DNA of 64,000 nt, taken from the sequence record OQ174501.1; one strand, written 5' to 3'. Both the position numbers and the translations under genes were made by a program. Numbering within the stretch: position 1 is the stretch's first letter; the number at the start of each line of letters is the position of its first letter. Origin of the DNA: Escherichia phage REP2. Shown piece after piece: positions 1 through 64,000 of this stretch. The notes under the pieces are model-generated. The model made no database searches and was not told the origin of the DNA. It saw only the letters and a program-made list of their open reading frames with translations.

Positions 1-41
1 TTCTCGAGAACTAATTCATGAGTTTCAGGGATCAGAAGCAT
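1..41 (-). CDS. 68: prohead core protein gp68, N-terminal fragment (gene runs off the window edge)
   Basis: ATG overlapping the gp67 stop (TAATG); lies downstream of gene 67 as in T4; only about 13 codons visible. Confidence 0.3.
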   Translation of the reverse strand, partial: MLLIPETHELVLE

Positions 42-288
42 TATTCATCATCCTCGTCTTCGTCATCTTCATCAGAGTCTTTGTCTTTTTTGTCGTCTTT
101 ATCATCACTATCTTCGTCATCATCTTCATCCTCGTCTTCAGGTTCTTCACCTTCGATTAAGAAATTACGAGCGATAGCGATTTTTTCTTCTTTAATTAAA
201 TCAATCGTTCTTGCAGCCATGGCTTCAGCAAATAATTTACGAGCGGCTACGAGGTCGTTTGATTTAATAGCTTCAATTAAACCTTCCA

Positions 289-289
<1 letters not shown>
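41..289 (-). CDS. 67: prohead core protein gp67
   Basis: 82 aa with poly-acidic D/E tail, immediately downstream of gene 20 as in T4. Confidence 0.8.
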
Positions 290-1914
<1,625 letters not shown>

Positions 1915-1923
1915 TTAAGCAGG

Positions 1924-1941
1924 ATGGGGATTTCTCCCCAT
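1924..1941 (-). other. intergenic stem-loop between genes 19 and 20
   Basis: 7-bp perfect stem ATGGGGA/TCCCCAT with 4-nt loop; no clear U-tract on the transcribed strand. Confidence 0.4.
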
Positions 1942-1946
1942 TCATT

Positions 1947-2438
1947 TTATTCCCAATAATCGAGAGCAAGAGTTACTTCAAATGTTTGGATTTCATTGTT
2001 TGAATCCCAATCTAACTGAAGTTCACCCACGTTAGTAGGCCACAGACCTTTAATTTCAATTTCTTTTGTTACTGTTTTAGCGTCACGAGCATATTGACGA
2101 ACGATAGCGCTCTTTTTATACTCTGCTGGTTTTCCACCAGTAATTTCGTTCCCTTGCCCAGCAGCAATGCTTTGCCAATCAACAAACTTCTGACGAGCAT
2201 CATGTGCCTCATCGTTCATTACTGTAACAGTCCAGTCATCGAATGTACGATCGCCTGCTACGTTAATTTTACGGTTCATAAAACCGACTGGAATTTTTTC
2301 TACAATACCAGCTGGTAAAGCAGTGGCTTTACATTGAAACGTAAAATTTTGTCCAAGATAAGAAATTTCTACTTGGAATAAGTTAGGTCGAGCAAAATCA
2401 CCAGATTCAAACGCTCGTGTTACATCATCTACAAACAT
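1947..2438 (-). CDS. 19: tail tube protein gp19
   Basis: 163 aa, size and sequence as T4 gp19. Confidence 0.95.
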   Translation of the reverse strand: MFVDDVTRAFESGDFARPNLFQVEISYLGQNFTFQCKATALPAGIVEKIPVGFMNRKINVAGDRTFDDWTVTVMNDEAHDARQKFVDWQSIAAGQGNEITGGKPAEYKKSAIVRQYARDAKTVTKEIEIKGLWPTNVGELQLDWDSNNEIQTFEVTLALDYWE

Positions 2439-2452
2439 ATTAGCCTCTGTAG

Positions 2453-2460
2453 TATTTATA
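2453..2460 (-). promoter_or_regulatory. T4 late promoter TATAAATA (gene 19, proximal)
   Basis: TATTTATA on plus strand about 15 nt upstream of gp19 ATG. Confidence 0.45.
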
Positions 2461-2511
2461 TCCCTATGTTTAACCTAGGGCATATAGAATTAAAGAATTA
2501 AGGATATAGTG

Positions 2512-2519
2512 TATTTATA
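2512..2519 (-). promoter_or_regulatory. T4 late promoter TATAAATA (gene 19, distal)
   Basis: TATTTATA on plus strand, immediately downstream of the gene 18 stem-loop. Confidence 0.5.
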
Positions 2520-2520
2520 T

Positions 2521-2540
2521 GGCCTGCCGAAACAGGCCTT
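2521..2540 (-). other. intergenic stem-loop after gene 18
   Basis: GGCCTG-ccgaaa-CAGGCC perfect 6-bp stem. Confidence 0.4.
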
Positions 2541-2554
2541 TAGAATGCACCGTA

Positions 2555-4534
2555 TTAACCTGCAAGACCAGTTAACTCATCGAAATCTGCACCAGTAGCA
2601 GTTGCTACGAAGTTCAAGGTAATGTAGTTAATGCTTCTAGCCGGTTGAATGTAGAATGTTGCAACAAACTCATTTCTATCAATTACTGACGGAGTGTTAT
2701 TTGTTGTATCGCAAACTACACGATATTCATAAATTCCACCGAGAGCTTTAATTCCCTGTAAGTATTGGGCAGTTTCTGTGCGGAATGATGAACGAGTAAA
2801 CGCGTTGTTTAATTCGAACAAACGATATTTTGAACTACGTCCGATATTCGTTTTCAACATATTAAACAGACGACGAACGTTAATACGATCAAATGGAGAA
2901 GGAACAGAAGTAGCTGTTTTATCACCATACAATACGTAACCATCACCACCTGTACCAGTTACTGGGTTGATAGCTTCTTGATATAAACGGTCGCGCTGAG
3001 CTTGGCGAGTTTCAATAGCAAGTTTAATAACGTTAAGAATCTGACCACGATTATAACCAGCTGGAGACATCCAAGTCTGAGAAACGTTATCAGTTCTCGC
3101 GCATAAACCAGCAATGTCAGCTGCTAATGGAACCCAACGATTTACATCATTATATTTGTCATACTGATACTTGTAGTTACCATCAATTGCTGCATAGGTT
3201 GAACTGATATTAAAGTTATTATCAGTGTATGAACCTGCCGCAGTTCTCCAGTTAACTAAATTATCTACTGCACGAGTTACAGGAATTCCAACAACAGTTT
3301 CACGCGGCGGTGAGCACAATACTAAGCAATCTTGGCGAGCATCTCCAATTGAAACGACGTGTTTTTGGACAGTAGATGCTGTTTCTAAAGATTCACCGGC
3401 ACAAGAACCCGCAATAAACAACTGAACGTCAACAGATTCGCGGTCAGCAAAGAAGTCCCAAGCTTCCATCAAATCTCCTGCTGTTACTTCAGCATTTGAT
3501 GATAATCCACCAGACAGAGTTAAAATTCCAGAGAAGCCTTCTGGCCAGTTTTGCGCAGTTGCGAAAATATATTCTGAACCACCTTTTGCGAAAAAGTCAT
3601 CAATATAGATGTTACTATCGTAAATATCTTTTTCACCTCGCTTTGTCGAAAGAACAACGCTTTGAACAATAGCATCATTGCGACGAACTATAATAGCGTA
3701 TTGTGAATCAGTTTGTGGTCCATATCCAAACACTGCTTTGGCAGTAGATGCACGAGTACCACCACCTGGATAAATTGGGAGTAATGCAGAAGCTCCTTTT
3801 GCATAGTCAGCTTTAGATACGATTTCAATTTCAATTTTATCGCCCAACTCGCCTGGATAAAGCGCTACTACTCCTGGAATTCCGTATTTTTCGAGATTTG
3901 CTTGAAAGTCAACCGCTGTCATAGCAGCTTCAGCATTTTCAATTTCAGCTAATAAAATACCAGAATCAGTAATAATTTTTCCAAGAGTTATTACTGCAGC
4001 TAAACCAGAGGAAGACGAAGAAATTTCGGCAGTCCAGTTAGAACCTAGTGCTGGATACTCACCGACTTCTTTCGCTTTAGCGATAATTTTTGCAGTAGGA
4101 ATATTAATTTTCTTAATTTTTCCATCAGCATCTACTTCGGTAACTTTACCTTCTGTTTCAACATCTTCTGAAACATACTTAACCGTGATTTTATCTCCAA
4201 CCGCGTAGTTACTACCTGGGGTAGAAATAGTGTATTCAATATTACCGGTAATCGGAGATGAGTTTTTAGCGGTATCTCTATCGACAGCACGAACTACTCG
4301 TAAGTCATTTCCGTACTGCAAGAAATTCATCGCAGACATAAAATAGTCAGCAGTTTCAGCCGTAGGTTGACCAAAAGTATTAACTAAATCTACTTCATTT
4401 GTAACCTGTTTAATTTGAAAAGCAGGACCCCACTGGAATTTACCGGCCAAAGCTGCTGTACCAGTAGAGTTATTAACTACGGTGCTTTGAACCGTAGTTT
4501 CTTTGAGCTCAATGCCCGGAGATAATAAAGTCAT
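2555..4534 (-). CDS. 18: tail sheath protein gp18
   Basis: 659 aa, identical length to T4 gp18, synteny. Confidence 0.95.
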   Translation of the reverse strand: MTLLSPGIELKETTVQSTVVNNSTGTAALAGKFQWGPAFQIKQVTNEVDLVNTFGQPTAETADYFMSAMNFLQYGNDLRVVRAVDRDTAKNSSPITGNIEYTISTPGSNYAVGDKITVKYVSEDVETEGKVTEVDADGKIKKINIPTAKIIAKAKEVGEYPALGSNWTAEISSSSSGLAAVITLGKIITDSGILLAEIENAEAAMTAVDFQANLEKYGIPGVVALYPGELGDKIEIEIVSKADYAKGASALLPIYPGGGTRASTAKAVFGYGPQTDSQYAIIVRRNDAIVQSVVLSTKRGEKDIYDSNIYIDDFFAKGGSEYIFATAQNWPEGFSGILTLSGGLSSNAEVTAGDLMEAWDFFADRESVDVQLFIAGSCAGESLETASTVQKHVVSIGDARQDCLVLCSPPRETVVGIPVTRAVDNLVNWRTAAGSYTDNNFNISSTYAAIDGNYKYQYDKYNDVNRWVPLAADIAGLCARTDNVSQTWMSPAGYNRGQILNVIKLAIETRQAQRDRLYQEAINPVTGTGGDGYVLYGDKTATSVPSPFDRINVRRLFNMLKTNIGRSSKYRLFELNNAFTRSSFRTETAQYLQGIKALGGIYEYRVVCDTTNNTPSVIDRNEFVATFYIQPARSINYITLNFVATATGADFDELTGLAG

Positions 4535-4562
4535 TTTTAATCCTCTTTAATATGCTTTAATA

Positions 4563-7703
<3,141 letters not shown>

Positions 7704-7744
7704 GATTTCTCCTAATCTGGGCTTTAATTAGTTTATAATATTTA

Positions 7745-9446
<1,702 letters not shown>

Positions 9447-9458
9447 TTAAAATCCTTT

Positions 9459-9474
9459 GGGGCCTTGCGGCCCC
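9459..9474 (-). other. intergenic stem-loop between wac and gene 13
   Basis: GGGGCC-ttgc-GGCCCC perfect 6-bp stem. Confidence 0.4.
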
Positions 9475-9478
9475 CATG

Positions 9479-10936
9479 TTATGCTGGTGATAAAAAGGTA
9501 GAAAGTAGTACCCATTCGCCGTCTTTACGAACGTAAGCTTGGCCATCTTTTGGAGCTTCAGGAATATAACCTGCTTCTTGTAGAGCTTGAACGCTGCTCT
9601 GTAAAGAGGATATATTGTCTTTAGCTGTATTTACTTCATGTGTGACTGCCGCAATGTTGGTTTCATTCGTTTTTACAGAATTAGTTAATCCTCGTTCTTC
9701 AACAGTTGATCCGTCAGGATTATTTCCATTTATAAGTGAAGTAAGTTCAATAACTTGACCTTTAATTCCTGTTCTATTATTTCCTATTTCAACTTGTATA
9801 TTTTGAACATTATTGTTTAAAACTGAAACTTCTCCTTCAAGCACTGAAACTTTATTTAATAGAGATCCAGAAGGAGACGGTTGTCCTCCGCTGGAGTCAG
9901 TTCCAACAATTTGATTTAACCACGAAACATTCGCTCTTAAACCAGACGAAGTGTTTTCACCAACAATTCCGTTTAAAGACTCAATAGAAGTTGTGTGATT
10001 TTTAATTTTTCCTTTAATGCTAGAAGGAATATCATCTGAACCTATAGAAGTTTCAATAGCCGTTAAGCGTTGTTTAACACCTTCACTCTGATTTAATTCA
10101 TTATTAATAGCTTCAATGCTACTTTTGTTATTATTAATTTCTGTTATTATAGAAACATTTTCTGGGTATCCAATAGAAGATTTAATTTCTGCTATATCAG
10201 AATTTATTAAAGTTTGTTTATCATCTATAGTGTTTAATCTATTATAAATATTTGGTCCAAAATCTACCGGTTTATTACCAAGTTCATCACGTAATTTACC
10301 AACTTCAACAGTTAATGATCCTACGTCAGATTCAGTAAATTTATTTTCTAATTCGCTTAAACGAATGCCCTGTGAAGATAATAATGTACTATTTGTTATT
10401 ATTCTGTGTTTCATTCCTGTGCTAGCATTACCAACAACAGGAAGACCGTTAATGTCTTGGCCAGAATATTGTCCTAATTCCTGTTTAATCCACAATAAAT
10501 CATTTCTAATTGTTCTATAAACAGAGTTTTCTTCATCATTAAATGGACCTATATCAGCAATAATTTTGTCAACTGTATTATTGGTTCCAGTTAATATATC
10601 AGTGTGTTCACTGGTAAGTGTCTTTAAATTCGATATGTCATTTTTATTAACACTGATCTGCGATAGTGCTTCTATATCTCCTGATACATCTAAAACTCCT
10701 TGAATTGTTTTAATATCTTTCTGTGATGTTTCAATGGCAGTTTTAAGAATTCCCACATTTTCATCAAGAACTTCGACGTTTTTAAACACGGAAACAATTG
10801 GTCTATTCATTGATCCATCATTTCCATACTTAGTACTAGCTCCTAATATTTCTTCACCATTTTTAATCCATGAAATACGTTCCTGACCTTCGTCAGGAAC
10901 GCTATCAACAAAAGGTAACTCTTTTAATTCAATCAT
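9479..10936 (-). CDS. wac: fibritin (whisker) Wac
   Basis: 485 aa coiled-coil protein ending in the foldon [27 protein letters not shown]. Confidence 0.95.
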
Positions 10937-10945
10937 TTGTAATCC

Positions 10946-12496
10946 TTAGTAATGAACTTTAATAATATAGTTTAATGATATATTCCATGGTCTAGTTTCA
11001 TAACCAATTAATCCTTCACGATTAAGTGTACCATGAGCATCTCTCGGTCCACCTAATTCAAATCCATCATTAGTGAAGTATGAAGCATTATCCCAGTCGG
11101 AATATTTTCTAGTTCCAAGATATCCTTGATAAACTGACGCGCCAAATGGGCCTTCACTTCTGTTATATTCACCCCAACCACCAGCATGTTTATGGTATGA
11201 CATTTGTTGTGCCTGAACACCACCAACATGCATTCCGTCACATCCTACGCCCAGTCTATCCTTTCCATAGCCATCTTGTCCACGTTGATTTAAAATATGA
11301 CCGCCTGTGCCGGCTCCTCTGACGAAAAGACCTCGCATATCAGGAATCCCTGGATTATTCCAATCCCCACCAAATCTTGTTCCAACTACGTTTCTATAAT
11401 CAGGAAATTGGTCACCTGACACGGTTCCACCATGACACATAATCCAACCTGGAGGTGCTGAATCACCTGCAAACATCATAATAGTCCCAACTGGAATTCT
11501 TTCGGACGCATATCTTTCAGTGGCAACAGGTTGATCGCCATTTTTCCACATTCCGCCGCGCGACCAAATTCCGTTTGCTGTAAGATGGTCTAAATTTAAA
11601 GAACCATTAATAGTTTGTCCACCACGAGTATTAATTACATCTGCGTTCCATGCTAATGCTCCAGAACTATCACCTTCAGGGGCAATACCGGCTTGCGTCG
11701 TTAATTTAACTACTCCGCGCATAGAACCAGTAGCTCCTCGACCATTTAGTGTTTCACCTGTTACTGCAACATCTCCCAAATTACTGTTAATTTCCGATTG
11801 TGTTCCTAGGCGTATAACACCCTTATATTCTTGTGTTGCAACAGAATTCATAAAGGTATACGGGGAAATTGCATATCCTTCGCGGAGAGTTCCTTGACGA
11901 GTTTGCGCAACAGTAGATAATTGAACTACTCCTCTCACCGATTCTGTTGCAGTGTCTTCTGAAGGAGCTATTTGTGAAATTAATTTTATTGCAAGTTTTT
12001 GGGTTTTTAATGGAGTCATTGCCGTAGTATCATCTACGCCGGCCAAAGCTGCAGGTGTAGATGATATTTTAATAACCCCGTTTGATGACTCAGACGAATA
12101 TCTATTTTGGAACACATCGTCAGTATGGTATTTCAGTTTTTGTGGCGTTATTGATGAATTATTATCTGATCCTTCTAATGTTTCTTCATTTGTTGAATAG
12201 CGCGTTAAACCATACTTAGTTTCAGTAGCATTTGGATACAATAATCTTGTTGCTAATGTAGCTGGTGTAACGATTTTAGAATTATTAGTTCCATCTAAAA
12301 CCTCTTGCTCTGACGCAATCATTGCTATTCCTTTAACTTCCATAGTTGCATCAGGAATACCATTTACGCCGATATTACTTATTTTTGATAATGCAGACTG
12401 TACTGTCGTAACAGTGCCAGGAAAATTCGATCCAGTAGGATCGAATTTAACATATTTTGATTCATTTGATACGTGCTGATATGTATTGTTACTCAT
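10946..12496 (-). CDS. 12: short tail fibre gp12
   Basis: 516 aa (T4 is 527 from memory), Gly-rich C-terminal domain with HxH, synteny. Confidence 0.9.
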
Positions 12497-13152
12497 GCTA
12501 CTCTCTCAAAATAATAAAATACTGTAGGTTGTGTGTGACTATCTAGCGTAACAGTTTGCGCACCTAATAATTGCCAAGTTCCATACCCAGGTTTAGAAGG
12601 AGAAATTATTTCCTGTTTGAAAGTAATTCCTTTATCAGAGTATTGTTCTAAGATATGTTCTTGGTTATCTAAATACTTAACTTGTATTTTATTTCCTATG
12701 GTAGGATGGTCTTCAAATGAATCAATTGCAATAAATTTTACAACCATTTCCTGTAGAGCTATTCTAACGGCACTAGTAAATTCAATTGAAGTCATTCCAT
12801 TAGTAGCTTTAACTGGAATACCAAACATGTTAACAATAACTGGGTCACCTGATTTGACTGAAGTATCAGTAACAGTTCCTTCAAATGACCAATAGTCGGT
12901 TTGTTGCACGCCAGTAGGAGATACGCCGCTTATATTAACTAATACAGCTCCAACCGGTTGCTCTGCCATATTTCTAACGTCATTGATAGCAGATTCTACA
13001 TTTGAATCATAAAAACCTTTTGATATTTGTGAAATTGTTACAGCGCCTACTGGCTGATTATTCATAATCGAAATATCATTTTTCTTAGTTCTAAAACCAA
13101 GAAAATCCGCTAAGCGGGAAATAACTCCCGCTTTATTATTAAGTAAACTCAT
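12493..13152 (-). CDS. 11: baseplate wedge protein gp11
   Basis: 219 aa from [14 protein letters not shown]; start overlaps gp10 stop (TAATG). Confidence 0.9.
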
Positions 13153-14957
13153 TATGCAATCCTTATCCAACGGTATACAGTAATAGACGGTTGAATATTA
13201 CTAATATTAGTAGGAGGAGTATGTGAAGAGTTTGTTGTTGCATAGTCTTCACGATATTTTGTATATATAGGACCAGTTTCATCTGGGTCATATTGACAAC
13301 CTCCAATAATAACTGATCCATTTTCATCTTCAATTAAAACTCTTTCGTCAGTTTTAGTCGCAGGAAGATTTGCATTTTCAAGCGTTACTGACGTTGTTCC
13401 AACTGTTCCACCGGCAGTGTGTGAAGGATTTCCGCTAGAATCTAAATCATTATTGTTTAATGCAAAGTTTGGATCTGTAACATCATCATTCCATCCTACT
13501 AAAACTTGTCCTTTACCAAATAATTTCCACGAACCAAACCCCATATAAGTCACCGGATTATTTGGGTTTATAGCATTTTCATAAATTGAACCTACAGGAT
13601 AAATGCTATCGAAAATAGATGATATTGAATTATACGTTCTAGTATAAGAATCAACTTTTTCAACATTTGGCCAGCCAATTTTATCAAAATCTGTTAAGGC
13701 TACATCGCCAGTAACTTCAGTAGACGATCCTTTGCTAACATAACGGTCATCAGTCAATTCAATGATGTCATCTTTTTCTAAAAGAGTTCCTAAATCATTA
13801 TTGAACCACGTTATAACGATTATATCGCCTGATTCAAATTTTCTATCAAATAAAAGACTGGTAGGTTTTCCATCTTCATATTCTATAGAATAATCTGTGT
13901 TTGATTCTTTCCATTCGCCACCAAGAGATATACATCCTTCTTGCGTATCTGAATTAGCGCCTTCGCACAAAAACAGAGGATACCCAGCTGTTCCAGCCTG
14001 TTGCTGTAAAATTCCATTAAAACGAACCTCAAGAGAATTAGGATTAATGGGTTCGCCAGGAATTAATCCAAAAGCTGAAAATGGAATTGATTTCATCGCC
14101 GATAAATCAGTAACATAAATGCTTCCTTCTAAAGAAGTCTTTGATGTTAGTTTTGAATCTAGCACTTTTATTTGGCGTCTTGTATATGAACTTCTCCATT
14201 GTGATACACCATCCATAAACGTTTCAATTTGAACAGTGTCGCCAATATTACAAGGCTGTCTTAACCTAATATTAAATCCATCAAGAGGAATTAATTCTCC
14301 TTCATTTTCCCCAGGAGAGCCAAAGTCACTGTTTTCACTAAATACATCGCCGTAATATAATTCGTTACCGCGGTGTTTTACTCTGATGTTATTGACATTA
14401 TAACTAGTTCCATGGAAAACATCTAAAAAGTCAGTTTGTCCTTGAACTTCTACTAAAAATTCTTTGCGAGCTACATTACTAATATCTGAACTAATAATTT
14501 TATCAATTTGTTTGTTTTTGACATACTCCCAACGTCCTGGAGCGCAATAAACGAGCTCTAAATCACTAAATTGAATATTAATTTCAACTGACGATGACGA
14601 CCCTTTAATTGTATCCCCAGAAGCAGCTACTAAAGTAACTGGATTAATGTTCCATGTTGCAAATACATCCCTAGCTCTAATTACTTTATTATAATCATTA
14701 ACAGTTCCTTTAGGAAGTTGTAAAGTTACTCTTCCAGAAGAGGTATTAATAGCGTATGATTTTCCCCACTTAGCTTTTAATGTTTGACCGGATGAAGCAT
14801 TATAAGTTTTCCAGGCACCGGCTGAATATGGAACATCTCCATCGCCAAGTTCATAATAAAGTTCATCAAAGTTTTCATTTATTTTTATACCACCTTTACG
14901 CAGGTAGTCACCGGTACCATCATCAACAACATTACCGATATTAATATTTTGTTTCAT
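13152..14957 (-). CDS. 10: baseplate wedge protein gp10
   Basis: 601 aa, synteny. Confidence 0.9.
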
Positions 14958-15823
14958 TATTGAGCCACCCCGATTTTCTGCGTAGCGATAACTTTAACTG
15001 CTGCTCTCATACCGACAGTTGAAGAACTTATAGTCGCTGTTACATAATTTGTTTTAATACTAAATGCAATATTAGCGATTTCGTCTTCTTCAGTTTCATT
15101 CCCAACTCGCATGACAGCATATTCAGAAGAAATGACCGCTGAATTAACAGTATCTACAAGAATATTTATTTCTGCCGTTTTAATTTTTCTTCCATCTACT
15201 GATTGGCATGTAACTAACAATTTAGCCATGTTATATTCAGTACGATGAAACAATGGAATGTCAACTGACCCAGATGTAGAAATATTCCATGTACCTTCGG
15301 CCGGTGATTCCTTTTGGCCAAACATACTTTCAATAGAATAATTCCAAACTGACGTAGAATTATCAGATGAAATACAACGTAAAGTAACTTTACTATATGG
15401 GCTAGTTACTACCAAATTACCCGAAACACCTTTAATTGAATCAATAGCCTGAATCGTTAAAGGATTAGTAACTGATATTGATCCATTAGAGTTAATGAAT
15501 TCAACACAATCGCCAAGTTCTCCTCTTTCAATAATAACTTTAACACCTACAGTAGAGGTATCAATATCATGTCTAGTGCCAACTTTCACTGGAGTTGCGT
15601 ACTCCGCGATAGAGTGCTTTTGATAATATCCAGTAGCATGGATAATTTGACCATCTGCTCCAGTGCCATTTGCTACTGCCATTTTACGCTGATCGCCAAA
15701 CGCATTATAAATTGCGTTAAAATCACTATTAATTTTATTACCACCGTCGAATAAGATATCACCAGTAGAAGCGTTACCAATTTCGCCGGTATCAATCAAT
15801 TTCTTTGGTTCTTGAATGAACAT
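14957..15823 (-). CDS. 9: baseplate wedge / long-tail-fibre socket gp9
   Basis: 288 aa, synteny. Confidence 0.9.
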   Translation of the reverse strand: MFIQEPKKLIDTGEIGNASTGDILFDGGNKINSDFNAIYNAFGDQRKMAVANGTGADGQIIHATGYYQKHSIAEYATPVKVGTRHDIDTSTVGVKVIIERGELGDCVEFINSNGSISVTNPLTIQAIDSIKGVSGNLVVTSPYSKVTLRCISSDNSTSVWNYSIESMFGQKESPAEGTWNISTSGSVDIPLFHRTEYNMAKLLVTCQSVDGRKIKTAEINILVDTVNSAVISSEYAVMRVGNETEEDEIANIAFSIKTNYVTATISSSTVGMRAAVKVIATQKIGVAQ

Positions 15824-15847
15824 AGCGGTTTCCTTATGAGTTTATAG

Positions 15848-15855
15848 TATTTATA
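15848..15855 (-). promoter_or_regulatory. T4 late promoter TATAAATA (gene 9)
   Basis: TATTTATA on plus strand about 25 nt upstream of gp9 ATG. Confidence 0.6.
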
Positions 15856-15884
15856 AAGAAAAAGGGAGCCCATGGGCTCCCTTA
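15856..15884 (-). terminator. rho-independent terminator after gene 8
   Basis: AGGGAGCC-catg-GGCTCCCT stem followed by U-run on the minus strand. Confidence 0.55.
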
Positions 15885-15886
15885 AT

Positions 15887-16891
15887 TTAAAATGTAAACA
15901 GAATATTGATTTCTTCTGTTTGATCCATTGCCATGATAATAGGTGGCCTATTTTCCATATAAATCATTTCGCCCGAATGCCTCATTAAATCTTCCGGATC
16001 ATAATAATCCTTTTCAGCTTTAACGTTTGGGTCATTTGGATGAGCTTTAGCTTCAAGAGGATTCGTGATTATTGATATTTGTCTAAATCCTTTATTTCCC
16101 GGCAATGCAGCTTCTGGAAAATAAACTGAATCTAAATATGCTTTAAAACGGATAGTATTTGCCTTAACACGGTAAATTAATCCAAAATCATCTTGTTGCC
16201 AAGTGAGATTATCTTCATACCCCCATCTAGTTGGGTCTTCTTTTAATTCCTCAGGCCAAGGAACTACGATATATTCATTTGTGCATCTATTTATAGATAC
16301 ATCAGGCGGAATCTCAAAAAGATATTCCCAAACATATCCGTCTCCAGGTTCGATTGTTCCTTCCGCGTCTCCTCGACCTTCAGGAGGAGTCATTGACCTA
16401 ACAGAAGGTGTCCATTTTCCGCCTAATTTAAGGCATTCATCCTTATCAGTTAAAGATGCGATTGAACACATTCCAGTATCAGGAACATCTAAACAACGAT
16501 ATACTAGCCATCCTGCGCCTGATTCAGTAGCATTGTAAGGAGCTGAGTTACATACTACAATATCGTTAATTCTAAATGTGTATGGATCCGGATATCTAGT
16601 ATCTCCCCAATCTCTACGAGGAATAACCGCATCAAGCATTGATGGAAGAACCTTTACTGTTCCCATCATATGCGTCCACATGTCAGTTACGCCTAATACA
16701 GAATCGGTTGGATAAGGTGGGGCAAAGCCCACCTCATTTTCATTTGATGACCACGGTTCTGATCTTCCAAATGTGATAAAGATAGTGTTTTTATCCGGAC
16801 CACTTCCAATTGAATTATAAAAATTCAACATTTTTTCTGTTCTAAATTTTGAAGTAACTATCGCACGATAGATAACACTTGAATCATTCAT
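15887..16891 (-). CDS. 8: baseplate wedge protein gp8
   Basis: 334 aa, synteny. Confidence 0.9.
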   Translation of the reverse strand: MNDSSVIYRAIVTSKFRTEKMLNFYNSIGSGPDKNTIFITFGRSEPWSSNENEVGFAPPYPTDSVLGVTDMWTHMMGTVKVLPSMLDAVIPRRDWGDTRYPDPYTFRINDIVVCNSAPYNATESGAGWLVYRCLDVPDTGMCSIASLTDKDECLKLGGKWTPSVRSMTPPEGRGDAEGTIEPGDGYVWEYLFEIPPDVSINRCTNEYIVVPWPEELKEDPTRWGYEDNLTWQQDDFGLIYRVKANTIRFKAYLDSVYFPEAALPGNKGFRQISIITNPLEAKAHPNDPNVKAEKDYYDPEDLMRHSGEMIYMENRPPIIMAMDQTEEINILFTF

Positions 16892-19800
16892 CTATTTTAA
16901 CCTGTGTTGGATTTTCAGGGTCTCTTGGATTTCCTATATTATCTTTTAGACGTTTATTAACTAAATCCCTAAATTGCGCAAATGTTGTTCCAGAAGCATC
17001 AAATAGGGGACTCATTAACTTGCGTCGTTCAGAAGGCAATTGACCTTGAAATATTGAATTATTATTTTCAGCATTATAGTCATTAGGAAGAGGATATTTT
17101 ACACCAGCCATTGGGCCAGGTTCATAAATTGCTTCTCCTGTTACTGAATCATGTTCAATTTCACCAGTTGGAGTTAATTTAGCTACTCTATCAGCATATT
17201 CAGTAGGCAATCCAGAATCCCATTTATAGTTTTTGTATTTATTAATTATAGTCTCTGTATGTTTAAGAGTTAAACCAACATTAATAAACATCGTTAAAAG
17301 GGTAATTGCTATAAATCCAAATCCTACTGGATGAACAAAACGAATAACGTCAGATTTCCAGCGGGAAGAAGGTAAATTGGATTTAATTTTCATTACATAG
17401 TATGATCTACTTCTATTAATATAGTCTATATTGTTTTGAAGCAAATCCTTTCCTTTAACTCCACGAATAATTTCGCCTTCAAAACTAGGGAGTCTTTCTG
17501 CTTTAACTTCTTGACCAGCAATTAATCTTCCCAAAAGATTATGAATAGTTACGGTCCATTGCAATTTACCATTAGAATAACTTCTTTCTATATAAGTAAC
17601 ATTACATCTTCCTGTGGCTGTATAAATCGTTTGTCCTACTAAATCTTCAGTCAAAGAATCAGATTGAACGATTATGTCATATTCAGTACCAGCCCCAGAT
17701 TCAATTTCAATTTCAACTTCTTCATTATAAAGAACTTTAAAAAGAAACTTGTATGATGCTTCAATTCCTTTAGTAGAATAAAAATCATAGCTACGTGATT
17801 CAAAAAATCTTGCAACAGCATCTCGCTTATCCGCGTTCAAATAAATGTTTCTTTTATATATCTCTGACCACAAATATTCCCATGCATGCTCTTCTCGTGG
17901 ATACTGATTACGAATTAAATTTCGTAAATTGTTATACTGAGTTCCATATCCATCAGAAAGATACTGAATATATGCTTCGCAAAATGCCTCAAAATTCGAA
18001 TCCTGCAACAAATAAGAATCAGGCATCATTGTGCCAATTAATGGTCTTAAATCAGGGTCAGCTAATCCATGCTCTTCTTCTGGTGACCAAGGAGTCTCAT
18101 GCTCTTGGTTTTGTAAAAATGCTTTTAAAAATACTCCAGTCGGCTTCCAAATAATTTCTACTGTATCTCTCACACGATAGTTAAAATCATAATAAGAAAT
18201 TATTTCACCAGAAGATTTATAAAAAAGCATCCCAGACGCATATTTTTTAAATCCCGTGAATTTAACATTTGGCATTACTATCGTACAATCACCATCATCC
18301 CAGTATTCATGAACTAATCTATCTGGTGATGTTTCCGGAATATTTTCTATAACTTTAGTGTATTTTAAATCAGCATAAACTACTACAGCTCTATTAGAGT
18401 TGTTTATCCAGCACCGTGTATTAGACTTTTTAGACCAGTTAAAGAATGGTTCTGCATAGTATTTCATTGGCTGAGGCGTAAAAGTTTCCCAATCAGACTT
18501 TTCATCTGCTATAAATGCCATCATATGATAATGCTTATCAGCTAACCATTCACGAGGAAATTCATATTTAACGGCACCGATTAACTGATATTTTGCTACA
18601 GTTTCAGGGTCATTAACAACGTTATCATTTAAAAATTTAAAATTACTCGAAGATAGAGAAACTAATTTACCATCAGTTGACATATTCGCATACCCAGGTT
18701 GAATACGTCTTCTTTCTTCTTCAGTGTTGCCAAAAACTCTTTTCCACGTTTTTGTGTCATGATTTAAAACATATATTCCTTTATCAGTAGAATCAATTAT
18801 TTTTGACGTTCTAGGATTAGCATTTAATGTTTCAACTTCACCGATAATAAGAGCAAAAACTTTATCACCAATAGAATCCATTTTATAGCATACTGCTTTA
18901 GGATTTCCAGTTATAGTCATTGTATCAGGTTCAAATAGCCTTTCCGAATATGTTGGAGATAATGGATCAGAATCTATAGGTGCATTGCTCGTTTTTATAT
19001 ATCTAACTTTATCTCTGGCAACAACATAGATATAATCATCCGTACAAGTAATGGCTTCAGCTATACGATATACATTCGCTGGTAAAGTCGCATAAGTACC
19101 AAAGATTTCTACATCAAATCCTAAATGTAACTGGTCGCCAAGTTTAGCAAATGTTATATCCTGCGAACTGAATCTGACATCATCTGCTGACCATCTAACG
19201 TCAGTCGATTTACGGCCATAGAAAATCTTGTCGTATCCTAGAACGTATGTTGTGTTCGCAGATTGGTAATATACTGTCTTAGATAAAGGATATCCTACAC
19301 GGTCATTGAAGAGCTTTACGGCTTTCCAGGTTTGTCCTTTATCATTGGATACTTTAACTACAGGTTGATAGCGCTCAAAAAGATATAGAATTCCTTCTGA
19401 TTCCATCAAATAAACTCGGTTAATATCCTTACATACTTGCTGAATAGAACCTTGTATTTCATGATACTCATTTTCACCAATAATAAAATTACTTATTGAT
19501 GAAACATCAACATACGATGGGCTGAATTGAAATGATTCATTCATCAATGCAGCCATTATAGTGTCATTGTTAAAATTAACATAATCAGAATTATTAAGAG
19601 TAAATTTTTCCTGAATGAATTTATTGGCTAATTGCATTTCAATCATGTTTTGAAATGTATAAGCATTTGTAGCAAAAGTTTCAAACTCTTCGGTATAAAT
19701 CCAATCAGACTGCTCAAAATCTTGTGCAGCTGTAGCTACTCTAATAATGTATGATGTCAATGGGTCAGCATCGTCAAAAAAGAAGCTGTTATTTGCAGTA

Positions 19801-19982
19801 TATCCTAAGTTAATCCATCTATATTGATTACTCGGGAGATTTTCCCCCGAGTCTGTCTTTGTCTCAGCGATTTCTACAAAATAGTAGAAATTAGCACCAA
19901 CGTCATCCCAGCGTACTTGCACCTGATTTGCGGATAACTTGGAAATTCTGAGACTAGTGACTGAAGGTGCTTTTACTGTCAT
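16884..19982 (-). CDS. 7: baseplate wedge protein gp7
   Basis: 1032 aa, synteny. Confidence 0.9.
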   Translation of the reverse strand: MTVKAPSVTSLRISKLSANQVQVRWDDVGANFYYFVEIAETKTDSGENLPSNQYRWINLGYTANNSFFFDDADPLTSYIIRVATAAQDFEQSDWIYTEEFETFATNAYTFQNMIEMQLANKFIQEKFTLNNSDYVNFNNDTIMAALMNESFQFSPSYVDVSSISNFIIGENEYHEIQGSIQQVCKDINRVYLMESEGILYLFERYQPVVKVSNDKGQTWKAVKLFNDRVGYPLSKTVYYQSANTTYVLGYDKIFYGRKSTDVRWSADDVRFSSQDITFAKLGDQLHLGFDVEIFGTYATLPANVYRIAEAITCTDDYIYVVARDKVRYIKTSNAPIDSDPLSPTYSERLFEPDTMTITGNPKAVCYKMDSIGDKVFALIIGEVETLNANPRTSKIIDSTDKGIYVLNHDTKTWKRVFGNTEEERRRIQPGYANMSTDGKLVSLSSSNFKFLNDNVVNDPETVAKYQLIGAVKYEFPREWLADKHYHMMAFIADEKSDWETFTPQPMKYYAEPFFNWSKKSNTRCWINNSNRAVVVYADLKYTKVIENIPETSPDRLVHEYWDDGDCTIVMPNVKFTGFKKYASGMLFYKSSGEIISYYDFNYRVRDTVEIIWKPTGVFLKAFLQNQEHETPWSPEEEHGLADPDLRPLIGTMMPDSYLLQDSNFEAFCEAYIQYLSDGYGTQYNNLRNLIRNQYPREEHAWEYLWSEIYKRNIYLNADKRDAVARFFESRSYDFYSTKGIEASYKFLFKVLYNEEVEIEIESGAGTEYDIIVQSDSLTEDLVGQTIYTATGRCNVTYIERSYSNGKLQWTVTIHNLLGRLIAGQEVKAERLPSFEGEIIRGVKGKDLLQNNIDYINRSRSYYVMKIKSNLPSSRWKSDVIRFVHPVGFGFIAITLLTMFINVGLTLKHTETIINKYKNYKWDSGLPTEYADRVAKLTPTGEIEHDSVTGEAIYEPGPMAGVKYPLPNDYNAENNNSIFQGQLPSERRKLMSPLFDASGTTFAQFRDLVNKRLKDNIGNPRDPENPTQVKIDE

Positions 19983-21961
19983 TGTGATATAGGCTCCAAA
20001 TCGATAGTTAAGTATTGTGGACGTAAGTCATTTTCAAATACAATCAGTGAACCATCGCGAGTAAAGATAACATCATCGGTTGGGTCAGAATATAATTCAA
20101 TGGTCTGAACTTCAAATTTTTCAGATGTTAAATTAATTTTAGCGATATTCCAATAAATCACATCAGCTGGATAATTTATTTCACCGATAACATAGTATTT
20201 GTCGCGTCCATCAGAATTTGCTAATTTGTTAAAATCGTTTCCTGTATATGGACGAATGTTTTTATTTTCTGTAACATCGCCAGAAGCAAATGGACCAATA
20301 ATAACTTTACCAATTCCTTTAGAATTTCGGTCTGTTGATACTATGCGAACGTCATATAATACATCTTCTTCTAAACCAGTATCAGGATTTACAACCTTTC
20401 GTCCAGAATTAAATGAAAACGTATTAGATTCCATAGAACGGTCTTTTATTTGATTATTGTATTTAATACCTGCTTCAGGCGTTTTATAGAAGTTTTGTAC
20501 TTCACGAACAATTTGAATTGTCGCGGATGAGCCAATGATAGAATGATCTGCATCATCTACATATGTCAACATCTTAGATTTAGCGAAAGATGAGTTAAAA
20601 ATTTCTACATCTTCGGTATAATAACGATCAATTTTATCAATTATTTGACCTTCGAGCCACTGTTCGGATTCTTGCAGCTTATTTAAAGCATATGTGACTT
20701 TTAAATTAGTCTTAATAAAAAGGTAATTAGGAGAAATAATTGATGGCGTAATAGGAGCTAAATTATAGTCTTTGAGATAATTTTTAATATCTTCGCGCTG
20801 TACAGTAGTTAAATATAGTCCTGATTTAGGTTTAGCAGCAATAAATGCATAACCAGGTTTAGTAGAATCAGTGAACGTCTGAACTGCTTGAATAATAGAA
20901 CCAAATCTCTCTGAAACGAATGTATCATAGTCAGTCGCAGTTACGCAGCGTTGCTGGGTTTCGCGTTTAATAGTACCCAATTCGCGAATACGTTCAATAT
21001 CTTCTGGATCGCCGCCGCCATCTGCCCCAACAAAATCTGGGTCATCGTTTGGATTTTCATTAATGTTGATGACAGTTATATTTGTTAATGTATCTGCATA
21101 TGAAAATCCGACTGCGCCGTTCGCATCTGCACCGTTAGTACTGATGTATTCAATAACAATCGTAGAGTTCTGAGTAGGTTTAAGACCTCCAATATAATTA
21201 GCGGTCAATGCTCCTTCTGCCGCATTAACAGAAATCTCACCTTCACCAAAATAAAACTCGGTATTTCCATCAATAGTTTCACGCATGTAGTAAATTGTCG
21301 ATGTAGAACCAGCATGAACCATTGACTTTCTTGTCCAGTTAATCCATTCTGCTCCATCAACGTATAATTTAACCTGGTTTCTATCAATATTTTTATCATA
21401 AATGATAATAGGTGTTAATTTATCATAAATGATTTCAGTTCTTACTATACGTCCCTGGGCCAATTTTAAACGCGGAAAATATTGGTTATTTTTATCACGA
21501 ATAGCAATAACGTCTTCGGTAGAAACGAAGTTATATGGATTAACAGAAGTATCTTTTGCATATGCTAAAAAGCGAGTTCCGCGAGGAATAGTAATGTAAT
21601 TCCTATTCAATGCGTCGGTGCATGTTAACATAATTTCGGTCTGCGCAGCGGATTTTGAAGTAGGTAAATATCCGTTATCTTGTGCAGCTTGAACAACTGA
21701 ACTTCGTAAGTTAGCAGTACGCATAAAGCTTTCATACACAGCAGCATTACCAAACTGTTGAATGTACAGCGTATTATAAGCCAAAAGGTCGCACAGAACG
21801 TTTAATCTTGAGCCTTCAAAATCATAATCCAAAAATTCATTTTGGCCATTAAGCCATTCAATGAGGTTTTGTTTTATTTCAGCAAATGTACCCCCGACGA
21901 ATATCTCGGGAATAGCATTTGCTGTTCTTGTTAATTGATAATTTACAGGGGTATTTGCCAT
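19979..21961 (-). CDS. 6: baseplate wedge protein gp6
   Basis: 660 aa, synteny. Confidence 0.9.
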   Translation of the reverse strand: MANTPVNYQLTRTANAIPEIFVGGTFAEIKQNLIEWLNGQNEFLDYDFEGSRLNVLCDLLAYNTLYIQQFGNAAVYESFMRTANLRSSVVQAAQDNGYLPTSKSAAQTEIMLTCTDALNRNYITIPRGTRFLAYAKDTSVNPYNFVSTEDVIAIRDKNNQYFPRLKLAQGRIVRTEIIYDKLTPIIIYDKNIDRNQVKLYVDGAEWINWTRKSMVHAGSTSTIYYMRETIDGNTEFYFGEGEISVNAAEGALTANYIGGLKPTQNSTIVIEYISTNGADANGAVGFSYADTLTNITVININENPNDDPDFVGADGGGDPEDIERIRELGTIKRETQQRCVTATDYDTFVSERFGSIIQAVQTFTDSTKPGYAFIAAKPKSGLYLTTVQREDIKNYLKDYNLAPITPSIISPNYLFIKTNLKVTYALNKLQESEQWLEGQIIDKIDRYYTEDVEIFNSSFAKSKMLTYVDDADHSIIGSSATIQIVREVQNFYKTPEAGIKYNNQIKDRSMESNTFSFNSGRKVVNPDTGLEEDVLYDVRIVSTDRNSKGIGKVIIGPFASGDVTENKNIRPYTGNDFNKLANSDGRDKYYVIGEINYPADVIYWNIAKINLTSEKFEVQTIELYSDPTDDVIFTRDGSLIVFENDLRPQYLTIDLEPISQ

Positions 21962-21969
21962 TTTAAATC

Positions 21970-22263
21970 CTATTTAATGAATACTTTAGATGATGCCTGA
22001 GACACAGTATCACCGCATGATATTGGATCAGCCATTTGAACCGCTTTCTTTCCAGTGACATATACCTTAGAAGTTCTAGGTTGTGTCACTCCGCCATGTG
22101 TTTCATATGGCTTTTTAATTTCTGTATGTTCTGTAATTGGATCACCTGCTACGAGAACAGCAATTCCTCCAGTGAATACTTTACTTTGTGTAGCATTCAC
22201 AACTGTTGGAGGCCATGCTTCATGGCCGGCAGTAACACACTTATCATAACTTAATCCTGACAT
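21970..22263 (-). CDS. 5.4: PAAR-repeat spike-tip protein gp5.4
   Basis: 97 aa between genes 5 and 6, as T4 gp5.4. Confidence 0.8.
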
Positions 22264-22821
22264 CTATGACCTCTCATACACATAGCTTCTTAATTTATTA
22301 GCCCAACGACTCCAATTTCCAACTATAGTTTTAGTATAATTTTTAACGAGAGTTTTTCTTACTGGAGCAGGAGGATCTGTCGGTTCAGTAGTATCAGAAG
22401 ATGACCTAGAATTACTGCCAGAACCTCCAGATTCACTTTGTTCTTGGTAGTCATATATTAATGTTACTTCGTAAGTGAATGTCTTCTGGAGGTTTTGAGG
22501 AGCTTTCCATAAATACAACTGAGTATCAGAATCAGTAGGAAGTTCTTCCCATGAAGCAGCAGTTTTAAATTCATCGCCTAAACGATATTTCAACGCGTCA
22601 TTTCCAAATCCAAACACAGATTCATATGTTCCGTATAAGCGATTTTCTTCTACTAAAACCCCAGGAGTTTCTTCGTAACTAGTTATATTTATAGATACTA
22701 ACGTTTCACCTGTTTCTAATTGAGCGGTAAAGGTGACGTCGATAGAAGAACCTTCCATGGATTCTCCTAAATCAGCGCTCATTGGAAGTATATTAGCCAA
22801 TGTCAATCCTCGATCCATCAA
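22264..22821 (-). CDS. conserved hypothetical protein (gene 5.1 position)
   Basis: 185-aa ORF between gp5 and gp5.4; true start may be the internal Met 13 codons in. Confidence 0.5.
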   Translation of the reverse strand: MMDRGLTLANILPMSADLGESMEGSSIDVTFTAQLETGETLVSINITSYEETPGVLVEENRLYGTYESVFGFGNDALKYRLGDEFKTAASWEELPTDSDTQLYLWKAPQNLQKTFTYEVTLIYDYQEQSESGGSGSNSRSSSDTTEPTDPPAPVRKTLVKNYTKTIVGNWSRWANKLRSYVYERS

Positions 22822-24520
22822 TTGTGTATTGACCAGATGAAATAGAACTCATAGATGCCATTTTTTCTGTCCAATCACCACCAACGTCCCAATCAACTGT
22901 CCCAGCAACTTTCCAAGAAAGATTTCCATTTACTGTGTTAGTTTGATTTCCTTCAACTAAAGTGGTAGCATCTCCTTTAACTGTAATGTCAGCATTACCT
23001 TCAACTACAATAGTAACATTACCTTTAACTAGGATAGTTCCATTGCCTTCAACTGTCTTAGTTTCATCGCCACGTACAAATATTGTATTGCTTCCATCTA
23101 TTTGGTGAAGACGATTATCCATGTTGTAATAAATTTCTGATCCACCGACGTTAGTCTTTTTATCACCGGCTACCAAAAAATTACCATCAGCGTTGGTTAT
23201 ATCATACAAATTATCGACAGTTTTTCTTGTTCTTCTTCCTGACGGTGATACTTCTTCATAAGTTCCAGTCGGATGAACTAATCTGTATCGTTCTTGCCCA
23301 GGAGTATCATCAAATTCCTGAATATGTCCGCTTTCAGTTTCCATTGTATGCACATAAGGATATTCACCTTTATATGAAGAAACTGGTTCTTTGAATAAAA
23401 TTCTCGAGTCATTTGGAATAGGAGGGTCAGCCGGGTCAGAAGATTTAGCTACAGTAGCAGCCATTGCTGATAGAGACCTAGCTGGGGTTTTCACTTCAAC
23501 ACCATATGATTCCAAATTCCCCGTAAGAATAATCATGGTAACACGGGATGCACGGCCTTTTGTTTGTTGATACCACAATGAATCACGACCGGCTTTATAT
23601 GCTTTTTCCCAATCTCCGGCTAACATAGCAGTTAACATTGTGTTAAATTTAGCTACACCGCCAACACCCATTTGAAATGCCATATTTTCTAACGCCATTT
23701 GACGAGAACGGTTGACAGCTTTCCAGACTGGTCCTACTTTAGAATGTGATTTAATGTCCCGTTGCATATCAGCCAAATCACGTTCAAATAAAGTTACCGC
23801 CTCTTCCATCGTAATAGAACCTGGGTTTCCAGTAATTTCACGACCAACTTGTTTCGATAAAACTTTATTAATTTGAGCCATATCACGAACTGGCTGCTTC
23901 ATGATAAGATGACCAATACCAATTGTCGGATATCCTTCTGTATCCCAATAGACTTTTAGTCTTAATCCTTCATCACGGCGAAGCATTTCAGCCATTGACA
24001 TATTTGGATTATCATCAGTTGGAATCTCTGATAGCGGTCTATCATCAGGATTTATCGCAGTGTCTAGATTGCTATCTTGGATAATATTAGAAGACGAATC
24101 ATATCCTACTTCTCCGCCTTGGTTTAATACGTTAGTATCATTTCCTAGACGTCTAGGATACTGTCCAGTCGGATCAGAAAATCCTTCAAGTCTATTAGGT
24201 TTTTCGCGAACTATTCCACCATACGTGCCAAGGACAATTCCGTTAGTTTTCCATTTGTCTAAAAAATGACCATAGACTCTAGTTCCTTCTACCGGACCAG
24301 TAACGGAGCCTCCAATTCCAGACATTGCTGCGGAAGTTATGGGTTGAATAACTGACATCCACGGTAATTTATCAGTTGGAATACCCATTACATCGCCTTG
24401 TGCTCTTTGAGGTGGATGCAGACCAACTACACGAACACGAACACGACCTAATTTTAATGGGTCCATTCTATCTTCAACAACACCAACAAACCAATTAAGG
24501 TTATTACTTATCATTTCCAT
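22793..24520 (-). CDS. 5: baseplate hub / tail-associated lysozyme gp5
   Basis: 575 aa; internal lysozyme domain (MAEMLRRDEGLRLKVYWDTEGYPTIGIGHL) and C-terminal beta-helix repeats. Confidence 0.95.
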   Translation of the reverse strand: MEMISNNLNWFVGVVEDRMDPLKLGRVRVRVVGLHPPQRAQGDVMGIPTDKLPWMSVIQPITSAAMSGIGGSVTGPVEGTRVYGHFLDKWKTNGIVLGTYGGIVREKPNRLEGFSDPTGQYPRRLGNDTNVLNQGGEVGYDSSSNIIQDSNLDTAINPDDRPLSEIPTDDNPNMSMAEMLRRDEGLRLKVYWDTEGYPTIGIGHLIMKQPVRDMAQINKVLSKQVGREITGNPGSITMEEAVTLFERDLADMQRDIKSHSKVGPVWKAVNRSRQMALENMAFQMGVGGVAKFNTMLTAMLAGDWEKAYKAGRDSLWYQQTKGRASRVTMIILTGNLESYGVEVKTPARSLSAMAATVAKSSDPADPPIPNDSRILFKEPVSSYKGEYPYVHTMETESGHIQEFDDTPGQERYRLVHPTGTYEEVSPSGRRTRKTVDNLYDITNADGNFLVAGDKKTNVGGSEIYYNMDNRLHQIDGSNTIFVRGDETKTVEGNGTILVKGNVTIVVEGNADITVKGDATTLVEGNQTNTVNGNLSWKVAGTVDWDVGGDWTEKMASMSSISSGQYTIDGSRIDIG

Positions 24521-25094
24521 AAGATTTCTCCATTATACGTATAAGGTCGTTCATAAATGAATTGATGTCTGATTTTGCTATTATTTTTATTTGACGAAGT
24601 TTTTCATTTTCAAGAACAGCATCTTCATACGTATTAACAGCAGCAAGTGCTCCTTCATATTGAGGATATTTTCTAGCTTTATCACCTTTATCATACCAAA
24701 CATATGGATTATCATCGTATGATATTAAATTATAAAATTTTTCACCATTCTCATTCACATGATATACTATTTGGTCTCCACCTACATTTTTGTATTTTTG
24801 TATAGATGCTTGATAAGCAGCTTCTTGTGAAGTAATCCATCCATAATACGGATCATAATTATCATTACACATCAATAAAACCCAATATAGCTGTGGATTT
24901 CCATATATAGTATTTGCTAATTCTTCCGGGCGTGGTGAACCTTTGATATAATAAGTACGTAAGCGGTATCCCGCAAGAGCGCGTTTAAAATAGTCTTTAT
25001 AGTTTCTAAAAATATCTGTCATAGGAATAGTCGGCGCGTTTTTATTCACCGTTTTGGCCGCATATTCAATCGGATCAAAAAATGTAAAGAGCAT
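24504..25094 (-). CDS. 53: baseplate wedge protein gp53
   Basis: 196 aa, overlaps gp5 start, synteny. Confidence 0.9.
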   Translation of the reverse strand: MLFTFFDPIEYAAKTVNKNAPTIPMTDIFRNYKDYFKRALAGYRLRTYYIKGSPRPEELANTIYGNPQLYWVLLMCNDNYDPYYGWITSQEAAYQASIQKYKNVGGDQIVYHVNENGEKFYNLISYDDNPYVWYDKGDKARKYPQYEGALAAVNTYEDAVLENEKLRQIKIIAKSDINSFMNDLIRIMEKSYGNDK

Positions 25095-25107
25095 GGGCCC
25101 TCCTGTT

Positions 25108-25115
25108 TATAAATA
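25108..25115 (+). promoter_or_regulatory. T4 late promoter TATAAATA (gene 4)
   Basis: TATAAATA 27 nt upstream of gp4 ATG. Confidence 0.6.
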
Positions 25116-25122
25116 TATTATC

Positions 25123-25130
25123 TATTTATA
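25123..25130 (-). promoter_or_regulatory. T4 late promoter TATAAATA (gene 53)
   Basis: TATTTATA on plus strand about 29 nt upstream of gp53 ATG; divergent with the gene 4 promoter. Confidence 0.6.
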
Positions 25131-25141
25131 AGGAGAATCCA

Positions 25142-25594
25142 ATGGCATATTCTGGAAAATGGGTTCCTAAAAATATATCAAAGTATAGAGGTAACCCTAA
25201 AAAAATTACGTATAGATCAAATTGGGAAAAATTCTTTTTTGAATGGTTAGATAAAAATCCAGAAATTATTGCATGGGGTAGTGAAACAGCAGTAATTCCT
25301 TATTTTTGTAATGCAGAAGGGAAAAAACGTAGATACTTCATGGATATTTGGATGAAAGATTCTTCTGGACAAGAATTTTTTATTGAAATAAAACCTAAAA
25401 AAGAAACACAACCACCAGTTAAACCAGCACATCTAACAACCGCAGCGAAGAAAAGATTTATGAATGAAATTTATACATATTCTGTTAATACCGACAAATG
25501 GAAAGCAGCACAATCTTTAGCTGAAAAGCGTGGAATAAAATTTAGAATTCTAACAGAAGATGGATTACGAGCTCTTGGCTTTAAGGGGGCATAA
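25142..25594 (+). CDS. 4: head completion protein gp4
   Basis: 150 aa, synteny. Confidence 0.9.
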
Positions 25595-26418
25595 TGGCTA
25601 TTTTTCAAATAATTAATGAAAGCACTCCCCAAGTTCCAAAGGTTAAGCAATCATTAAACGAAAAGAAATGGATTCAGATAGGTCTTGAATACAGAAAGGC
25701 AAAAGCAAAAGGAATGACAGGAAAGCAATTTGCTGAAGAAAGAGGAATCAAATACTCTACGTTTACTTCGGCAATGTCAAAATATGCTTCAGGAATTAAA
25801 ACAGCTGAAAAGATTCAAAAGCTTGAATCAAAACCAATGAATAAACTCAATAAGCAAGAAAGACAACTGCTTATGATAAATTCATTCAGACAAACATTGC
25901 GCGATAAAATTCGTAATGAAGGCGCAGCAATTAATAATAAAACCAGAAAGTGGTTTGCTGAAACTATTAAGCAAGTAAAAGGACATAAAGTTGTTCGCCC
26001 GCAGCCGGGACGAATATATGCTTTTGCTTATGATGCTAAACACAAGGAAACTCTTCCTTACTGGGATAAATTTCCTTTGATAATTTACCTTGGTTTAGGT
26101 AAGCATAATTTAATGTACGGATTGAACTTGCACTATATTCCACCTAAAGCTCGCCAGCAATTCCTAGAAGAGCTTTTAAAGCAATATTCAAATACACCTA
26201 CTATTACTAATAAAACGAAATTAAAAATTGATTGGAGTCAAGTGAAAGGATTTAGGGGTGCAGACCAAATGATTAAAGCATATATACCTGGTAATATTAT
26301 GGGTAGCCTTGTTGAAATCGCCCCGAAAGACTGGGCGAACGTTGTATTGATGCCACTTCAGCAGTTCGTTTCAAAAGGAAAACGTTTCTCTGCAAACAAA
26401 GTCTGGTCAAATATTTAA
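25594..26418 (+). CDS. 2: DNA end-protector protein gp2
   Basis: 274 aa, synteny. Confidence 0.9.
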
Positions 26419-26524
26419 TTCTATTATCTTCCATTCTTTTCTGTTGTTTGTTCTAAATGGAATTGAATGGAAGGGACTTAGACCCATTATACCACCAACA
26501 TTTATAAAGCATTATGAGGAATAT

Positions 26525-27055
26525 ATGTCGCAAGCACTGCAACAAATTTTTAACCAAGCAAATACAACTAACTTTGTAGTATCAATACCACATAGTAATA
26601 CTACATCTGCTTTTACTTTAAATGCTCAGTCAGTTCCTATTCCAGGAATTAGAATACCTGTTACTGATACCGTGACTGGGCCGTTTGGACTTGGTCGAGC
26701 ACAACGTCCAGGTGTTACATTTGAGTACGATCCACTCATCGTGAGATTTATAGTTGACGAAGAGCTTAAGTCGTGGATAGGAATGTATGAATGGATGCTA
26801 GGAACTAGTAACTATCTTACAGGCGAAAATACTGCCCAAAAAACAGGTCCTGAATACATTACGCTTTACATTTTAGATAATAGTAAAACTGAAATCGTGA
26901 TGTCAATAAATTTTTATAAGCCTTGGGTTTCTGACCTATCTGAAGTAGAATTTAGCTACACGGAAGATTCAGACCCGGCTTTAGTATGTACAGCAACGAT
27001 TCCTTACACCTATTTTCAAGTAGAAAAAGATGGTAAAATTATAGCAGAAGTTTAA
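26525..27055 (+). CDS. 3: tail completion / sheath stabiliser gp3
   Basis: 176 aa from internal ATG preceded by GAGGA; ORF-track start trimmed. Confidence 0.85.
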   Translation: MSQALQQIFNQANTTNFVVSIPHSNTTSAFTLNAQSVPIPGIRIPVTDTVTGPFGLGRAQRPGVTFEYDPLIVRFIVDEELKSWIGMYEWMLGTSNYLTGENTAQKTGPEYITLYILDNSKTEIVMSINFYKPWVSDLSEVEFSYTEDSDPALVCTATIPYTYFQVEKDGKIIAEV

Positions 27056-27104
27056 TGCTTCAGCTTTGTGTGTTATAATCTTAATTAAATTTGAGGAGAA
27101 ACAC

Positions 27105-27829
27105 ATGAAACTAATCTTTTTAAGCGGTGTAAAGCGTAGTGGAAAAGATACTACTGCTGATTTTATCATGAGTAATTATTCTGCAGTTAAATACCAACTT
27201 GCTGGTCCTATTAAGGATGCATTGGCTTATGCATGGGGAGTATTTGCAGCAAACACCGACTATCCTTGCTTAACTCGTAAAGAGTTTGAAGGAATTGACT
27301 ATGATCGTGAGACTAATTTAAATCTGACTAAATTAGAAGTAATCACGATTATGGAACAAGCATTTTGCTATCTTAATGGTAAAAGCCCAATTAAAGGTGT
27401 GTTTGTTTTTGATGACGAAGGAAAAGAATCAGTTAATTTCGTAGCATTTAACAAAATTACTGACGTTATAAATAATATTGAAGATCAATGGTCAGTCCGT
27501 CGTCTGATGCAAGCCCTAGGTACGGATTTGATTGTTAATAACTTCGACCGCATGTACTGGGTAAAATTATTTGCTTTAGATTATCTTGATAAATTTAACT
27601 CAGGTTATGATTATTATATCGTTCCTGATACCCGTCAAGATCATGAAATGGATGCGGCTAGGGCGATGGGTGCTACAGTAATTCATGTAGTTCGTCCTGG
27701 TCAAAAATCCAATGATACACATATTACAGAAGCTGGATTGCCAATTCGTGATGGCGATTTAGTAATTACAAACGATGGTTCTCTTGAAGAACTTTTTTCT
27801 AAAATTAAAAATACACTAAAGGTACTATA

Positions 27830-27830
<1 letters not shown>
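27105..27830 (+). CDS. 1: dNMP kinase gp1
   Basis: 241 aa from MKLIFLSGVKRSGKDTT (P-loop), RBS GAGGAG upstream. Confidence 0.9.
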
Positions 27831-28527
<697 letters not shown>

Positions 28528-28535
<8 letters not shown>

Positions 28536-28557
28536 GCTGATGAGGTAGTGATACTAT
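28528..28557 (+). promoter_or_regulatory. T4-type early promoter
   Basis: GTTTAC-N18-TGATACTAT. Confidence 0.7.
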
Positions 28558-28587
28558 TATCTCATCAAAATTAATTAGGAAAATAAA

Positions 28588-28845
28588 ATGAAAACTTTCA
28601 AAGAGTTTACTACAAAAACTACTATCACTGAATCTTCCCACGGTATGGAAGTAAAGCTTGGAATGGCTTTAGCTGAAGCTGAGCGTCTTTTCTCTCGTAT
28701 TAAAGAACTTGCTGCTGCAGTAGATCCTTCATCTTTTAAAGGAGACCAAACGAAAGTTAAAGCACTTTTAGCATTATGCTCCGATGCAGGAGAAATTGCT
28801 AAAAATGGTTCTAAGATGAAAAAACGATTAGAAGATTTAAAATAA
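28588..28845 (+). CDS. internal-protein-like protein with CTS-like N-terminus
   Basis: 85 aa starting MKTFKEFTTK, resembling the T4 capsid-targeting sequence MKTYQEFIAE; own early promoter. Confidence 0.6.
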   Translation: MKTFKEFTTKTTITESSHGMEVKLGMALAEAERLFSRIKELAAAVDPSSFKGDQTKVKALLALCSDAGEIAKNGSKMKKRLEDLK

Positions 28846-28865
28846 TTTCACAAAGTTGTTTACAT
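28831..28865 (+). repeat. direct repeat, copy 2
   Basis: same 31-nt sequence as 28501-28535. Confidence 0.7.
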
Positions 28866-28887
28866 AGGGTTTTAGTTGTGATACTAT
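28858..28887 (+). promoter_or_regulatory. T4-type early promoter
   Basis: GTTTAC-N18-TGATACTAT. Confidence 0.7.
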
Positions 28888-28921
28888 TACCCTATCAAAA
28901 CAAAACCAAATGGAAATCAAA

Positions 28922-29155
28922 ATGAAAACTTACCAAGAATTTATTGCTGAAACTGCTGATGTAAAAGTTGAGTTTATTTACACTGGCAAGAAAGATAAAA
29001 TGGGTGAAATGCCTCATGGAGTTCTTCGTGATGCATTAGATAATTTCGGTCAACTCGCCGCAGAAGATTACGGTGATAAAATTGTTGTTACTGGTCCTGC
29101 TGCAGTTATTGAAAAATGGGCAGCAGAAAATAAATCAATTTTTCGTAAAAAATAA
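28922..29155 (+). CDS. internal protein with canonical CTS
   Basis: 77 aa starting exactly MKTYQEFIAE; own early promoter. Confidence 0.7.
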   Translation: MKTYQEFIAETADVKVEFIYTGKKDKMGEMPHGVLRDALDNFGQLAAEDYGDKIVVTGPAAVIEKWAAENKSIFRKK

Positions 29156-29185
29156 GTTTACTTTTAGATGGGGTAGTGATACTAT
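29156..29185 (+). promoter_or_regulatory. T4-type early promoter
   Basis: GTTTAC-N18-TGATACTAT, then leader CCCTATCAACTACTGAGGAG. Confidence 0.65.
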
Positions 29186-29213
29186 TACCCTATCAACTAC
29201 TGAGGAGAATAAA

Positions 29214-29399
29214 ATGAAACGTTGTGAATTAATTCGAAATGTTGCTATTGCAATTTCTGCTTCCGCTTTCAGTTTTTCAATGTTTGTTGGATTTATATGC
29301 GGATTATTGACTACGGCAGAAAATGTTTTTTCACTTGTAGTAGCATTTTTAATTGGTTTAATTGCTATTGTTATGGATAAAATTTCTAAAGGTGAATAA
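29214..29399 (+). CDS. small hydrophobic membrane protein
   Basis: 61 aa from ATG after RBS GAGGAG; two predicted TM segments. Confidence 0.5.
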   Translation: MKRCELIRNVAIAISASAFSFSMFVGFICGLLTTAENVFSLVVAFLIGLIAIVMDKISKGE

Positions 29400-29547
29400 T
29401 GAACGTTGAATATTATGTGTATATGCGGATTACGAAAATAATCCGTCTAAAGATGAAGATAATCGTTTAGGTGTAGATGCTTTCGATTCCCCTGCAGCGG
29501 CATGGCAATGGGTTGAAAGAACCGATATTCCTTACCGTTATATTGAA

Positions 29548-29802
29548 GTGGTTGACCACGCAGGAAACAAGTATCCTAAGGAAGCGTATGTTCCTTCCGG
29601 GAAGGTAAATTTCCTTTTGTTTGCAGGTGATAATTATTATCCCCGTGGTGGGTATACCGATTTAATTGCTAAAGCATTCTCTGAAGATGAACTCCGTGAT
29701 ATTATCAAAGAAAATGAAAACAAACCGATGTATGGTTCTAATCGCTTTGATTGGTGGCAAATTGTAAATGCCCACAATCATACTATTGTTGATGAAGGCT
29801 GA
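29548..29802 (+). CDS. hypothetical protein (start uncertain)
   Basis: 84-aa ORF from GTG; upstream in-frame sequence looks coding but has no ATG. Confidence 0.4.
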   Translation: MVDHAGNKYPKEAYVPSGKVNFLLFAGDNYYPRGGYTDLIAKAFSEDELRDIIKENENKPMYGSNRFDWWQIVNAHNHTIVDEG

Positions 29803-29804
29803 TA

Positions 29805-30092
29805 ATGATTCTTTATGCTAAAGTATCATCCATTGAAAATGGATATAAATATGATCAAGACGCGGCTAAAGCCTTGATTGATGATTATGGCGTTTTAACA
29901 TGTTTTGAAGTTGAAAAGGTTTATGTTGACCGTTCATCTTCTCAAGTTAAATTAGTGAAGGAAGACCGTAAATTTAATACAGTAAATTTTGATTTCTTTA
30001 TTGAAACAGAAAAAGGTCCTCTTGAATATGATATTTTCAAGAATCCTTTGGGTCTTGAATGCATTGTAAATATGTATTATCATAAATGGTAA
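29805..30092 (+). CDS. hypothetical protein
   Basis: 95-aa ORF tightly packed after the previous ORF. Confidence 0.5.
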   Translation: MILYAKVSSIENGYKYDQDAAKALIDDYGVLTCFEVEKVYVDRSSSQVKLVKEDRKFNTVNFDFFIETEKGPLEYDIFKNPLGLECIVNMYYHKW

Positions 30093-30189
30093 ATATGCTT
30101 TAAGAATTATTTGTTATTATTAACTCATACCGCACTGATTAATACCCTCTATCATCAAGGGTTCTTGTTTGAGAGCCTTTGTTAATAAT

Positions 30190-30262
30190 TGGGAATTAGC
30201 CAAGTTGGTAAGGCATAGCACTTTGACTGCTAGATGCAAAGGTTCGAGTCCTTTATTCCCAG
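30190..30262 (+). tRNA. tRNA-Gln (UUG)
   Basis: cloverleaf by eye; anticodon loop CUUUGAC; T-arm GGTTCGAGTCC. Confidence 0.8.
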
Positions 30263-30263
30263 C

Positions 30264-30350
30264 GCGAGAATGGTCAAATTGGTAAAGGCACAGCACTTAA
30301 AATGCTGCGGAATGATTTCCTTGTGGGTTCGAGTCCCACTTCTCGCACCA
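30264..30350 (+). tRNA. tRNA-Leu (UAA)
   Basis: 87 nt with long variable arm; anticodon loop CUUAAAA; CCA encoded. Confidence 0.8.
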
Positions 30351-30355
30351 AATTT

Positions 30356-30429
<74 letters not shown>

Positions 30430-30439
30430 ATTTAATTTA

Positions 30440-30513
30440 CTCCGTGTAGCTCAGTTTGGTAGAGCGCCTGATTTGGGATCAGGAGGTCCAAGGTTCAAAT
30501 CCTTGTATGGAGA
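30440..30513 (+). tRNA. tRNA-Pro (UGG)
   Basis: anticodon loop UUUGGGA; T-arm GGTTCAAATCC. Confidence 0.75.
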
Positions 30514-30515
30514 CT

Positions 30516-30605
30516 GGAGGCGTGGCAGAGTGGTTTAATGCACCGGTCTTGAAAACCGGCAGTCGCTCCGGCGACTCATAGGTTCAAATCCTATCGCCTC
30601 CGCCA
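30516..30605 (+). tRNA. tRNA-Ser (UGA)
   Basis: 90 nt with long variable arm; anticodon loop CUUGAAA; CCA encoded. Confidence 0.8.
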
Positions 30606-30610
30606 GTTTT

Positions 30611-30686
30611 GCTGATTTAGCTCAGTAGGTAGAGCACCTCACTTGTAATGAGGATGTCGGCGGTTCGATTCCGTCAATCAGCACCA
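30611..30686 (+). tRNA. tRNA-Thr (UGU)
   Basis: anticodon loop CUUGUAA; CCA encoded. Confidence 0.8.
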
Positions 30687-30687
30687 A

Positions 30688-30762
30688 GGCCCTGTAGCTG
30701 GAAGGTTCAAGCAAGCGACTCATAATCGCCAGATGGTGGTTCAATTCCACCCAGGGCCACCA
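30688..30762 (+). tRNA. tRNA-Ile/Met (CAU)
   Basis: anticodon loop CUCAUAA; by position the homologue of T4 tRNA-Ile. Confidence 0.65.
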
Positions 30763-30768
30763 AATTAA

Positions 30769-30855
30769 GGGGAGTTATCCCGTAGAGGTAGCGGTGTGGA
30801 CTGTAAATTCATTGTCATTGCGACTCGGGTGGTTCGACTCCACCACTCCCCACCA
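30769..30855 (+). tRNA. tRNA-Tyr (GUA)
   Basis: 87 nt class-II fold with long variable arm; anticodon loop CUGUAAA; T-arm GGTTCGACTCC. Confidence 0.6.
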
Positions 30856-30859
30856 ATTT

Positions 30860-30934
30860 GGATGTGTAGCTCAGTGGTAGAGCAGTTGACTGTTAATCAA
30901 TTGGTCCATGGTTCGAATCCATGCATGTCCGCCA
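30860..30934 (+). tRNA. tRNA-Asn (GUU)
   Basis: anticodon loop CUGUUAA; T-arm GGTTCGAATCC; CCA encoded. Confidence 0.65.
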
Positions 30935-31060
30935 AACTTGTGACAGTTGTCACATTAATATCTACTTGACGCGATTATAGGGGTTGAACTGATCACACTT
31001 CTCTTAATTTCGTGTGAAGACATCTTGATTGTTGGAGTAGGTATTGCTGTGAACTAATTA

Positions 31061-31137
31061 CGGGGTGTAACTCAATTGTATAGAGTAGCGGTCCTCTAAA
31101 CCGCAGGTTAAAGGTTAGAATCCTTTCACCCTGACCA
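31061..31137 (+). tRNA. tRNA-Arg (UCU)
   Basis: anticodon loop CCUCUAA; CCA encoded; last tRNA of the cluster. Confidence 0.65.
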
Positions 31138-31158
31138 AATTATTGAGAGAATAATATT

Positions 31159-31713
31159 ATGAGAAGTGATGTAGACTGGGACCAAATTAATTTGGCTATA
31201 AAAGCTGGATTAATATACCATGGTAATTTTGAAATAACACAAGAACTAATTGAAAATGTTGCTTTTCTTAAAATAACAGATAAGAAAAAATTCTTTTCTA
31301 TGACTGAATCCAAACGCTTGTCAAAATGGAAAGTATTTTGTAGGACTGCCGCCCTAAATCTTTTGAAATTTAAAGATGAATTTGATATAGAAAAAAGCTA
31401 TCGACAGGCTTTCGTATACATAATGGTAGATACTACAAATCCTAATTATTATAAAATAGGAAGAAGTATAGAACCTGATGTTAGAGTTATAACAGCAAAT
31501 ACATTTTCACCGTTTAAAAGTTTTAAAATAGTATCATTTAGATATTCCCAGGATGCAGTAGAACTTGAAAAATATATGCACAGCATTTATAATCAGGACC
31601 ATATAAATGGTGAATGGTTTTTCTTTCATGACATAAGTTCCATAGTTAAAAAATTAGATACTAAATCTACACAATTTGAAATACCAAATGAGAAACCGGG
31701 TCGCTACCGGTAA
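31159..31713 (+). CDS. GIY-YIG / T5orf172-like domain protein (possible free-standing endonuclease-like gene)
   Basis: 184 aa; C-terminal motif FVYIMVD...YYKIGRS...R...E...GEWFF resembles GIY-YIG/T5orf172 core; directly follows tRNA-Arg. Confidence 0.55.
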   Translation: MRSDVDWDQINLAIKAGLIYHGNFEITQELIENVAFLKITDKKKFFSMTESKRLSKWKVFCRTAALNLLKFKDEFDIEKSYRQAFVYIMVDTTNPNYYKIGRSIEPDVRVITANTFSPFKSFKIVSFRYSQDAVELEKYMHSIYNQDHINGEWFFFHDISSIVKKLDTKSTQFEIPNEKPGRYR

Positions 31714-31857
31714 GTCGTCGGACTGATGTTCCCTGAGTAAGGAATTGCGTTAATAATCTTTGCGTTTATTGATGCCCTCTTACATCACAGCAGAAACGGC
31801 GCACCGAATTATCGATTCGAGGAAATATCTTTGCCGTAAGCCGAGTAGCGTTTTTGA

Positions 31858-31950
31858 CGGAACGTTCGGATATGGTCGAGATATGGCCTTTTAAAAATAT
31901 TGAGTAGCGTCAACTGCTTAATAACCGGGTTCGAATCCCGGCGTTTCGTA
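31858..31950 (+). ncRNA. tRNA-like stable RNA (candidate homologue of T4 species 1/2 RNA)
   Basis: acceptor-like stem CGGAACG/CGTTTCG closing a perfect T-arm CCGGGTTCGAATCCCGG; no complete cloverleaf. Confidence 0.3.
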
Positions 31951-32000
31951 CAAACACTTGCCTTAGCAGGTGGAACCCCGACAAGGTTGCCGCAAGGCTT

Positions 32001-32028
32001 AGCCCCGACCGAAAGGTTGGGGCTTTTT
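32001..32028 (+). terminator. rho-independent terminator (GAAA tetraloop)
   Basis: AGCCCCGACC-GAAA-GGTTGGGGCT 10-bp stem followed by TTTTT. Confidence 0.75.
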
Positions 32029-32030
32029 AG

Positions 32031-32038
32031 TATAAATA
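32031..32038 (+). promoter_or_regulatory. T4 late promoter TATAAATA
   Basis: exact TATAAATA about 37 nt upstream of the ORF at 32075. Confidence 0.5.
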
Positions 32039-32074
32039 AGTATATTAAAACCACGAATTAAAACAGGAAATAAG

Positions 32075-32548
32075 ATGAAATCATATGCTCAATTTTTAAA
32101 TGAAGCGGTGTTAAATGAAGCATCTAGCACTGAAATTCAAGCTGTTGCAAAAGCTGCCATTGCCGCGGGTAAATATTCCTATAAAGATGCTTCCGATGAA
32201 TCACGATTCCAATTTGCTCGTGATATGAAAGCCGAAGGATTTACAGGGAATGCAGTTAGTATGGCTTGGAAAAGTTTAGTTGCTACTGGAGCTGCTTTTG
32301 CAAAGGCTTCGGGTAAACCTGCTCCTAAAGCAGATCCTAAAGCTGCACAAGAAAAAAATATTGTTAAAGGAATTATCTCCAAATATGAAGCTATCCTTAA
32401 AGAGCTTTTAGTAATCAAAACTGAAGGCCAAAAGCTAGCTCGTGCTTATAGTTTCAAAGATAACCCACATGCTCACTCTCTTGAGTATGTTGAAGACATC
32501 CAAAAAATTATTAAAGACCGCATTTGGTCTGCTAAACAAATCAAATAA
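32075..32548 (+). CDS. internal-protein-like protein with CTS-like N-terminus
   Basis: 157 aa starting MKSYAQFLNEA; Ala/Lys-rich; late promoter upstream and terminator downstream. Confidence 0.55.
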   Translation: MKSYAQFLNEAVLNEASSTEIQAVAKAAIAAGKYSYKDASDESRFQFARDMKAEGFTGNAVSMAWKSLVATGAAFAKASGKPAPKADPKAAQEKNIVKGIISKYEAILKELLVIKTEGQKLARAYSFKDNPHAHSLEYVEDIQKIIKDRIWSAKQIK

Positions 32549-32555
32549 CATTCTT

Positions 32556-32583
32556 AGCCCTAGCCGAAAGGTTGGGGCTTTTT
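32556..32583 (+). terminator. rho-independent terminator (GAAA tetraloop)
   Basis: AGCCCTAGCC-GAAA-GGTTGGGGCT followed by TTTTT; near copy of the 32001 terminator. Confidence 0.75.
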
Positions 32584-32714
32584 GGTATCTAGGCCTTTCC
32601 AGGCCTCTCTAGACATCATTTAGTTTCTACCCTTTATAATATATTATCCTATCCTTTAATTGCCCCTCCCTGCCCTAGAATTCCCCAAAACTTTTTAAAT
32701 TTTTTTCACAAAAC

Positions 32715-32744
32715 TGTTTACATCCCTGTTCTTCCATGGTACTA
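32715..32744 (+). promoter_or_regulatory. T4-type early promoter
   Basis: GTTTAC-N18-TGGTACTAT, then conserved leader ACAACTATCAACTAC. Confidence 0.7.
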
Positions 32745-32788
32745 TACAACTATCAACTACTGATACAGAAAACAACTTGGAGAATGAA

Positions 32789-33052
32789 ATGGATAATTAC
32801 GGCGAACTGTTCAACTTCTTTATGAAATGTGTTTCAGAAGATTTTGGTCGTACAGTGAATGATATTAAAGTTATCGGTCCTGACCATCCGATGTTTGAAA
32901 CTTATGCAGTAATGGGTAATGAAGACGGTCAGTGGTATACTGTAAAGGTTGTGATTAACATGTTCACTGCTGAAGGTTATGTTAAACTGTCTTCTAAAGT
33001 TTACCATGATAACGATGAAATCGCAGAAGAATATTTCAATAATATGAAATAA
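32789..33052 (+). CDS. hypothetical protein
   Basis: 87 aa from ATG with RBS GGAGA; downstream of an early promoter. Confidence 0.55.
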   Translation: MDNYGELFNFFMKCVSEDFGRTVNDIKVIGPDHPMFETYAVMGNEDGQWYTVKVVINMFTAEGYVKLSSKVYHDNDEIAEEYFNNMK

Positions 33053-33341
33053 TTGTGTACAAACACCAAGGACGGTGTTATTATAGACTTATCAAAACAA
33101 ATACAGAAAACGGAGAAATAAATGACTACTTTAATTATTTGGTTTGACGAAAATGAAGAAACATACTGCGTGAACATTGGCGAAAGCCCAATGCCAGAAT
33201 TTGAATCTTCAGATAAAAACTCGGTTGTATCTTGGGCTGAAGGTTATAAAGCAGCAAAAGGCGATGTTGAAATAGTTTACAAACTATCCGGAGTATAATA
33301 CTCTCGTGGATTTTAAATCTTAATTAACCTAAGGAAATACT

Positions 33342-33935
33342 ATGAACACACTGAAGAAAATTGTTGAGTTTATTCGCACTAAACTTGGTTCTGCTATGGC
33401 TAAAAATCTATCTGTTGAAGAGCAGTATACCGCTGCGGCAGCAAAACTACTTGATAAGATTAAAGATCTAAAAACTGCTTCTGTTAAATCTATTAATGAA
33501 GAAAAGCGTATTCGTGAACTTATTGTCGAAAAGAATAAGCAGGCCGAATCAAAAGAGCGTGAAATTCGCAAGCTTCTTTCGGAAGGTCAAGATGTAACAA
33601 TGCATGCTAAACTTGGTTTACTATATCGTCGAACAGCTGAGCAGTTGACTACTAAAGCTGATGGTTATGCTGAAATGCGAATTGAAATCGCCAAGAAAGT
33701 AGTTGAGTTAGATGATGCTCGTCAAGAACTTGCGGTTAAATTGGAATATATCCGTGAAACTCGTGCAGCAAATGCCCTTGGAATTAGTACTGCCGATGAT
33801 GTAGTTGAAATTGCAGCACTGACTAAGGTTGATATTGAAGATACCCTTGCTCGAGTTGAAACCTTTAACGGCAATATTTCTGGGGTTGAAACTACCTCTG
33901 CCGATGTTCAGGAATACATTAATTCTCTGAAATAA
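33342..33935 (+). CDS. coiled-coil protein (possibly PspA/IM30-like)
   Basis: 197 aa, highly helical, charged heptad pattern; PspA similarity is by eye only. Confidence 0.5.
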
Positions 33936-33941
33936 TGATAA

Positions 33942-33960
33942 GGGGCTTCGGCCCCTATTA
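33942..33960 (+). terminator. stem-loop / weak terminator
   Basis: GGGGC-ttcg-GCCCC followed by TATTACTT. Confidence 0.4.
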
Positions 33961-33976
33961 CTTGGAGTAAGTAGGA

Positions 33977-34582
33977 ATGAAAATGCAAAGTGATTTCAAT
34001 TCAATGTTTGAAGAGTTCCAAAGACAGGTTGATGTTCCAGACCAATTATTAAATGCTCTTAAACGTATGGCAGAAGGACGTAATTACTATTGGGGTTCTT
34101 CATATGAAACTGATGAAAGTCTTTCTGGATTTTATAAAGGTAAAAAGTCTTTAATACGTCCTGGAATACTTATTAACAGTATTGAATCAATTCATTCATT
34201 AACATGTGATTTTGATGTTGAATTTACTGATTTCATTTCTCCTGAATGGACAGTATGTTATTTAAACGACGATTATGATTATCTTGGCGTTTATAGTTTA
34301 AGTGATGCATGGTTTAAACGTAATTTACAAAAGTCAAATTTATTTTATATTGATACTACGGTAAAATTTCAGGGAAAGAAATATTTCTTTACTCTTATAG
34401 TTGATTCTGAAACAAAGCATGAAAATAAACGTATTCTTAGTAAAAAGAATATCTTAACTATTGTTGATGATCTTTTTGATAAATTCGTAGAAAATCCTAA
34501 TTTTGAAAGCGATTTATTATTAGAAAAATTTGTTAAGGAATGTAGAGAATATGTCAAAGCCATCACTATACCTTCCAAGTAA
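33977..34582 (+). CDS. hypothetical protein
   Basis: 201-aa ORF; C-terminus FVKECREYVK resembles the motif of the next three ORFs. Confidence 0.55.
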   Translation: MKMQSDFNSMFEEFQRQVDVPDQLLNALKRMAEGRNYYWGSSYETDESLSGFYKGKKSLIRPGILINSIESIHSLTCDFDVEFTDFISPEWTVCYLNDDYDYLGVYSLSDAWFKRNLQKSNLFYIDTTVKFQGKKYFFTLIVDSETKHENKRILSKKNILTIVDDLFDKFVENPNFESDLLLEKFVKECREYVKAITIPSK

Positions 34583-34943
34583 ACCGTTGAAGTATGAATT
34601 AAAGCGTCAGATAATTTCTACTGATGTGTTAATAGGTCCTGTGGTAGCCGTATCATTTGTGATTCTGCTGATTGCTGGAATAGTTATAGACGTTATGACT
34701 GATATTGAATCTGGTGCAATATTTGGAGCAACACTAATTCTTCCATTGGTAGTTCCGCTTTTATTAGTACCTATAAATTGGATAGGATATTGGTATCAAG
34801 GAAGACACTATCGTAAACGTGTACGTGAATGGAAAGCTCAGTGTAAAAAGATTAAAAAGGAACACCAGCTTAAACTTGCTGCGCATGAATTTAATGAAAT
34901 TATGAAATTTGTTAAGGAATCACGATGCAAAAGCCAAAACTAA
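34551..34943 (+). CDS. small membrane protein, paralogue family member
   Basis: 130 aa, 2 predicted TM helices, C-terminal FVKESRCK. Confidence 0.55.
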   Translation: MSKPSLYLPSKPLKYELKRQIISTDVLIGPVVAVSFVILLIAGIVIDVMTDIESGAIFGATLILPLVVPLLLVPINWIGYWYQGRHYRKRVREWKAQCKKIKKEHQLKLAAHEFNEIMKFVKESRCKSQN

Positions 34944-35287
34944 ATAAAGTCAAATATTCTCTTCCTGAGTCATTTTTAATTTTTGCTGTAGCGTTGGCTA
35001 CAGCTCTTGCGGGTAGTCTTTTTGGATTGTTAATTGACTGTCTTATTTTAAACATTGACGGCACAGTAAATATAATAGAAGTTTGGAGTGAACTTCGTTA
35101 TACTATAGCGATTTCATTATTTTCATTCTTTGGTACCATGTTATATTTTCATTATGATAATTTTAAAATAAATTGGCAAAGAAAAAAGGATTACAAAATA
35201 CAATTAAATGAATATAATAACTACATGTCTTATATTGAAAAAGAATCAATGGAAGAGTTTGTGAGTGATTGTAGGAAAATTAAATGA
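34925..35287 (+). CDS. small membrane protein, paralogue family member
   Basis: 120 aa, 2 TM helices, C-terminal FVSDCRKIK. Confidence 0.55.
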   Translation: MQKPKLNKVKYSLPESFLIFAVALATALAGSLFGLLIDCLILNIDGTVNIIEVWSELRYTIAISLFSFFGTMLYFHYDNFKINWQRKKDYKIQLNEYNNYMSYIEKESMEEFVSDCRKIK

Positions 35288-35772
35288 TTTTAAAAACTCG
35301 CTGGTATGATTTAGATGATGGGGACGATGGCATTTCAGTTGATAGAGTTGACTGGAGTGGCTGTTCCGAAGATATGAAAAAATTGTTAATTAGGGAGTTT
35401 AGAATGGGATATCAAGCAGCTAAGCCATCTACTGTAACAGATGATAAATTCGTGTGTATTCAAAATGGTCGTGCTAAGTTAACGAACGCTGATTGGTTCA
35501 CAGATAAGAAGGTTATTCTGTGGTATATTATTAGTTTTCCTGTGACATCATTTGTATTTTGCTTCTTTGGAGAAAGTCCAGTAGGCAGAACGGAAGATTG
35601 GATTCTTTTAATTATACTTGTTAATATTTTTACAGCAGCAGTACTATCAGGAATATGGTGCGTGTTCATTGAAATGCCATGGCGGTTACGTAGGCAGCAA
35701 AAGATTTTTGATGAAAAGAAATATACTCAAAATTTAAATAATTTTATCACTGAATGCAGGAAATTAAAATGA
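35284..35772 (+). CDS. small membrane protein, paralogue family member
   Basis: 162 aa, 2 TM helices, C-terminal FITECRKLK. Confidence 0.55.
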   Translation: MILKTRWYDLDDGDDGISVDRVDWSGCSEDMKKLLIREFRMGYQAAKPSTVTDDKFVCIQNGRAKLTNADWFTDKKVILWYIISFPVTSFVFCFFGESPVGRTEDWILLIILVNIFTAAVLSGIWCVFIEMPWRLRRQQKIFDEKKYTQNLNNFITECRKLK

Positions 35773-36208
35773 AAACATTATCAGCTGGTATTATCTTTAT
35801 GACAGAAGATAAAGATTTATTTATGGGACGAGTTACTGGTTCTCGTAAGCCTGGAATGATGGCACATCGCTGGATATTCCAAAGGGGCGTGTAGAAAATT
35901 CTGATTTAAGCGCATTAGATGCAGCACGAAGAGAATGCTCAGAAGAGACTGGTTTTAACAATTATAATCCAGACCTTCTAGAAGACCTAGGTGTATTTAA
36001 ATATTCTAGTAATAAAGACTTACAGTTATTTTATTATACGATTCCAGTAGAGCATGAGATGTTCAGAAATTGCCGTTGTGAGTCTTATTTTGAAAATAAA
36101 GATGGCGTTATGATTCCAGAGATGGATGCTTTTGCTCTTATTCCTCGTACTCAGTGGCAATATGTGATGGGTCCTTCACTTTACCGAATAATGAACAGCC
36201 TCTTTTAA
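35769..36208 (+). pseudogene. nudE: Nudix hydrolase nudE (e.1), frame disrupted
   Basis: ATG frame reads MKTLSAGIIFMTEDKDLFMGRVTGSRKPGMMAHRW then stops at about 35892; the -1 frame continues DIPKGRVENSDLSALDAARRECSEETGF... (Nudix box) to a stop at about 36206; a single missing G in CTGG-GAT would join them. Confidence 0.6.
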
Positions 36209-36739
<531 letters not shown>

Positions 36740-36743
36740 AGTT

Positions 36744-36773
36744 GTTTACTTTCTTCTAGAATTGTGATAGTAT
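36744..36773 (+). promoter_or_regulatory. T4-type early promoter
   Basis: GTTTAC-N18-TGATAGTAT upstream of denV. Confidence 0.65.
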
Positions 36774-36798
36774 ATTCACAGTTACTTGGAGGGATAAA

Positions 36799-37215
36799 AT
36801 GACTCGTATTAATTTGACTTTAGTATCTGAACTTGCTGATCAACATTTAATCGCAGAATACCGTGAATTGCCACGCGTTTTTGGTATAATTCGTAAGCAT
36901 GTGGCAAACGGTAAGCGCGTTAAAGATTTTAAAATATCTTCCGAGTTTATTTTAGGTTCTGGTCATGTTACGTTCTTTTACGATAAGTTAGAATTTTTGC
37001 GAAAGCGTCAATTAGACATTATAACGGAATGCTTAAAACGCGGGTTCAGTATAAAAGATACTGAAGTTCCTGACATCAGCGATATTCCAATAGAATGGAA
37101 AAATGATTATAATCCATGCAAATCAGCTATTAAATTGAGTCAACAACGACTTGATGAAAAAATTTTAATGAAACCACACTGGTATAAGTATTACGGTAAA
37201 AATATTTACATTTAA
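36799..37215 (+). CDS. denV: endonuclease V (pyrimidine-dimer DNA glycosylase) DenV
   Basis: 138 aa [29 protein letters not shown]..., matches remembered T4 DenV. Confidence 0.95.
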
Positions 37216-37224
37216 AGGAAACAT

Positions 37225-37698
37225 ATGAAAACATATCAAGAATTTATCACTGAAGCAGCTATTAATTCTCAAATTATTGCTGAATCTTTTACCGATCTTT
37301 TGAAATTTAAAAAAGGTCAAAAAATCACTGCTGTATTGGATGATGGTACAGAAGTTGAGATGGATGTACAGGGATATAATTATGCAGTAGATGGAAAACT
37401 GTATAATAAATCTCATGCTAAATTTGATTCATTTGACGACTTTGTTAATACAGTTGAAGATGAAAAAACTCGTAGATCCATTGCAACTGGCGACGCTAAG
37501 GTTCTTATGGCACATGGCCATGAACGCATCCGCGCTAAACAGAATAAAATGGGCGAAGATAATTTTGCATTAGTTGGTTATCAATCTGGTAAACAAACTT
37601 ATGGCTATCAACGTACTGCTACCATGTATAATAAAAATGGTAAAATCGCTTTCGTGAATAGTAAAGGTTCTATTCAGTACGTTAAATCGTTCAAATAA
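37225..37698 (+). CDS. internal protein with CTS (ipII/ipIII-like position)
   Basis: 157 aa starting MKTYQEFITE; basic, Lys/Gly-rich body. Confidence 0.65.
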   Translation: MKTYQEFITEAAINSQIIAESFTDLLKFKKGQKITAVLDDGTEVEMDVQGYNYAVDGKLYNKSHAKFDSFDDFVNTVEDEKTRRSIATGDAKVLMAHGHERIRAKQNKMGEDNFALVGYQSGKQTYGYQRTATMYNKNGKIAFVNSKGSIQYVKSFK

Positions 37699-37839
37699 TA
37701 TGGGAACAACCTGGACCTCATGATTCTATGAGGGATTCCCGCCAACCTGTAATAAGGTCGAGCCTGAGTGCGGTAATGGGTAAATACAGAAATGGACAAT
37801 TCATGCGCCACGGAATGGCCCAAATTTAGAGAGAATAAA

Positions 37840-38379
37840 ATGAGAACATTTTTAACTGGTCCTTATCTATCCCTGATGAATGCTTTTACACACCATTCTG
37901 ACGCTAGAGTAGAAGAAATTTGTAAAAACGAATATATCCCGCCATTTGAAGAATTACTTAAACAGTACTGCACACTTCGACTAGATGGTGGACGTCAATC
38001 TGGTAAATCAACTGCAGTAACTAATTTTGCCGCTAATTGGTTGTATGACGGTGGAACAGTTATTGTTCTTTCTAATACTTCAGCTTACGCTAAAATTTCT
38101 GCAAATAACATTAAAAAGGAATTTTCGCGTTATTCTAATGATGATATACGTTTTCGTTTATTTACTGATTCTGTACGCAGTTTTATTGGTAATAAAGGAA
38201 GTAAGTTCAGAGGTTTATCGCTTTCGCGAATTTTGTATATAATTGACGAGCCTGTCAAATCTCCTGATATGGATAAGATTTATAGTGTCCATATTGACAC
38301 TGTACACTGCTGCTGTAATATTAAATGTTGTATTGGTGGTATTACTCGTCCACAGTTTTTCGTAATCGGAATGCAATGA
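37840..38379 (+). CDS. P-loop NTPase with C-terminal Cys cluster
   Basis: 179 aa; Walker A GGRQSGKST, Walker-B-like LYIIDE; HCCCNIKCC near C-terminus. Confidence 0.55.
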   Translation: MRTFLTGPYLSLMNAFTHHSDARVEEICKNEYIPPFEELLKQYCTLRLDGGRQSGKSTAVTNFAANWLYDGGTVIVLSNTSAYAKISANNIKKEFSRYSNDDIRFRLFTDSVRSFIGNKGSKFRGLSLSRILYIIDEPVKSPDMDKIYSVHIDTVHCCCNIKCCIGGITRPQFFVIGMQ

Positions 38380-38705
38380 TGACAGACACACAGCTTTTCG
38401 AATATCTCTATTTTTCGCCAAAAACTATTAAAAATAAATTGGTAAATCATTTTGAAATTTTGGCAAATAACAACATTTTAAGCGAATTTTATCCCAAGCA
38501 ATACAAATTACAAAAAGGCGTATTCAAAGGATGCAGAGTTTTGTGCACGGCTCCTAATGCACGGCTAATGAATAAAATTCCATATTTTACCATGGAATTT
38601 ATTGATGGGCCTTTTAAAGGACTAATCACACAGAGTTTAATGGCATATGATTCTGAGCCATTTTTAATTAAAGAACAATCTTGGATAAATTTATTTTCTA
38701 ATTGA
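38376..38705 (+). CDS. hypothetical protein
   Basis: 109 aa; start overlaps upstream stop (ATGATGA). Confidence 0.5.
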   Translation: MMTDTQLFEYLYFSPKTIKNKLVNHFEILANNNILSEFYPKQYKLQKGVFKGCRVLCTAPNARLMNKIPYFTMEFIDGPFKGLITQSLMAYDSEPFLIKEQSWINLFSN

Positions 38706-38711
38706 GGTTAT

Positions 38712-39074
38712 ATGAAAGCATATCAAATTCTTGAAGGCACACATAAAGGTACTATTTATTTTGAAGATGGTATTCAAGCACGAATTATTGTCTCTAAAAC
38801 CTTTAAAGAGGACTCTTTTGTAGACCCAGAAATTTTCTATGGTTTGCATGCCCGTGAAATTGAAATTGAGCAACAGCCTACAGTTAAAATTGAAGGTGGT
38901 CAACACCTGAACGTTAACGTTCTGCGTCGTGAAACTCTGGAAGATGCAGTTAAGCATCCGGAAAAATATCCGCAGCTGACCATCCGTGTATCCGGTTATG
39001 CAGTTCGCTTTAACTCTCTGACTCCGGAACAGCAGCGCGACGTTATCGCTCGTACCTTCACCGAGAGTTTGTAA
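38712..39074 (+). CDS. autonomous glycyl-radical cofactor (GrcA/YfiD-like)
   Basis: 120 aa; C-terminus [59 protein letters not shown] is a PFL-type glycyl-radical domain. Confidence 0.85.
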
Positions 39075-39295
39075 TGGCAAAGATAATTATTGAAGGTTCT
39101 GAAGATGTGCTAAATGCTTTCGCCGAGTGGTTTAGTAATTCAGGCGAACAGCAATTTAACGAAGCATGGAACATGGGTGATATTAATGGAATTTATCCTA
39201 CGACAGAAATTTCTGTTCAAGGATATGGCATTCATGAACCTATTCGTTTAGTTGAATATGATTTGGGAACAGGTGAGGAAGTAAAATATGATTGA
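39074..39295 (+). CDS. hypothetical protein
   Basis: 73-aa ORF, start overlaps upstream stop. Confidence 0.5.
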   Translation: MAKIIIEGSEDVLNAFAEWFSNSGEQQFNEAWNMGDINGIYPTTEISVQGYGIHEPIRLVEYDLGTGEEVKYD

Positions 39296-39554
39296 AGACA
39301 TTAAAGGTTATAAACCACATACTGACGATAAAATCAGTAAAGTGAATGCTATCAAAGATGCTGAAGTTCGTTTAGGGCTTATCTTTGATGCTTTATATGA
39401 TGAATTCTGGGAAGCATTTGATAGCTGTGAAGATGATGAACTCGCGAAGAATTACGCCGAAAGCCTCGATCAGTTAACTATTGCTAAAACGAAACTCAAA
39501 GAATCCAGTATGTGGGCTTGTCGTGCAGTGTTCCAACCAGAGGAAAAATACTAA
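39288..39554 (+). CDS. hypothetical protein
   Basis: 88-aa ORF, overlapping neighbours. Confidence 0.5.
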
Positions 39555-39832
39555 TGGCTCAATTAAGCGCAGGGTTTGGTTATGAGTATTATACTGCCCC
39601 TCGTCGTGTATCTGTTGCTCCTAAGAAAATTCAAAGTCTTGATGATTTCCAGGAAGTAGTTCGTAACGCTTTCCAGGACTATGCACGTTATCTTAAAGAA
39701 GATTCACAGGACTGTCTCGAAGAAGATGAAATTGCTTACTATGAGCAGCGTCTTGAACAGCTCAAAAATCTACATGAGGTTCGTGCAGAAGTTTCAAAGT
39801 CTATGAATAAATTGATTAGATTTAAAGAATAA
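39554..39832 (+). CDS. hypothetical protein
   Basis: 92 aa from the first ATG. Confidence 0.5.
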
Positions 39833-39834
39833 CT

Positions 39835-39864
39835 GTTTACTTTTCCTCTTGACTGTGGTATAAT
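39835..39864 (+). promoter_or_regulatory. T4-type early promoter
   Basis: GTTTAC-N18-TGGTATAAT upstream of regB. Confidence 0.75.
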
Positions 39865-39891
39865 TTTTCTATCAGTTAAGAGGAGAATAAC

Positions 39892-40353
39892 ATGACTATC
39901 AATACAGAAGTTTTTATCCGTCGAAATAAGCTTCGTCGTCACTTTGAGTCGGAGTTTCGTCAAATTAACAATGAGATTCGTGAGGCATCAAAAGCAGCAG
40001 GAGTCTCATCGTTTCATCTAAAATATTCTCAACATCTTCTTGATCGTGCAATTCAACGGGAGATTGATGAGACATATGTTTTTGAATTATTCCATAAAAT
40101 AAAAGACCATGTTTTAGAAGTTAATGAATTCCTGAGTATGCCTCCGCGTCCTGACATTGACGAGGATTTTATTGATGGGGTTGAATATCGTCCTGGACGT
40201 TTAGAAATCACAGATGGAAATCTTTGGCTTGGATTTACAGTTTGTAAACCTAACGCGAAGTTCAAAGACCCGTCACTTCAATGTAGGATGGCAATTATCA
40301 ACAGTCGTCGTTTACCAGGAAAGGCTTCTAAAGCAGTAATTAAAACTCAATGA
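39892..40353 (+). CDS. regB: site-specific endoribonuclease RegB
   Basis: 153 aa MTINTEVFIRRNKLRRHFESEFRQINNEIREASK..., matches remembered T4 RegB. Confidence 0.95.
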   Translation: MTINTEVFIRRNKLRRHFESEFRQINNEIREASKAAGVSSFHLKYSQHLLDRAIQREIDETYVFELFHKIKDHVLEVNEFLSMPPRPDIDEDFIDGVEYRPGRLEITDGNLWLGFTVCKPNAKFKDPSLQCRMAIINSRRLPGKASKAVIKTQ

Positions 40354-40360
40354 GGTAAGC

Positions 40361-40906
40361 ATGAGAAAAGCACTACTCGCTGGTCTATTGGCCATTTCAA
40401 TGATGGCACATAGCTCCGAGCATACTTTCAGTAATGTCCAACTCGATAACATGCGTTACGCGTATCAATTCGGGGAACAATTTTCTAAGGATGGAAAATA
40501 TAAAACACACAAAAATATCCACAAGAGCGGATTAGGTCATATAATGGCTGCTATTTTATGGCAAGAAAGCTCTGCCGGAGTTAATTTAAAATCTAAACCA
40601 AAGCATCATGCCTATGGAATGTTCCAAAATTATTTGCCTACTATGCGAGCAAGAGTTAAGGAACTTGGTTATAATATGACCGATGCTGAAATAAAAAGAA
40701 TGTTGAATAAACGGTCCAATTCAGCTTCCTGGGCGTACATTGAACTTTCTTATTGGTTAAATATACATAAGGGCGATATAAGAAAGGCGATATCCTCTTA
40801 TAATTCGGGATGGAATGTTAAAGCAGGTTCTAAATATGCTTCTGAAGTCCTAGAAAAGGCTAATTACCTTAAAAATAATAAACTTTTGGAAATAGTAAAT
40901 GACTAA
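40361..40906 (+). CDS. secreted lytic-transglycosylase-like protein (vs.1 position)
   Basis: 181 aa; signal peptide; SLT-like motifs LWQESS, AYGMFQ, SYNSG. Confidence 0.6.
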   Translation: MRKALLAGLLAISMMAHSSEHTFSNVQLDNMRYAYQFGEQFSKDGKYKTHKNIHKSGLGHIMAAILWQESSAGVNLKSKPKHHAYGMFQNYLPTMRARVKELGYNMTDAEIKRMLNKRSNSASWAYIELSYWLNIHKGDIRKAISSYNSGWNVKAGSKYASEVLEKANYLKNNKLLEIVND

Positions 40907-41240
40907 AATTTTGGTTTTATGTATAGGATTAATTTCATTTTCTGTGTTAGCAGATACATCATATACTGAAATTAGAGAGTATGTAAACCGTACTGCCGCG
41001 GATTATTGTGGGAAAAATAAAGCATGCCAAGCTGAATTTGCGCAGAAATTAATATATGCATATAAAGACGGAGAAAGAGATAAATCAAGCAGATATAAAA
41101 ATGATACATTGTTAAAACGATATGCTAAAAAGTGGAATACTTTAGAATGTTCAGTTGCGGAGGAGAAAGATAAAGCCGCTTGTCATTCAATGGTTGACCG
41201 TTTAGTAGATTCTTATAATCGAGGATTGAGTACTAGATGA
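40899..41240 (+). CDS. small secreted protein (vs position)
   Basis: 113 aa with signal peptide MTKILVLCIGLISFSVLA; vs identity is by synteny only. Confidence 0.4.
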   Translation: MTKILVLCIGLISFSVLADTSYTEIREYVNRTAADYCGKNKACQAEFAQKLIYAYKDGERDKSSRYKNDTLLKRYAKKWNTLECSVAEEKDKAACHSMVDRLVDSYNRGLSTR

Positions 41241-41716
41241 TTGTAAAATATATCAAGGGCGATATTGTCGCCCTATTTCTTCAAGGTAATATTATTGCGC
41301 ACGGGTGCAATTGCTTCCACACAATGGGCTCTGGCGTAGCGGGTCAATTAGCAAGAGCCTATCCCAAAATTTTAGAAATAGATAAAACCACTACCGAGTA
41401 CGGTTCTCGTGATAAATTAGGCGATATGTCTATTGTTTTTAAACATAGTCCTACGGGATTTGGTATATGCTATAACCTGTATACACAATACGAACCGGGT
41501 CCTAATCTTGATTATGGTGCTTTAGTAAACTGCATGATAGAATTAAATCTACAGGCAGAAACCCTTTTGTTTAAACCAGTAATTTACATTCCACGCATAG
41601 GTTGCGGTATTGCTGGCGGCGATTGGGATAAGGTTTCTAAATTAATCGACATGTTTACTCCTGATATTGATTTAATAGTGGTGGATTATGAAAGTACATT
41701 ACCCGCATCCGTTTGA
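41237..41716 (+). CDS. macro-domain protein (ADP-ribose binding/processing fold)
   Basis: 159 aa; GDIVALFLQGNIIAHGCNCFHTMGSGVAGQL and IPRIGCGIAGGDW resemble macro-domain signature motifs. Confidence 0.6.
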   Translation: MIVKYIKGDIVALFLQGNIIAHGCNCFHTMGSGVAGQLARAYPKILEIDKTTTEYGSRDKLGDMSIVFKHSPTGFGICYNLYTQYEPGPNLDYGALVNCMIELNLQAETLLFKPVIYIPRIGCGIAGGDWDKVSKLIDMFTPDIDLIVVDYESTLPASV

Positions 41717-41900
41717 TCCTAAAAACAAAGTGGAAATTATTCGTCAATGGGAACGCATTTGCCGTACTAAATGCCCAATTAATAGTCCACATGATGTAGA
41801 TAAAGACTATATTGGAACATTCGTTGAATATACCTTTATTGATAGGAAAGGTCGTAAACAACATGTAGAAGAATATTGTTTAAAGGTTACATGGTTATGA
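41688..41900 (+). CDS. hypothetical protein
   Basis: 70-aa ORF. Confidence 0.45.
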   Translation: MKVHYPHPFDPKNKVEIIRQWERICRTKCPINSPHDVDKDYIGTFVEYTFIDRKGRKQHVEEYCLKVTWL

Positions 41901-42103
41901 GCCAAACTAGTATTCTTAAAAATGCCCACTGCGAAAAGTGTGAATGGCCAGTTGTTTTTGCTTTATGTAATGATGAAATGGCTTGTGATTTCGATTATTG
42001 GTGCTATTGTTCTAATAAAGGATGCATCAATCATAAAGGTGAAGGATTTTATTCGGGATTTTATCCTTATCCAGATTTCGTTAAAGAAGGTAAACCGAAA
42101 TGA
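41876..42103 (+). CDS. Cys-rich hypothetical protein
   Basis: 75-aa ORF with CxxC...CxxxxC...CxC pattern; start uncertain. Confidence 0.45.
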   Translation: MFKGYMVMSQTSILKNAHCEKCEWPVVFALCNDEMACDFDYWCYCSNKGCINHKGEGFYSGFYPYPDFVKEGKPK

Positions 42104-42269
42104 ATAGTTCTGAGTTACAATATGAAGTGTTACGTGAACTTGATAATTTAATTGAACTCGCTGTTAATAAAGGTTTTGCCATTGGAATTGGTCAAAAAGA
42201 TACTGGTCATTTAACTATGGAAATATTTAAGCAAAAGCGAATTATTTTAAAACTCCTGGAAATTAATAT

Positions 42270-42455
42270 ATGAGTCTGAGTAAAGAACAAAAAGATAAAT
42301 TGTTTGAGCTTATCCATGAACTTCTAGATGAGCATACAGAAGCAAACACCTTTTATGATGAATACGGCCCGCTATCTCCCGAACAGCAAGAAGAATTTGC
42401 TGATCGGTTTGATAAGAAAGAAAACGAATTAATAGCTTATGTGAATATGCTTTAA
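42270..42455 (+). CDS. hypothetical protein
   Basis: 61-aa acidic ORF. Confidence 0.45.
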   Translation: MSLSKEQKDKLFELIHELLDEHTEANTFYDEYGPLSPEQQEEFADRFDKKENELIAYVNML

Positions 42456-42464
42456 GAAGGTGAT

Positions 42465-43046
42465 ATGGCGAGTTTAATTTTTACTTACGCAGCAATGAAT
42501 GCTGGAAAATCTGCTTCTCTTTTGACTGCTGCACATAATTATAAAGAACGCGGAATGGGTGTATTAGTTCTTAAGCCTGCTATTGATACTCGCGATTCTG
42601 TCTGTGAAGTCGTTTCTCGCATTGGAATTAAGCAGGAAGCGAATATTATTACGGATGATATGGATATTTTTGAGTTCTATAAATGGGCTGAAGCACAAAA
42701 AGATATTCATTGTGTATTTGTAGATGAAGCTCAGTTTTTAAAAACTGAACAGGTGCATCAATTAAGTCGAATTGTTGATACATATAATGTTCCTGTTATG
42801 GCTTATGGGCTAAGGACTGATTTCGCTGGAAAATTATTTGAAGGTTCTAAAGAACTTTTGGCGATTGCAGATAAACTTATTGAACTAAAGGCAGTTTGTC
42901 ATTGTGGTAAAAAAGCTATTATGACAGCTCGATTAATGGAAGATGGAACACCAGTTAAAGAAGGTAATCAAATCTGTATTGGTGATGAAATTTATGTTTC
43001 TTTGTGTAGAAAACATTGGAACGAATTAACTAAAAAGCTCGGTTAG
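42465..43046 (+). CDS. tk: thymidine kinase
   Basis: 193 aa; P-loop MNAGKS; C-terminal Zn-binding CHCGKK...C; matches remembered T4 Tk. Confidence 0.95.
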   Translation: MASLIFTYAAMNAGKSASLLTAAHNYKERGMGVLVLKPAIDTRDSVCEVVSRIGIKQEANIITDDMDIFEFYKWAEAQKDIHCVFVDEAQFLKTEQVHQLSRIVDTYNVPVMAYGLRTDFAGKLFEGSKELLAIADKLIELKAVCHCGKKAIMTARLMEDGTPVKEGNQICIGDEIYVSLCRKHWNELTKKLG

Positions 43047-43088
43047 TGCAAAAGTTATAAATAGGTTTATCTAACTAAAGGGGTATAT

Positions 43089-43301
43089 ATGCTACAATTA
43101 ACTGAAAAGCAACTTCGCAATCTTACTGTTCTTCAATTAGATGAAATTCGTAGGGAAGTTGGAAATATCATTTCAGCTTTGCGTCGAGAAGTATCACTCA
43201 ACCAATCTCCGGCAGACTATACTAGATTGCGAAATTTTGAAAAATACCTTGATAAAGTTAAGGCCGTGCATCGGCATAAAGTAAATACAGGACAAAAATG
43301 A
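43089..43301 (+). CDS. hypothetical protein (rI.1 position)
   Basis: 70-aa ORF with RBS. Confidence 0.5.
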
Positions 43302-43313
43302 TAGGAGGCCTTT

Positions 43314-43607
43314 ATGGCCTTAAAAGCAACGGCACTATTTGCCATGCTAGGATTAGCGTTTGCCTTATCTCCACCAATTGAAGCGAATGTCGATCCTCAT
43401 TTTGATAAATTTATGGAATCTGGTATTAGACACGTTTATATGCTTTTTGAAAATAAAAGCGTAGAATCATCTGAACAGTTCTATAGTTTTATGCGAACGA
43501 CTTATAAAAATGACCCGTGCTCTTCCGATTTTGAATGTATAGAGCGAGGCGCGGAGATGGCACAATCATACGCTAGAATTATGAACATTAAATTGGAGAC
43601 TGAATGA
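43314..43607 (+). CDS. rI: lysis-inhibition regulator (antiholin) RI
   Basis: 97 aa with N-terminal signal-anchor, adjacent to tk as in T4. Confidence 0.8.
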   Translation: MALKATALFAMLGLAFALSPPIEANVDPHFDKFMESGIRHVYMLFENKSVESSEQFYSFMRTTYKNDPCSSDFECIERGAEMAQSYARIMNIKLETE

Positions 43608-43990
43608 AATTCAGCGACTTTTCACAAAGTGGAAAACCTTCAAAGGCAGATGAATACTTAGGTTTATTAATGGCTGCACAAGCTTATTTTCATTCTGCGC
43701 ATTTTGAAACTAAAAGTTATGCTAGACACAAAGCATACGATTTTATTTTCTCTGAGTTGCCAGATTTGATTGATAAATTTGGTGAGCAATATTTGGGGTA
43801 TTCTGGTAGAAAATACACGCCTTCTATTCCAGATGCCAGTAAACTTCCTACCGACACAATTAAAATGATTGATCGCATACTAGACCAATCTAACAGCATT
43901 TATAAAGAAATGCCTCCAGCCATTCAAAGCACGATAGATGATATTACTGGGATGTTTTACCAGAGTAAATATCTTCTTTCCCTCGAATAA
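43604..43990 (+). CDS. hypothetical protein (rI.-1 position)
   Basis: 128-aa ORF. Confidence 0.55.
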
Positions 43991-43994
43991 CATT

Positions 43995-44017
43995 AGTCTC
44001 CTTCGGGAGACTTTTTT
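43995..44017 (+). terminator. rho-independent terminator
   Basis: AGTCTCC-ttcg-GGAGACT followed by TTTTTT. Confidence 0.75.
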
Positions 44018-44027
44018 CATTTTACCG

Positions 44028-44057
44028 GTTTACTTTCCATTTGAGCTGTGATACTAT
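44028..44057 (+). promoter_or_regulatory. T4-type early promoter
   Basis: GTTTAC-N18-TGATACTAT, then ACAACTATC leader. Confidence 0.7.
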
Positions 44058-44085
44058 ACAACTATCGGATAAAGAGGAGAACATC

Positions 44086-44274
44086 ATGAAAATTGAAGCA
44101 CTTAATCAAGAAGGAAATATCTACGTCATCATTAATGGTGATTTTTTCGTCGACATGGATGAAGTTACTAGTGAAGAACTTGTAGAACTTCTTAAGAAAC
44201 GTTATGATATGTGTGATGAAGCTGCAACTCATATGGCGTGTGCAATATTCTCTCTTTCATATGTGGTGGAATAA
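44086..44274 (+). CDS. hypothetical protein
   Basis: 62 aa from ATG after RBS GAGGAG. Confidence 0.5.
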
Positions 44275-44477
44275 TGACTAGAATTGAACAAGCAGATAAA
44301 ATCAAGGAATTAGTGGCTTCAATTCGTAAAGCAGATGAAGAGCTGATTGACTTTGCTTGGTATTCATCGGGTATTTCGAATAAAGGCATTAAAGACTTTG
44401 AAACTAAAGTGGATAATGCTATAGAAGCGTTAGATATGTTTCTTGATGAAATTATTGATCATAATACGAGAGTTTAA
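44274..44477 (+). CDS. hypothetical protein
   Basis: 67 aa. Confidence 0.5.
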   Translation: MTRIEQADKIKELVASIRKADEELIDFAWYSSGISNKGIKDFETKVDNAIEALDMFLDEIIDHNTRV

Positions 44478-44479
44478 GT

Positions 44480-44674
44480 ATGCTAACACGTGAACAGTTT
44501 GAAAAAATCATTAAATTAGCACGTGATATTGAAATAGATTCATATCAATTAGCAGTTGAGCATTGTGAAGGATACTCATACGATGGTATAGAAGCAGCTA
44601 AAAAGGATTTGGATAAATCCAAAGCTAAGTTAGTTCAATATCTTGAAATGATTAGGTGGAATAATGAAAACTGA
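44480..44674 (+). CDS. hypothetical protein
   Basis: 64 aa. Confidence 0.5.
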   Translation: MLTREQFEKIIKLARDIEIDSYQLAVEHCEGYSYDGIEAAKKDLDKSKAKLVQYLEMIRWNNEN

Positions 44675-44839
44675 AAAGCAGATGTTTTTAATGAAGCTAA
44701 TTGAAGAATATGCTAATGCAGTTTCTGACTATGAGTATTCTGCTAGGGAAAGAGGTACAGCTTTCGCAAAGGAAGAAATGAAAATCATGGTTGATGCTCA
44801 CACAAAGCTTCAGAATTTTATTGAAAACGTCATTTAATG

Positions 44840-44869
44840 GTTTACAAGTTGGCAAGGTTATGATATAGT
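44840..44869 (+). promoter_or_regulatory. T4-type early promoter
   Basis: GTTTAC-N18-TGATATAGT. Confidence 0.6.
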
Positions 44870-45028
44870 AATCTTGTCAACTGCCAAGGAGAAGAGAATG
44901 AAAGTTTTGTTTGTTGTGTATGTGATGATTCAATATAATTATCCAATGTTTACTTATAATCTGGTGAACAACATTATTGATATTATTCAAAGGAGTGTGT
45001 AATTGTGGGTGAGTCGAAGAGAATCAAT

Positions 45029-45562
45029 ATGAAACGATTAGTATTAGAAGTTAGTCCGCTTTTTGGTGAATTAGCTATAGAAAAAGTAAATAATATGTAT
45101 CGTTTGACACAAGAAGACGATATGCTATATTTTACGCCTAGTGAAATCATTCATTTAACCCAAATTGAATATCCTTATACTGATAAAATAGTAAGCATCA
45201 ATGATGAGCACAAAATTCATTTTTATTCTTCATGCCCAGGATTTAATATTAAAAGTGAGTCAATGTGTTTATCAGTTATCCATTGGGATAGTTTTATAGA
45301 TAAGATTAAATATTTTTATTATTCTAATGAAAGAAAACATAGTTTAAAATGGCTCAAAAATTGCAATGCTATTATTACTAACGCTTGCAATCAGAATGAT
45401 GAAACTGTTTTAAACGTATCAAAATGCTATGAAGATGGTGATGTCTTAACTATTCGTCAAATTGATGATTTTCGATCGTATATTGTCACATTTACCAAAG
45501 ACGAAGCTATTGCGCTAAAGACTTATCTCGATTCTGTCATTCCAACTATGATTTCAAAGTGA
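45029..45562 (+). CDS. hypothetical protein, paralogue A
   Basis: 177 aa; C-terminus KDEAIALKTYLDSVIPTMISK. Confidence 0.55.
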   Translation: MKRLVLEVSPLFGELAIEKVNNMYRLTQEDDMLYFTPSEIIHLTQIEYPYTDKIVSINDEHKIHFYSSCPGFNIKSESMCLSVIHWDSFIDKIKYFYYSNERKHSLKWLKNCNAIITNACNQNDETVLNVSKCYEDGDVLTIRQIDDFRSYIVTFTKDEAIALKTYLDSVIPTMISK

Positions 45563-45568
45563 GGAAAT

Positions 45569-46090
45569 ATGTTTATTTCAAGTGGAAGTGGTTTAATTCG
45601 TGTTGAATTTAAAAATGACATCTTCCTTATTCAAGGAGATGATATTATTAAAATGAGTTATGATGAAATTAAGAAAATTTGTAATGCTCTTGAAAGTCAT
45701 GGAAAAGTGAACGCTGTTATTGATATTGGTGATTTATGGGTGACACTTTATGAAGTATCCGAAGGATTTAATATTGAAGATGAAAACAACATCTTAGCTA
45801 TTGATAAAAGAAGCGATTTGTTTGATGTGTTAAAAGTTTATGAACAGTCAAACGGTGGAAGAAAAGCTGTATTGATTTATCAAAAACCACATTCATGTGG
45901 AACTGCTTCAATCATTTCAGATATTGAAGATGAAACTGATACTTATATGTGTGTTTTAAAAGCTGGTGGTGACCGTCATCCGGATTTTATTTCTATTCGT
46001 CAAAACAATGGAGAAATTTCATTATCAAAATCAGAAGCTGAAGCTATGATTAAGTATTTAACAACTGTTACACCTTCAATGAAAGGATAA
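45569..46090 (+). CDS. hypothetical protein, paralogue B
   Basis: 173 aa; C-terminus KSEAEAMIKYLTTVTPSMKG matches paralogue A. Confidence 0.55.
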   Translation: MFISSGSGLIRVEFKNDIFLIQGDDIIKMSYDEIKKICNALESHGKVNAVIDIGDLWVTLYEVSEGFNIEDENNILAIDKRSDLFDVLKVYEQSNGGRKAVLIYQKPHSCGTASIISDIEDETDTYMCVLKAGGDRHPDFISIRQNNGEISLSKSEAEAMIKYLTTVTPSMKG

Positions 46091-46092
46091 TT

Positions 46093-46554
46093 ATGATTAT
46101 TAATGAAAACTCTTGGCACTATAAATTATTCAAACTGTTTAACGACGAATGGAAACGACCTAAGACACTGTGTGCATACTTTTGGTCTATTGTTATCCCT
46201 ACATTTTTCGTTTCTTTTTTCGGATGTACTATACTCGCAGGTCTAACTATTATCTGTGCAGAAATCATACAGAAATGGCTTATTTTTGGTAGTTTATGGA
46301 CTCTTCTTCCATCGGCATTTATACTTGCACTTTTGGTTGTTTTACTTATTATCGGTTCATTTGTTATTCCTGCACATTTGCGTGAAAAATATAAAGATTA
46401 TAAATGGAAAAAGGATTATGCTTTACACGTAGAAAATATTGATAGGGCGTATAAAGGTTTACCTCCTATTCAACCAAAGAAATCGGTTATCGTTGAATTT
46501 TTAAAAGCTCGTAAAGCTAAAGTATGTCCTGTTATTGAATATAAGGCTGAATGA
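46093..46554 (+). CDS. membrane protein
   Basis: 153 aa with 2-3 hydrophobic helices. Confidence 0.55.
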   Translation: MIINENSWHYKLFKLFNDEWKRPKTLCAYFWSIVIPTFFVSFFGCTILAGLTIICAEIIQKWLIFGSLWTLLPSAFILALLVVLLIIGSFVIPAHLREKYKDYKWKKDYALHVENIDRAYKGLPPIQPKKSVIVEFLKARKAKVCPVIEYKAE

Positions 46555-47564
46555 TGAAAACAGTAATGAAAAGCTATTTTGGTAGTCATCTTTATGGAAC
46601 TTCTACCCCAGAATCTGATGTAGATTTTAAAGAAATCTTTGTTCCTCCTGCTCGCGATATTCTTATCGGAAATGTTAAAGAGCATATGAGTAAAAACACT
46701 AACAACACATCATCTAAAAACACTAAAGATGATATTGACCATGAACTATACAGTCTTAAATATTTCTTTAAATTAGCAGCAGATGGTGAAACTGTAGCGT
46801 TAGATATGCTTCACACTCCACCTGAACTAGTGGTTAAATCTGATTTGCCTGATGTGTGGAAGTTTATTCAAGACAACCGTTCTCGTTTTTATACGACTAA
46901 CATGAAATCCTATTTAGGATATGTTCGCAAGCAAGCTTCTAAATACGGTGTCAAGGGTTCTCGTTTGGCTGCATTACGCGATGTATTGAAAGTAGTTAAT
47001 CAAATCCCCGAGCAATGGGTTGATTACCAAGAAGACGGTTCCATTAAGCAGCGTCGTACTAAAGTTGAAGATATTAAGCATCGTCTTCCAGAAAACGAAT
47101 TCTGTGAATGGGTGTTCCATAATCATGAGAAAACAGGTCCACAAACGTTCTACACAGTGTTGGGTCGTAAATATCAGACAACGCTTTCTCTTATTGAGCT
47201 TAAGCAGTCACTGAACAAATTAGATGCTGAATATGGTGAACGTGCTCGTAAGGCCGAAGCCAATGAAGGTATTGACTGGAAAGCTCTGAGTCATGCTTGT
47301 CGTGGTGGACTTCAACTATTGGAAATTTACAAAACTGGTGACTTGGTTTATCCACTCCAAGATGCTCCATTTATTCTCGACGTGAAGTTGGGTAAACATC
47401 CATTTAAAACAGTTCAAGAGTTTTTGGAAGATGTGGTCGATCAAGTAGAAGCAGCATCTACTGAAGCTTCTAAGAATGGTATGCCTAAAACAGTAGATAT
47501 GAGCTTTTGGAATAATTTCCTCGAACAGGTTTATCTTGAAAACCACCGAAGTTATTATAAATGA
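46551..47564 (+). CDS. nucleotidyltransferase-fold protein (Pol-beta/CD-NTase-like motif)
   Basis: 337 aa; N-terminal GSHLYGTSTPESDVDF (GS-x10-DxD) with a downstream acidic residue (DDIDHE). Confidence 0.55.
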   Translation: MMKTVMKSYFGSHLYGTSTPESDVDFKEIFVPPARDILIGNVKEHMSKNTNNTSSKNTKDDIDHELYSLKYFFKLAADGETVALDMLHTPPELVVKSDLPDVWKFIQDNRSRFYTTNMKSYLGYVRKQASKYGVKGSRLAALRDVLKVVNQIPEQWVDYQEDGSIKQRRTKVEDIKHRLPENEFCEWVFHNHEKTGPQTFYTVLGRKYQTTLSLIELKQSLNKLDAEYGERARKAEANEGIDWKALSHACRGGLQLLEIYKTGDLVYPLQDAPFILDVKLGKHPFKTVQEFLEDVVDQVEAASTEASKNGMPKTVDMSFWNNFLEQVYLENHRSYYK

Positions 47565-47565
47565 T

Positions 47566-47592
47566 AGGGAGCCTTCGGGCTCCCTTTTTTTA
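47566..47592 (+). terminator. rho-independent terminator
   Basis: AGGGAGCC-ttcg-GGCTCCCT followed by TTTTTTT. Confidence 0.8.
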
Positions 47593-47616
47593 TTTCAAAA
47601 ATTTTTTCACAAAATT

Positions 47617-47646
47617 GTTTACAAGCATAAAGCTTTATGGTACTAT
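47617..47646 (+). promoter_or_regulatory. T4-type early promoter
   Basis: GTTTAC-N18-TGGTACTAT, then ACAACTATCAACTGA leader. Confidence 0.75.
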
Positions 47647-47680
47647 ACAACTATCAACTGATACGGATTTGGAGAATAAA

Positions 47681-48649
47681 ATGAAAACTGTAACTATCAA
47701 TAAGGGTATCTACTTCGGTAAAGAAATCTCTGGAACTTTTGAGCTCTTAGGCGAATGGTTCCCAGATAATGCTCCAGTAGATGCACAAGGAGATGGTAAA
47801 GTTTTTGTTGAAATTGACGGTAAACGTCGCGGTGTTTGGGTTTACAAATCAGACATTTCATATGATGGTGTAAAAGTTGAAGAAGTTAAAGAAACGTATG
47901 AAGATATGAAAACCCGCATTAATAAAAGATTTAATGTTATGGGAATGATGACGAATGGTATTATTAACGGAAACATTCGTTCATTAATTATCTCTGGTGC
48001 GGCAGGCATTGGTAAAACGTATTCTTTAGATAAAGCTTTAAATAAAGCAAATGATATTGGATACATTGAATATAAAAGCATTAATGGTAAAATCTCTGGT
48101 ATTGGTCTTTATGAACAGCTTTGGAATAATCGTGAAGAGAATTCTGTCCTTTTGATTGATGATGTGGATGTTTTCTCTGATATGGACATTCTTAATCTTC
48201 TGAAAGCTGCTCTGGACACCGGAGAGACCCGTAAAGTCTGCTGGAGCACTGCGTCTTCTTACTTAGAAGAAAAAGGCATTGAGCGTGAGTTTGAATTTAA
48301 AGGAACGATTGTTTTTATCACAAACGTTGACATTGACCGCGAATTAGACCGTGGTACTAAACTTGCTCCACATTTACAAGCATTAGTGTCCCGCTCGGTT
48401 TATTTGGATTTGGGTGTTCACACTAATGAAGAAATTATGGTCAGGGTTGAAGATGTTATTCTTTCAACTGACATGATGCAAAAGCGCGGTCTTTCTGATG
48501 AAGAAACTTATAAAGCATTATCATGGATGAAAGTTAATGTTAATCGTTTACGCAATGTTTCACTGCGTACTGCTCTTTATCTTGCTGACTTTATTATGAC
48601 CGACAAAAACGGTTGGGAAGAAATTGCTGAGGTTACTCTTCTGAAATAA
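47681..48649 (+). CDS. P-loop (AAA-like) ATPase
   Basis: 322 aa from ATG after promoter and RBS; Walker A GAAGIGKT, Walker B LLIDDVD. Confidence 0.6.
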   Translation: MKTVTINKGIYFGKEISGTFELLGEWFPDNAPVDAQGDGKVFVEIDGKRRGVWVYKSDISYDGVKVEEVKETYEDMKTRINKRFNVMGMMTNGIINGNIRSLIISGAAGIGKTYSLDKALNKANDIGYIEYKSINGKISGIGLYEQLWNNREENSVLLIDDVDVFSDMDILNLLKAALDTGETRKVCWSTASSYLEEKGIEREFEFKGTIVFITNVDIDRELDRGTKLAPHLQALVSRSVYLDLGVHTNEEIMVRVEDVILSTDMMQKRGLSDEETYKALSWMKVNVNRLRNVSLRTALYLADFIMTDKNGWEEIAEVTLLK

Positions 48650-48747
48650 TTCATAAGAGGACTTCTATGACAAAAAGGCAGTTCAGAAATAGATTATATG
48701 GACTGCCATTAAAAAGATGACTAGAATTAAACTGGTAAATGGAGGTA

Positions 48748-49053
48748 ATGATGTTATACTCAAAGGCTCGTGAAATTTACGAAACTAAAATTAAAGAAGC
48801 AGTATTTCAGTTCGCAACAACGATGCGATGGACAAATGATTGGGAGTATTCAAAAAATCATAAGAAGCCCATGGTGACAAGAAAGGCTCATATGTTAGTG
48901 TTAATAGACCGTGAGCAGATTAAAGCCCGAGAAGCCCTCCAGAATCATAAAAAGGCTGCCTTTGAATGGTTTATGGATAACACCGCTCCTGAGACTAAGA
49001 AAGCAGTGAGCGCGTGGTTCAGTGGAAAAAATTGTGAAAGAAGTTTCTTTTAG
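48748..49053 (+). CDS. hypothetical protein
   Basis: about 101 aa, RBS GGAGG. Confidence 0.5.
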   Translation: MMLYSKAREIYETKIKEAVFQFATTMRWTNDWEYSKNHKKPMVTRKAHMLVLIDREQIKAREALQNHKKAAFEWFMDNTAPETKKAVSAWFSGKNCERSFF

Positions 49054-49055
49054 TG

Positions 49056-49085
49056 GTTTACAAGACCGTTCCTCTGTGGTACTAT
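49056..49085 (+). promoter_or_regulatory. T4-type early promoter
   Basis: GTTTAC-N18-TGGTACTAT, then ACAACTATCAACTAC leader. Confidence 0.75.
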
Positions 49086-49113
49086 ACAACTATCAACTAC
49101 GGAGGAACAGAAA

Positions 49114-49641
49114 ATGAACGCTAAAGATATTTTCAACTTGGTAAATTACAACGATGGTAAATTTAAATCTGAAGCACAAAGCAAGTTCTTTAATGACATC
49201 TCAATCGGAGGTGAAATCACTGTTGATGGAGGACAAATTTACAAATCCCGTTGGAATTGGATCGTTATTATCGATGAGATTGGTATTGTAGAAATTTACA
49301 AGAATACGAATAAAAATCGTACATTACACTGGTCTCGTGATACTAACGAACAGTACAAAAAGGATAAAGCATCTAAATTATCTCGTGTAACTCAAGAAGA
49401 TATTGAGTTCATCAAGAAAGATATTTTGATGTATGATAACTTAATTGCTGAAGAGCAAGTTGTTATTGATAAATTTGACGAGATTAAAGCTTCTCGTGAA
49501 ATTCCTGATTTTATGAAAGAATCAGTAAATGAACGATATACTCTCATTTCAGAGCGTATTGAAACTTACAAAAAGCAAAGAGCTGAACGCCAAAATACTC
49601 TTCGGAAGTTTGAAGAACGGTTAAAGACGGTACTCGCATAA
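49114..49641 (+). CDS. hypothetical protein
   Basis: 175 aa, charged C-terminal helix. Confidence 0.55.
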   Translation: MNAKDIFNLVNYNDGKFKSEAQSKFFNDISIGGEITVDGGQIYKSRWNWIVIIDEIGIVEIYKNTNKNRTLHWSRDTNEQYKKDKASKLSRVTQEDIEFIKKDILMYDNLIAEEQVVIDKFDEIKASREIPDFMKESVNERYTLISERIETYKKQRAERQNTLRKFEERLKTVLA

Positions 49642-49696
49642 CCGCTTTATACCAAGGATGGTATAATGGTTCTAAGCCCTTTTAATTGAGATTATT

Positions 49697-50101
49697 ATGA
49701 AACAGTTGATAATTAAAAGATTGAATTTATTGATATGTTGTTTATGCGTAGTAATTGCATATGGTTATTACGCAATTAATGATTATATGCATTATAAAGA
49801 TTATGATGTTACTGTAGTTAATACCTTTACAGGAACTCAAGGAAAGGGGTCTAGTTTATCGTTTATTGCTGTATATGAACTTAAAGACGGTTATAGATTT
49901 AGCGAATATATTTCACCAGAGATGTATTCATCAATAGAAAAAGGCGATAATATTACTGTAAGTTTACGTCCTTTCGACGTAAAACAGACATGGTTTGATA
50001 ATATTGTTTGGTTCTTTGGAATGGTATTAGTTCAATCTGTATGCGGTGCTTATATAGTTTTTTCCATCATATTCTGCGTATTTAGTAAAATTGAAAATTG
50101 A
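49697..50101 (+). CDS. membrane protein
   Basis: 134 aa, N- and C-terminal TM helices. Confidence 0.55.
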   Translation: MKQLIIKRLNLLICCLCVVIAYGYYAINDYMHYKDYDVTVVNTFTGTQGKGSSLSFIAVYELKDGYRFSEYISPEMYSSIEKGDNITVSLRPFDVKQTWFDNIVWFFGMVLVQSVCGAYIVFSIIFCVFSKIEN

Positions 50102-50112
50102 GTGAGGAAAAT

Positions 50113-51000
50113 ATGTCAGTAGTAATTAATAATGTCAATGCAGTAATTAAATCTTTAGTTAATAAAAAATTGAATGAATGGACTGTACTTCGTCGTGGAG
50201 AGCCAGATAAATTTTTTCATAGATTTAACCCAACTTTAGATTTGAATGTTATTGACAGAGATGTTCATGCAGAAATTTTAGATAAGTTTAAAGTTGATAT
50301 TGGATTTGGATTAGAAAAACATTTACAGCGAACAAACGGGTCTGGAATGGGTTTATCTAATCGCATTATGAAAGCCCTTAATAAAATTGGAGCATTGTCT
50401 CGTATTAATGCAAGTGAAATTCTTCGCAATTATAATAAAGGCTATGATCTTTACGGTCGACTAATGCCGAAATTATCATTTGACCAAATGATCGCAGATT
50501 TGTGGGAAAATCAACGACGATTATTAGCATTAGGCGCTCGATTAGCTAAAGGTCTAGATAAACAAATGATTTTTAAGACCAATAATACAGAAGACCTTAA
50601 ATGCTTTAAATTTAGTATTCGCGGCGATGATTATTATATCAGAGCTCGCTCTACTGATTATGTTAATATGGGGCATCATCTCTGTTTAGCTTTTGAAGTT
50701 TTAAAAGAAGCCGGAACATTAGAATATGTGTCTGGTGCAAAATGCCCTATTGGTTCAAGTTGTATTTTAATTTATCGCCCGGATGAATCCAGTTCAACTA
50801 CATTGCCTACGAAACCTGTACCAGTTCGTAGTAACGAAAAACATTCTGAACAAATTGATTATTTTAATAAACAGATTGAAGAACTGAATATTTCTATTCA
50901 ACAATATGATGATGAAATTTTCAGACTATCTGGACTGAGTAGTAAAGCTAAATCTGAGCGTGAAAAGTTAATTAAAATTGTCGATTTACTTAAATCTTAA
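50113..51000 (+). CDS. paralogue family protein 1 (coiled-coil tail)
   Basis: 295 aa; WENQRRLLALGARLAKG motif; C-terminal heptad coiled coil. Confidence 0.55.
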   Translation: MSVVINNVNAVIKSLVNKKLNEWTVLRRGEPDKFFHRFNPTLDLNVIDRDVHAEILDKFKVDIGFGLEKHLQRTNGSGMGLSNRIMKALNKIGALSRINASEILRNYNKGYDLYGRLMPKLSFDQMIADLWENQRRLLALGARLAKGLDKQMIFKTNNTEDLKCFKFSIRGDDYYIRARSTDYVNMGHHLCLAFEVLKEAGTLEYVSGAKCPIGSSCILIYRPDESSSTTLPTKPVPVRSNEKHSEQIDYFNKQIEELNISIQQYDDEIFRLSGLSSKAKSEREKLIKIVDLLKS

Positions 51001-51008
51001 GGAACACC

Positions 51009-52028
51009 ATGAAAACTCGTTCTCAAATTGAAGATATGGTTCGTAATGCCAGCTATACTCGTGATGTTATGACATTTTTGTGCCAAAATAATTTAGACCC
51101 TGATAAAGTTAATCGTGATATTCACTTTAAGTATATGAATAGCAGTGAATGGTTACGTCATTTTAATGAAGCAGGGTATATTACTCAAATGACTGCTCGT
51201 GAGCAGCTCACCGATTTCTGTAAAACTATTGATTATAAAAATCCTCTATTTGTTCAAGGCGTTGGTCAAAGTAAGGTCGATTTATCATCTGGATTTTTCA
51301 ATCCAAATCATTATCGTATTGAATGGAGATTTATTGCTCTATTCCGTAGACAATTAAAGCAAATTTTGTCTACTGCTAGTCGATTAAAAGGTTCTGATAT
51401 TAACTTAAAGAATCTTAAATTTGATGGTTATACTCTTCAGATGGAAGTAAGACCATTAAAAGAAAATAATAGAACTGCACGAATTAGCTTTAAACCTAAT
51501 ACAAAAAATTCTCTTTCAATTTGTGAATGCCTTAAATCGCAGTTGACAGAAGCATTTAAGTATATGGATGTTGTTGCTGCTGTTCAGTCTAAGATTTCAC
51601 AGCATTTCGAACGATTTAAATTAGACACAACAGCGTATGAACTTGATATGATCGTTTCATTTAAATATGAATTTTTGAGAAAAGATGAAGTCCCGCAAGA
51701 GAAAAAGCAGGAAGTGCAAGATAACTTAAATTTATCCAATTACTTATCAAACGATCCTAAATTTTGGATGTATAGTTCAGGTAATAAAGATGCATGGAAA
51801 TTTAATAAAGTGAATTTTCTTCCTATTGAAAATCCGAGTCTTAAACCTGTTGAAAAATGGCATGCAGATGCGATTGAGAAGTCTATCAAGGCAGTAGATG
51901 ATGAACTCGTTAAAGCAACTAATGAAGTGCTAGAAGCTGAAAAGATGTTGGAAAAAGCTCAAGAAAAAGTCAAAAATCTTACGAAGCAACGTTCTAAACT
52001 GAACAATGCACTAAATGCACTGAACTAG
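51009..52028 (+). CDS. paralogue family protein 2 (coiled-coil tail)
   Basis: 339 aa; MKTRSQIED start; RFIALFRRQLKQILSTASRLKG; C-terminal coiled coil. Confidence 0.6.
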   Translation: MKTRSQIEDMVRNASYTRDVMTFLCQNNLDPDKVNRDIHFKYMNSSEWLRHFNEAGYITQMTAREQLTDFCKTIDYKNPLFVQGVGQSKVDLSSGFFNPNHYRIEWRFIALFRRQLKQILSTASRLKGSDINLKNLKFDGYTLQMEVRPLKENNRTARISFKPNTKNSLSICECLKSQLTEAFKYMDVVAAVQSKISQHFERFKLDTTAYELDMIVSFKYEFLRKDEVPQEKKQEVQDNLNLSNYLSNDPKFWMYSSGNKDAWKFNKVNFLPIENPSLKPVEKWHADAIEKSIKAVDDELVKATNEVLEAEKMLEKAQEKVKNLTKQRSKLNNALNALN

Positions 52029-52057
52029 TTTACATTGCCACAAGGATGTGGTATAAT
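52028..52057 (+). promoter_or_regulatory. T4-type early promoter
   Basis: GTTTAC-N18-TGGTATAAT. Confidence 0.75.
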
Positions 52058-52085
52058 GTTCTTACTTTCTACTGAGGAGATTATT

Positions 52086-53087
52086 ATGACTCGTAACGAA
52101 TATATCAAATCATTCAATAGCGTTATTGATGATAAAGCTATACCGATGTTTGGTCAAAATATCGTTCTTTCTATTATCAATCAATGGCTCAATAGTGTTG
52201 ATGCAAGTATTGTTTCTTCTACTAAATTTATTCATGAAATTCGTAAAATTTCTAGCCGTGTAGATAAAGATGTTATCAAGAAAACCTTTAAAGAGTCTCG
52301 TCTTCTTTCATATTTGGTTAATCGGGATATTCTTGGTAATTTTGGGAAAGAAATTAAACGAACCAAAGATGTAGTAGGATATAATTGGTTCGGTGATGTT
52401 AATTCTTATCATCTTAATAATAAAGAAGACCCTGAGAATATTTTTACTCGTCGTTGGATTAGTAATTTCAGACTTTTCAAAGGACAGATTCTAAAATCAG
52501 CTTCTAAATTATGTTATGGCGATTATCGTCAAATTCATCCTTTGGCTTCTGATATGATTATCATAAAAGAATATGAACTTGATAAAAATAAAGTATCTAT
52601 TTTTGTGAATTATGGATTTTTTACACCAAACGCTAACCAAAAGAACATTAATAAATTTTTCTCAATTGCTAGCACTATAACTCGTCAGTTAGAGACTGCA
52701 TTACTTTGTATGGAAACAGTAGAAAATATTCATACATATCCTTTTAAGAATATATGCGGATGGGAAGGATATAAAATTGTAATTAGTCTTCGTGAAGTGA
52801 AATGTGCTTATTCACCTACTGATAAAGAAATTTATCAACAAAAATGTGAGGAAATTGTGAATACTCCTAAAGAAGAAACTACCCTTGAGGAACTAATGGA
52901 TAATCTTGATGATTCGCCTGAACCGGCAGAAATTCGTCCAGAAGTTATTGCACTAGAAAAAGCTTATAAAGAAGTTCTAGAAATTTCTAATAAAGCGCAG
53001 AAAGAATATGAGCAGGCTAAAAGGATTTGGGAAGAATCTGTTAATCGTCTTGATCGTTTGGAACAAGCTTTACAGTTAATTAAGTAA
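52086..53087 (+). CDS. paralogue family protein 3 (coiled-coil tail)
   Basis: 333 aa; MTRNEYIKS start; RWISNFRLFKGQILKSASKL; C-terminal coiled coil. Confidence 0.6.
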   Translation: MTRNEYIKSFNSVIDDKAIPMFGQNIVLSIINQWLNSVDASIVSSTKFIHEIRKISSRVDKDVIKKTFKESRLLSYLVNRDILGNFGKEIKRTKDVVGYNWFGDVNSYHLNNKEDPENIFTRRWISNFRLFKGQILKSASKLCYGDYRQIHPLASDMIIIKEYELDKNKVSIFVNYGFFTPNANQKNINKFFSIASTITRQLETALLCMETVENIHTYPFKNICGWEGYKIVISLREVKCAYSPTDKEIYQQKCEEIVNTPKEETTLEELMDNLDDSPEPAEIRPEVIALEKAYKEVLEISNKAQKEYEQAKRIWEESVNRLDRLEQALQLIK

Positions 53088-53139
53088 TTTAAAGCCAAGG
53101 ATGGCTCGGAGTATAAACCATTAACCAAGTGAGAAGAAT

Positions 53140-54063
53140 ATGAAAACTCGTAAACATTATATTGATTATTTTGACAGTCTTATTACTAAACACCGTAATT
53201 ATCAGATCGGACACAGAGCAGTAATCAATAATATTCTTCGTGATTTTTTAGACTATATTGGATGGGAAAACCATATTTGTAAAGATACACAAAATGCGTA
53301 TTCACATTCTCTTGGTTCTTTGCTCGAGTGGTTCAAACGTTCCCGATTACTATCTTCTGTGATAGCTGTTAATAATGTTAAAAAATTTATGTATCCAAGC
53401 TACATTGAGACTAATGTATCAAATGCTAATGTTGTTACATTTAATATTATTAATGACGTGAAAAGAACTTATTTAGAAGAATGGTTTTCTAAAAATAGTA
53501 AAGAAAAATTTGCTAGTGAGTTTTCACACGAATTTAATAATAATGTGAATATGCTTTTTAAGCATTCTCGTAGACTGTTTTGTCATGGCGATGACCGTAC
53601 TATTAATGTAAATGTAAAAGATTGGGTTACGGCTAAATTCATTCCATCGCAGAATGGACCAGTTGAATTGTCAATTATTGTTTGTGCTCCACATGAAATA
53701 TATAAAAATCTTCCATATATGAAACCATGCGAAGCTAATAAACATAATAAAACGATTCGTTCTTTGACTTATAATCTTCGTACGTTATTGTCTAAAATGG
53801 ACGTAGTTGAATCCTTTGATGATAATACGAATTATGGTCTTTCACTGTTTGAAACTAAAATTGTTATTAAGTTAAAGGACCCTAGTAAATTTAAACCTAC
53901 ACCAAAGCCCAATCATGGGAATGATACTATGAAAGAAGAACGCGAATATCTCAGTGCTCGTTTGATTGAAGTTGAAAAACAGATTGAAGAGCATACTAAA
54001 GTTCTTAAGGCTTTAACAGCCAAAGCAAATGGTTTACGTGATGCTATTGAGGTACTGAAATGA
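53140..54063 (+). CDS. paralogue family protein 4 (coiled-coil tail)
   Basis: 307 aa; MKTRKHYIDY start; C-terminal coiled coil. Confidence 0.55.
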   Translation: MKTRKHYIDYFDSLITKHRNYQIGHRAVINNILRDFLDYIGWENHICKDTQNAYSHSLGSLLEWFKRSRLLSSVIAVNNVKKFMYPSYIETNVSNANVVTFNIINDVKRTYLEEWFSKNSKEKFASEFSHEFNNNVNMLFKHSRRLFCHGDDRTINVNVKDWVTAKFIPSQNGPVELSIIVCAPHEIYKNLPYMKPCEANKHNKTIRSLTYNLRTLLSKMDVVESFDDNTNYGLSLFETKIVIKLKDPSKFKPTPKPNHGNDTMKEEREYLSARLIEVEKQIEEHTKVLKALTAKANGLRDAIEVLK

Positions 54064-54377
54064 AAAAGCGTTTATTAGAAGATATTGCAGCTTCAAGTAA
54101 TTCCAGTCTAATTAAAATTATTATGGCTGGTGAGGAAGATGATATGGAAATGCGTGGAAAGATTCACGGCTGCGACGATTTAGATTTTAAACCTCCAGCA
54201 TGGGATGCTATTATGGCTATGGTTGAACGACGTGAAAGAGCTTCTAAAAACGTTCCTAATTGCCCTGAGTGTGGAACTGAACAGGTGCAATTGGTCCATT
54301 GGCAGACTAATAATCTTCGTTATAAATGTCGTCATTGTAAACGCCGATTTGACCGAGAAGAAAATGACAAAGCGTAA
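54060..54377 (+). CDS. zinc-ribbon protein
   Basis: 105 aa; CPECG...CRHC. Confidence 0.5.
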
Positions 54378-54606
54378 AGAATATATGGAGGCTGCTGAAA
54401 AGGCAGTCCGTGAATTAGCAATAGCTTATTATAATGAACATGGTAAATTTCCTGATAGATACAGCGTGCTTAAATCAGCTTTAACTCGTTCATATAAAAA
54501 TATGCTATCAGAAGTAAGTGATATTATATACAAACATAAAGAACAAACGGGCCAAAGTCTTGATTACGACGAGACTTTTAAACAAGTACTAGGAATTAAG
54601 GAATAA
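54364..54606 (+). CDS. hypothetical protein
   Basis: 80 aa from internal ATG of the track ORF. Confidence 0.5.
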
Positions 54607-54607
54607 T

Positions 54608-54871
54608 ATGTTTAAAGTATATGGTTATGATAGCAACATTCATAAATGTGTGTATTGCGATAATGCAAAACGTCTTTTGACCGTGAAGAAACAGCCGTTT
54701 GAATTTATCAACATTATGCCGGAAAAAGGTGTTTTTGATGATGAGAAAATCGCTGAGCTTCTGACTAAACTAGGTCGTGATACTCAAATCGGCTTGACAA
54801 TGCCCCAGGTATTTGCTCCTGATGGAAGTCATATTGGTGGATTTGACCAACTGCGAGAATATTTTAAATGA
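54608..54871 (+). CDS. nrdC: thioredoxin/glutaredoxin NrdC
   Basis: 87 aa MFKVYGYDSNIHKCVYCDNAKRLL... with CVYC redox motif; matches remembered T4 NrdC. Confidence 0.9.
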   Translation: MFKVYGYDSNIHKCVYCDNAKRLLTVKKQPFEFINIMPEKGVFDDEKIAELLTKLGRDTQIGLTMPQVFAPDGSHIGGFDQLREYFK

Positions 54872-55083
54872 TGCTCGAAGGAACTGACTATATTCACGAT
54901 TACCGCGGAAGCGCGGTATATGTAGGTGATGAAGTTGCAGTTTATTATGGGTATGGAACTTTGATGACAGCCAAGGTTATTCAAATTAAAAATAATCGTG
55001 CTAAACTCGAAGTTTATTATTCTAATGGCGAAAAGTCTATTTCTAAGTGGAAATACGGCGATTGCATGGTCAAACTGGGGTAA
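54868..55083 (+). CDS. hypothetical protein
   Basis: 71-aa ORF. Confidence 0.5.
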   Translation: MMLEGTDYIHDYRGSAVYVGDEVAVYYGYGTLMTAKVIQIKNNRAKLEVYYSNGEKSISKWKYGDCMVKLG

Positions 55084-55085
55084 AT

Positions 55086-55256
55086 ATGATTTACGATATT
55101 AATGTAGCAAGAGCTCCGTCAATGGTTACTATTCCTGCTGAAGAACTAGATCGTCTTCAGAAAATTGAAGAACTTCTTTGGGAAATTGAATGTGACCTGC
55201 CATCAGGACTAGAATCCTGGATTGATGATGAAGAACTTAATAAATTGCGAAATTAA
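55086..55256 (+). CDS. hypothetical protein
   Basis: 56 aa from first ATG. Confidence 0.4.
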   Translation: MIYDINVARAPSMVTIPAEELDRLQKIEELLWEIECDLPSGLESWIDDEELNKLRN

Positions 55257-55266
55257 TTGGTGAAAA

Positions 55267-55587
55267 ATGACTATTGAAAATAAATTAGATGTTGATGCAG
55301 TTCTGAGCGAAATCATTGAAGACCATGATGCATTTTCGGAAAACTATGATTTCGATTTTTCCGACTATCTTAAACCTATCGAAATAGAAGACTGGGTGCA
55401 AGATGGTAAATGCCAATATCGTCAGTGTGTTTACTTTAGTCCAAAACATAATGTACATGTAGCGGTAAATGAATCTCGGTCAGGTTCTTATCATTCTGAT
55501 TGGTATTATGCAGTTCCGACTGTTGAACTAGTCGAGCCCCATGAACGTGTAGTAACTCAGACAGTACGAGAATGGATTACGCTATAA
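55267..55587 (+). CDS. hypothetical protein
   Basis: 106-aa acidic ORF. Confidence 0.5.
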   Translation: MTIENKLDVDAVLSEIIEDHDAFSENYDFDFSDYLKPIEIEDWVQDGKCQYRQCVYFSPKHNVHVAVNESRSGSYHSDWYYAVPTVELVEPHERVVTQTVREWITL

Positions 55588-55710
55588 AACCTTGGTGGGC
55601 GGCTAGATGGGAAACTGTAGAGCCAGAGCCGGAAGAACCGGTTTACACTGATGAAGAAACAATATATAATGAACCAACGATAAATGACTTAATTGATATG
55701 GAGATGGGAC

Positions 55711-56196
55711 ATGATTACAGTAGATAAGTGGTTTAGAATTAATCGTGCTGATACAGGGCTGTGTAATTACTGGCCGGAACTTAGTGCAGGTACTGTCTTT
55801 AAAGTTCGTGAACTTGCAAAAGAATGTGAAGATGATATAGAGCCTGATACTGGAATTATTGAAATTGAACTTTCTGATGGAAAGATTATTAACATCTACG
55901 ATAAGCCAATTACGTATTGGTGCTTGTGGAATACTGAATCAGTAGAAAATGGCGAAATTGAAGAAGTTGTAGATAGAACTAATCAAGTTGTTCAGAAGCC
56001 TAAAGCTGATTTTCAAGGTGAACGTATTTCATACGCATTAGCTAAATTAGCTGCACAAGAAAATAACGATGGCTATGAAGGAAATTTGATGCAAGCTGCG
56101 GCAGAATATATTGAATGGCTTGAAACCCAAATTTCTTTTTCTGACCAAAAGATTCGGCAATATAAGCGATTGAATCAAATGTTTTTCAATACTTGA
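55711..56196 (+). CDS. protease inhibitor Pin-like protein
   Basis: 161 aa from ATG with RBS GGAG; adjacent to gene 49 where T4 pin lies; identity by size and synteny only. Confidence 0.5.
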   Translation: MITVDKWFRINRADTGLCNYWPELSAGTVFKVRELAKECEDDIEPDTGIIEIELSDGKIINIYDKPITYWCLWNTESVENGEIEEVVDRTNQVVQKPKADFQGERISYALAKLAAQENNDGYEGNLMQAAAEYIEWLETQISFSDQKIRQYKRLNQMFFNT

Positions 56197-56238
56197 AAAT
56201 AATAAATACCCTTATCTATTTAAGGTAAGGGTTTTATT

Positions 56239-56712
56239 ATGTTATTGACTGGCAAATTATACAAAGAAGAAAAACAAAAATTTTATAATGCACAAAACGG
56301 TAAATGCTTAATTTGCCAACGAGAACTAAATCCTGATGTTCAAGCTAATCATCTTGATCATGACCATGAATTAAATGGACCAAAAGCAGGAAAGGTACGT
56401 GGATTGCTTTGTAATCTCTGCAATGCCACAGAAGGTCAAATGAAACATAAATTTAATCGTTCTGGCTTAAAGGGGCAAGGTGTTGATTATCTTGAATGGT
56501 TAGAAAATTTACTTACTTATTTAAAATCCGATTACACCCAAAATAATATTCACCCTAACTTTGTTGGAGATAAATCAAAGGAATTTTCTCGTTTAGGAAA
56601 AGAGGAAATGATGGCTGAGATGCTTCAAAGAGGATTTGAATATAATGAATCTGACACTAAAACACAATTAATAGCTTCATTTAAGAAGCAGCTTAGAAAG
56701 AGTTTAAAATGA
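56239..56712 (+). CDS. 49: endonuclease VII (Holliday-junction resolvase) gp49
   Basis: 157 aa; Cys-cluster Zn site CLICQ...CNLCN and H-N-H-type residues. Confidence 0.9.
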   Translation: MLLTGKLYKEEKQKFYNAQNGKCLICQRELNPDVQANHLDHDHELNGPKAGKVRGLLCNLCNATEGQMKHKFNRSGLKGQGVDYLEWLENLLTYLKSDYTQNNIHPNFVGDKSKEFSRLGKEEMMAEMLQRGFEYNESDTKTQLIASFKKQLRKSLK

Positions 56713-58526
56713 CAATTGAAAAAGAAATTGAAGGATTGATTCATAAAACTAATAAAGACCTTTTAAACGAGAATGCTAATAAAGATTCTCGTGTTTTTCC
56801 AACTCAACGGGACCTTATGGCTGGTATTGTGTCTAAACACATTGCCAAAAATATGGTCCCGTCTTTTATTATGAAAGCGCATGAAAGCGGAATTATTCAT
56901 TTCCATGATATTGATTATTCCCCTGCTCTTCCATTTACTAATTGCTGTTTAGTAGATTTAAAAGGAATGCTTGAGAACGGATTTAAGCTTGGTAATGCAC
57001 AGATTGAAACTCCTAAATCAATTGGCGTTGCTACTGCAATTATGGCACAAATTACTGCGCAAGTTGCTTCCCATCAATATGGCGGAACGACTTTTGCTAA
57101 TGTAGATAAAGTACTTTCTCCTTATGTTAAACGCACCTATGCAAAACATATTGAGGATGCAGAAAAATGGCAAATCGCTGATGCGTTAAATTATGCTCAA
57201 TCTAAAACAGAAAAAGATGTATACGATGCATTCCAAGCTTATGAATATGAAGTAAATACTCTCTTTAGTTCAAACGGACAAACACCTTTTGTAACAATTA
57301 CATTTGGTACAGGAACTGACTGGACTGAACGAATGATTCAGAAAGCAATTCTGAAAAATCGTATTAAAGGTCTCGGTCGTGATGGGATAACTCCTATTTT
57401 CCCTAAGCTTGTTATGTTCGTTGAAGAAGGTGTTAATCTTTATAAAGACGATCCGAACTATGATATTAAACTGCTTGCTCTAGAGTGCGCAAGCAAAAGA
57501 ATGTATCCTGATATTATTTCAGCTAAGAACAATAAAGCTATCACTGGCTCATCTATTCCTGTTTCTCCAATGGGTTGTCGTAGTTTCTTGAGCGTATGGA
57601 AAGATTCGACTGGCAATGAAATTCTTGATGGACGTAATAATCTCGGTGTTGTAACACTGAATCTTCCTCGTATCGCATTAGATTCTTATATTGGAACACA
57701 GTTCAATGAACAGAAATTTATCGAATTGTTCAATGAACGAATGGATTTATGTTTTGAAGCTTTGATGTGTAGAATTAGTTCCTTAAAAGGAGTTAAAGCG
57801 ACTGTTGCTCCTATTCTTTACCAAGAAGGTGCATTCGGGGTTCGTCTTAAACCTGATGACGACATAATTGAGTTATTTAAAAACGGTAGAAGTTCAGTGT
57901 CTTTAGGATACATTGGTATTCATGAATTGAATATTCTTGTCGGTCGTGATATTGGACAAGAAATTTTAACTAAAATGAATGCTCGTCTTAAACAGTGGAC
58001 TGAAAGAACTGGGTTTGCTTTTAGTTTATATTCGACTCCTGCTGAAAACCTTTGTTATCGCTTCTGTAAACTCGATACAGAAAAATATGGAAGCGTAAAA
58101 GATGTTACTGATAAAGGCTGGTACACTAACAGTTTCCACGTTTCAGTAGAAGAAAATGTTACTCCGTTTGAAAAGATTTCTCGTGAAGCGCCATATCATT
58201 TCATTGCGACAGGTGGTCACATTTCTTATGTTGAACTTCCTGATATGAAAAATAACTTAAAAGGTCTTGAGGCTGTATGGGATTATGCCGCACAACATTT
58301 AGATTATTTTGGTGTTAATATGCCAGTAGATAAATGTTTTACATGTGGAAGTACCCATGAAATGACTCCTACTGAAAACGGATTTGTTTGTTCTATTTGT
58401 GGAGAAACTGATCCTAAAAAGATGAATACAATAAGAAGAACATGTGGTTATTTGGGAAATCCGAACGAGCGCGGATTTAATCTCGGTAAAAATAAAGAAA
58501 TCATGCATAGGGTTAAACACCAATGA
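56709..58526 (+). CDS. nrdD: anaerobic ribonucleotide reductase NrdD
   Basis: 605 aa; C-terminal glycyl-radical motif RRTCGYLG and Zn-ribbon CxxC; uninterrupted. Confidence 0.95.
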   Translation: MTIEKEIEGLIHKTNKDLLNENANKDSRVFPTQRDLMAGIVSKHIAKNMVPSFIMKAHESGIIHFHDIDYSPALPFTNCCLVDLKGMLENGFKLGNAQIETPKSIGVATAIMAQITAQVASHQYGGTTFANVDKVLSPYVKRTYAKHIEDAEKWQIADALNYAQSKTEKDVYDAFQAYEYEVNTLFSSNGQTPFVTITFGTGTDWTERMIQKAILKNRIKGLGRDGITPIFPKLVMFVEEGVNLYKDDPNYDIKLLALECASKRMYPDIISAKNNKAITGSSIPVSPMGCRSFLSVWKDSTGNEILDGRNNLGVVTLNLPRIALDSYIGTQFNEQKFIELFNERMDLCFEALMCRISSLKGVKATVAPILYQEGAFGVRLKPDDDIIELFKNGRSSVSLGYIGIHELNILVGRDIGQEILTKMNARLKQWTERTGFAFSLYSTPAENLCYRFCKLDTEKYGSVKDVTDKGWYTNSFHVSVEENVTPFEKISREAPYHFIATGGHISYVELPDMKNNLKGLEAVWDYAAQHLDYFGVNMPVDKCFTCGSTHEMTPTENGFVCSICGETDPKKMNTIRRTCGYLGNPNERGFNLGKNKEIMHRVKHQ

Positions 58527-58993
58527 ATTACGATAGATTTTATCCCTGTGATTTTGTGAATGGCCCTGGATGCAGGGTCGTTCTTTTCGTTACAGGTTGT
58601 TTGCATAAATGTGAAGGGTGTTATAATAAATCAACATGGAATGCTAGAAATGGTGTTCCATTCACTGGTGAAACACTAGAACAATTAATTGAATGTTTGA
58701 ATAATGATTATATAGAAGGATTGACTATAACCGGAGGTGACCCTCTCTATCCTGATAACAGAGACGTGATTCACTCTGTGGTTCAAACTATTAAAAATCT
58801 TTATCCCAATAAAAGCATTTGGTTGTGGACAGGATATAAGTTTGAAGATATTAAACAACTAGAAATGCTTAAATATGTTGATGTTATTATTGATGGGAAG
58901 TATGAGAAAAATCTTCCGACCAAAAAGCTGTGGCGAGGATCAGATAATCAGCGACTTTGGTCAAATACCGATGGGGTGTGGAAACATGATTAA
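58523..58993 (+). CDS. nrdG: anaerobic RNR activating protein NrdG
   Basis: 156 aa; radical-SAM CLHKCEGC. Confidence 0.9.
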   Translation: MNYDRFYPCDFVNGPGCRVVLFVTGCLHKCEGCYNKSTWNARNGVPFTGETLEQLIECLNNDYIEGLTITGGDPLYPDNRDVIHSVVQTIKNLYPNKSIWLWTGYKFEDIKQLEMLKYVDVIIDGKYEKNLPTKKLWRGSDNQRLWSNTDGVWKHD

Positions 58994-59107
58994 ATTGAAT
59001 TACATTATGGATACTATAAATGATATGATTTTCATTTTGGTCCAGAATTTTATTCGCAATATAGTTTAGTGCTTATCAATGCTTGGTTAATCAATTAAGG
59101 GTAAAAT

Positions 59108-59323
59108 ATGTATAAATTTCGTAAAGGTTTAGCTGATTTTCTTACAACTGTAACATTCTTTCTGTTTATGGCAGTTGGAGCTATTTTCCTTATTCCTTTT
59201 ATTGTTGTATTTTTCGTGATTAGCTTAATTTCTCCAGAAAAAGGCTTATCTTCTAGTGAGTTCAATGAGCGTCTGGATAAAATTACTAACAAGCTGAATG
59301 CTGTTCTTGATAAAAAGGCTTAA
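59108..59323 (+). CDS. small membrane protein
   Basis: 71 aa, one long TM helix. Confidence 0.5.
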   Translation: MYKFRKGLADFLTTVTFFLFMAVGAIFLIPFIVVFFVISLISPEKGLSSSEFNERLDKITNKLNAVLDKKA

Positions 59324-59325
59324 TT

Positions 59326-59637
59326 ATGATTAGTTTTGAGCGGTATGTAGTAGAGAGTTGGAATGGTTTTGATATGTTCGGTAATGACTATTATTTCTAT
59401 GAATGTAGTCTGAACCCAAGCTTCTGGGCTGGACGTGAACAAGACCTCGAAGAAATCAACGCTCGTGCTGATTTGTTAGGTGAACTGCCTACTACTTATT
59501 TCACCTTTGATGAATCCGGCTTCGTTATCCAGGTTTATTTTCCTGAAGAAAACTCTGGTGAGGATTCTGTTAACCCGCCATACTGGGCTTATCAAGGAAT
59601 TATTTCTCGTGGAACAAAACTCGAACTTAAAGAATAA
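59326..59637 (+). CDS. hypothetical protein
   Basis: 103-aa ORF. Confidence 0.5.
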   Translation: MISFERYVVESWNGFDMFGNDYYFYECSLNPSFWAGREQDLEEINARADLLGELPTTYFTFDESGFVIQVYFPEENSGEDSVNPPYWAYQGIISRGTKLELKE

Positions 59638-59932
59638 GATTGAAGTCTATGGAATTCCAGATGAAGTAGGTCGTTGTCCTGGATGTCAATCAGTTACAAA
59701 ACTTCTAAAGGAGCTCAATGCTCCTTTTACTTTCTATAAAGTTCTTACAAATAACGGTAAGATTGAGTATGATCGTCCGCTGATTGTATCTCTTGCTAAA
59801 CGCGCTGGATTCACATCTCTTAACATTCGTTATCCAGTCATTTTCATTAATGATTCTAGACAAAAGAACATTAAACACTTCAAAGAAACTCTCATTTCAC
59901 TTGGATATGATAGAGATATCATAGAAGACTAA
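59609..59932 (+). CDS. glutaredoxin-like protein (nrdH position); start uncertain
   Basis: body KIEVYGIPDEVGRCPGCQ with CPGC motif; no in-frame ATG, GTG at 59609 is the nearest start. Confidence 0.55.
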   Translation: MEQNSNLKNKIEVYGIPDEVGRCPGCQSVTKLLKELNAPFTFYKVLTNNGKIEYDRPLIVSLAKRAGFTSLNIRYPVIFINDSRQKNIKHFKETLISLGYDRDIIED

Positions 59933-59935
59933 GAC

Positions 59936-59956
59936 GGGCCCTCTGGGCCTTTCTTT
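59936..59956 (+). terminator. stem-loop / terminator
   Basis: GGGCC-ctct-GGGCC followed by T-rich run. Confidence 0.5.
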
Positions 59957-60030
59957 CTCACATTCTGTATATTACCATTCTAAGCTATCGTTCCCTTCTT
60001 ATCATTCCCTAAAATAATTTTCACAAAGTT

Positions 60031-60060
60031 GTTTACAAGAAGTTCAAACCGTGGTATTAT
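60031..60060 (+). promoter_or_regulatory. T4-type early promoter
   Basis: TTCACAAAGTTGTTTAC-N18-TGGTATTAT. Confidence 0.7.
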
Positions 60061-60259
60061 TAACATATGAATTACCTTTGAGGAATTGATATGGTTGATA
60101 AAGAGATTAAAATTGACCAGTACTATCGTGTTAACGGACATATCGTTATTGTTACAGCAGTCGATGATTTAGATGTTCATTATACTGTGATTAAATGGAA
60201 CAAACATATGATTTGTGATCGTGCTGTATTTAGTTCAGTTGCTAAGGAAATTAAACTCC

Positions 60260-60553
60260 ATGGGTAAAACGTATCGTCGTAAAGACTTAAAAGTGCGTGA
60301 TTATGACTATTTTGGAAAGCGTAAAGCTCCAGACGGTGTAAGTCATAAAGATATGGTTGAAAACATTTTTCGCTCAGATAAATGGCGTAGAATGAAAGGT
60401 ATTGATTCAGAAGTTAAAGATGAGCTAAATCGCCAATTACGTGGTGAAGTAAGAAAGTTGAAAAAATCAGTTTACATTGACGATGATTTTGATTATAATA
60501 CTTCTCAACTAGTTGCTAAGCGTAAATCAAACGAGTGCTATCGTTACAGCTGA
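60260..60553 (+). CDS. basic hypothetical protein
   Basis: 97 aa from internal ATG; Lys/Arg-rich. Confidence 0.45.
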   Translation: MGKTYRRKDLKVRDYDYFGKRKAPDGVSHKDMVENIFRSDKWRRMKGIDSEVKDELNRQLRGEVRKLKKSVYIDDDFDYNTSQLVAKRKSNECYRYS

Positions 60554-60691
60554 GGAAAATATGAATATCAAACGAATGCTTTTTAAGCAAGGGCTATATA
60601 CTTTAAATGTTACTCCAAAAGGCGATACAACTAAGTGGTCAGTAAATGACGGATTAAATTTATTGATGAAAACGGTAACTGGAAAATTTAA

Positions 60692-60892
60692 ATGAATCCT
60701 GAATCTATGTTATCGCAAAAGCTTCGTGAAGAACGCGCCAAATTTTTCCAGAACATGAAACACAATGGTATTGAGGATGAAGTTTTTCTAAATTGGTTCT
60801 GGAATAATAAGTACACAGCATGCGAAGGAGCTTTGTCATTGTCAGTCGCAATGATGTACGAAGGCTGGAAGGGTGCCAAACAGTTTAGCTAA
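60692..60892 (+). CDS. hypothetical protein
   Basis: 66-aa ORF followed by a terminator. Confidence 0.5.
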   Translation: MNPESMLSQKLREERAKFFQNMKHNGIEDEVFLNWFWNNKYTACEGALSLSVAMMYEGWKGAKQFS

Positions 60893-60910
60893 GGGCTTCG
60901 GCCCTTTTTT
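60893..60910 (+). terminator. rho-independent terminator
   Basis: GGGC-ttcg-GCCC followed by TTTTTT. Confidence 0.7.
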
Positions 60911-60945
60911 GGATAATAAAATTTTAATGCAATTGAGGATAATGT

Positions 60946-61272
60946 ATGACTATTCAAATTAAAAACGCCATCAATTCTTACGCATATGATAAAGTAGTTT
61001 CTTTGCTAGAAAAAGGCGATATTGTAACTCCTCAAATTTTGGATAAATGGGAAAAAGAGCTTCATCAAATGATGAAACAGAATGATCAGAAGATTGGACG
61101 CAATACTGTCCGTGAATTGTTGGTTCAATATATCTTGTCGGAATTTGATGTTAAAGCTTTTGGTGTAGAATCTAAAGCTTATCAAAAGCATGAAATTTCC
61201 GATAAAACTATTCGTCGCATGAAAAATCAACGCAAGAAAAAATTTGCAGACCTGAAAATTACTAAGGTATAA
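60946..61272 (+). CDS. hypothetical protein
   Basis: 108-aa ORF. Confidence 0.5.
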   Translation: MTIQIKNAINSYAYDKVVSLLEKGDIVTPQILDKWEKELHQMMKQNDQKIGRNTVRELLVQYILSEFDVKAFGVESKAYQKHEISDKTIRRMKNQRKKKFADLKITKV

Positions 61273-61274
61273 TT

Positions 61275-61490
61275 ATGAACGAAGCTCTTATTAACGATTT
61301 ACGTCTTGCCGGATATGAAGTAAATACAAATGGCATTGGTTTAACTCAAATTGAAGGAAACGGATTCATCCTTGAGTATGAATTTAGCCAATGGTGGTTA
61401 TACGCTAATTACGGCGAATTGATTGAATACGTTGACCAATTTGATTCACTAGATGCAGCTCTTGAAGCGGCTAAGTTGATGAATGTATGA
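61275..61490 (+). CDS. hypothetical protein
   Basis: 71-aa ORF. Confidence 0.5.
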   Translation: MNEALINDLRLAGYEVNTNGIGLTQIEGNGFILEYEFSQWWLYANYGELIEYVDQFDSLDAALEAAKLMNV

Positions 61491-61756
61491 AATTTAGTAA
61501 TATTTCTATTACTATTGAAAATTATGGCATTTTCTATGTTGACCAATACATGAAAATTTCATTTTTCCCAAATAAGACTGGTGTTGGATATTGGGAAAGC
61601 CATGTTTCTGAATTAAATGAAAGTGAATATGTTAGTACACATGAAAAGTTTTTAGACTTTTTATATCATGCTGATCTAACTAGTCATTATATAGATATTC
61701 ATGAATTTAAAAAGATGATGGAAAAAGTATTCCAAGCATACTGTTTACTTAGATAA
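61487..61756 (+). CDS. hypothetical protein
   Basis: 89-aa ORF. Confidence 0.5.
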   Translation: MKFSNISITIENYGIFYVDQYMKISFFPNKTGVGYWESHVSELNESEYVSTHEKFLDFLYHADLTSHYIDIHEFKKMMEKVFQAYCLLR

Positions 61757-61834
61757 CTGATATCCTCTATGCTTTAAGATAGATCTTCAAATATTATGAT
61801 ATAATAGATCTATGAATTGAGCTAAGAGGTGAAA

Positions 61835-62392
61835 ATGTCAGAAACTAAGCCTAAATATAATTACGTAAACAATAAAGAGCTTTTACAAGCTATTATTGAT
61901 TGGAAAACAGAATTAGCAAATAATAAAGACCCAAATAAAGTAGTTCGTCAGAATGATACTATCGGATTAGCCATTATGCTTATTGCAGAAGGCTTATCTA
62001 AACGTTTCAACTTTTCAGGATACACCCAGTCTTGGAAACAAGAAATGATTGCAGATGGTATAGAAGCTTCTATTAAGGGGCTTCACAATTTTGATGAAAC
62101 GAAATATAAAAACCCACATGCATATATAACTCAAGCTTGTTTTAATGCATTCGTCCAACGTATTAAAAAAGAACGTAAGGAAGTTGCAAAGAAATATAGT
62201 TACTTCGTTCACAATGTCTATGACAGCCGTGACGACGATATGGTTGCGTTAGTAGATGAAACTTTTATTCAAGACATCTATGATAAAATGACGCATTACG
62301 AAGAATCAACTTATAGAACACCGGGGGCTGAAAAGAAAAGTGTTGTAGACGATTCTCCTAGTTTGGATTTTTTATATGAGGCTAACGATTAA
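61835..62392 (+). CDS. 55: late-transcription sigma factor gp55
   Basis: 185 aa from [24 protein letters not shown], matches remembered T4 gp55. Confidence 0.95.
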
Positions 62393-62594
62393 CCTCTCCG
62401 GATTCTTGGAAGAAATACCTGAAGTTGAAGCTATTCCCTATTTACTTAAAATGTATCTCAGGGAAGTTTTAGCTCTTGACATTGATATTGATCCAGAAAA
62501 TCCGTATGATACCGCTTTTAAATCTAATGGTGTAGAATTAAACTATCGGTATCATTTAACAGATGATGATTTTTATTTTATATTAGAGAAATAA
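62376..62594 (+). CDS. hypothetical protein
   Basis: 72-aa ORF overlapping gp55 end. Confidence 0.45.
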
Positions 62595-62595
62595 T

Positions 62596-62913
62596 ATGAC
62601 TGATAAACCCGAAATTAATGATGAAGTGGAAAAGCTTATTTCTTCTATTGAAGAAAAGAACCGTCTTGAAGCAGAAAGAAAAGCAAATAAGTTATTGTCT
62701 AAAAACAAACGCGAACTGAATCGTCTTTATAAGCACGCTCAGATCGCAGCTGAAAATAATAATTTTGCTCAATACGAATATGCTATCAAGAAAAGTCGGG
62801 ATATTCTAAAACAGCCATATAACGATGAACTCATCAGTATTCTTTGGAAGACTACTAGATCGCAAATTGAGGATATGATTGATGCTTACACACGTAAAAT
62901 TCAAGCGTCTTAA
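62596..62913 (+). CDS. hypothetical protein
   Basis: 105-aa ORF. Confidence 0.5.
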   Translation: MTDKPEINDEVEKLISSIEEKNRLEAERKANKLLSKNKRELNRLYKHAQIAAENNNFAQYEYAIKKSRDILKQPYNDELISILWKTTRSQIEDMIDAYTRKIQAS

Positions 62914-63328
62914 AATTAATGCAGGATTTACTGAATCTTTGAATGGTCATCTTTGTGTGAAAATTTCTGAAAAAGAATACCATGATAGTTCAATTAAAGA
63001 AGTTAATCCTCCTATTGTAAGAGCAGACCCTAATATGAAAGTGTGGGTTGATTCTTATCAAGTCAAAAAATGGTGGCAGTTATGAAAGATGAACACCCAG
63101 ACTTCTGAAATAGATTATAATAAAATTCGTTCCTCTAAAGAGGAAATGATGAGACTCTTTAAAGCGTCTCATGATAAAGCTAAAGCAGAAGGAACTATAA
63201 AATATAAGCGCATAAAATTTAAAAGTTCTAATGAGCCTCTGTATGGCGTATTATGTGGATAGGAGCTTCGGCTCCTATATTGCTTTATAAATTTTTGGTA
63301 AAATAAACCAAAACAAAGAGGATATTAA

Positions 63329-64000
63329 ATGAAAGTATGTATTTTTATGGCTCGAGGTCTTGAAGGTTGTGGTGTAACTAAATTTTCTCTTGAGCAACGT
63401 GATTGGTTTATTAAGAATGGTCATGAAGTAACTTTGGTTTATGCTAAAGATAAATCATTTACTCGTAATTGCGCGCATGATTATAAATCATTTTCAATTC
63501 CGGTTTTATTGGCAAAAGAATATGATAAAACACTTAAGCTGGTAAATGATTGTGATATTCTAATTATCAATTCAGTTCCTGCTACTTCGGTTGAAGAAGA
63601 CACTATTAATAACTATAAAAAAATTATTGATAACATTAAACCTTCTGTTCGTGTTGTAGTTTATCAACATGACCATTCTTCTCTTTCTTTGCGCCGAAAT
63701 TTGGGATTAGAAGAAACTGTTCGTCGAGCTGATGTTATTTTTAGCCATTCTGATAATGGTGATTTTAATAAAGTTCTGATGAAAGAATGGTATCCAGAAA
63801 CAGTTTCTCTGTTTGATGATATTGAAGAAGCACCGACCGTATATAACTTTCAGCCTCCGATGGATATTGCGAAGGTTCGATCAACCTACTGGAAAGATGT
63901 TTCTGAAATTAACATGAATATCAACCGTTGGATTGGTCGTACGACTACATGGAAAGGTTTTTATCAGATGTTTGATTTCCATGAAAAACATCTTAAACCT
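63329..64000 (+). CDS. agt: DNA alpha-glucosyltransferase, N-terminal part (runs off window)
   Basis: MKVCIFMARGLEGCGVTKFSLEQRDWFIKNGHEVTLVYAKDK..., matches remembered T4 alpha-gt N-terminus. Confidence 0.9.
   Translation, partial: MKVCIFMARGLEGCGVTKFSLEQRDWFIKNGHEVTLVYAKDKSFTRNCAHDYKSFSIPVLLAKEYDKTLKLVNDCDILIINSVPATSVEEDTINNYKKIIDNIKPSVRVVVYQHDHSSLSLRRNLGLEETVRRADVIFSHSDNGDFNKVLMKEWYPETVSLFDDIEEAPTVYNFQPPMDIAKVRSTYWKDVSEINMNINRWIGRTTTWKGFYQMFDFHEKHLKP

Follow-up and report, generated by a model that had tools for sequence, protein, structure and literature searches.

Escherichia phage REP2 carries, directly downstream of tRNA-Arg(UCU) in its tRNA operon, a 184-aa open reading frame (ORF) that we interpret as a free-standing gene for a homing endonuclease from the T5orf172 branch of the GIY-YIG superfamily, a reading to which we assign a probability of about 0.6. 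The window, i.e., the whole stretch of DNA that was analyzed, comprises 64,000 nucleotides of this phage (OQ174501.1). The ORF belongs to this branch by its domains, its fold, and its conserved residues; it evolves under purifying selection, is distributed patchily with clean boundaries, and is shared between genera as part of a cassette. We infer that its product is a nuclease acting on DNA at a target site, that its own phage would be immune, and that the gene would spread by homing. The ORF is uncharacterized and rare in T-even phages, and the element is of an already known kind.

Over the region tested, the window is 100% identical to the genome of REP3 (OQ174502.1, Tequatrovirus), where the ORF is annotated as a hypothetical protein (WCA46179.1). 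ARAGORN identified ten tRNA genes at 30190–31137 of the window. The first nine, in the order Gln, Leu, Gly, Pro, Ser, Thr, Met/Ile(CAT), Tyr, and Asn, are separated by a 126-bp spacer (30935–31060) from the tenth, Arg(TCT). The gene at 30688–30762 is tRNA-Met (CAT) according to ARAGORN, while the homologous gene is tRNA-Ile in the REP3 and T4 records; this is a difference in labelling only. Once modified to lysidine, a CAT anticodon specifies Ile.

The ORF lies where an earlier note on this DNA had placed it, after tRNA-Arg and before a region of small RNAs, which are rnaD and rnaC (Table 1). The distance from the tRNA to the ORF is 18–24 nt in all leaders compared (11 contexts), and other genera have kept the leader (AATTTATGAGGATAA..ATT ATG) along with the ORF. 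At the other end, the last eight codons of the ORF (NEKPGRYR, stop) come from the sequence that in T4 forms the tRNA-Arg/rnaD junction; in other genera, the C-terminus of the family ends shortly past a conserved F-x-I/L-P. The rnaD/rnaC stretch is 97.7% identical to T4, where these small stable RNAs also follow tRNA-Arg, and serves as the downstream anchor of the slot; no Rfam family reached the threshold over it. As the ORF has a tRNA 21 nt upstream, overlaps rnaD, and is followed by rnaC and then by a terminator-like hairpin, it is embedded in the tRNA operon.

Table 1. Features of the tRNA-Arg/rnaD region of the window.
Feature	Position	Strand	Basis or remark
tRNA-Arg(UCU), variant allele (tRNA-Arg')	31061..31137	+	ARAGORN; Rfam tRNA model, 60.7 bits
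Leader, 21 nt, from tRNA CCA end to ATG	31138..31158	+	GAGAG Shine-Dalgarno-like element (sequence)
184-aa ORF, ATG start	31159..31713	+	T5orf172/MUG113 (GIY-YIG clan), phrog_5032 member; putative free-standing homing endonuclease
N-terminal four-helix domain, aa 1–80	31159..31398	+	
T5orf172 / GIY-YIG-like nuclease domain (predicted), aa 84–169	31408..31665	+	
Overlap of ORF 3' end and rnaD 5' end, 26 nt	31688..31713	+	33-nt 100% match to T4 tRNA-Arg/rnaD; junction sequences
Segment unlike ORF-less Tequatroviruses	31052..31690	.	BLAST breakpoints 31051/31052 and 31690/31691
rnaD and rnaC	31688..31950	+	rnaD ~31688–31805, rnaC ~31812–31950; coordinates transferred from T4 and Aplg8 annotations
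Terminator-like hairpin closing the tRNA/rnaD/rnaC transcription unit	32001..32033	+	Terminator scan; Aplg8 terminator annotated at the homologous place

Two further observations concern this region. A strong sigma-70-like match inside the ORF (31565–31593; TTGAAA, 17 nt, TATAAT; 11 of 12 positions), ∼95 nt upstream of rnaD, could serve as a separate promoter for rnaD/rnaC; as shuffled sequences contain at least as many promoter-like sites in total as the region does, it is possibly a chance match. Downstream, a 157-aa gene (CDS 32075–32548; phrog_2280, unknown function) lies between near-identical terminator-like hairpins at 32001–32024 and 32556–32579. It is wholly missing from T4 and from phage 236Ecol005PP, and looks like a second small cassette with a flanking direct repeat of ∼30 bp.

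The ORF is a genuine gene and not a chance reading frame. A match to phrog_5032 spans it from end to end (E 2.9e-59), its dN/dS is 0.08–0.18 (Nei-Gojobori, against seven relatives, where substitutions suffice for an estimate), and all homologues in the genomes examined are intact, none being frameshifted or truncated.

A GIY-YIG/T5orf172-like core had been proposed for the C-terminal half of the protein from three motifs, FVYIMVD, YYKIGRS, and GEWFF, all of which are present exactly in the translation. The T5orf172 side of this likeness holds. Two models of the GIY-YIG clan, in which membership is defined by a score above the curated gathering threshold, match the ORF: MUG113 (PF13455) with 38.1 bits (threshold 22.3, E 2.3e-9, aa 98–155) and T5orf172 (PF10544) with 27.9 bits (threshold 20, E 3.4e-6, aa 85–155). 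Both domains are also precomputed in 12 of 12 close homologues. The classical GIY-YIG model (PF01541), however, stays below its threshold, with 13.0 bits against 22.6 (E 0.13).

Residues Y87, K99, G101, R109, P118, E137, and E152 (in GEWF) are invariant in 32 homologues with identity down to 22%, which yields the motif GIY...KIG...R...E...GEWF. Y87 is the Tyr of the first GIY-YIG motif; in the second motif, K99-I-G101, an invariant Lys replaces the Tyr. R109 is located eight residues past G101, as R27 is past G19 in I-TevI, and either E137 or E152 may be the counterpart of E75 in I-TevI and E180 in Odn. T5orf172 is regarded as a GIY-YIG subfamily, and the one enzyme of this type that has been tested, Odn of phage ICP1, cleaves DNA in vitro and is inactivated by a Glu-to-Ala change aligned with the catalytic Glu of I-TevI (PMC8263062).

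The AlphaFold model based on 13 sequences is confident (pLDDT 90.3, pTM 0.86). It contains N-terminal helices at aa 7–15, 28–37, 42–47, and 50–73, followed by a C-terminal half (aa 84–169) with the order beta-beta-alpha-beta-alpha-beta-beta-alpha. By the fold of the latter, the protein falls within the GIY-YIG superfamily, whose members are defined by a sheet of three strands with helices on its sides that can be superposed on solved GIY-YIG nucleases. A Foldseek search of the PDB gave no match at E ≤ 0.001, and the family profile matched none of the sequences of solved structures even at E 10.

The N-terminal domain (aa 1–80), which carries the invariant motif CRTAALNLLKFK, is presumably a target-recognition module. 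It matched no known fold, and no RNA-binding fold was detected in the protein. In a survey of T5orf172 genes, 87% encoded at least one zinc-finger DNA-binding module of the CapR/DUF723/DUF4397 type beside the T5orf172 domain (Barth et al., 2023); in the ORF protein, no such Pfam match was found, and the whole protein has one Cys and no Cys cluster. The PADLOC defence models yielded no full-length match and only weak domain-level ones (PDC-S57, 21.5 bits; PD-Lambda-1, 17.5 bits; aa 81–173).

Using the 2.5-kb locus as a query, we found 985 matching phage records, mostly Tequatrovirus, with full coverage in only eight. Of these records, 10, representing eight distinct phages, contain the DNA of the ORF at full length (100% coverage) with an identity of at least 98%. 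Its identity is 91–95% in the Gapriverviruses VR7, VR26, and ESCO10, ∼80% in three Mosigviruses, and 66–70% in some Jiaodavirus and Winklervirus genomes. The corresponding protein identities are 94% for Gaprivervirus, 77–79% for Mosigvirus-like phages, and 57–60% for Jiaodavirus and Winklervirus. Among the 182 records matching the locus of KpV477 (Jiaodavirus), only four to five contain the ORF.

A scan of 1.84 billion representative proteins produced 859 matches at E ≤ 0.001, only seven of them at E ≤ 1e-10. By tblastn, 279 phage records match, mostly T5-like, and many have a tRNA beneath the match. The nearest relatives outside T4-like phages (39–43% identity) come from T5-like phages, for example My1 (Pectobacterium) and Kenya-K20 (Salmonella), and from metagenomic contigs. 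An alignment-based search of IMG/VR for further contexts of the ORF returned only three loci, all of known phages.

The T5-like phrog_5032 proteins (orf172 of BF23/T5 and, among others, bas31_0099 of DaisyDussoix and those of My1 and Kenya-K20) are of the same size (∼175–190 aa) and share the layout of the ORF protein, with an N-terminal helical part containing an AALNLLK motif and a C-terminal T5orf172 domain. They also share its placement, as the genes start ∼20 nt past a tRNA gene and their stop codons overlap the next RNA gene. In particular, bas31_0099, annotated as a "putative homing endonuclease," begins 21 nt past tRNA-Cys and extends into tRNA-Asn. The closest T5-like members are likewise tied to tRNA-Arg(UCU), with G32 in its anticodon loop, although they are located upstream of it and end 33–39 nt inside the tRNA gene, whereas the ORF lies downstream of tRNA-Arg, runs into rnaD, and belongs to a T4-like myovirus. 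Since the relatives of the ORF reside in the tRNA regions of T5-like phages, and a similarity to BF23 ORF172c was already remarked by the authors of the VR7 genome, its family is, judging from these similarities, the founding tRNA-region orf172 family, found here in a T4-like phage. Genes of the T5orf172 type are absent from T4 itself (PMC10448857), and in the literature searched we found no description of the T4-like members of the family or of their link to tRNA-Arg.

A second, distant T5orf172 ORF (175 aa; L020 3360–3887) occurs in the metagenomic T4-like contig SRR13308523_3652, where it starts 15 nt after tRNA-Lys(UUU) and shares one tRNA cluster with a tRNA-Arg-linked T5orf172 ORF. Other family members in T5-like phages adjoin tRNA-Lys, tRNA-Asn, and tRNA-Glu. 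Separate members of the family may be tied to separate tRNA genes.

Comparison with ORF-less relatives, which the earlier note had proposed as a way to define the insertion, indeed delimits it in three pairs of genomes. Between the Tequatroviruses REP3 and Aplg8, homology is interrupted at the breakpoints listed in Table 1: the 639 bp with tRNA-Arg' and the ORF replace tRNA-His, a canonical tRNA-Arg, and a 116-aa ORF (phrog_3355) of Aplg8. In the Gaprivervirus pair of VR7 and VR20, the flanks are 97–98% identical, the tRNA segment is only 76% identical, and an unrelated 79-aa ORF stands in VR20 instead of the T5orf172 ORF; the right-hand breakpoint is again the start of rnaD. In the Jiaodavirus pair of KpV477 and UTI-K1, the ORF is an insert of ∼543 nt that begins precisely after the terminal CCA of tRNA-Arg and reaches the first nucleotide of tRNA-Thr, with tRNA-Leu and tRNA-Thr identical and the stop codon of the ORF within tRNA-Thr. 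Patchy presence with precise boundaries at a conserved site, by which homing genes are recognized, is therefore seen in pairs from three genera.

The tRNA-Arg' and the ORF are also shared across otherwise dissimilar genomes. Between REP3 and VR7, tRNA-Arg' is 98.7% and the ORF 94.3% identical; besides these, only the conserved rnaD/rnaC align, and the neighbouring genes are unalignable. Within Tequatrovirus, the ORF is 98.3–99.8% identical, compared with 80–97% for the flanking coding genes, and the backgrounds carrying it differ: teqskov is without four tRNAs, 236Ecol005PP is without the downstream gene, and rnaD of sutha is divergent. Such a pattern is the signature that a mobile cassette would be expected to leave, and nuclease genes are located where genetic exchange between phages has its boundaries (PMC10448857). 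The patchiness, the clean boundaries, and the cross-genus identity of the cassette thus speak for the independent insertion of a mobile endonuclease-like gene that the earlier note had suggested.

The slot between tRNA-Arg and rnaD has other occupants. In the ORF-less Tequatroviruses examined (Aplg8 and SG1), it holds the 116-aa phrog_3355 ORF of unknown function (L002 2629–2979 in Aplg8, where it is unannotated, and L015 2602–2952 in SG1; also present in ESh27, L012 3542–3886), and most records matching the locus have a non-matching stretch of similar size there. Other arrangements are segB-Arg/rnaD in T4, segB-Arg-ORF116-rnaD in SG1, and Met-ORF-ORF116-rnaD in ESh27. As the 116-aa ORF directly follows the T5orf172 ORF in ESh27, the two are independent occupants of the slot. 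Two candidate readings were discarded or doubted. The same-sized neighbouring genes KpV477 gp143 and VR20_144 are not paralogues of the ORF, having no similarity to it. That ATACCA before rnaD is a relic of the 3' end of a T4-type tRNA-Arg is doubtful, as its codons encode the family-conserved Ile-Pro in other genera too, and it is better read as a probable short microhomology at the junction.

In T4, the GIY-YIG homing endonuclease gene segB is situated between tRNA-Ile and tRNA-Arg, as the earlier note had stated and as seen in the T4 annotation. It is absent from the whole window, and the Ile–Arg interval, described previously as holding a spacer alone, contains tRNA-Tyr and tRNA-Asn in addition to that spacer. 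SegB cuts tRNA genes (PMC2330249) and drags neighbouring tRNA genes along (PMC2330249, PMC13096335). Like the ORF, it resides in the tRNA cluster next to tRNA-Arg, belongs to GIY-YIG at the level of fold, and is patchy among T-even phages. The two differ in place and architecture, as the earlier note had also stated, since the gene of SegB lies upstream of tRNA-Arg and its catalytic domain is N-terminal, while the ORF lies downstream and its predicted catalytic domain is C-terminal; moreover, SegB is an experimentally proven endonuclease and the ORF product a putative one. We reject a relationship between them, given the hhalign probability of 0.15 with the profile of 32 homologues and no BLASTP match. 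None of the genomes examined has segB and the T5orf172 ORF together; segB and the 116-aa ORF co-occur in SG1.

In the lineages of ICP1, T5, and other phages, genes with this domain are classed among the homing endonuclease genes (PMC10448857). A C-terminal T5orf172 domain behind a recognition domain, as in the ORF, is found in the putative homing endonucleases Gp53/121/130 of ICP1, in Odn/Gp88, and in the satellite protein CapR. In the ICP1 proteins as in the ORF protein, an Arg and a Glu are conserved that would be the catalytic ones, and the genes are positioned at exchange boundaries between related phages (PMC8263062, PMC10448857). However, the likeness is at the domain level only, the N-terminus of the ORF protein being neither a CapR/DUF723/DUF4397 zinc finger nor RepA_N.

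Instead of a homing endonuclease, the ORF might encode a domesticated nuclease or DNA-binding protein kept for its benefit to the phage, in which case its fixed place beside tRNA-Arg would reflect a job at the tRNA locus. Models for such a role are SegB (tRNA and anti-defence gene amplification), Odn (an anti-satellite nuclease), and CapR (a repressor). The dN/dS of 0.08–0.18 and the lack of broken copies in the genomes examined are consistent with it, as is the tie to tRNA-Arg(UCU) kept from T4-like to T5-like phages at 39–43% protein identity. In addition, tRNA-gene amplification promoted by SegB defeats Septu (PMC13096335), and T5orf172 proteins are open to co-option, as seen in Odn and CapR (PMC8263062, PMC10448857). 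Still, we consider domestication unlikely: a gene of benefit to the phage should occur in more than ∼1% of Tequatrovirus genomes, unrelated small ORFs stand in for this one in close relatives with near-identical flanks, and neither a partner gene nor a target element is evident.

A different history, compatible with both homing and a helper function, is that the ORF has long resided in the tRNA cluster of T4-like phages, has passed down vertically along with tRNA-Arg, has been lost many times, and is neither mobile now nor recently inserted. Protein identity does drop roughly with the distance between genera (94%, 77–79%, and 57–60%), and the place after tRNA-Arg is constant across contexts. 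This history seems improbable, as the cassettes of REP3 and VR7 are 94–99% identical amid unalignable surrounding genes, the ORF-bearing Tequatroviruses (teqskov, 236Ecol005PP, sutha) have differing backgrounds, and the closest relatives outside T4-like phages lie in unrelated T5-like siphoviruses.

The tRNA gene linked to the ORF differs from its counterparts in ORF-less phages. U is near-universal at tRNA position 33, but REP3 tRNA-Arg', with the anticodon loop CCUCUAA, has C33 instead. Its T loop is GGUUAGAAUCC, also given as GGTTAGAATCC, with A at position 56, and its D loop is without the GG pair. Both C33 and A56 are visible in the alignment to the Rfam model; a change at position 19 that would compensate for A56 is not supported by the Infernal alignment. 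Alleles at least 96% identical to tRNA-Arg' were found only in ORF-carrying records. The T- and D-loop features are common to the ORF-less VR20 and SG1, but C33 is not. We considered the A56 T loop as a mark specific to the ORF or as a SegB immunity, and rejected it as ORF-specific, since the same T loop occurs in ORF-less VR20 and segB-linked SG1.

The ORF starts 18–24 nt past tRNA-Arg(UCU) in every T4-like context examined except ESh27, where it directly follows tRNA-Met because a 93-nt stretch with the whole tRNA-Arg' is missing (Mosigviruses AV110, L016 2475–2597, versus ESh27, L012 2979–3000). In AV110, this stretch is bounded by short direct repeats (ATTTAT).

The loop of the ORF-linked tRNA-Arg(UCU) is CCTCTAA (C33) in REP3, VR7, VR26, AV110, two metagenomic phages, and L023, the ORF of which is only 40% identical. 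It is GTTCTAA (G32) in KpV477, X20, PS2, Muldoon, L022, L024, My1, and Kenya-K20. By contrast, the ORF-less relatives T4, Aplg8, SG1, VR20, UTI-K1, KP185, Stubb, and vB_Kpn_3 have the canonical CTTCTAA. All ORF-linked tRNA-Arg(UCU) genes examined, in a small and phylogenetically non-independent sample, therefore have C33 or G32. In Jiaodavirus, the linked tRNA-Arg has many substitutions in its D and anticodon arms, whereas the tRNAs on either side show none.

In IMG/VR, the pattern counts are 9 for C33 and 118 for the canonical loop, and no family ORF was found at the canonical-loop, same-stem loci (0/118). We rejected the idea that C33 is exclusive to ORF-linked tRNAs, as a C33 tRNA-Arg(UCU) also occurs without the ORF in six to seven unrelated contigs of IMG/VR; hence, the ORF implies a variant loop, but not vice versa. 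These contigs (L034, L035, L037–L040), which come from unrelated large phages with 15–24 tRNA genes, have no T5orf172 neighbour of this tRNA and carry the same loop in GCGGT-CCTCTAA-ACCG.

An RNA-directed enzyme, either cleaving the canonical tRNA-Arg(UCU) anticodon loop of the host or rival phages while the phage provides a resistant copy changed at position 32 or 33, or processing the transcript of the tRNA operon, would agree with the contrast between C33 or G32 in ORF-linked tRNAs and C32-U33 in ORF-less relatives and with the embedding of the ORF between RNA genes, the next of which it overlaps, but we deem it very improbable, as no RNA-binding fold was detected and, to our knowledge, all characterized GIY-YIG enzymes cut DNA. 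So does Odn, the one T5orf172 enzyme tested (PMC8263062), and the C33 tRNA-Arg(UCU) of the ORF-less contigs fits the idea of evasion of host nucleases (PMC10264068).

If the ORF encodes a free-standing homing endonuclease, as we prefer, it would be co-transcribed with the tRNAs and translated off its own short leader. The N-terminal helical domain would recognize a DNA site, and the C-terminal GIY-YIG-like domain, with Y87, K99, R109, E137, and E152, would cut the DNA. In a mixed infection, the tRNA-Arg/rnaD region of a related ORF-less phage would be cut, and recombinational repair would copy the ORF together with the adjoining tRNA-Arg allele into the cut genome. The copy of the phage itself would be protected through sequence differences, the best candidates being the changes at positions 32/33 in the linked tRNA-Arg gene.

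The altered loops fit two readings. The target of the endonuclease may lie in the tRNA-Arg gene, the altered loop shielding the carrier. Alternatively, the changes may evade host tRNA nucleases, as has been proposed for anticodon-loop changes in phage tRNAs (PMC10264068), and the endonuclease may merely carry them along. A bolder and rather doubtful version of the former is that this small T5orf172 family specifically targets the anticodon-arm region of tRNA-Arg(UCU) genes, with C33 or G32 as a self-immunity mark, and that the endonuclease and the cleavage-resistant tRNA allele spread together.

For homing endonucleases, T4-like phages are the textbook case, and the T5orf172 type circulates there too, rarely, in the tRNA cluster of T-even phages. 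SegB acts in this very hot spot and helps phages to escape tRNA-targeting immunity (PMC13096335). As small unrelated ORFs replace one another between tRNA-Arg and rnaD, the slot is a natural experiment in cassette exchange. Should the ORF encode an ordinary homing endonuclease whose target lies elsewhere, this would be a routine annotation. If, on the other hand, tRNA-Arg(UCU) is its target, there would be a selfish driver for unusual anticodon loops of phage tRNAs, and such loops might also resist host defences that cut tRNA. If the protein cut the canonical gene but not the variant, selfish nucleases would be tied to the evolution of odd phage tRNAs.

Follow-up and report, generated by a model that had tools for sequence, protein, structure and literature searches.

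The locus between the tRNA region and e.8

The window (the whole stretch of phage DNA analysed here, 64,000 nt long) is 100% identical to the record of the Tequatrovirus REP3 (OQ174502) and is referred to by that name below. Between the tRNA region and the e genes lies a gene for a 157-aa protein (Table 1). On its upstream side are ten tRNA genes, a 184-aa ORF with a T5orf172 domain and the small RNAs rnaD and rnaC, and on its downstream side follows the e.8 early promoter region. The two small RNAs were identified in the window by near-identity to T4 and by the RB27 annotation; no Rfam model was found for rnaC or rnaD. An earlier sequence-only reading of this DNA had placed here a 157-aa ORF starting MKSYAQFLNEA, with an Ala/Lys-rich body, an exact late promoter in front of it and two near-identical GAAA-tetraloop terminators around it. 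The ORF is present as described, Ala and Lys account for 28 and 21 of its 157 residues, respectively (whole-protein pI 9.46), the promoter octamer is exact as a sequence match, and both hairpins are found.

Table 1. Coordinates of the features discussed in the text. Plain numbers are window positions; a slash within a peptide marks a predicted cut.
Feature	Position	Strand	Description
Early-promoter segment before Ip5	28500-28590	+	near-identical to the segment before Ip6
Ip5	28588-28845		annotated internal protein of REP3
Early-promoter segment before Ip6	28835-28925	+	near-identical to the segment before Ip5
Ip6	28922-29155		annotated internal protein of REP3
tRNA gene	30688-30762	+	anticodon CAT
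184-aa ORF	31159-31713	+	T5orf172/MUG113 domain; between tRNA-Arg and rnaD
Upstream copy of the 36-nt direct repeat	31998-32033	+	holds hairpin 32001-32024 and T-run; ends the tRNA/rnaD/rnaC unit
TATAAATA	32031-32038	+	exact T4 late-promoter consensus (gp55/gp33-dependent), 36 nt 5′ of ATG; putative promoter
Shine-Dalgarno sequence AGGAAA	32065-32070	+	4 nt 5′ of ATG; read from the sequence
157-aa protein CDS	32075-32548	+	stop codon included; WCA46178.1; PHROG 2280; "hypothetical protein" in the REP3 record
CTS-like propeptide, codons 1-15	32075-32119	+	MKSYAQFLNE/AVLNE/A; two L-x-E sites, predicted cuts after E10 and E15
N-terminal domain, residues 16-76	32120-32302	+	conserved; predicted three-helix bundle (helices within 18-71)
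Lys/Pro/Ala-rich basic linker, residues 77-94	32303-32356	+	KASGKPAPKADPKAAQEK; pI 9.8; predicted disordered
C-terminal helical hairpin, residues 95-157	32357-32545	+	predicted helices 88-124 and 131-154
Downstream copy of the 36-nt direct repeat	32553-32588	+	holds hairpin 32556-32579; would end the late transcript; e.8 early promoter region next
nudE (e.1), 46-aa N-terminal piece	35754-35894	+	
nudE (e.1), 49-aa C-terminal piece	36059-36208	+	
Ip4 (DUF7412)	37225-37698		annotated internal protein of REP3
Second gene in HP3	L010:1838-2401		187 aa
Second gene in RB69 (RB69ORF149c/148c)	L009:9429-9991	minus	frameshift-split in the record
Second gene in G4500	L011:1501-2063		frameshift-split in the record

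The neighbourhood also holds several features of its own. REP3 has ten tRNA genes, Tyr and Asn included, compared with eight in T4, and the tRNA gene with anticodon CAT in Table 1 is called Met by ARAGORN and tRNA-Ile in the REP3 record. The spot occupied by the 184-aa ORF is empty in T4 and holds an unrelated 116-aa ORF in T2; the ORF probably represents a mobile element, similar to homing endonucleases, that inserted among the tRNA genes. Among the e genes, nudE (151 aa in T4) is split into two pieces and annotated in the REP3 record just as a 126-nt "nudix hydrolase"; the broken gene is either a pseudogene or the result of a sequencing frameshift.

Conservation of the gene among T4-like phages

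A comparison with homologous positions in T4-like genomes, which the sequence-only reading had recommended, finds the gene in synteny in at least six genera. Homologues of the protein are present in 511 phage records (tblastn, phage collection); AR1 is another carrier (BAI83145.1). The sources compared are Tequatrovirus (REP3, RB27, HP3, G4500 and IMG/VR loci), Mosigvirus RPN187, Jiaodavirus KP1, Marfavirus F48, Winklervirus Kc304, Karamvirus Entb_43, the Yersinia phages MHG19 and fHe-Yen9-01 and one metagenomic protein; an 11-member alignment covers Tequatrovirus, Mosigvirus, Jiaodavirus, Marfavirus, Winklervirus, Karamvirus, fHe-Yen9-01 and unclassified sources. Inspection of the flanks placed the gene after rnaC or the last tRNA genes in RB27, RPN187, KP1, Kc304 and Entb_43, and tRNA genes lie just 5′ of it in HP3 and G4500 as well. 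Homologues of e.8/e.6 are found on its 3′ side in RB27, KP1, HP3, G4500 and Kc304.

The REP3 protein is 80% identical to its RB27 homologue and 75% identical to that of RPN187. Relative to these two phages the dN/dS ratio is 0.08 to 0.12 at dS above 1, which indicates purifying selection. Residues 1-157 of the protein align with positions 1-172 of the 178 in the PHROG 2280 profile ("unknown function"; E = 1.6e-60), a full-length match; a Pfam search gave no above-threshold match.

The gene is not universal. In T4, T2 and T6 no gene was found between rnaC and e.8. Within Jiaodavirus, KP1 carries it (MG751100, L003:2995-3528), and for ValerieMcCarty04 (OR271596) the phage collection contains no homologue; the genomes are about 93 to 95% identical at the nucleotide level. 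Dispensability and polymorphic presence, which characterize the T4-type internal proteins, are thus found here as well. Since the gene is syntenic in distant genera, its loss in the T4, T2 and T6 lineages would be more parsimonious than many gains. Moreover, because all three of these phages are devoid of it, classical T-even genetics would have missed the protein. Hundreds of T4-like phages of the therapeutic type have the gene; their hosts are Escherichia, Shigella, Klebsiella, Yersinia, Serratia and Enterobacter. The sequence-only reading, right about the features themselves, had seen neither this wide distribution, nor the absence from T4, T2 and T6, nor the terminator-flanked cassette that is discussed below.

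The putative late promoter and the terminator repeats

The octamer TATAAATA is not enriched in the AT-rich window (16 copies compared with 11.2 ± 3.2 expected) and, taken alone, is therefore weak evidence for a promoter. Its weight at this position comes from its intergenic location and its conservation across other genera. An exact copy or a 7/8 variant follows the terminator at 18 of the 19 loci examined, and the rest of the intergenic spacer has diverged. Twelve loci have the exact octamer, which occupies the same place in RB27, KP1, HP3, MHG19, Entb_43 and six IMG/VR loci, and six have a 7/8 variant, AATAAATA or CATAAATA; 7/8 variants occur in RPN187, L017, L018, F48/L021 and Kc304. In fHe-Yen9-01, inspection of 110 nt upstream of the gene did not reveal the octamer; here the gene abuts the preceding gene, and this is the sole locus of the 19 that lacks it. 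Transcription from the REP3 octamer would start a few nucleotides downstream, near position 32045. As judged from the sequence, a conserved consensus late promoter would fit expression during prohead assembly.

The two copies of the 36-nt direct repeat are 89% identical. Each of the hairpins within them has 10 pairs and a GAAA loop and is followed by TTTTT, as intrinsic (rho-independent) terminators are. The calculated free energies are −20.3 kcal/mol for the upstream and −18.3 kcal/mol for the downstream hairpin, with z-scores of −3.5 and −4.1, respectively. The upstream repeat region aligns almost identically with the sequence 3′ of T4 rnaC. T4 has one terminator copy, the left side of which corresponds to the first repeat of REP3, and its right flank (TTTTTGGTATCTA...) corresponds to the sequence after the second. 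Since recombination between the two repeats would remove what lies between them, the T4 junction is the expected deletion product. These data suggest a cassette in which the late promoter and the ORF are joined to a duplicate of the rnaC terminator and which could be deleted by recombination between the terminator repeats, a model that fits the absence of the gene in T4, T2 and T6.

T4-type phages are known to carry mobile gene cassettes flanked by promoters and stem-loops ("PeSL" modules). The REP3 cassette resembles these in that one gene, together with a promoter of its own, lies between repeated stem-loops, and recombination between the stem-loops could add or remove it. It differs in that its promoter is late rather than early and in that the repeat is the intrinsic terminator of rnaC. 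The terminator-flanked arrangement offers a concrete picture of how such genes may come and go.

A leader resembling the capsid-targeting sequence

The first ten residues of the T4 internal protein IPIII suffice for packaging (PMC9026906). In this capsid-targeting sequence (CTS), targeting depends most on residues 4 and 7 and processing most on residues 8 and 10, and gp21 cleaves after the Glu of L/I-x-E (PMC9026906). The start of the 157-aa protein had been described as a diverged version of this sequence, and the comparison supports the description: Y4, F7, L8 and E10, that is all four mapped IPIII positions, are kept. Relative to MKTYQEFIAE of IPII and IPIII, six of ten residues are shared; M1, K2, Y4, F7 and E10 match, with L for I at position 8, and the leader departs from the canonical CTS at positions 3, 5, 6 and 9, with E6 replaced by Q in REP3. 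Two sites of the gp21 type are present, L8-N-E10/A and L13-N-E15/A. The six frames of the window contain 474 Met-initiated ORFs of 50 aa or longer, and of these only Ip4, Ip6 and the 157-aa ORF fit a relaxed CTS pattern. The leader match is far beyond chance.

The pattern persists in the diverged homologues. In all 11, M1 is retained and, counted from the Glu, position −6 holds an aromatic residue, −3 holds F or I and −2 holds L; the residue after the Glu is A, G or Q, as in the leaders MKTYNEFLTE/Q, MKFKEFLAE/A, MITFNDILAE/G, MKPFSEFLNE/G and MLNFNEFLAE/SQEINE/A, the last with A after its second site. Several members have a second L/I-x-E a few residues further on, as in the 19-residue propeptide of IPI. 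The leaders of KP1 and Kc304 are one residue shorter than those of the other members; the internal proteins of KP1 itself have a canonical full-length CTS. In the aligned homologues the alignable body starts immediately past the leader Glu. Mean pairwise identity is 0.54 in the leader, 0.53 in the N-terminal domain, 0.36 in the linker and 0.37 in the C-terminal domain, so the leader is constrained at least as much as the best domain. If it is a true tag, the leader would be a natural capsid-targeting variant useful for engineering the packaging of cargo.

Another gene with a CTS-like leader at this locus

The locus of HP3 and G4500 reads, in order, the 157-aa gene, its terminator copy, the octamer variant AATAAATA, a second gene, another terminator and the region upstream of e.8. 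The second gene has the leader MKTYAEFLTE/AAKL... and is also present at the RB69 locus, where RB69ORF149c starts with MKTYAEFLTEAAKL. It was found in 165 phage records (tblastn) and is missing in REP3. This type of gene resembles the 157-aa gene in its location between the rnaC terminator and e.8, its CTS-like leader, its own terminator copy and the octamer variant upstream; the two differ in their bodies, for which BLASTP and hhalign detect no homology, the shared part being the ten-residue leader only. The HP3 tandem gene was accordingly rejected as a detectable paralogue. Very distant paralogy of the two genes nevertheless remains conceivable because both score in PHROG 2280. Whether they are paralogues or not, the leader is, to judge from these alignments, the sole part of the two proteins that is still recognisably similar.

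The body of the protein

An AlphaFold2 model built from a shallow alignment of eight sequences has a mean pLDDT of 75, with low confidence at residues 4-14. It predicts the arrangement of domain, linker and hairpin given in Table 1, and the conserved motifs of the N-terminal domain read AGKYSYKD..SRFQFARDM..GF.G..V..AWKS. Searches of the PDB by sequence, of PADLOC with the protein and of BFVD and PDB with the model (Foldseek) returned nothing usable, the fold matches being of a generic helical-hairpin or coiled-coil-like kind only. A search of 1.84 billion representative proteins returned just family members and two low-complexity repeat proteins, P0017 and P0018, which were rejected as spurious. 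Moreover, Pfam and the PHROG assignment revealed no similarity of the body to IPI, IPII, IPIII, Ip4/DUF7412, Ip5 or Ip6. The body is basic, is predicted to be all-helical and is without a recognisable fold or family. Lys residues of internal proteins contact packaged DNA (PMC3012670), and by analogy one may speculate that the basic linker would suit such contact.

A metagenomic protein, P0014 (94 aa, from a 2898-base Logan contig), is a composite of the N-terminal part of an ORF of the type at window positions 29548-29802 and the C-terminal 31 residues of the 157-aa protein, a portion that corresponds to window positions 32453-32545, at the junction ...IIKEN/PHAHS.... It represents either a natural deletion, in which the whole tRNA cluster and most of the gene were lost, or an assembly chimera.

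A candidate packaged internal protein

The sequence-only reading had proposed an additional packaged internal protein that acts as an effector. As far as the sequence goes this proposal holds up throughout (leader, L/I-x-E site, promoter, polymorphism and tandem gene), and in our judgement the 157-aa ORF probably encodes an internal protein that is processed by gp21 and packaged in the head. Since its body is unlike the known internal protein families, it would then represent a new sequence family. The effector label, on the other hand, is pure conjecture, as neither a fold nor a family can be recognised in the body. The gene also behaves like an ip gene to judge from its sequence and setting: its presence is polymorphic, it lies between the classical ip loci, its product is basic and Lys-rich, and it can have a leader-bearing neighbour in tandem. 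A UniRef entry names the homologue from Klebsiella phage KPKp "internal head protein", an unverified annotation. The proposal had placed it far from the other ip-like genes; the distances to the classical loci on its two sides are 2.9 and 4.7 kb, and "far" is therefore a relative term.

The following sequence of events can be envisaged. The gene would be transcribed late from TATAAATA, between the two terminators, as suggested by the consensus match and its conservation, and such timing means that the protein would be made when proheads assemble. The N-terminal 10 to 15 residues would target it to the scaffolding core of the prohead, as suggested by their agreement with the experimentally mapped CTS of IPIII, and gp21 would remove the leader at L-N-E/A after E10, E15 or both. 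The mature N-terminus would be ASSTEIQAVAK if the cut is at E15 and AVLNEASSTEIQAVAK if it is at E10, and the predicted product, cut from a 17.2-kDa precursor, has a mass of about 15.5 to 16 kDa, a pI of about 9.6 and an all-alpha-helical structure. By analogy with IPI, IPII and IPIII, the mature protein would stay in the head with the DNA, possibly via its Lys/Pro/Ala-rich linker, and enter the next host with the genome. Its task there would most likely be a dispensable, host-specific first response, for example anti-defence, as for IPI and IPIII.

An alternative reading, which we consider unlikely, is that the protein is made late and remains in the cytoplasm of the producing cell, where late regulation, the assembly of heads or the timing of lysis are conceivable roles; the CTS-like N-terminus would then be a relic, either inherited or acquired by recombination, or else an amphipathic helix retained for other reasons. 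In its favour are the departures of the leader from the canonical CTS, including the shortened versions in KP1 and Kc304, a body unlike that of any known internal protein, and the published virion proteomes of SH7 and ValerieMcCarty03/04, which are without a protein of this family. SH7 encodes a protein identical to the 157-aa protein, and LC-MS/MS of its virions identified 14 proteins among which this protein is absent, but so are the canonical internal proteins. For the Jiaodavirus phages ValerieMcCarty03/04 a deep proteome of the virions shows the canonical internal proteins in abundance, and the supplement text contains no peptide or sequence of the 157-aa family for either phage; as discussed above, ValerieMcCarty04 is without a homologue. 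The two proteomes are accordingly uninformative about packaging. A CTS-like protein from the ipI locus of ValerieMcCarty04, WKM80674.1 (MKSYQEFLMETE...), has no convincing peptide match in the same proteome, so deep virion proteomes can miss leader-bearing proteins. Against a cytoplasmic protein stands the pattern of constraint. A relic would not be expected to keep four CTS positions together with L-x-E/A or G across at least six genera when the rest is about 37% identical, nor would the predicted cleavage site be expected to coincide with the exact start of body homology, nor the neighbouring gene to have the leader alone in common. In the literature on leader peptides, RB69ORF149c and T4-like virion proteomes, nothing was found on the 157-aa family, and the Kc304 and LC53 papers report no proteomics.

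The protein could also be an accessory of the prohead core that, like gp22, gp67 and gp68, is degraded by gp21 or expelled at maturation and hence is not injected; this seems improbable to us. Late-only expression, suggested by the promoter, would be in keeping with such a role, as would a model that is all-helical with a long helical hairpin and coiled-coil-like fold matches, and the sequence contains one internal L-K-E, at residues 107-109. However, prohead core proteins are conserved core genes of T4-like genomes, unlike the polymorphic 157-aa gene, and a morphogenetic role does not fit a gene that is dispensable and missing in T4, T2 and T6. Core proteins are, in addition, cut into many fragments (PMC9026906), compared with the one internal L/I-x-E here, which lies inside a confidently predicted helix. 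Finally, that the ORF is a non-functional chance frame between duplicated terminator copies, for which its absence from T4, T2 and T6 is the sole support, has a negligible probability and is refuted by the conservation pattern (low dN/dS at dS above 1, full-length homologues in at least six genera and the PHROG 2280 match); a good Shine-Dalgarno sequence and the mean confidence of the structure model also speak against it.

Relation to known internal proteins

The candidate internal protein can be compared with those of T4. Like IPII and IPIII, it has the leader positions with Ala next, is small, basic and dispensable, and is encoded in the tRNA/e region (PMC9026906, PMC9391042). It differs from them in a dissimilar mature body and in a second L-x-E five residues on. 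IPII and IPIII are processed by gp21, packaged and injected, whereas packaging of the 157-aa protein is suggested by its sequence. With IPI it shares a longer propeptide (19 residues in IPI, MKTFKEFTSTTTPVSTITE/A) and a downstream L/I-x-E/A, to be compared with E15 in REP3. The mature sequences are unrelated, and IPI* has an alpha/beta fold (PMC3012670), whereas the 157-aa protein is predicted to be all-helical. Ip4, Ip5 and Ip6 of REP3 resemble it in being small leader-bearing proteins of the same 9-kb region; they belong to the internal head or virion protein PHROGs 3155, 3499 and 8111, whereas the 157-aa ORF belongs to PHROG 2280.

Among phage proteins, the internal proteins enter a new host first. 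IPI inhibits the GmrSD type IV restriction enzyme (PMC3012670) and IPIII is required for infecting ECOR17 (PMC9391042), that is, both internal proteins of known role decide host range (PMC3012670, PMC9391042). IPI provides the model for an injected, dispensable and host-specific anti-defence function (PMC3012670), and a further leader-tagged family would supply a ready candidate for a protein injected to counter host defence or to handle DNA. Collectively, the data point to the site between rnaC and e.8 as an additional ip-type locus. More tentatively, and as something that falls short of likely, this site could be a fourth, so far unrecognised ip locus of T4-like phages, in which one or two cassettes, each with a late promoter, a CTS-tagged gene and a terminator copy, come and go by recombination between the terminator repeats, with the 157-aa protein as a widespread injected effector that acts in anti-defence or is bound to DNA. 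In either case the 157-aa protein is a widespread and easily testable candidate for an injected protein, beyond the reach of the T4, T2 and T6 models.

The promoters set the 157-aa gene apart from the classical ip genes, a point against the internal-protein reading, as are the lack of enrichment of TATAAATA in the window and its absence from the inspected upstream sequence of fHe-Yen9-01. Its own promoter is of the late type only, whereas early-type promoters lie upstream of T4 ipII and ipIII and of REP3 ip5 and ip6. A near-identical early-promoter segment containing ...tttaaaataatttcacaaagttgtttaca...gtgatactatta... stands before both Ip5 and Ip6 (Table 1), so the genes of the ipI locus look like repeated modules of a promoter plus a gene, in this case of the early type.

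Follow-up and report, generated by a model that had tools for sequence, protein, structure and literature searches.

The window examined here is a 64,000 nt stretch of DNA from REP3, a phage related to T4. Four consecutive, overlapping ORFs lie on its + strand, with exactly the coordinates and C-termini described in the original prediction (Table 1). Judged by sequence, these ORFs are the T4 genes e.5, e.4, e.3 and e.2. Specifically, full-length PHROG matches were obtained with E values from 1e-60 to 1e-108 (PHROGs 2203, 2330, 2604 and 2607; e.6 matches PHROG 1203), and tblastn identities to T4 are 84% for e.3, 86% for e.4, 87% for e.2 and up to 100% for the adjoining gene e.6. The position upstream of nudE and e that had been predicted is thereby matched to the T4 map, where e.2-e.6 occur in the same order ahead of the same two genes; their old T4 names are msp7-msp4 for e.2-e.5 and msp3 for e.6. 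Two genes differ in their integrity from those of T4. The e.2 gene is intact here, whereas in the reference T4 it is broken into a 102-aa e.2 and an unannotated 51-aa ORF. The converse holds for nudE, which appears frameshifted in the REP3 sequence.

Table 1. Features of the e.6-e.2 module and their positions in the window.
Feature	Coordinates	Strand	Description
Whole module: e.6 and the four tail-tagged genes after it	33342..35772	+	gene order conserved
e.6	33342..33935	+	197 aa, directly upstream of e.5; PspA/IM30(Vipp1)/ESCRT-III-like
Hairpin GGGGC-UUCG-GCCCC	33941..33956	+	between e.6 stop codon and e.5 ribosome-binding site
e.5	33977-34582	+	201 aa, soluble; C-terminus LLLEKFVKECREYVKAITIPSK; PHROG 2607
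e.5 tail motif FVKECR	34529..34546	+	aa 185-190
e.4	34551-34943	+	130 aa, two-helix membrane protein; C-terminus IMKFVKESRCKSQN; PHROG 2604
e.4 TM1	34626-34688		~aa 26-46
e.4 TM2	34722-34790		~aa 58-80
e.4 tail motif variant FVKESR(CK)	34908..34925	+	aa 120-125; internal AAGGA is the e.3 Shine-Dalgarno
e.3	34925-35287	+	120 aa, membrane protein; C-terminus MEEFVSDCRKIK; PHROG 2330
e.3 TM1	34973-35050		~aa 17-42
e.3 TM2, marginal	35099-35155		~aa 59-77
e.3 tail motif FVSDCR	35258..35275	+	aa 112-117; internal AGGA is the e.2 Shine-Dalgarno
e.2	35284-35772	+	162 aa, membrane protein; C-terminus LNNFITECRKLK; PHROG 2203
e.2 first helix	35515-35577		~aa 78-98, after 77-aa N-domain
e.2 second helix	35602-35673		~aa 107-130
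e.2 tail motif FITECR	35743..35760	+	aa 154-159; internal AGGA is the nudE Shine-Dalgarno

Together, e.6, e.5, e.4, e.3 and e.2 form one conserved early-gene module. The order of e.6, an e.5-like gene and then the membrane members is kept from Tequatrovirus to Aeromonas phages and RB43-like phages. Adjacent genes overlap by 32 nt (e.5/e.4), 19 nt (e.4/e.3) and 4 nt (e.3/e.2), and the overlap of e.2 with nudE is 19 nt, or 4 nt should nudE begin at its second ATG. The old T4 record L13089.1 annotates the hairpin between e.6 and e.5 as a stem_loop. The hairpin lacks a T-run on the + strand and is therefore not a canonical terminator.

In databases these genes are named only ‘hypothetical’ or ‘predicted membrane protein’. 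Searches of Pfam, NCBIfam, PADLOC and PDB sequences returned no informative match for e.2-e.5, the PADLOC defence and counter-defence models matched nothing from e.6 to e.2, and a literature search for the e.x genes or a common C-terminal motif yielded nothing relevant. The source database gives PF26876 for e.5 homologues. An AF2 model of e.5 built from a 26-sequence alignment (pLDDT 47.8) was too poor for a fold search. The homologue search with e.3 reached close relatives only (at least 73% identity), and its divergent members were collected by tblastn and synteny.

A nine-residue motif near the C-termini

The proteins encoded by e.5, e.4, e.3 and e.2 end in a common tail. A motif logo compiled from 60 non-redundant proteins gives its conserved core as Phi-[EDN]-x-F-[IV]-x-x-C-R (Phi being hydrophobic), where membership of the family was defined by a motif within ~30 residues of the C-terminus that is kept at the amino-acid level. 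The original prediction had recognized the shared tail but had written it as CRK[IL]K, which proves to be a local variant whose trailing K[IL]K is not conserved elsewhere.

The window has 211 six-frame ORFs of 40 aa or more, among which the pattern F[IV]..C[RK] occurs three times, in e.5, e.3 and e.2, each time no more than 11 residues from a C-terminus. The e.4 tail is a variant in which Ser replaces Cys. No further match is present in the remaining 106 kb of the 168-kb REP3 genome. Within-protein shuffling predicts 0.026 tail matches to this pattern, compared with 3 observed, and 0.004 tail matches to the looser pattern F[IV].[DE][CS]R, compared with 4 observed. None of 20,000 shuffles reached the observed counts. 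On the basis of these shuffles and the genome-wide scan, the predicted C-terminal similarity is far above chance.

Sequence comparison also shows that no other part of the carriers is conserved as strongly as the motif. In an e.5-family alignment spanning 10 genera (15-47% identity), M1, N97, F185, C189 and R190 are the only invariant residues, and e.2 homologues retain the tail though their neighbours differ. Members of the e.4 type in other phages have S, I, V or M at the Cys position, indicating that the Cys is not strictly required; a metal site that needs this residue is disfavoured for the same reason. The distance between the motif and the C-terminus varies from 0 to 25 residues, and a free-C-terminus degron was rejected on this ground. 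Hydrophobic residues stand at positions -3, 0, +1 and +4, with R/K after them, a spacing that would place the hydrophobic residues on one face of a helix. AF2 draws a helix at e.5 residues 180-194, with low confidence.

Selection acts on the peptide

The tail codons overlap signals for translation of the next gene, and the motif might conceivably be a by-product of these nucleotide constraints (the next gene's Shine-Dalgarno sequence and start codon) or of 3′ ends copied by recombination. At the e.3/e.2 and e.2/nudE junctions, the AGGA that precedes the next ATG by 7 nt comes from the CRK codons (TGT AGG AAA), and the AAGGA used by e.3 comes from the VKE codons (GTT AAG GAA). The tail regions of e.5 and e.4 have 16 identical nucleotides in common. 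However, a codon table of 37 motif-bearing ORFs from 12 phages reveals free use of synonymous codons at every conserved residue. Phe is encoded by TTT (25) or TTC (10), Cys by TGT (16) or TGC (13), and Arg by AGA, AGG, CGA, CGT and CGG, so that both Arg codon families are represented. This variation indicates that selection acts on the peptide rather than on overlapping ribosome-binding sites. Furthermore, the variable x positions abolish the Shine-Dalgarno sequence in many members, and in soluble members the motif can lie as many as 25 codons before the stop. The e.5-type motif of JS10 (TTT ATT AAA GAA TGC CGT) has no Shine-Dalgarno role at all, and the gene downstream of it has its own GAGG further on. 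An origin in ribosome binding or translational coupling is largely refuted by this codon evidence, and we regard the whole by-product explanation as highly improbable.

Membrane topology and relatedness of the tail-bearing proteins

The original prediction assigned two membrane helices to each of e.4, e.3 and e.2. Two strong hydrophobic segments are found in e.4 (Kyte-Doolittle 19-residue means of 2.86 and 2.43) and in e.2 (2.12 and 2.43). In e.3 one segment is strong (2.34) and the other marginal (1.31; Hessa sum +3.3), and thus two helices can be assigned with confidence to e.4 and e.2, while for e.3 a second helix is no more than plausible. A hydropathy scan of e.5 found no hydrophobic membrane segment. 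Counts of K+R in the membrane members are 4-5 in the N-terminus, 0-1 in the loop and 9-15 in the C-terminal tail, except that the 77-residue N-terminal domain of e.2 contains 13. This distribution predicts an N-in, C-in topology, which would put the basic tails of e.2-e.4 and the N-domain of e.2 on the cytoplasmic side, in agreement with the cytoplasmic tail proposed originally.

The further proposal that these genes are a locally duplicated family is borne out only in part. In profile-profile comparisons, e.4 and e.3 match over 45 columns that cover everything beyond the second membrane helix (P 5e-7), while e.3 and e.2 match over the 19 columns of the tail only (P 4e-6). The membrane hairpins of e.4, e.3 and e.2 did not match one another in these comparisons, and e.5 has nothing in common with the others except the tail. 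When the tails were cut off, only the e.4-e.3 match was left (P 7e-4), which does not surpass the best reversed-sequence control (P 4e-4). Iteration of an HMM brought e.2, e.3 and e.4 together, whereas e.5 never joined them.

The motif is tied to e.6

The original prediction missed that the same tail recurs on unrelated proteins in other phage genera and that it is linked to the PspA/IM30-like gene just upstream. We assembled 22 non-redundant IMG/VR loci chosen solely for the presence of e.6. These loci contain 57 strict tail motifs near C-termini, all on the e.6 strand, and every one of the 57 ORFs that carry them lies 0-6 kb downstream of e.6. No strict tail motif was found in the 6 kb upstream of e.6 or on the opposite strand in any of these loci, and the REP3 window shows the same arrangement. 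The gene immediately after e.6 has the motif in 21 of the 22 loci, the exception being a locus with a fragmented e.5, and this association extends over e.6 identities down to 32%. Usually 2-5 motif genes are present per locus, and some loci (SW69-9, RB43-type) have a single one beside e.6. Some carriers are membrane proteins with two helices, others are soluble and either e.5-like or small, and in other phage genera the same tail is found on many unrelated bodies.

One lineage has tails with C-[IV] in place of C-R together with the e.6 changes D124N and R127L, at columns otherwise conserved to 95% or more. This covariation is anecdotal, since a single lineage shows it and it is one among 12 lineage-specific changes. 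Two distant e.6 representatives had no match in IMG/VR, and at the one locus inspected for a distant e.6-like gene (25% identity) no motif genes lie beside it.

A scan of IMG/VR for Phi-E-x-FIKECR returned 16 loci. Five of these are tails in T4-like contigs. Another five belong to one marine family of ~114-aa proteins in which the string is internal, reading ..ALE[GN]FIKECRG ~40 residues from the end, and no e.6 was detected in the 5-13 kb around them. The rest are out of frame or isolated, among them one 30-codon ORF ending ..ERFIKECR. Outside Straboviridae, therefore, the nine-residue string cannot serve as a diagnostic by itself.

The e.6 protein resembles PspA and Vipp1

PspA/IM30-type proteins bind the cytoplasmic membrane and stabilise or remodel it. 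Fold and profile searches, along with one published remark, identify e.6 as a PspA/Vipp1 (ESCRT-III-like) protein. A single-sequence AF2 model of e.6 (pLDDT 74, with ~90 in the helical hairpin) contains helices at residues 2-80, 86-145 and 151-196, and has the N-terminal helix and long alpha1-alpha2/3 hairpin of the PspA/IM30/ESCRT-III fold. A Foldseek search of the PDB with this model gave Vipp1 or PspA for all of the top 10 hits, with full-length alignments and E values from 2.8e-4. Similarly, the top 8 matches of the e.6 family profile among PDB sequences are Vipp1 or PspA (E 8e-5), aligned in register over residues 1-140. The Pfam model PspA_IM30 (PF04012) is matched by 4 of 28 e.6 members, at best with 8.9e-10; the e.6 of the window alone falls below the threshold. 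Aligning the e.6 profile by hhalign with one approximate E. coli PspA sequence paired only 27 N-terminal columns at a probability of 0.8%, which adds no information to the fold and profile searches. A protein of the e.6 type has been reported to match PspA with an HHpred probability of 99.9% (PMC7862958).

Discussion

The position of the tail genes beside a PspA-like gene suggests, tentatively, that the tail is a docking tag that ties variable adaptors to e.6. The tail would form a short amphipathic helix on the cytoplasmic side, a portable tag through which each carrier binds e.6. The e.4, e.3 and e.2 proteins might then serve as anchors or sensors in the inner membrane and recruit e.6 to it, and soluble proteins of the e.5 type as regulators or cargo, with translational coupling through the gene overlaps keeping the set co-expressed. 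Such a module could protect or remodel the host inner membrane during infection. We consider this docking of tails to e.6 quite possible, though short of probable; the linkage to e.6 could also merely mirror local duplication within one transcription unit. Besides the linkage, it is favoured by the uniqueness and peptide-level conservation of the motif, the PspA-like nature of e.6, the helix geometry and, anecdotally, the covariation. Against it stand the distant e.6-like gene with no motif genes at its side, the marine family, the e.4-type tails without Cys and the lack of similarity between e.2-e.4 and PspB, PspC or LiaI. The broader picture, in which T4-type phages carry a Psp-like machine for membrane maintenance whose ESCRT-III-type e.6 polymer is steered through one tag by fast-evolving, interchangeable adaptors, some of them membrane hairpins and some soluble domains, is more doubtful.

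Two other readings leave e.6 without a direct part. The tails might bind one another, so that the helices of e.5, e.4, e.3 and e.2 build a hetero-oligomeric bundle at the membrane that includes a soluble subunit, and e.6 is a mere neighbour. The usual presence of several tail genes per locus, their translational coupling by overlaps, the heptad-like hydrophobic face of the helix and a nearly invariant Cys that could bridge helices via a metal or a disulfide are all consistent with such a bundle. Nevertheless, phages with a single tail gene would require homo-oligomers, the e.4-type tails do without the Cys, and the regular presence of the tail on the first gene after e.6, over e.6 identities down to 32%, is left unexplained; we therefore think a tail bundle unlikely. 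Alternatively, the tail might be a short linear motif recognized by one shared factor of the host, for example a chaperone, a protease of membrane quality control or a protein of cell division or of the envelope; phage effectors of diverse kinds would then converge on a single host hub. Motifs that bind hubs typically occur, as this one does, on unrelated soluble and membrane bodies; the marine 114-aa family has the same string with no nearby e.6, and the basic ends (..CRK, ..CRRARK) may loosely resemble C-terminal recognition tags. Against a host target, the spacing from the C-terminus does not fit a free-C-terminus degron, the motif remains constant while hosts range from Escherichia to Aeromonas, and the strict genomic coupling to e.6 finds no explanation. 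A host factor thus appears quite unlikely as the partner of the tail.

Docking to e.6 would have parallels in known systems. Genes of the PspA family typically adjoin small anchoring membrane proteins, as in the LiaI-LiaH and PspB/C-PspA pairs (PMC9239133). The Psp system likewise has an operon-like arrangement, with a PspA-family gene beside small cytoplasmic-membrane proteins that touch PspA with their cytoplasmic parts (PMC9239133). It differs from the phage-encoded module, in which e.2-e.4 have two membrane helices, no PspF-type regulator is present, and a defined C-terminal motif is common to the partners and found on soluble proteins as well. Models of PspB, PspC and LiaI gave no Pfam match to e.2-e.4 at E up to 1 and no relevant NCBIfam match, so the resemblance is one of functional analogy only. 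LiaI-LiaH of Bacillus subtilis likewise shows no detected sequence relationship to the phage proteins, and the phages have several interchangeable carriers. For the LiaI-LiaH contact, no short terminal motif is known. Recruitment through a short amphipathic terminal helix is seen in the MIM-MIT contacts of ESCRT-III. The eukaryotic motif belongs to the ESCRT-III subunit and binds an MIT domain, whereas in the phages it sits on the partners, and e.6 is only the proposed receptor. The original prediction named superinfection exclusion, lysis timing and host takeover as candidate roles. The T4 proteins of superinfection exclusion and lysis control, Imm, Sp, RI, RIII and holin T, are also small early or late phage membrane proteins; their REP3 counterparts do not have the motif, no PHROG or Pfam link to them was found, and the genome-wide scan found no motif in the imm, sp, lysis-inhibition or rII proteins of REP3.

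T4 is the best-studied lytic phage, and yet we know of no role for roughly half of its genes, e.2-e.8 included. Here, five consecutive genes are seen as one module around a phage PspA/ESCRT-III-like protein, whose partners have a nine-residue tag that is under strong selection at the peptide level and absent from the rest of the genome. A concrete hypothesis, genetically testable in a tractable system, thereby takes the place of a block of ‘hypothetical proteins’. If the tag does dock to e.6, a PspA-family protein of bacteria or viruses would for the first time have a defined docking motif, and the tag would be a rare case of a short linear motif that organises an ESCRT-III-type system in prokaryotes or viruses. 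Docking would also mean that phages manage the integrity of the host membrane with a Psp-like system of their own, for example by holding the inner membrane in an energised state up to programmed lysis or by resisting membrane-depolarising abortive-infection systems, and would give a function to the T4 ‘e.x’ block, unexplained since the genome was sequenced. If the tag instead binds something else, it would provide a handle on a common target of ~60 distinct accessory proteins across Straboviridae.

A C-terminal tail shared by the genes following e.6

Over the 3.5 kb surrounding the finding, the sequence matches Escherichia phage REP3 (OQ174502.1, Tequatrovirus) at 100% identity and many T4-like phages at 96-97%. 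ORF names were assigned by comparison with the annotated T4 genome; in the window, e.2 is followed by nudE, then e (lysozyme) and then denV. The ORFs, overlaps and C-terminal sequences of the original prediction are exactly right in the window sequence, and the ORFs sit, as claimed, upstream of nudE and e, where they correspond to T4 e.5, e.4, e.3 and e.2. An old T4 GenBank record (L13089.1) names the series msp1-msp8 and annotates an early promoter before e.6 and a stem-loop behind it. Between the e.6 stop codon and the e.5 ribosome-binding site, the window carries a perfect GGGGC-UUCG-GCCCC tetraloop hairpin with no T-run after it, which may set the ratio of e.6 to e.5-e.2 expression or shield the 3′ end of the e.6 mRNA.

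Positions of the genes and other features discussed
Feature	Record	Position
e.6	window	33342-33935
e.6 C-terminus (residues 185-197)	window	33894-33932
Tetraloop hairpin	window	33941-33956
e.5	window	33977-34582
e.4	window	34551-34943
e.3	window	34925-35287
e.2	window	35284-35772
nudE	window	35754-36211
e (lysozyme)	window	36245-36739
Internal head protein ORFs	window	28922; 32075-32548; 37225-37698
e.2, disrupted	T4, NC_000866	3973-4461, minus strand
Gene 59 helicase loader	REP3, L061	63089-63742
e.6, Aeromonas-phage loci	L054/L055	6001-6585
Tail genes, Aeromonas-phage loci	L054/L055	~6650-7930
Second-family runs, Mosig-, Dhaka-, Kanagawa-, Moon- and Gaprivervirus loci	L003; L004; L007; L010; L015	3357-4151; 3351-4595; 5210-6803; 5578-6346; 5364-6378
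Second-family run, Karamvirus PG7	L011	4802-5328
~114-aa protein, marine viral contigs	L066; L077	2129-2506; 4206-4556
~114-aa protein, marine viral contigs	L073; L074; L078	

The strict pattern of the C-terminal tail, F[IV]..C[RK], has three matches among the 211 six-frame window ORFs of at least 40 aa, one each in e.5, e.3 and e.2 and none more than 11 residues from the C-terminus; e.4 carries a variant, FVKESRCK, in which Ser replaces the Cys. The similarity is far above chance, as 20,000 shuffles of each protein never produced three strict or four loose matches (expectations of 0.026 and 0.004, respectively). The window and the records L061-L063 together span the entire 168-kb REP3 genome, and its six-frame ORFs of 40 aa or more outside the window add no strict match. 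Elsewhere, the genome has a single loose tail-like match, ..NVFIETVKSCKY in the gene 59 helicase loader, which is probably due to chance.

In a logo built from 60 non-redundant carriers, F occupies position 0 and C position +4, with L, I, V or F at -3 (55 of 60), E, N or D at -2, I (49) or V (11) at +1, and R (55) or K (5) at +5. The hydrophobic positions -3, 0, +1 and +4 would share one helix face, with a basic end after it. The Cys is favoured rather than obligatory, since e.4-type members replace it with S, I, V or M.

Several other features of the region were noted. The nudE gene contains one -1 frameshift near 35870, after ..MMAHRW, where TGG GAT reads TGGAT; the remainder of NudE is intact in another frame, and the sole annotation there in the REP3 record is a 126-nt 'nudix hydrolase'. 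The gene may truly be a pseudogene, or a G run may have been misassembled. The e region is flanked by three ORFs for variable internal head proteins, whose products start with the internal-protein capsid-targeting sequence MK[ST]Y.[EQ]F.. (e.g. MKTYQEFITEA). In the T4 reference, e.2 is broken into an annotated 102-aa ORF and an unannotated 51-aa ORF that bears the second membrane helix and the FITECRKLK tail, and X57093.1 has the identical split. Since e.2 is intact (162 aa) in the window and in most Tequatrovirus phages, the laboratory strain of T4 may carry a mutated e.2.

Selection acts on the peptide

The motif could merely be a by-product of nucleotide constraint where the genes overlap. 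At two window junctions, the CRK codons (TGT AGG AAA) supply an AGGA Shine-Dalgarno sequence 7 nt ahead of the next start codon, and at another the VKE codons (GTT AAG GAA) supply AAGGA. However, codons vary freely among 37 motif-bearing ORFs from 12 phages: F is encoded by TTT (25) or TTC (10), C by TGT (16) or TGC (13), and R by AGA (11), AGG (6), CGA (6), CGT (7) or CGG (2). Moreover, the e.5-type motif of phage JS10 (TTT ATT AAA GAA TGC CGT GAA TAC) has no Shine-Dalgarno potential, and the adjacent gene has its own GAGG further downstream. Soluble members carry the motif up to 25 codons ahead of the stop. The codon variation, the JS10 sequence and the distance to the stop essentially exclude the overlap explanation, which was rejected, and indicate that selection on the motif acts at the peptide level.

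One tail on different bodies

With the well-conserved e.6 as an anchor, matching loci were collected from twelve genera of Straboviridae. Among the genes after e.6, the tail is found on very different bodies: e.5-like soluble proteins of 150-290 aa (..RFIKECREYAK, ..EFIKYCRERVQK, ..DFINLCRDELK, ..LFVDYCRRTASKK, and KFIHSCKK in RB43-type phages), two-helix membrane proteins of 84-200 aa (..NFIKECRGK, ..SFIDDCRRARK, ..EFITECRGK) and small soluble proteins of 80-135 aa (..SFIKECRKIVS, ..SFIQMCRG, ..MFIAKCRAK). The motif thus extends well beyond three membrane proteins. Among aligned e.5-type proteins of ten phages (15-47% identity), only M1, N97, F185, C189 and R190 are invariant, and divergent e.2 homologues keep the tail despite differing neighbours.

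Profile-profile comparison of non-overlapping core families matched e.4 with e.3 over 45 columns, the entire cytoplasmic part behind the second helix (P 5e-7), and e.3 with e.2 over the 19 columns of the tail only (P 4e-6), while e.5 matched other carriers over just 10-14 tail columns (P 1e-4 to 1.5e-2). Once the tails were cut off, only a weak e.4-e.3 signal was left (P 7e-4); the best reversed-sequence control reached P 4e-4. An iterated HMM search joined e.2, e.3 and e.4 as one membrane hairpin and tail superfamily but never recruited e.5. From these results, the proposed local duplication probably holds for e.3 and e.4 and is plausible for e.2, whereas e.5 has only the tag in common with them.

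At the loci tabulated as second-family runs, another family, with a different C-terminal motif, lies behind the tail-motif genes as two to six tandem small soluble ORFs (65-100 aa), all ending in G-x-W-[VIFY]-S-S-S-x-x-C-stop. The 64-kb window holds no member of it.

e.6 is PspA-like

The window e.6 protein alone has no significant Pfam match. An exhaustive search yielded 36 representative relatives, nearly all full-length ones being ~195-210 aa, and four of 28 matched Pfam PspA_IM30 (best E 8.9e-10). Against PDB sequences, Vipp1/PspA proteins were the top eight hits of the family profile (E 8e-5 to 2e-3), aligned in register over residues 1 to 140. A single-sequence AF2 model (pLDDT 74, ~90 in the hairpin) predicts helices at 2-80, 86-145 and 151-196; a Foldseek search of the PDB with this model placed Vipp1/PspA structures in all ten top ranks, aligned over their full length, with CdvB, CHMP1B and E. 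coli PspA lower down. The genome announcement of phage Metamorpho independently reports that an e.6 homologue matches E. coli PspA in HHpred at 99.9% (PMC7862958). These agreeing sequence and model comparisons strongly suggest that e.6 is a PspA-family protein. Its C-terminus is among its most conserved stretches, with T185, Y192, S195 and L196 invariant across 11 genera, and by eye resembles an ESCRT-III MIM1-type terminal helix.

Genomic coupling of the tail with e.6

Scanning IMG/VR for relatives of e.6 yielded 42 loci (22 non-redundant), each with 6 kb of flank on both sides. All 57 strict motifs on the e.6 strand of the 22 loci lie downstream of e.6 (21, 15, 6, 7, 1, 6 and 1 per successive kilobase); none occurs in the 6 kb upstream or in opposite-strand ORFs. 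The gene directly after e.6 is a carrier in 21 of 22 loci, the exception being a PG7-type locus whose e.5 homologue is broken into two fragments. Loci have one to five tail genes, some only an e.5-type gene. No tail genes adjoin a distant e.6-like gene (25% identity).

In a single lineage, represented by two Aeromonas-phage loci, the tails of both e.5-like paralogues read C-[IV] where others have C-R. The e.6 of these loci alone carries D124N and R127L, at columns elsewhere at least 95% conserved, as well as R12T and K162D, which also fall at columns highly conserved elsewhere. The covariation of the tail with D124N/R127L is an anecdotal lead, and the sole direct hint of a putative tail-e.6 contact.

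Marine viral contigs encode a ~114-aa protein with ..AQALE[GN]FIKECRGLD.. ~40 residues before a basic C-terminus, and no e.6-like gene was detected in the 5-13 kb of flank fetched. The protein may be distantly related to the tail family, or the resemblance may be coincidental.

Topology and proposed function

Hydropathy analysis finds two strong membrane segments in e.4 and in e.2 and none in e.5 or e.6. The two transmembrane helices originally predicted for each membrane protein therefore stand for e.4 and e.2; e.3 has one strong segment and a marginal second helix. The hairpin is preceded by 4-5 Lys and Arg residues (13 for e.2, whose N-terminal domain has 77 residues); the short loop has 0-1 of them and the tail 9-15. 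Under the positive-inside rule, this predicts that e.4, e.3 and e.2 have both ends, and hence the motif, in the cytoplasm, in agreement with the cytoplasmic tail proposed originally.

PspA-family proteins are peripheral membrane proteins. Their genes commonly adjoin those of small integral membrane recruiters, LiaI for LiaH and PspB/PspC for PspA (PMC9239133). By analogy, the phage module may work like the Psp and Lia systems, but its putative partners match none of the PspB, PspC and LiaI models in Pfam and NCBIfam searches. Four observations point to the tail as the element by which carriers would engage e.6: a carrier is the first gene after e.6 across deep divergence, the tail is the best-conserved part of fast-evolving proteins, its predicted geometry is cytoplasmic, helical and amphipathic, and it is exclusive to this transcription unit. 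The proteins e.4, e.3 and e.2 would then be membrane anchors or sensors and e.5-type proteins soluble regulators or cargo, with gene overlaps keeping the set co-expressed.

Alternatively, the tails may bundle together into a hetero-oligomer, or their target may be a host hub common to them all. Each alternative fits the pattern of one tag on many bodies but explains the strict coupling to e.6 less naturally than engagement of e.6 itself. The marine family, with no e.6 in the flanks fetched, is either a mild argument that the partner is not e.6 or a match due to chance or convergence.

The genes were already known as T4 ORFs without a function, and the PspA-likeness of e.6 had been noted once; we found no literature on e.6 beyond PMC7862958 and none on the motif. 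As far as the searchable literature shows, the shared tail, its presence on ~60 distinct proteins of three architectures, and its exclusive genomic coupling to a phage PspA homologue are new. Judging from what PspA-family proteins do, the module may maintain a sealed, energised inner membrane up to lysis, or may counter membrane-targeting host defences.

Follow-up and report, generated by a model that had tools for sequence, protein, structure and literature searches.

A single-base frameshift truncates nudE in the T4-like phages REP2 and REP3, probably through a recent deletion

Introduction

Does the nudE gene of Escherichia phage REP2 still yield a Nudix hydrolase, and, if not, was its reading frame broken by mutation or only in the deposited sequence? 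This question is raised by a 64,000-nt stretch of the REP2 genome (OQ174501.1; hereafter the window), in which nudE is spread over two reading frames. An initial inspection of this stretch (the original prediction) had offered three explanations, namely a pseudogene, a sequencing error and, as the least likely of them, recoding. In T4, the corresponding protein is NudE.1 (gene e.1 / nudE, NP_049737.1), whose record lists activity on FAD, diadenosine polyphosphates, ADP-ribose and NADH, and whose in vitro substrates comprise FAD, Ap3A, ADP-ribose, NAD and NAD-capped RNA, the last being decapped (10.1101/2024.04.04.588121). T4 carrying the catalytically dead E64,65Q variant has a similar or normal burst size and lyses about 15 min late, and earlier work on T4 without NudE.1 is cited in the same study as showing an auxiliary role of this protein (10.1101/2024.04.04.588121). 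Here, we compared the interrupted gene with its relatives, weighed the possible origins of the interruption and considered what product, if any, the locus can still provide.

Results

The lesion can be read directly from the sequence. At 35872-35873 (plus strand), the window has GG (TGG-ATATT), whereas the aligned relatives, comprising T4, Shigella phage Sf25, ECP2301 and four IMG/VR contigs, have GGG (TGGGATATT). This single-base gap is the sole difference between the window and the intact 441-nt nudE of Sf25 (AUV63534.1), and restoring the G renders the two genes identical at the DNA level, with a product of 146 aa, the same length as annotated in Sf25 and in Escherichia phage REP1 (WBY52616.1). 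Since such a sequence feature is deterministic, chance is not at issue. Translation from the ATG at 35769, which overlaps the stop codon of the preceding gene e.2 as ATGA, gives MKTLSAGIIFMTEDKDLFMGRVTGSRKPGMMAHRW (35 NudE residues) and then IFQRGV, followed by a TAG at 35892-35894, so that the truncated frame (35769..35894, plus strand) amounts to 41 codons and the stop. The remaining 111 codons of nudE are orphaned in the -1 frame (35873..36208, plus strand), which is open from 35849, reads DIPKGRVENSDLSALDAARRECSEETGF... from 35873 and runs through to a TAA at 36206-36208.

Direct reading, translation and alignment thus all uphold the original prediction that nudE is broken by a single-nucleotide frameshift, with one base missing from a G run, and that one added G restores a 146-aa NudE. 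The early stop of the frame opened at 35769 was also correctly foreseen, but not the length of the tail, which counts six sense codons after Trp35 instead of five.

An alignment to T4 nudE had been suggested as a check, and it exposes the change of frame: in tblastn against the window, T4 NudE residues 1-45 are matched in frame 3 (88.9% identity, a value that includes the shifted residues), and residues 41-151 are matched in frame 2 at 35873-36205 (97.3% identity). The identity of the gene, likewise proposed at the outset, proved right as well. The locus is that of T4 e.1, in the order e.2-nudE-e, and the wider order e.3-e.2-nudE-e-denV is conserved with T4, as expected of the T4 nudE orthologue. 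The two proteins are alike in sequence (97% amino-acid identity over T4 residues 41-151) and share the same Nudix box and Glu-Glu pair. Unlike in T4, the frame in the window is broken after codon 35 and can yield no more than a 41-aa stub. The annotated start also lies five codons further downstream than that of T4, because e.2 is longer and overlaps nudE; an in-frame ATG further upstream, at 35754, is the counterpart of the annotated T4 start (MQEIK).

When the missing G is added, and only then, the resulting 146-aa protein matches the Pfam NUDIX family (PF00293) over residues 2-105 with E = 9.1e-14 and 52.1 bits, well above the family cut-off of 21.1 bits. The 41-aa stub has no Pfam match and ends upstream of the Nudix box, and the absence of the domain from it is therefore a plain observation. 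The box itself, GRVENSDLSALDAARRECSEETGF (35885..35956, plus strand; read from the sequence and its translation), lies in the orphaned -1 frame, as the original prediction had suspected from a Nudix-box-like motif; in fact, the whole box and both catalytic glutamates are found beyond the shift. It reads G40-RVENS-D46-LSALDAAR-R55-E56-C-S-E59-E60-T-G-F63 and conforms to the consensus GX5EX7REUXEEXGU, except that the first Glu is replaced by Asp and the spacer is longer by one residue, as is also the case in T4 NudE. The catalytic Glu-Glu pair, E59 and E60, is encoded at 35942-35947 and corresponds to E64 and E65 of T4 NudE.1. With the Nudix domain lying entirely 3' of the shift, the sole nudE product that can be made is predicted to be catalytically dead.

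Since the -1 frame still encodes an intact box and C-terminal part, one may ask whether nudE has become a split gene, the C-terminal part being translated on its own and acting as a stand-alone Nudix fragment. We consider this scarcely credible and rejected it, since the -1 frame contains no ATG, GTG or TTG before 36059, a position already downstream of the box; the claim that this frame lacks a start codon thus holds for all three triplets up to 36059. Moreover, the 49-aa ORF that could be opened at 36059 has no Pfam match, and the NUDIX match of the restored protein begins at residue 2, which implies that the fold requires the N-terminal strands.

Full-length NudE might alternatively be produced by recoding, through -1 ribosomal frameshifting or transcriptional slippage within the 46 nt over which the two frames overlap (35849-35894). 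A rare AGG codon (CAA AGG GGC) does stand shortly before the zero-frame stop, and low-level spontaneous slippage there is conceivable. However, as stated in the original prediction, no slippery heptamer is evident: none of the X XXY YYZ form occurs in the zero frame of the overlap, the codons of which are CCT GGA ATG ATG GCA CAT CGC TGG ATA TTC CAA AGG GGC GTG TAG. The runs in this interval (G2, A3 and G4) are too short for slippage by RNA polymerase, and the roughly 100 nt downstream (35880-35980) fold no better than shuffled sequences (z = -0.99). Nor is the arrangement conserved, for the aligned relatives and all listed near-identical records carry nudE in one frame, and REP3 alone among the relatives compared shares the two-frame configuration. 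Recoding, having neither a slippery site nor a significant downstream structure to act through, was rejected and is very unlikely. Indeed, with no heptamer, a fold of z = -0.99 and no internal start, the order in which the three explanations had initially been ranked remains unchanged.

On either side, the genes surrounding nudE are those of T4, with e.5, e.4, e.3 and e.2 upstream, and e (lysozyme) and denV downstream. The e.2 homologue (35284..35772, plus strand), whose stop codon overlaps the nudE start, encodes a predicted membrane protein of 162 aa, and gene e (36245..36739, plus strand) encodes an intact T4 lysozyme homologue of 164 aa that is 97% identical to T4 e. The leader between nudE and e (36208-36250, plus strand) belongs to gene e itself and contains two TATAAATA late-promoter boxes (36211-36218 and 36224-36231) as well as a hairpin (AATACCT/AGGTATT) over the Shine-Dalgarno sequence of e, with a dG of -16.2 kcal/mol and z = -5.3. 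Such a leader agrees with the early/late control of lysozyme translation known from T4. Because gene e is served by late promoters and a leader of its own, its expression should be independent of nudE translation. Further downstream, denV is only 77% identical to its T4 counterpart and is followed by a different internal-protein gene (37225-37698).

The window is the reverse complement of Escherichia phage REP3 (OQ174502.1; river water, USA), a near-identical Tequatrovirus. Positions 1-17010 are 100% identical between the two, and positions 16934-64000 are identical save for 34 substitutions, all of which fall within 910 bp (51737-52646). Because these 34 SNPs are confined to one patch, the window and REP3 represent distinct assemblies that carry the same deletion; furthermore, the window spans the ends of the REP3 record, which overlap by 77 bp, and hence stems from a different record. 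The patch falls in the nrdC.5 and nrdC.4 homologues, and its best other match is REP1 (98.8%). It looks like the outcome of recombination or gene conversion between co-occurring sister phages, or like a difference in how the assemblies were built. The linear REP3 record begins and ends with the same 77 bp (window 16934-17010), an untrimmed assembly overlap, and, since this repeat falls inside gene 7, that gene is left unannotated in REP3.

The restriction of the broken allele to the REP2/REP3 lineage was observed directly in several searches. The exact 41-aa stub is present only in REP3 (WCA46170.1, annotated as "nudix hydrolase" at the same coordinates as the truncated frame of the window) and REP2 (WBY52808.1), i.e. 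in NCBI records only, with none in read-based assemblies. A 561-nt query across the lesion matched 506 phage records, nearly all of them Tequatrovirus, and an exact 80-mer over the lesion was found in REP3 only, among 388 matching phage records. The junction 21-mer CATCGCTGGATATTCCAAAGG returned no hits in IMG/VR and none in GTDB genomes. Two metagenome matches to it were dismissed as chance, both being located in unrelated, GC-richer contigs without BLAST similarity to the window. In REP1, which has an adjacent accession, the same river-water source and belongs to the same isolation series, nudE is intact (441 nt, encoding the full 146 aa) and has the same local context at the lesion, its nearest differences from the window being at least 16 nt away. 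A literature search on phages REP2 and REP3 found nothing relevant.

Frameshifted nudE alleles are not limited to these two phages. ECP2301 (OR880646.1, 370-811) has an additional G in a GGGG run, by which the gene is divided into WVH02128.1 and WVH02127.1, annotated as "hypothetical protein" and "nudix hydrolase"; this allele is unique in the phage collection. An additional G in the GGGG run is also present in a Logan contig (ERR6109018), and one G is missing from it in NFZC01010412.1. All three resemble the allele described here in being single-G indels within the same short stretch of nudE that leave stubs of 41-45 aa. They differ from it in their site, which is the GGGG run 10-14 nt downstream, and in their sign, two being +G and one -G, and their sequences indicate independent events or errors, distinct from the REP2/REP3 allele. 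It is tempting to regard the GGG and GGGG runs, 10 nt apart, as a mutational on/off hotspot through which NudE would be switched off repeatedly, and possibly on, under selection by host NAD/ADP-ribose-linked defences or by lysis timing, but we deem this highly improbable. The frameshift alleles were retrieved through one 90%-identity protein cluster, which selects truncations near residue 40-50, and, because of this bias, the clustering of indels at the G runs is not evidence of a hotspot.

Discussion

Two explanations of the missing G deserve serious consideration. The one that we favour, with a probability of about 0.65, is a genuine and very recent 1-nt loss-of-function deletion in the accessory gene nudE of the REP2/REP3 lineage. 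According to the second explanation, which is possible though clearly the less probable of the two, the true sequence is GGG and nudE is intact, a homopolymer miscall having entered the two sister records, for instance because they share data or were polished against a reference.

Several circumstances speak for an error. The lesion sits in a G run, the missing base is the only difference from an intact allele, and the lesion is seen in only two near-identical records of one submitter series; REP2 and REP3 may share an artefact of consensus calling or polishing, or may descend from one parental stock. No copy of the junction occurs in IMG/VR or GTDB genomes, with the stub being confined to NCBI records, and the single-G indels 10-14 nt downstream in other deposited assemblies (ECP2301, the Logan contig and NFZC01010412) suggest that the stretch may be error-prone. 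In addition, the cytosines in T-even DNA are heavily modified, which causes trouble on some sequencing platforms. Compared with Sf25, the orphaned part of nudE shows no additional substitution, which is compatible with an error as well as with a very recent mutation.

Against this stands, first of all, that an identical 41-aa product was deposited for two separate genomes, REP3 and REP2, which are distinct assemblies. A systematic error driven by sequence context is unlikely, because REP1, from the same series, reads GGG within the same local context, with the nearest differences at least 16 nt off. A run of three bases is short for a homopolymer error, and the 77-bp overlap of the REP3 ends, presumably typical of a SPAdes short-read assembly with k=77, hints at a data type for which a GGG-to-GG error in high-coverage assembly is uncommon. 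Neither is the window indel-prone as a whole: in tblastn with the matching T4 proteins, from gene 49 to gene 13, a lineage-specific change of frame was seen only in nudE among the genes of the 64-kb window. Split frames were otherwise confined to vs.5 and vs.8, the REP3 CDS lengths of which equal those annotated in Sf25. A 152-aa "RNA ligase" of REP3, considered as a second truncated gene, turned out to be full-length gp57B, 100% identical to that of T4.

If the deletion is genuine, the loss of one G from the GGG run is what replication slippage would be expected to cause. Translation that begins at 35769 would then terminate after 41 residues, short of the Nudix box and the catalytic glutamates, and no Nudix hydrolase would be made from nudE in REP2 and REP3. 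The phage would presumably tolerate this loss: a nudE null allele is expected to be viable because T4 with E64,65Q is near-normal and NudE.1 is auxiliary. It could also be that the phage acquired the deletion while being enriched in the laboratory, and not in nature.

In itself, the lesion is ordinary, a frameshift of one base in an accessory gene that is dispensable, and the truncated CDS is already annotated in GenBank. Provided that it is genuine, the river-water isolates REP2 and REP3 are T4-like phages that are naturally NudE-null, which would make nudE dispensable outside the laboratory and offer ready-made controls for studies of NudE.1 in NAD-RNA decapping, in the hydrolysis of FAD, ADP-ribose and Ap3A, and in lysis timing. 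If it is an error, the sole consequence is the correction of two GenBank records. In either case, a 41-aa CDS named "nudix hydrolase" merits a flag as a pseudogene or fragment.

Elsewhere in the window, the T4 mobile endonuclease genes segB, segC and mobD gave no tblastn hit, and the same applies to ipI, ipII, ipIII, e.7, 49.3, tk.1 and 5.3 of T4. A cluster of ten tRNA genes (Gln, Leu, Gly, Pro, Ser, Thr, Met/Ile(CAT), Tyr, Asn and Arg) is located at 30190-31137; the T4 cluster, in contrast, has eight genes and is interrupted by segB, so that the window possesses an extra Tyr and Asn tRNA and is devoid of segB at this site. Finally, nrdD is annotated in REP3 as a continuous CDS of 1818 nt, while that of T4 is joined across the I-TevII intron.

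Follow-up and report, generated by a model that had tools for sequence, protein, structure and literature searches.

The 157-aa open reading frame (ORF) that follows denV in Escherichia phage REP2 is, by its sequence, the catalogued gene ip4 (ipIV) of T2-type phages, which makes it an ordinary and already known difference from T4. Our overall reading is that ip4 probably encodes a T-even internal protein that is packaged, injected and blocks a GmrSD-type enzyme, and that its arrangement results from cassette exchange. Throughout, the window is the whole stretch of 64,000 nucleotides (sequence record OQ174501.1) that was analysed, and all positions refer to it unless another record is named. 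The features of the locus are as follows.

36245..36739, + strand: e, T4-type lysozyme (Pfam Phage_lysozyme), the upstream anchor of the locus
36740..36798, + strand: e-denV spacer with one PeSL-like element, which consists of an early promoter and an imperfect palindrome
36799..37215, + strand: denV, endonuclease V, a pyrimidine-dimer glycosylase (Pyr_excise, PHROG 1183)
37197..37247, + strand: ip leader (RBS GGAAAC..ATG) with the first 23 nt of targeting-sequence coding, 51 nt in all
37225..37698, + strand: ip4 (ipIV), 157-aa internal head protein precursor with an ATG start, assigned by Pfam, PHROG and near-identity matches
37702..37839, + strand: conserved downstream joint GGGAACAACCTGGACCTCATGATTCTATGAGGGATTCCCG..., annotated in T4 as the 5' part of vs.8
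37840..38379, + strand: vs.8 homologue, P-loop-like and of unknown function, the downstream anchor (PHROG 1488, REP3 CDS, T4 vs.8 translation)

Identity, conservation and distribution of Ip4

The N-terminus of the ORF (n = 157 codons) reads MKTYQEFITEAAINS. Residues 1-10, MKTYQEFITE, form a capsid-targeting sequence that is identical at nine of ten positions to the MKTYQEFIAE of T4 IPII and IPIII, which agrees with the near-exact match described in the initial annotation, and the I-x-E motif is retained at residues 8-10 (I-T-E). The family assignment extends over the full length of the protein. Pfam DUF7412 (PF24183) was matched with 319 bits against a cut-off of 27 (E 5.7e-96, profile positions 1-157 of 158), and PHROG 3155, 'internal virion protein', with an E of 6e-102 (1-157 of 157). 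The protein is 100% identical to T2 ipIV, RB32 Ip4 and ipIV of Yersinia phage PST, and RB51 Ip4, whose record carries the note 'similar to T2, RB70 Ip4', is 99.4% identical. The best match in the BFVD structure library was UniProt Q38388, 'Ip4 [Enterobacteria phage K3]', at 99% identity. Ip4 of T2, K3, RB70, RB32, RB51 and PST is thus the same protein, with the same length and targeting sequence, and nothing of substance differs. Over 36200-38400 the nucleotide sequence has 100% identity to that of the Tequatrovirus REP3 (Escherichia phage, OQ174502), where the ORF is annotated as 'internal virion protein', and hundreds of other T4-like phages are 96-98.5% identical over the same region. The original description of Ip4 is presumably that of Repoila et al. 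1994. Our literature searches on Ip4 function yielded nothing, and likewise no virion data on Ip4. Little of this is new, as public annotation and publications on T-even genome plasticity already cover the gene with its name and position and the polymorphism of the ip locus.

Judged from the full-length family matches, the existing records and the restriction of changes to synonymous sites, ip4 is a real gene and a chance ORF is excluded. Comparison of the coding sequences shows ip4 to be under strong purifying selection, with the window copy differing from that of T2 at 15 of 474 nucleotides, all of them synonymous and 0 non-synonymous. Ip4 was found in 470 phage records, 290 of which carry it at a protein identity of at least 99%, and a further 160 at 60-80% identity in other genera; homologues outside the genus include those of Klebsiella, Salmonella and Serratia phages. 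An alignment of 14 family members contained many invariant Gly, Tyr, His and Lys positions within residues 46-139. A profile search of 1.8 billion representative proteins returned only 7 matches, every one a DUF7412 member or fragment, together with a spurious repeat match to an adhesin-like protein of 1879 aa, which was rejected. One longer contig of a distant DUF7412 member ended at the gene and gave no useful gene context. The distant metagenome members (<40% identity) start MNFEQFLNE or MNFKDFLNE, which is targeting-sequence-like (M-x-F-x-x-F-L-N-E), so that the signal persists where the DNA no longer shows homology. No internal protein at the e..vs.8 locus is commoner or more widely distributed than Ip4, which occurs in Tequatrovirus, Jiaodavirus, Gelderlandvirus and Serratia phages.

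Gene order and cassette borders between e and vs.8

The initial annotation had placed ipIII and ipII between e and denV in T4, which is correct, the order in NC_000866 being e, ipIII, ipII, denV, vs.8, vs.7, and had placed a single ip-like gene after denV in the present phage. Alignment with T4 gave the same picture, with the order e–denV–ip–vs.8 in the window and both ipIII and ipII missing between e and denV. In a six-sequence BLASTP search the best E of Ip4 was 0.021 (20 bits) against IPII and 2.5 against IPIII, and the proteins belong to separate PHROG and Pfam families; we therefore rejected Ip4 as a homologue of either. Neither high identity to these proteins nor the T4 gene order was found, so the observation of a different ip gene after denV and its interpretation as a change in the locus both stand. 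Ip4 does resemble IPII and IPIII in its targeting sequence, in its genomic interval (e..vs.8), in its basic mature protein (pI 9.1, basic like IPII* and IPIII*) and in a presumed common life cycle of packaging, cleavage by gp21 and injection. The mature bodies, however, are unrelated in sequence, and the slot of ip4 lies after denV whereas theirs lies before it.

The suggestion that the ip locus was rearranged or replaced in this phage was supported, with two corrections. Relative to T4 the ip content is replaced and reordered, but the arrangement is not peculiar to the phage, since ip4 is already named in T2, K3, RB32, RB51 and PST and the arrangement predominates among database records. The synteny in RB51 is e-denV-Ip4-vs.8, exactly as in the window. 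Counting phage records in which the block was covered to at least 80%, the window-type block was present in 314 and the T4 ipIII-ipII block in 61. T4 is therefore the minority arrangement, with the window type about five times commoner in the database, and an expectation centred on T4 has to be corrected, as denV-ip4 is the common order and ipIII-ipII-denV that of a minority. The gene content directly after e varies among relatives as listed here.

T6: regB directly; ip, denV and vs.3-8 absent
T2: ip4, without denV
T4: ipIII-ipII-denV
The window and RB51: denV-ip4
JK38: denV-ip10-ip4
Klebsiella Jiaodavirus KP182: Ip4 homologue (69% identity) and another ip
Salmonella Gelderlandvirus STML-198: Ip4 homologue and another ip

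The presence of ip4 therefore varies even among close relatives, with T2, RB51 and JK38 carrying the gene and T4 and T6 lacking it. In T2 the context also differs from that in the window, as ip4 stands directly after e and has an ipIII-type leader. Since denV is missing from T2, T6 and the Klebsiella and Salmonella relatives, denV is itself one of the variable cassettes. The window denV is a diverged allele, with 77% amino-acid and ~70% nucleotide identity to T4, while the adjoining 3' end of e is ~95% identical. The locus is better described by different cassette content in one hyperplastic interval (e..vs.8, or e..regB) than by an ip gene that has moved. In T6 (MH550421, 60494-61511) e adjoins regB, the minimal form of the hyperplastic region. 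A comparison of PST with T4 by Comeau et al. 2014 identified five internal-protein differences, and these authors recall the shuffling within the ip set described by Repoila et al. 1994 (PMC4122927).

The spacer between e and denV is 59 nt long and the gap between denV and ip4 9 nt. Within the spacer we observed an early promoter, TTTACT-N17-TAGTAT, at 36745-36773, the -10 box of which matches the PeSL consensus at 5/6 positions, the consensus from PST and T4 being TTTACW-N17-TAYWAT (PMC4122927). An imperfect palindrome, GAATTGTGA / TCACAGTTAC, spans this -10 box, and the hairpin has a folding energy of -15.6 kcal/mol (z = -2.84). An element of the same type is found in T4 before ipIII and again before ipII, and the ipI-type locus of the window contains related copies (repeat family D3) at 28522, 28852 and 29150. 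The spacer element thus combines the properties that define a PeSL, an early promoter with a stem-loop, repeated beside variable ORFs. According to a published proposal, PeSL elements drive the shuffling of modules in T4-type phages (Arbiol 2010, PMC2839356; Comeau 2014, PMC4122927). The present locus is similar in that early-promoter and hairpin repeats border variable cassettes. It differs at the joint between denV and ip4, where the border is the ip leader with the targeting sequence and lies inside the denV coding sequence.

This 51-nt leader block (37197-37247) matches the T4 ipII leader at every position, and the window and T4 have no longer substring in common; the leader of T4 ipIII shares the last 38 nt of the block. 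As the block covers the stop codon of denV and the six sense codons before it, one recombination joint falls within the 3' end of the gene. At 37183-37215 the DenV C-terminus reads GKNIYI*, against GKAIYA* in T4, and the WYKYYGK just before the changed residues is retained; because the last codons are supplied by the ip leader, this change of the C-terminus is a by-product of cassette insertion. On the downstream side the ip4 stop is followed by GGGAACAACCTGGACCTCATGATT..., and the same sequence follows the ip4 stop in T2 and the denV stop in T4. The whole arrangement probably arose by cassette exchange, through recombination between the repeated borders, namely the PeSL-like hairpins and the 51-nt leader with its targeting sequence.

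The downstream joint also bears on the annotation of vs.8. T4 vs.8 (NC_000866 64253-64912) is annotated as 219 aa with the start MRDSRQPVIRSS..., and in the window the corresponding N-terminal extension (37730-37839) hits a stop codon (…GMAQI*). In the annotations of REP3, RB51 and T2, vs.8 is shorter and begins MRTFLTG. Despite the stop codon in the window, the 5' stretch is well conserved in its DNA, and either the T4 vs.8 start is over-extended or 37730-37839 has a non-coding role. A structured RNA in the GC-richer segment 37700-37800 was considered and rejected, with no Rfam match and a fold z of -1.29; the segment is simply the conserved 5' region which the T4 annotation assigns to the start of vs.8.

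Proposed expression, processing and function of Ip4

The late-promoter core TATAAATA occurs twice just upstream of e, at 36211 and 36224, and an exact core was not found directly before ip4. Late expression of ip4 is therefore probably by read-through across e-denV-ip4. Early expression probably comes from the PeSL-type promoter in the e-denV spacer. A generic scan for sigma-70 promoters and terminators gave no more sites than shuffled sequence, a scan that misses the T4-type early promoter.

In T4 the targeting sequence directs the precursor to the scaffold core, where the gp21 protease removes it after (L/I)-x-E, and it suffices to package foreign proteins (PMC3012670). By analogy, the Ip4 precursor would be made late and carried by its targeting sequence into the scaffold core of the prohead, and the gp21 prohead protease would cut after Glu10 and perhaps a second time after Glu20. 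Only two [LI]-x-E motifs occur in Ip4, at residues 8 and 18. The second is I-A-E at residues 18-20, and E20 is nearly invariant in the family alignment. Glu20 may thus be a second cleavage site, yielding a mature form of 137 residues. The predicted mature protein has a mass of 15.5-16.5 kDa, a pI of 9.1-9.3 and 17 Lys; this basic protein would be packed with the DNA and injected with it into the host.

T4 IPI*, a GmrSD inhibitor for which an NMR structure has been solved, likewise belongs to the small injected proteins with a targeting sequence, and its gene lies in a second hyperplastic ip locus. The internal proteins of T-even phages have been described as a varied group with defence functions, in which the targeting sequence is the one common element (PMC3012670). 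Each of the T4 proteins Ip1, Ip2 and Ip3 is an inhibitor of a different GmrSD-type Type IV enzyme, and none protects against the enzyme of another (PMC12373910); host-range data are available for IPIII (PMC9391042). As each of the three blocks a different GmrSD, the best guess is that Ip4 blocks yet another. Once injected, Ip4 would most likely bind and block one specific host GmrSD-type Type IV enzyme that attacks glucosyl-hmC DNA. T2 remains sensitive to the GmrSD of ECOR21 and of ECOR17 (PMC12373910), and since T2 encodes Ip4 and is nevertheless restricted by these enzymes, Ip4 would be inactive on those two. Here Ip4 differs from T4 Ip2 and Ip3, which have known GmrSD targets that T2, as an Ip4 carrier, cannot overcome (PMC12373910). 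We tentatively suggest, on grounds of analogy and with rather less assurance than we attach to the overall reading, that Ip4 is an injected inhibitor of a novel defence enzyme, most likely a further GmrSD variant distinct from those of CT596, ECOR21 and ECOR17.

The target need not be a GmrSD enzyme. Ip4 could be an injected effector against some other defence system, a host nuclease or protease, or a competing phage, and the lack of sequence relationship to Ip1, Ip2 and Ip3 would fit such a role, as would the sensitivity of the Ip4 carrier T2 to two GmrSD variants (PMC12373910). The homologues in Klebsiella, Salmonella and Serratia phages likewise suggest a target that is widespread in Enterobacterales. 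Against this, positive evidence for any alternative target is lacking and the only known function in the internal-protein class is inhibition of Type IV restriction, and we regard a different kind of target as unlikely, although it is the strongest of the competing explanations.

A mainly physical role, in which packaged Ip4 neutralises DNA charge and aids packing or ejection with no specific host target, appears to us more doubtful still. The pI and the 17 Lys of the mature form would suit a counter-ion, and lysines of the T4 internal proteins contact DNA phosphates in the head (PMC3012670), but a counter-ion needs no strictly conserved folded body, whereas Ip4 has accumulated 0 non-synonymous against 15 synonymous changes from T2 and keeps many invariant Gly, Tyr and His positions across genera. 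T4 and T6 also manage without Ip4, and all three of the T4 internal proteins tested (3/3) had specific targets (PMC12373910). The targeting sequence might alternatively be a recombination scar, with Ip4 acting in the infected cell and not packaged in useful amounts. The leader and targeting sequence do form a 51-nt block common to the cassettes, which recombination could have kept, and the e-denV spacer carries an early-type promoter; but DUF7412 relatives at <40% identity keep a targeting-like start where DNA homology is gone, and the targeting sequence is sufficient to package foreign proteins (PMC3012670), which leaves a scar a highly improbable explanation. If the preferred reading of Ip4 as an injected inhibitor is true, the enzyme it blocks would stand in the way of T-even phages widely across the Enterobacterales, since no other internal protein at the locus is as common or as widely spread. 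Ip4 is an obvious candidate for target screens like those that assigned GmrSD targets to Ip2 and Ip3, a matter of relevance to host-range prediction for therapeutic T4-like phages.

Other targeting-sequence genes and side observations in the window

Three further ORFs in the window begin with a targeting or targeting-like sequence.

28588-28845: 85-aa ORF starting MKTFKEFTTK, a degenerate targeting sequence in which I-x-E at 8-10 is absent
28922-29155: 77-aa ORF starting MKTYQEFIAE, PHROG 8111, equal in length to the T6 gene annotated Ip6
32075-32548: 157-aa ORF starting MKSYAQFLNE, targeting-sequence-like, PHROG 2280 'unknown function'

The body of Ip4 had been described as unlike those of the other ip-like ORFs, and we found no significant similarity to the ORFs at 28588, 28922 or 32075. 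A relationship of Ip4 to the equally long 157-aa ORF at 32075 was considered specifically and rejected, as similarity is absent and the PHROG differs. The first two ORFs, Ip5-like and Ip6-like, make up the second ip locus (28500-29200, the T4 ipI position), and a 71-nt PeSL-like repeat (family D2) precedes each of them. Taken with ip4, they give the phage a T2/T6-type Ip4/Ip5/Ip6 set and none of T4 Ip1, Ip2 or Ip3.

The ORF at 32075 has its own exact late-promoter core TATAAATA at 32031, and a GC-rich hairpin with a T-run, CTTAGCCCCGACCGAAAGGTTGGGGCTTTTT, occurs at 31998 and 32553 on either side of it. Lying immediately after the tRNA cluster, the segment 31998-32588 resembles an independent late cassette, and the ORF is possibly an unannotated internal protein.

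Upstream of e, nudE (35765-36208) carries a 1-bp deletion relative to RB51 in a G run near 35871 (CGCTGGGAT to CGCTGGAT). In place of the 146-codon gene the frameshift leaves two ORFs of 46 and 49 aa, and the REP3 annotation contains only a 126-nt 'nudix hydrolase'. The lesion marks either a genuine pseudogene or a sequencing error that affected the homopolymer in the deposited sequence.

What the first reader, a model, noticed from the sequence alone, without database searches (positions are those of the whole stretch)
41237..41716. Macro-domain protein in the early region
The 159-aa ORF between vs and tk has GDIVALFLQGNIIAHGCNCFHTMGSGVAGQL near the N-terminus and IPRIGCGIAGGDW near the C-terminus, matching the two signature regions of macro domains (ADP-ribose binding / ADP-ribosyl hydrolase). 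T-even phages use ADP-ribosylation (Alt, ModA, ModB), and several bacterial defences use ADP-ribose-derived signals or NAD+ depletion, so a phage macro domain could be a regulator or an anti-defence enzyme.
Basis: partly seen in the sequence, partly recalled or inferred. Interest (0 to 1): 0.45.

Follow-up and report, generated by a model that had tools for sequence, protein, structure and literature searches.

The report
Phage T4-type macrodomain gene tk.4 (adfM)
The ORF is a real macro-domain (ADP-ribose-handling) protein, but it is the already annotated tk.4 gene of T4-like phages, whose T4 counterpart was recently shown to protect the phage against the DarTG2 DNA-ADP-ribosylating defence; here it is present as a common but strongly diverged allele.

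Summary
ORF 41237-41716 (+) encodes 159 aa with both quoted motifs. It passes the Pfam Macro threshold (32 vs 22 bits), models confidently (pLDDT 94) and superposes on TARG1, BT1257, Poa1p, DarG and SCO6735. The window is a Tequatrovirus and the gene is tk.4, between vs and tk.3. Its A1pp/macro domain was noted in 2006 and is annotated in RefSeq. A 2025 preprint showed that T4 tk.4 is required for resistance to DarTG2 and renamed it adfM. So the finding is correct but already known.

Two details go beyond the annotation.
- This allele is only 58% identical to T4 Tk.4, while flanking genes are 91-100% identical. The divergence is confined to the ORF. The allele occurs in about 312 phage records.
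- The family has an invariant Gln84 where TARG1 and DarG have the catalytic Lys. That matches SCO6735, a proven thymidine-ADP-ribose DNA hydrolase. It is also 39% identical to Adpp, a phage ADP-ribose-1''-phosphate phosphatase that works with the NARP1 NAD+-rebuilding pathway, which this phage lineage lacks.

Most likely function: removal of DarT2-added ADP-ribose from phage DNA (inferred, not tested for this allele). A phosphatase side activity is possible.

The parts
41237..41716 (+). tk.4 (adfM-type) ORF, 159 aa including stop codon; stand-alone macrodomain
   Evidence: ORF; Pfam Macro; annotated tk.4 in LR746311, 'phosphatase' in REP3, 'macro domain-containing protein, pfam01661' in Sf21 RefSeq.
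41221..41230 (+). Purine-rich stretch (GAGGA..GAG) upstream of the ATG, a plausible ribosome-binding site; lies inside the 3' end of vs
   Evidence: Read directly from the sequence. The region is 100% identical to T4. Function is inferred.
41300..41314 (+). Codons for H22-G23-C24-N25-C26. H22 and N25 correspond to SCO6735 H24 and N27 (N27 positions the catalytic Gln)
   Evidence: H22, G23, N25 and C26 are invariant in 57 family members. Correspondence comes from profile-BT1257 and BT1257-SCO6735 alignments. Mutational data are in PMC9411070.
41327..41344 (+). Codons for G31-S32-G33-V34-A35-G36, the first glycine-rich ADP-ribose-binding loop
   Evidence: G33 and A35 invariant, G31 >=90% conserved. 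Aligns to the GxG loop of TARG1/BT1257.
41486..41488 (+). Codon for Gln84, at the position of catalytic Lys84 of TARG1, Lys80 of DarG and Gln85 of SCO6735
   Evidence: Invariant in the family. The profile alignment places it opposite TARG1 K84 and the BT1257 Gln. The BT1257 Gln aligns with SCO6735 Q85. Q85A abolishes SCO6735 activity.
41591..41626 (+). Codons for P119-R-I-G122-C-G124-I-A126-G-G-D-W130, the second (phosphate-binding) loop. A126 sits where TARG1 has catalytic Asp125
   Evidence: P119, G122, G124 and W130 invariant. Alignment to TARG1 'PRIGCGLDRLQW'. G122/G124 correspond to SCO6735 G126/G128.
41265..41730 (+). Diverged cassette relative to T4: nucleotide identity drops from 93-100% to 30-85% and recovers just after the tk.4 stop
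   Evidence: Sliding-window comparison with T4 NC_000866. Per-gene amino-acid identities: tk.4 57% global (58% by BLASTP) against regB 99%, vs.1 99%, vs 96.5%, tk.3 91%, tk 99%.
39892..41240 (+). Upstream co-directional genes regB (39892-40353), vs.1 (40361-40906) and vs (40899-41240), forming a tightly packed cluster with tk.4
   Evidence: ORFs; annotations. A promoter-like site TTTACT-17-TATAAT at 39836-39864 lies upstream of regB, but promoter-like sites are not enriched over shuffles.
41688..41900 (+). tk.3, the downstream gene whose start overlaps the last 29 nt of tk.4

Best explanation
The ORF is the tk.4 gene of a T4-like (Tequatrovirus) phage. It encodes a stand-alone macrodomain of the TARG1/ALC1-like class. 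It most likely binds the ADP-ribose that the host toxin DarT2 attaches to thymine in single-stranded phage DNA, and hydrolyses the ribose-base bond. That releases ADP-ribose and restores replicable DNA, making the phage resistant to the DarTG2 defence system. In the inferred mechanism, two glycine-rich loops (G31-G36, P119-G128) hold the ADP-ribose. Gln84, held by Asn25, positions the distal ribose for water-mediated cleavage, as proposed for SCO6735. This replaces the lysine used by TARG1 and DarG. What is shown: the domain and fold of this protein; the synteny with T4 tk.4; the genetic requirement of T4 tk.4 for DarTG2 resistance; and the chemistry of SCO6735 and PhiKZ AdfM. What is inferred: that this 58%-identical allele has the same target, and that the T4-type proteins act by enzymatic removal rather than another route.
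For: Macro domain above the Pfam threshold. AF2 model pLDDT 94.4. Foldseek top hits TARG1, BT1257, Poa1p, TaqDarG, MtDarG and SCO6735. Family profile against PDB: BT1257 2.6e-19, TARG1 8.6e-17, SCO6735 1e-15, MtDarG 5e-12. The best NCBIfam and PADLOC hits are both DarG. Same locus and order as T4 tk.4 (vs - tk.4 - tk.3), with 58% identity and E=1e-70. A T4 tk.4 knockout is sensitised to DarTG2, and tk.4 was the single significant transposon-screen hit. T4 and T2 lacking adfA/adfN remain DarTG2-resistant (PMC11825919). Residues equivalent to SCO6735 H24, N27, Q85, G126 and G128 are invariant in 57 family members. SCO6735 cleaves DarT-made thymidine-ADPr, and Q85A and N27S inactivate it. A distant phage macrodomain, PhiKZ gp104, removes DarT2 ADP-ribose from DNA in vitro.
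Against: No experiment exists for this allele, and 42% of its residues differ from T4 Tk.4. Even for T4 only the phenotype is shown, not the enzymatic activity. The protein lacks the SCO6735 DNA-positioning lysines (K34 corresponds to S32; K89 lies in a loop that is 4-7 residues shorter here). It is acidic (pI 5.0), although PhiKZ AdfM is also acidic. By sequence it is closer to a proven small-molecule enzyme, Adpp (39% identity, E 1.6e-25), and to Poa1p than to any DarG.
Confidence: 0.6

Rival explanations
1. Its main substrate is a small molecule. It would be an ADP-ribose-1''-phosphate phosphatase like phage Adpp or yeast Poa1p, converting the product of RES-type (aRES) NAD+ phosphorolysis, or another soluble ADP-ribose derivative, into ADP-ribose. 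This need not exclude the DNA activity, because both reactions remove a substituent from C1'' of the distal ribose.
For: 39% identity (E 1.6e-25) to Vibrio phage Gary Adpp, which converts ADPR-1P to ADPR in vitro. Adpp shares H22, N25, Q84 and the GxGxxGGDW loop. Poa1p is among the best PDB matches. The NARP1-adjacent macro of Acinetobacter phage phiAbaA1 nests inside the Tk.4-like clade in an NJ tree without bootstrap support. PHROG 335 and RefSeq both label the protein 'phosphatase'.
Against: Adpp helps only together with NARP1 (Adps + Namat), and deleting any of the three genes abolishes anti-aRES activity. No Adps or Namat homolog exists in the window or in the rest of the closely related Sf21 genome (tblastn). 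None of the Namat-positive Escherichia phages actually listed (89-145 kb) is a T4-type genome; only 30 of 2047 records were listed. The much closer T4 ortholog has a DarTG2 phenotype. The 'phosphatase' label is an annotation transferred from the old A1pp domain name.
Confidence: 0.2
2. It reverses protein (or RNA) ADP-ribosylation. It would either tune the phage's own Alt/ModA/ModB modifications or erase host-imposed protein ADP-ribosylation.
For: T4-like genomes encode Alt, ModA and ModB (Sf21 annotation). TARG1 and SCO6735 also de-modify proteins.
Against: Alt/ModA/ModB make arginine-linked ADP-ribose, which is removed by ARH/DraG-type enzymes, not macrodomains (established knowledge). The TARG1 dyad K84/D125 used for Glu/Asp-linked ADP-ribose is absent, replaced by Q84/A126. 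tk.4 is not linked to alt or mod genes. No phenotype of this kind is reported.
Confidence: 0.07
3. It destroys or sequesters ADP-ribose-derived immune signals (Thoeris cADPR isomers, His-ADPR and the like).
For: Macro domains bind ADP-ribose derivatives. Comparative genomics has proposed that phage macro, NADAR and Nudix domains mainly target soluble ADPr derivatives (PMC9503650).
Against: No experimental or contextual link was found. The known anti-Thoeris proteins named in the papers read here belong to other families.
Confidence: 0.05
4. It neutralises DarT2 mainly by binding the toxin (interaction-inhibition) rather than by catalysis. The allelic divergence would then track different DarT2 variants.
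For: Catalytically dead SCO6735, DarG and TARG1 still inhibit DarT in vitro. The surface of the protein is the diverged part, while active-site residues are invariant.
Against: Strict invariance of the catalytic-centre residues argues for catalysis. The protein lacks the C-terminal DarT-binding domain of DarG (159 aa against a 338-position DarG model).
Confidence: 0.05

Closest known systems
T4 Tk.4 = AdfM (NP_049723; anti-DarT factor Macrodomain, preprint 10.1101/2025.11.20.689424)
   Same: Same locus (vs - tk.4 - tk.3), same size class (155 vs 159 aa), 58% identity with E 1e-70, and the same invariant residues including Q84.
   Different: 42% of residues differ although neighbouring genes are 91-100% identical. 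The G-rich loop reads IGCGIAGGDW here and IGAGIGKGNW in T4. There are four extra C-terminal residues overlapping tk.3. The function of this allele is untested.
SCO6735 (Streptomyces coelicolor; PDB 5E3B) and BT1257 (PDB 2FG1/2AFC), Gln-type ALC1-like macrodomains
   Same: Same fold and class. H, N, Q and the GxG residues of the catalytic centre are conserved. SCO6735 cleaves DarT-made thymidine-ADP-ribose.
   Different: About 25-27% identity. The 'mobile loop' after the Gln is shorter here, and the DNA-positioning lysines K34/K89 are not conserved.
Adpp of Vibrio phage Gary and other NARP1-associated phage macro proteins (preprint 10.64898/2026.01.28.702374)
   Same: 31-39% identity to five of the seven NARP1-associated proteins compared (24-27% to the other two) and the same motifs. 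A sister group in the NJ tree.
   Different: Adpp genes sit in Adps-Namat (NARP1) operons, whereas tk.4 does not, and this phage lineage has no NARP1. Most Adpp proteins have HQ(C/A)NC and YGQ where Tk.4 has HGCNC and YTQ, and they have a longer loop after the Gln.
DarG antitoxin macrodomain (PDB 5M31/5M3I; NCBIfam NF048014) and PhiKZ gp104 AdfM (PMC13309987)
   Same: Macro fold (TM 0.73-0.78). The target of the T4 ortholog is the same defence system, DarT2.
   Different: Catalytic Lys (FPTK) instead of Gln. DarG has a second DarT-binding domain and is encoded next to DarT. Sequence relation is only remote (PhiKZ gp104 blastp E 0.015; DarG model 27.7 bits against a cut-off of 250).
Human TARG1/OARD1 (PDB 4J5R) and yeast Poa1p (PDB 6LFQ)
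   Same: Best structural matches; same class of macrodomain.
   Different: 20-24% identity. The TARG1 K84/D125 dyad is replaced by Q84/A126.

Membership tests
Macro domain superfamily (Pfam PF01661) | Sequence score above the curated gathering threshold over the full domain | tested here: met
   32 bits against a cut-off of 22, E 1.3e-7, profile positions 2-117 of 118.
Macro domain superfamily (Pfam PF01661) | Three-layer alpha/beta/alpha macro fold with a mixed central sheet | tested here: met
   AF2 model pLDDT 94.4, pTM 0.89, with alternating strands and helices. 155 PDB matches at E<=0.001; all but a few of the 50 listed are macrodomain structures.
Macro domain superfamily (Pfam PF01661) | Conserved glycine-rich loops lining the ADP-ribose cleft | tested here: met
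   G31/G33/A35 and P119/G122/G124/G127/G128 are invariant or >=90% conserved and align to the corresponding loops of TARG1/BT1257.
Macro domain superfamily (Pfam PF01661) | Actual binding of ADP-ribose | not testable with these tools
   Needs ITC or a thermal-shift assay with purified protein.
T4 Tk.4 / AdfM orthologous group | Position between vs and tk.3 in a Tevenvirinae genome and clear full-length homology to T4 Tk.4 | tested here: met
   Synteny. 58% identity over 155 aa without gaps, E 1e-70.
T4 Tk.4 / AdfM orthologous group | Required for phage growth on a DarTG2 host | not testable with these tools
   Shown only for the T4 allele.
Gln-type ALC1-like thymidine-ADPr hydrolases (SCO6735/BT1257 type) | Gln at the TARG1-K84 position, with the His and Asn of the H-x-x-N motif and the GxG phosphate-binding loop | tested here: met
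   H22, N25, Q84, G122 and G124 are invariant.
Gln-type ALC1-like thymidine-ADPr hydrolases (SCO6735/BT1257 type) | Extended 'mobile loop' after the Gln and DNA-positioning lysines (K34, K89) | tested here: not met
   The loop is about 6 residues shorter than in BT1257/SCO6735. S32 sits at the K34 position.
DarG antitoxin (NCBIfam NF048014, PADLOC DarG) | Score above the equivalog cut-off; two-domain architecture with a C-terminal DarT-binding domain | tested here: not met
   27.7 bits against a cut-off of 250. Only model positions 2-142 of 338 are matched, and the protein is 159 aa.
DarG antitoxin (NCBIfam NF048014, PADLOC DarG) | Catalytic lysine (TaqDarG K80) | tested here: not met
   Gln84 occupies this position.
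DarG antitoxin (NCBIfam NF048014, PADLOC DarG) | Encoded next to a DarT toxin gene | tested here: not met
   The neighbours are vs and tk.3.
TARG1-type terminal ADP-ribose protein glycohydrolase | Catalytic dyad Lys84/Asp125 | tested here: not met
   Q84 and A126 lie at the aligned positions.
Adpp / NARP1-AP ADPR-1''-phosphate phosphatase | Homology to the characterised Adpp of Vibrio phage Gary | tested here: met
   38.7% identity over 142 aa, E 1.6e-25.
Adpp / NARP1-AP ADPR-1''-phosphate phosphatase | Gene located in or next to an Adps-Namat (NARP1) operon | tested here: not met
   No Adps or Namat homolog in the window or in the remaining parts of the Sf21 genome. Contrast PAK_P4, where the three genes are adjacent.
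Adpp / NARP1-AP ADPR-1''-phosphate phosphatase | ADPR-1''P to ADPR conversion | not testable with these tools
   Needs an LC-MS assay.
MacroD/YmdB O-acetyl-ADP-ribose deacetylase ('RNase III regulator/inhibitor' label in some records) | Score above the NCBIfam equivalog cut-off | tested here: not met
   NF001661: 15.7 bits against a cut-off of 291. The label in records such as MZ502380 and in JGI names is a transferred annotation.

The most novel reading that the evidence does not exclude
The tk.4 locus may be a diversifying anti-defence cassette. The collection holds at least three allele groups: about 312 records of the window type, 224 of the T4 type, and 159 of a type 80-90% identical to T4. 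These alleles might differ in substrate or partner specificity. One possibility is a bifunctional enzyme that cleaves both thymidine-ADP-ribose on DNA (anti-DarT2) and ADPR-1''-phosphate or other C1''-substituted ADP-ribose derivatives. That would link two recently described phage counter-defences, AdfM and Adpp, as one enzyme family with one chemistry.
Probability: 0.2. Interest if true: 0.5.

Novelty: already known. Interest (0 to 1): 0.2.

Why it matters
As a discovery it matters little. The macro (A1pp) domain of tk.4 has been noted since 2006, the RefSeq entries already say 'macro domain-containing' or 'phosphatase', and the T4 ortholog now has a defined anti-DarTG2 role. The residual value is practical. 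Only the T4 allele has been tested, yet a 58%-identical allele is at least as common in sequenced T4-like phages. Knowing whether it protects against the same DarT2 variants, or also handles ADPR-1''-phosphate, would help predict the host range of therapeutic T4-like phages. It would also clarify how one macrodomain family serves two counter-defences.

Tried and rejected
It was rerun without that row.
2. Promoter and terminator scan of 39000-43400: promoter-like sites are not enriched (15 against 16.5+/-3.5 in shuffles). The early-transcription claim therefore rests on T4 literature and gene order, not on this scan.
3. Search for NARP1 genes, to test the Adpp rival: nothing in the window or in the Sf21 genome chunks (best chance hit E 0.5).
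4. Isoelectric point as a proxy for DNA binding: uninformative. Window Tk.4 has pI 5.0, but the proven DNA enzyme PhiKZ AdfM has 5.05.
5. HGCNC against HQCNC, and YTQ against YGQ, as discriminators between AdfM-like and Adpp-like proteins: rejected, because the NARP1-adjacent macro of phage phiAbaA1 has the Tk.4-type motifs.
6. The MAFFT alignment of distant references placed Q84 one column off TARG1 K84. I relied on the HMMER profile alignment, which agrees with the published structural equivalence Q85 = K84.
7. The annotations 'RNase III inhibitor', 'O-acetyl-ADP-ribose deacetylase' and 'leucine aminopeptidase' seen in some records were rejected as transferred or erroneous labels.
8. The first literature query failed because a search term was too short.

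Full report
**Observation.** The ORF exists exactly as described. It runs from 41237 to 41716 on the + strand, starts with ATG and encodes 159 aa, and both quoted motifs are present verbatim. Its start codon overlaps the stop of the upstream gene (ATGA), and its last 29 nt overlap the next gene. The protein passes the curated Pfam Macro threshold (PF01661: 32 bits against 22, E 1.3e-7, nearly full-length). It matches PHROG 335 at E 1.2e-71. It has relatives in 2789 phage records and 777 database clusters at E<=1e-5. An AlphaFold2 model built on 56 homologs is confident (pLDDT 94.4, pTM 0.89). Its best PDB matches are all macrodomains: TARG1, BT1257, Poa1p, Thermus and Mycobacterium DarG, and SCO6735 (probability 1.00, TM 0.7-0.83).

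**Identity of the gene.** The surrounding 2.8 kb is 100% identical to Escherichia phage REP3 and 99-99.7% identical to many Tequatrovirus genomes. In annotated relatives the gene is tk.4, in the order regB, vs.1, vs, tk.4, tk.3 ... tk.
- T4 RefSeq already says 'phosphatase; contains A1pp phosphatase motif'.
- Sf21 RefSeq says 'macro domain-containing protein, pfam01661' for this very allele.
- A 2006 comparative paper reported the A1pp domain in tk.4 orthologs (PMC1524935).
- A 2022 survey found macro domains in 41% of myoviruses (PMC9503650).

**Known function of the ortholog.** A November 2025 preprint (10.1101/2025.11.20.689424) ran a transposon screen of T4 on a DarTG2 host. tk.4 was the single significant hit, and a clean knockout was sensitised. 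The authors noted similarity to the M. tuberculosis DarG macrodomain and renamed the gene adfM. This fits the earlier observation that T4 and T2 remain DarTG2-resistant without adfA and adfN (PMC11825919). The enzymatic step, removal of ADP-ribose from thymidine in DNA, was inferred there rather than shown. Biochemical proof exists for two other macrodomains:
- PhiKZ gp104, also called AdfM (PMC13309987). It is only remotely related to Tk.4 (blastp E 0.015) and carries the DarG-type catalytic lysine.
- SCO6735 (PMC9411070).

**Anatomy.** In an alignment of 57 family members the invariant residues are H22, G23, N25, C26, G33, A35, D49, G62, N80, Y82, Q84, P119, G122, G124 and W130. A profile of this alignment hits the following in the PDB:

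| PDB match | E-value |
|---|---|
| BT1257 | 2.6e-19 |
| TARG1 | 8.6e-17 |
| SCO6735 | 1e-15 |
| Poa1p | 1.2e-14 |
| MtDarG | 5e-12 |
| TaqDarG | 6e-10 |

This places the protein in the ALC1/TARG1-like class. In that alignment Gln84 lies opposite TARG1 Lys84 and the BT1257 Gln, and Ala126 lies opposite TARG1 Asp125. The BT1257-SCO6735 alignment makes Gln84 equivalent to SCO6735 Gln85. It also equates H22 and N25 with H24 and N27, and G122/G124 with G126/G128. In SCO6735, Q85A abolishes and N27S nearly abolishes hydrolysis of thymidine-ADP-ribose. The phage protein therefore has the Gln-type catalytic centre. It does not have the Lys type of DarG/TARG1. It also lacks the long 'mobile loop' and the two DNA-positioning lysines of SCO6735. 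T4 AdfM shares all of these features.

**A diverged allele.** This protein is only 58% identical to T4 Tk.4, whereas the flanking genes are far closer:

| Gene | aa identity to T4 |
|---|---|
| regB | 99% |
| vs.1 | 99% |
| vs | 96.5% |
| tk.4 | 57% (global; 58% by BLASTP) |
| tk.3 | 91% |
| tk | 99% |

Nucleotide identity collapses at about 41265, roughly codon 10, and recovers at about 41730, just past the stop. This is an allele or cassette replacement confined to the ORF. In the phage collection about 312 records carry this allele at >=90% identity. About 224 records carry the T4/T2 allele at >=90%, and a further 159 are 80-90% identical to T4. Only the T4 allele has been tested.

**The main rival.** A January 2026 preprint (10.64898/2026.01.28.702374) describes Adpp, a Poa1p-like phage macrodomain in NARP1 operons. 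Adpp dephosphorylates ADPR-1''-phosphate, the product of the aRES defence, so that NARP1 can rebuild NAD+. Using the sequences in its Table S1, the window protein is 39% identical to the characterised Vibrio phage Gary Adpp (E 1.6e-25) and shares H22, N25, Q84 and the GxGxxGGDW loop. In a quick NJ tree without bootstrap support, most NARP1-associated macros are sister to the Tk.4 clade and one (phiAbaA1) nests inside it. The phosphatase reading is therefore chemically plausible. Against it as the primary role:
- Adpp works only together with Adps and Namat.
- Neither has a homolog in the window or in the rest of the closely related Sf21 genome.
- In PAK_P4, by contrast, the three genes are adjacent.
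- The far closer T4 ortholog has the DarTG2 phenotype.

**Other readings.** Reversal of Alt/ModA/ModB modification is unlikely. Those are arginine-linked, and the TARG1 dyad for acidic-residue linkages is absent. No link to Thoeris signalling was found. The labels 'RNase III inhibitor' and 'O-acetyl-ADP-ribose deacetylase' in some records are transferred annotations (NF001661: 15.7 bits against a cut-off of 291). The protein is not a DarG antitoxin proper. It scores 27.7 bits against a cut-off of 250, has no second domain, no lysine and no adjacent DarT.

**Verdict.** The observation and the macro-domain interpretation are correct, and the anti-defence idea is right in kind. The feature is already annotated, and its T4 ortholog is already functionally assigned. 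I give about 0.6 to removal of DarT2-made thymidine-ADP-ribose from phage DNA as the function of this allele. I give about 0.2 to a primarily small-molecule (ADPR-1''P) role. The two are not exclusive. Open and testable points remain: whether the diverged allele has the same range, and whether AdfM and Adpp are one bifunctional enzyme family.

Noticed in passing
window 35754-36208 (+): The nudE (T4 e.1) Nudix hydrolase gene is split by a 1-nt deletion in a G-run at about 35871, relative to Sf21 and all other close relatives. The Nudix box lies downstream of the frameshift. Among 506 matching phage records only REP3 has the identical 457-nt version; the others listed span 458 nt. It is either a recent inactivating mutation or a homopolymer sequencing error. 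It is relevant because T4 NudE is reported to hydrolyse ADP-ribose (own knowledge).
   Followed up: partly
window 41876-42455 (+): The segment between tk.3 and tk is also mosaic. tk.2 (42270-42455) is only 54% identical to T4 tk.2. Where T4 has tk.1, there are two small ORFs (about 41897-42103 and 42100-42273), named RB32ORF111c/110c in LR746311. The whole tk.4-tk.1 stretch behaves as a hyperplastic region.
   Followed up: partly
window 41256-41274 (both strands): An 8-bp GC-rich hairpin (AGGGCGATATTGTCGCCCT) followed by a T-rich run lies inside the first 40 nt of tk.4, exactly where identity to T4 starts to fall. It could be a coincidence, since terminator-like sites are not significantly enriched (5 against 2.6+/-2.1).
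   Followed up: no
window 41324-41716 (+), Met30 start: Some database entries (cluster P0002, 130 aa; for example Shigella phages SHFML-26 and SHFML-11) annotate the gene from the internal Met30. That would remove the invariant H22 and N25. It is probably a start-codon mis-annotation.
   Followed up: no
window 40899-41240 (+), vs gene: According to the HIDEN-SEQ preprint, the immediately upstream gene vs (valyl-tRNA synthetase modifier) was the most strongly depleted T4 gene in minimal medium. tk.4 therefore sits next to another conditionally important gene, with overlapping stop and start codons.
   Followed up: no
L005 11286-12508 and 17709-18341; L006 18794-22909 and 25709-26167 (Shigella phage Sf21, NC_042077): The closest complete relative carries two Alt-like ADP-ribosyltransferases, ModA and ModB. 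It also carries homologs of T4 gp30.3 (AdfN, anti-DarTG1) and gp61.2 (AdfA). This lineage thus appears to stack several anti-DarTG factors. None of these lie in the window.
   Followed up: no
literature: The name AdfM is used for two only remotely related macrodomains: T4 Tk.4 (Gln-type) and PhiKZ gp104 (Lys-type, DarG-like). Pairwise blastp between gp104 and the T4 protein gives E 0.058 (0.015 against the window allele).
   Followed up: yes
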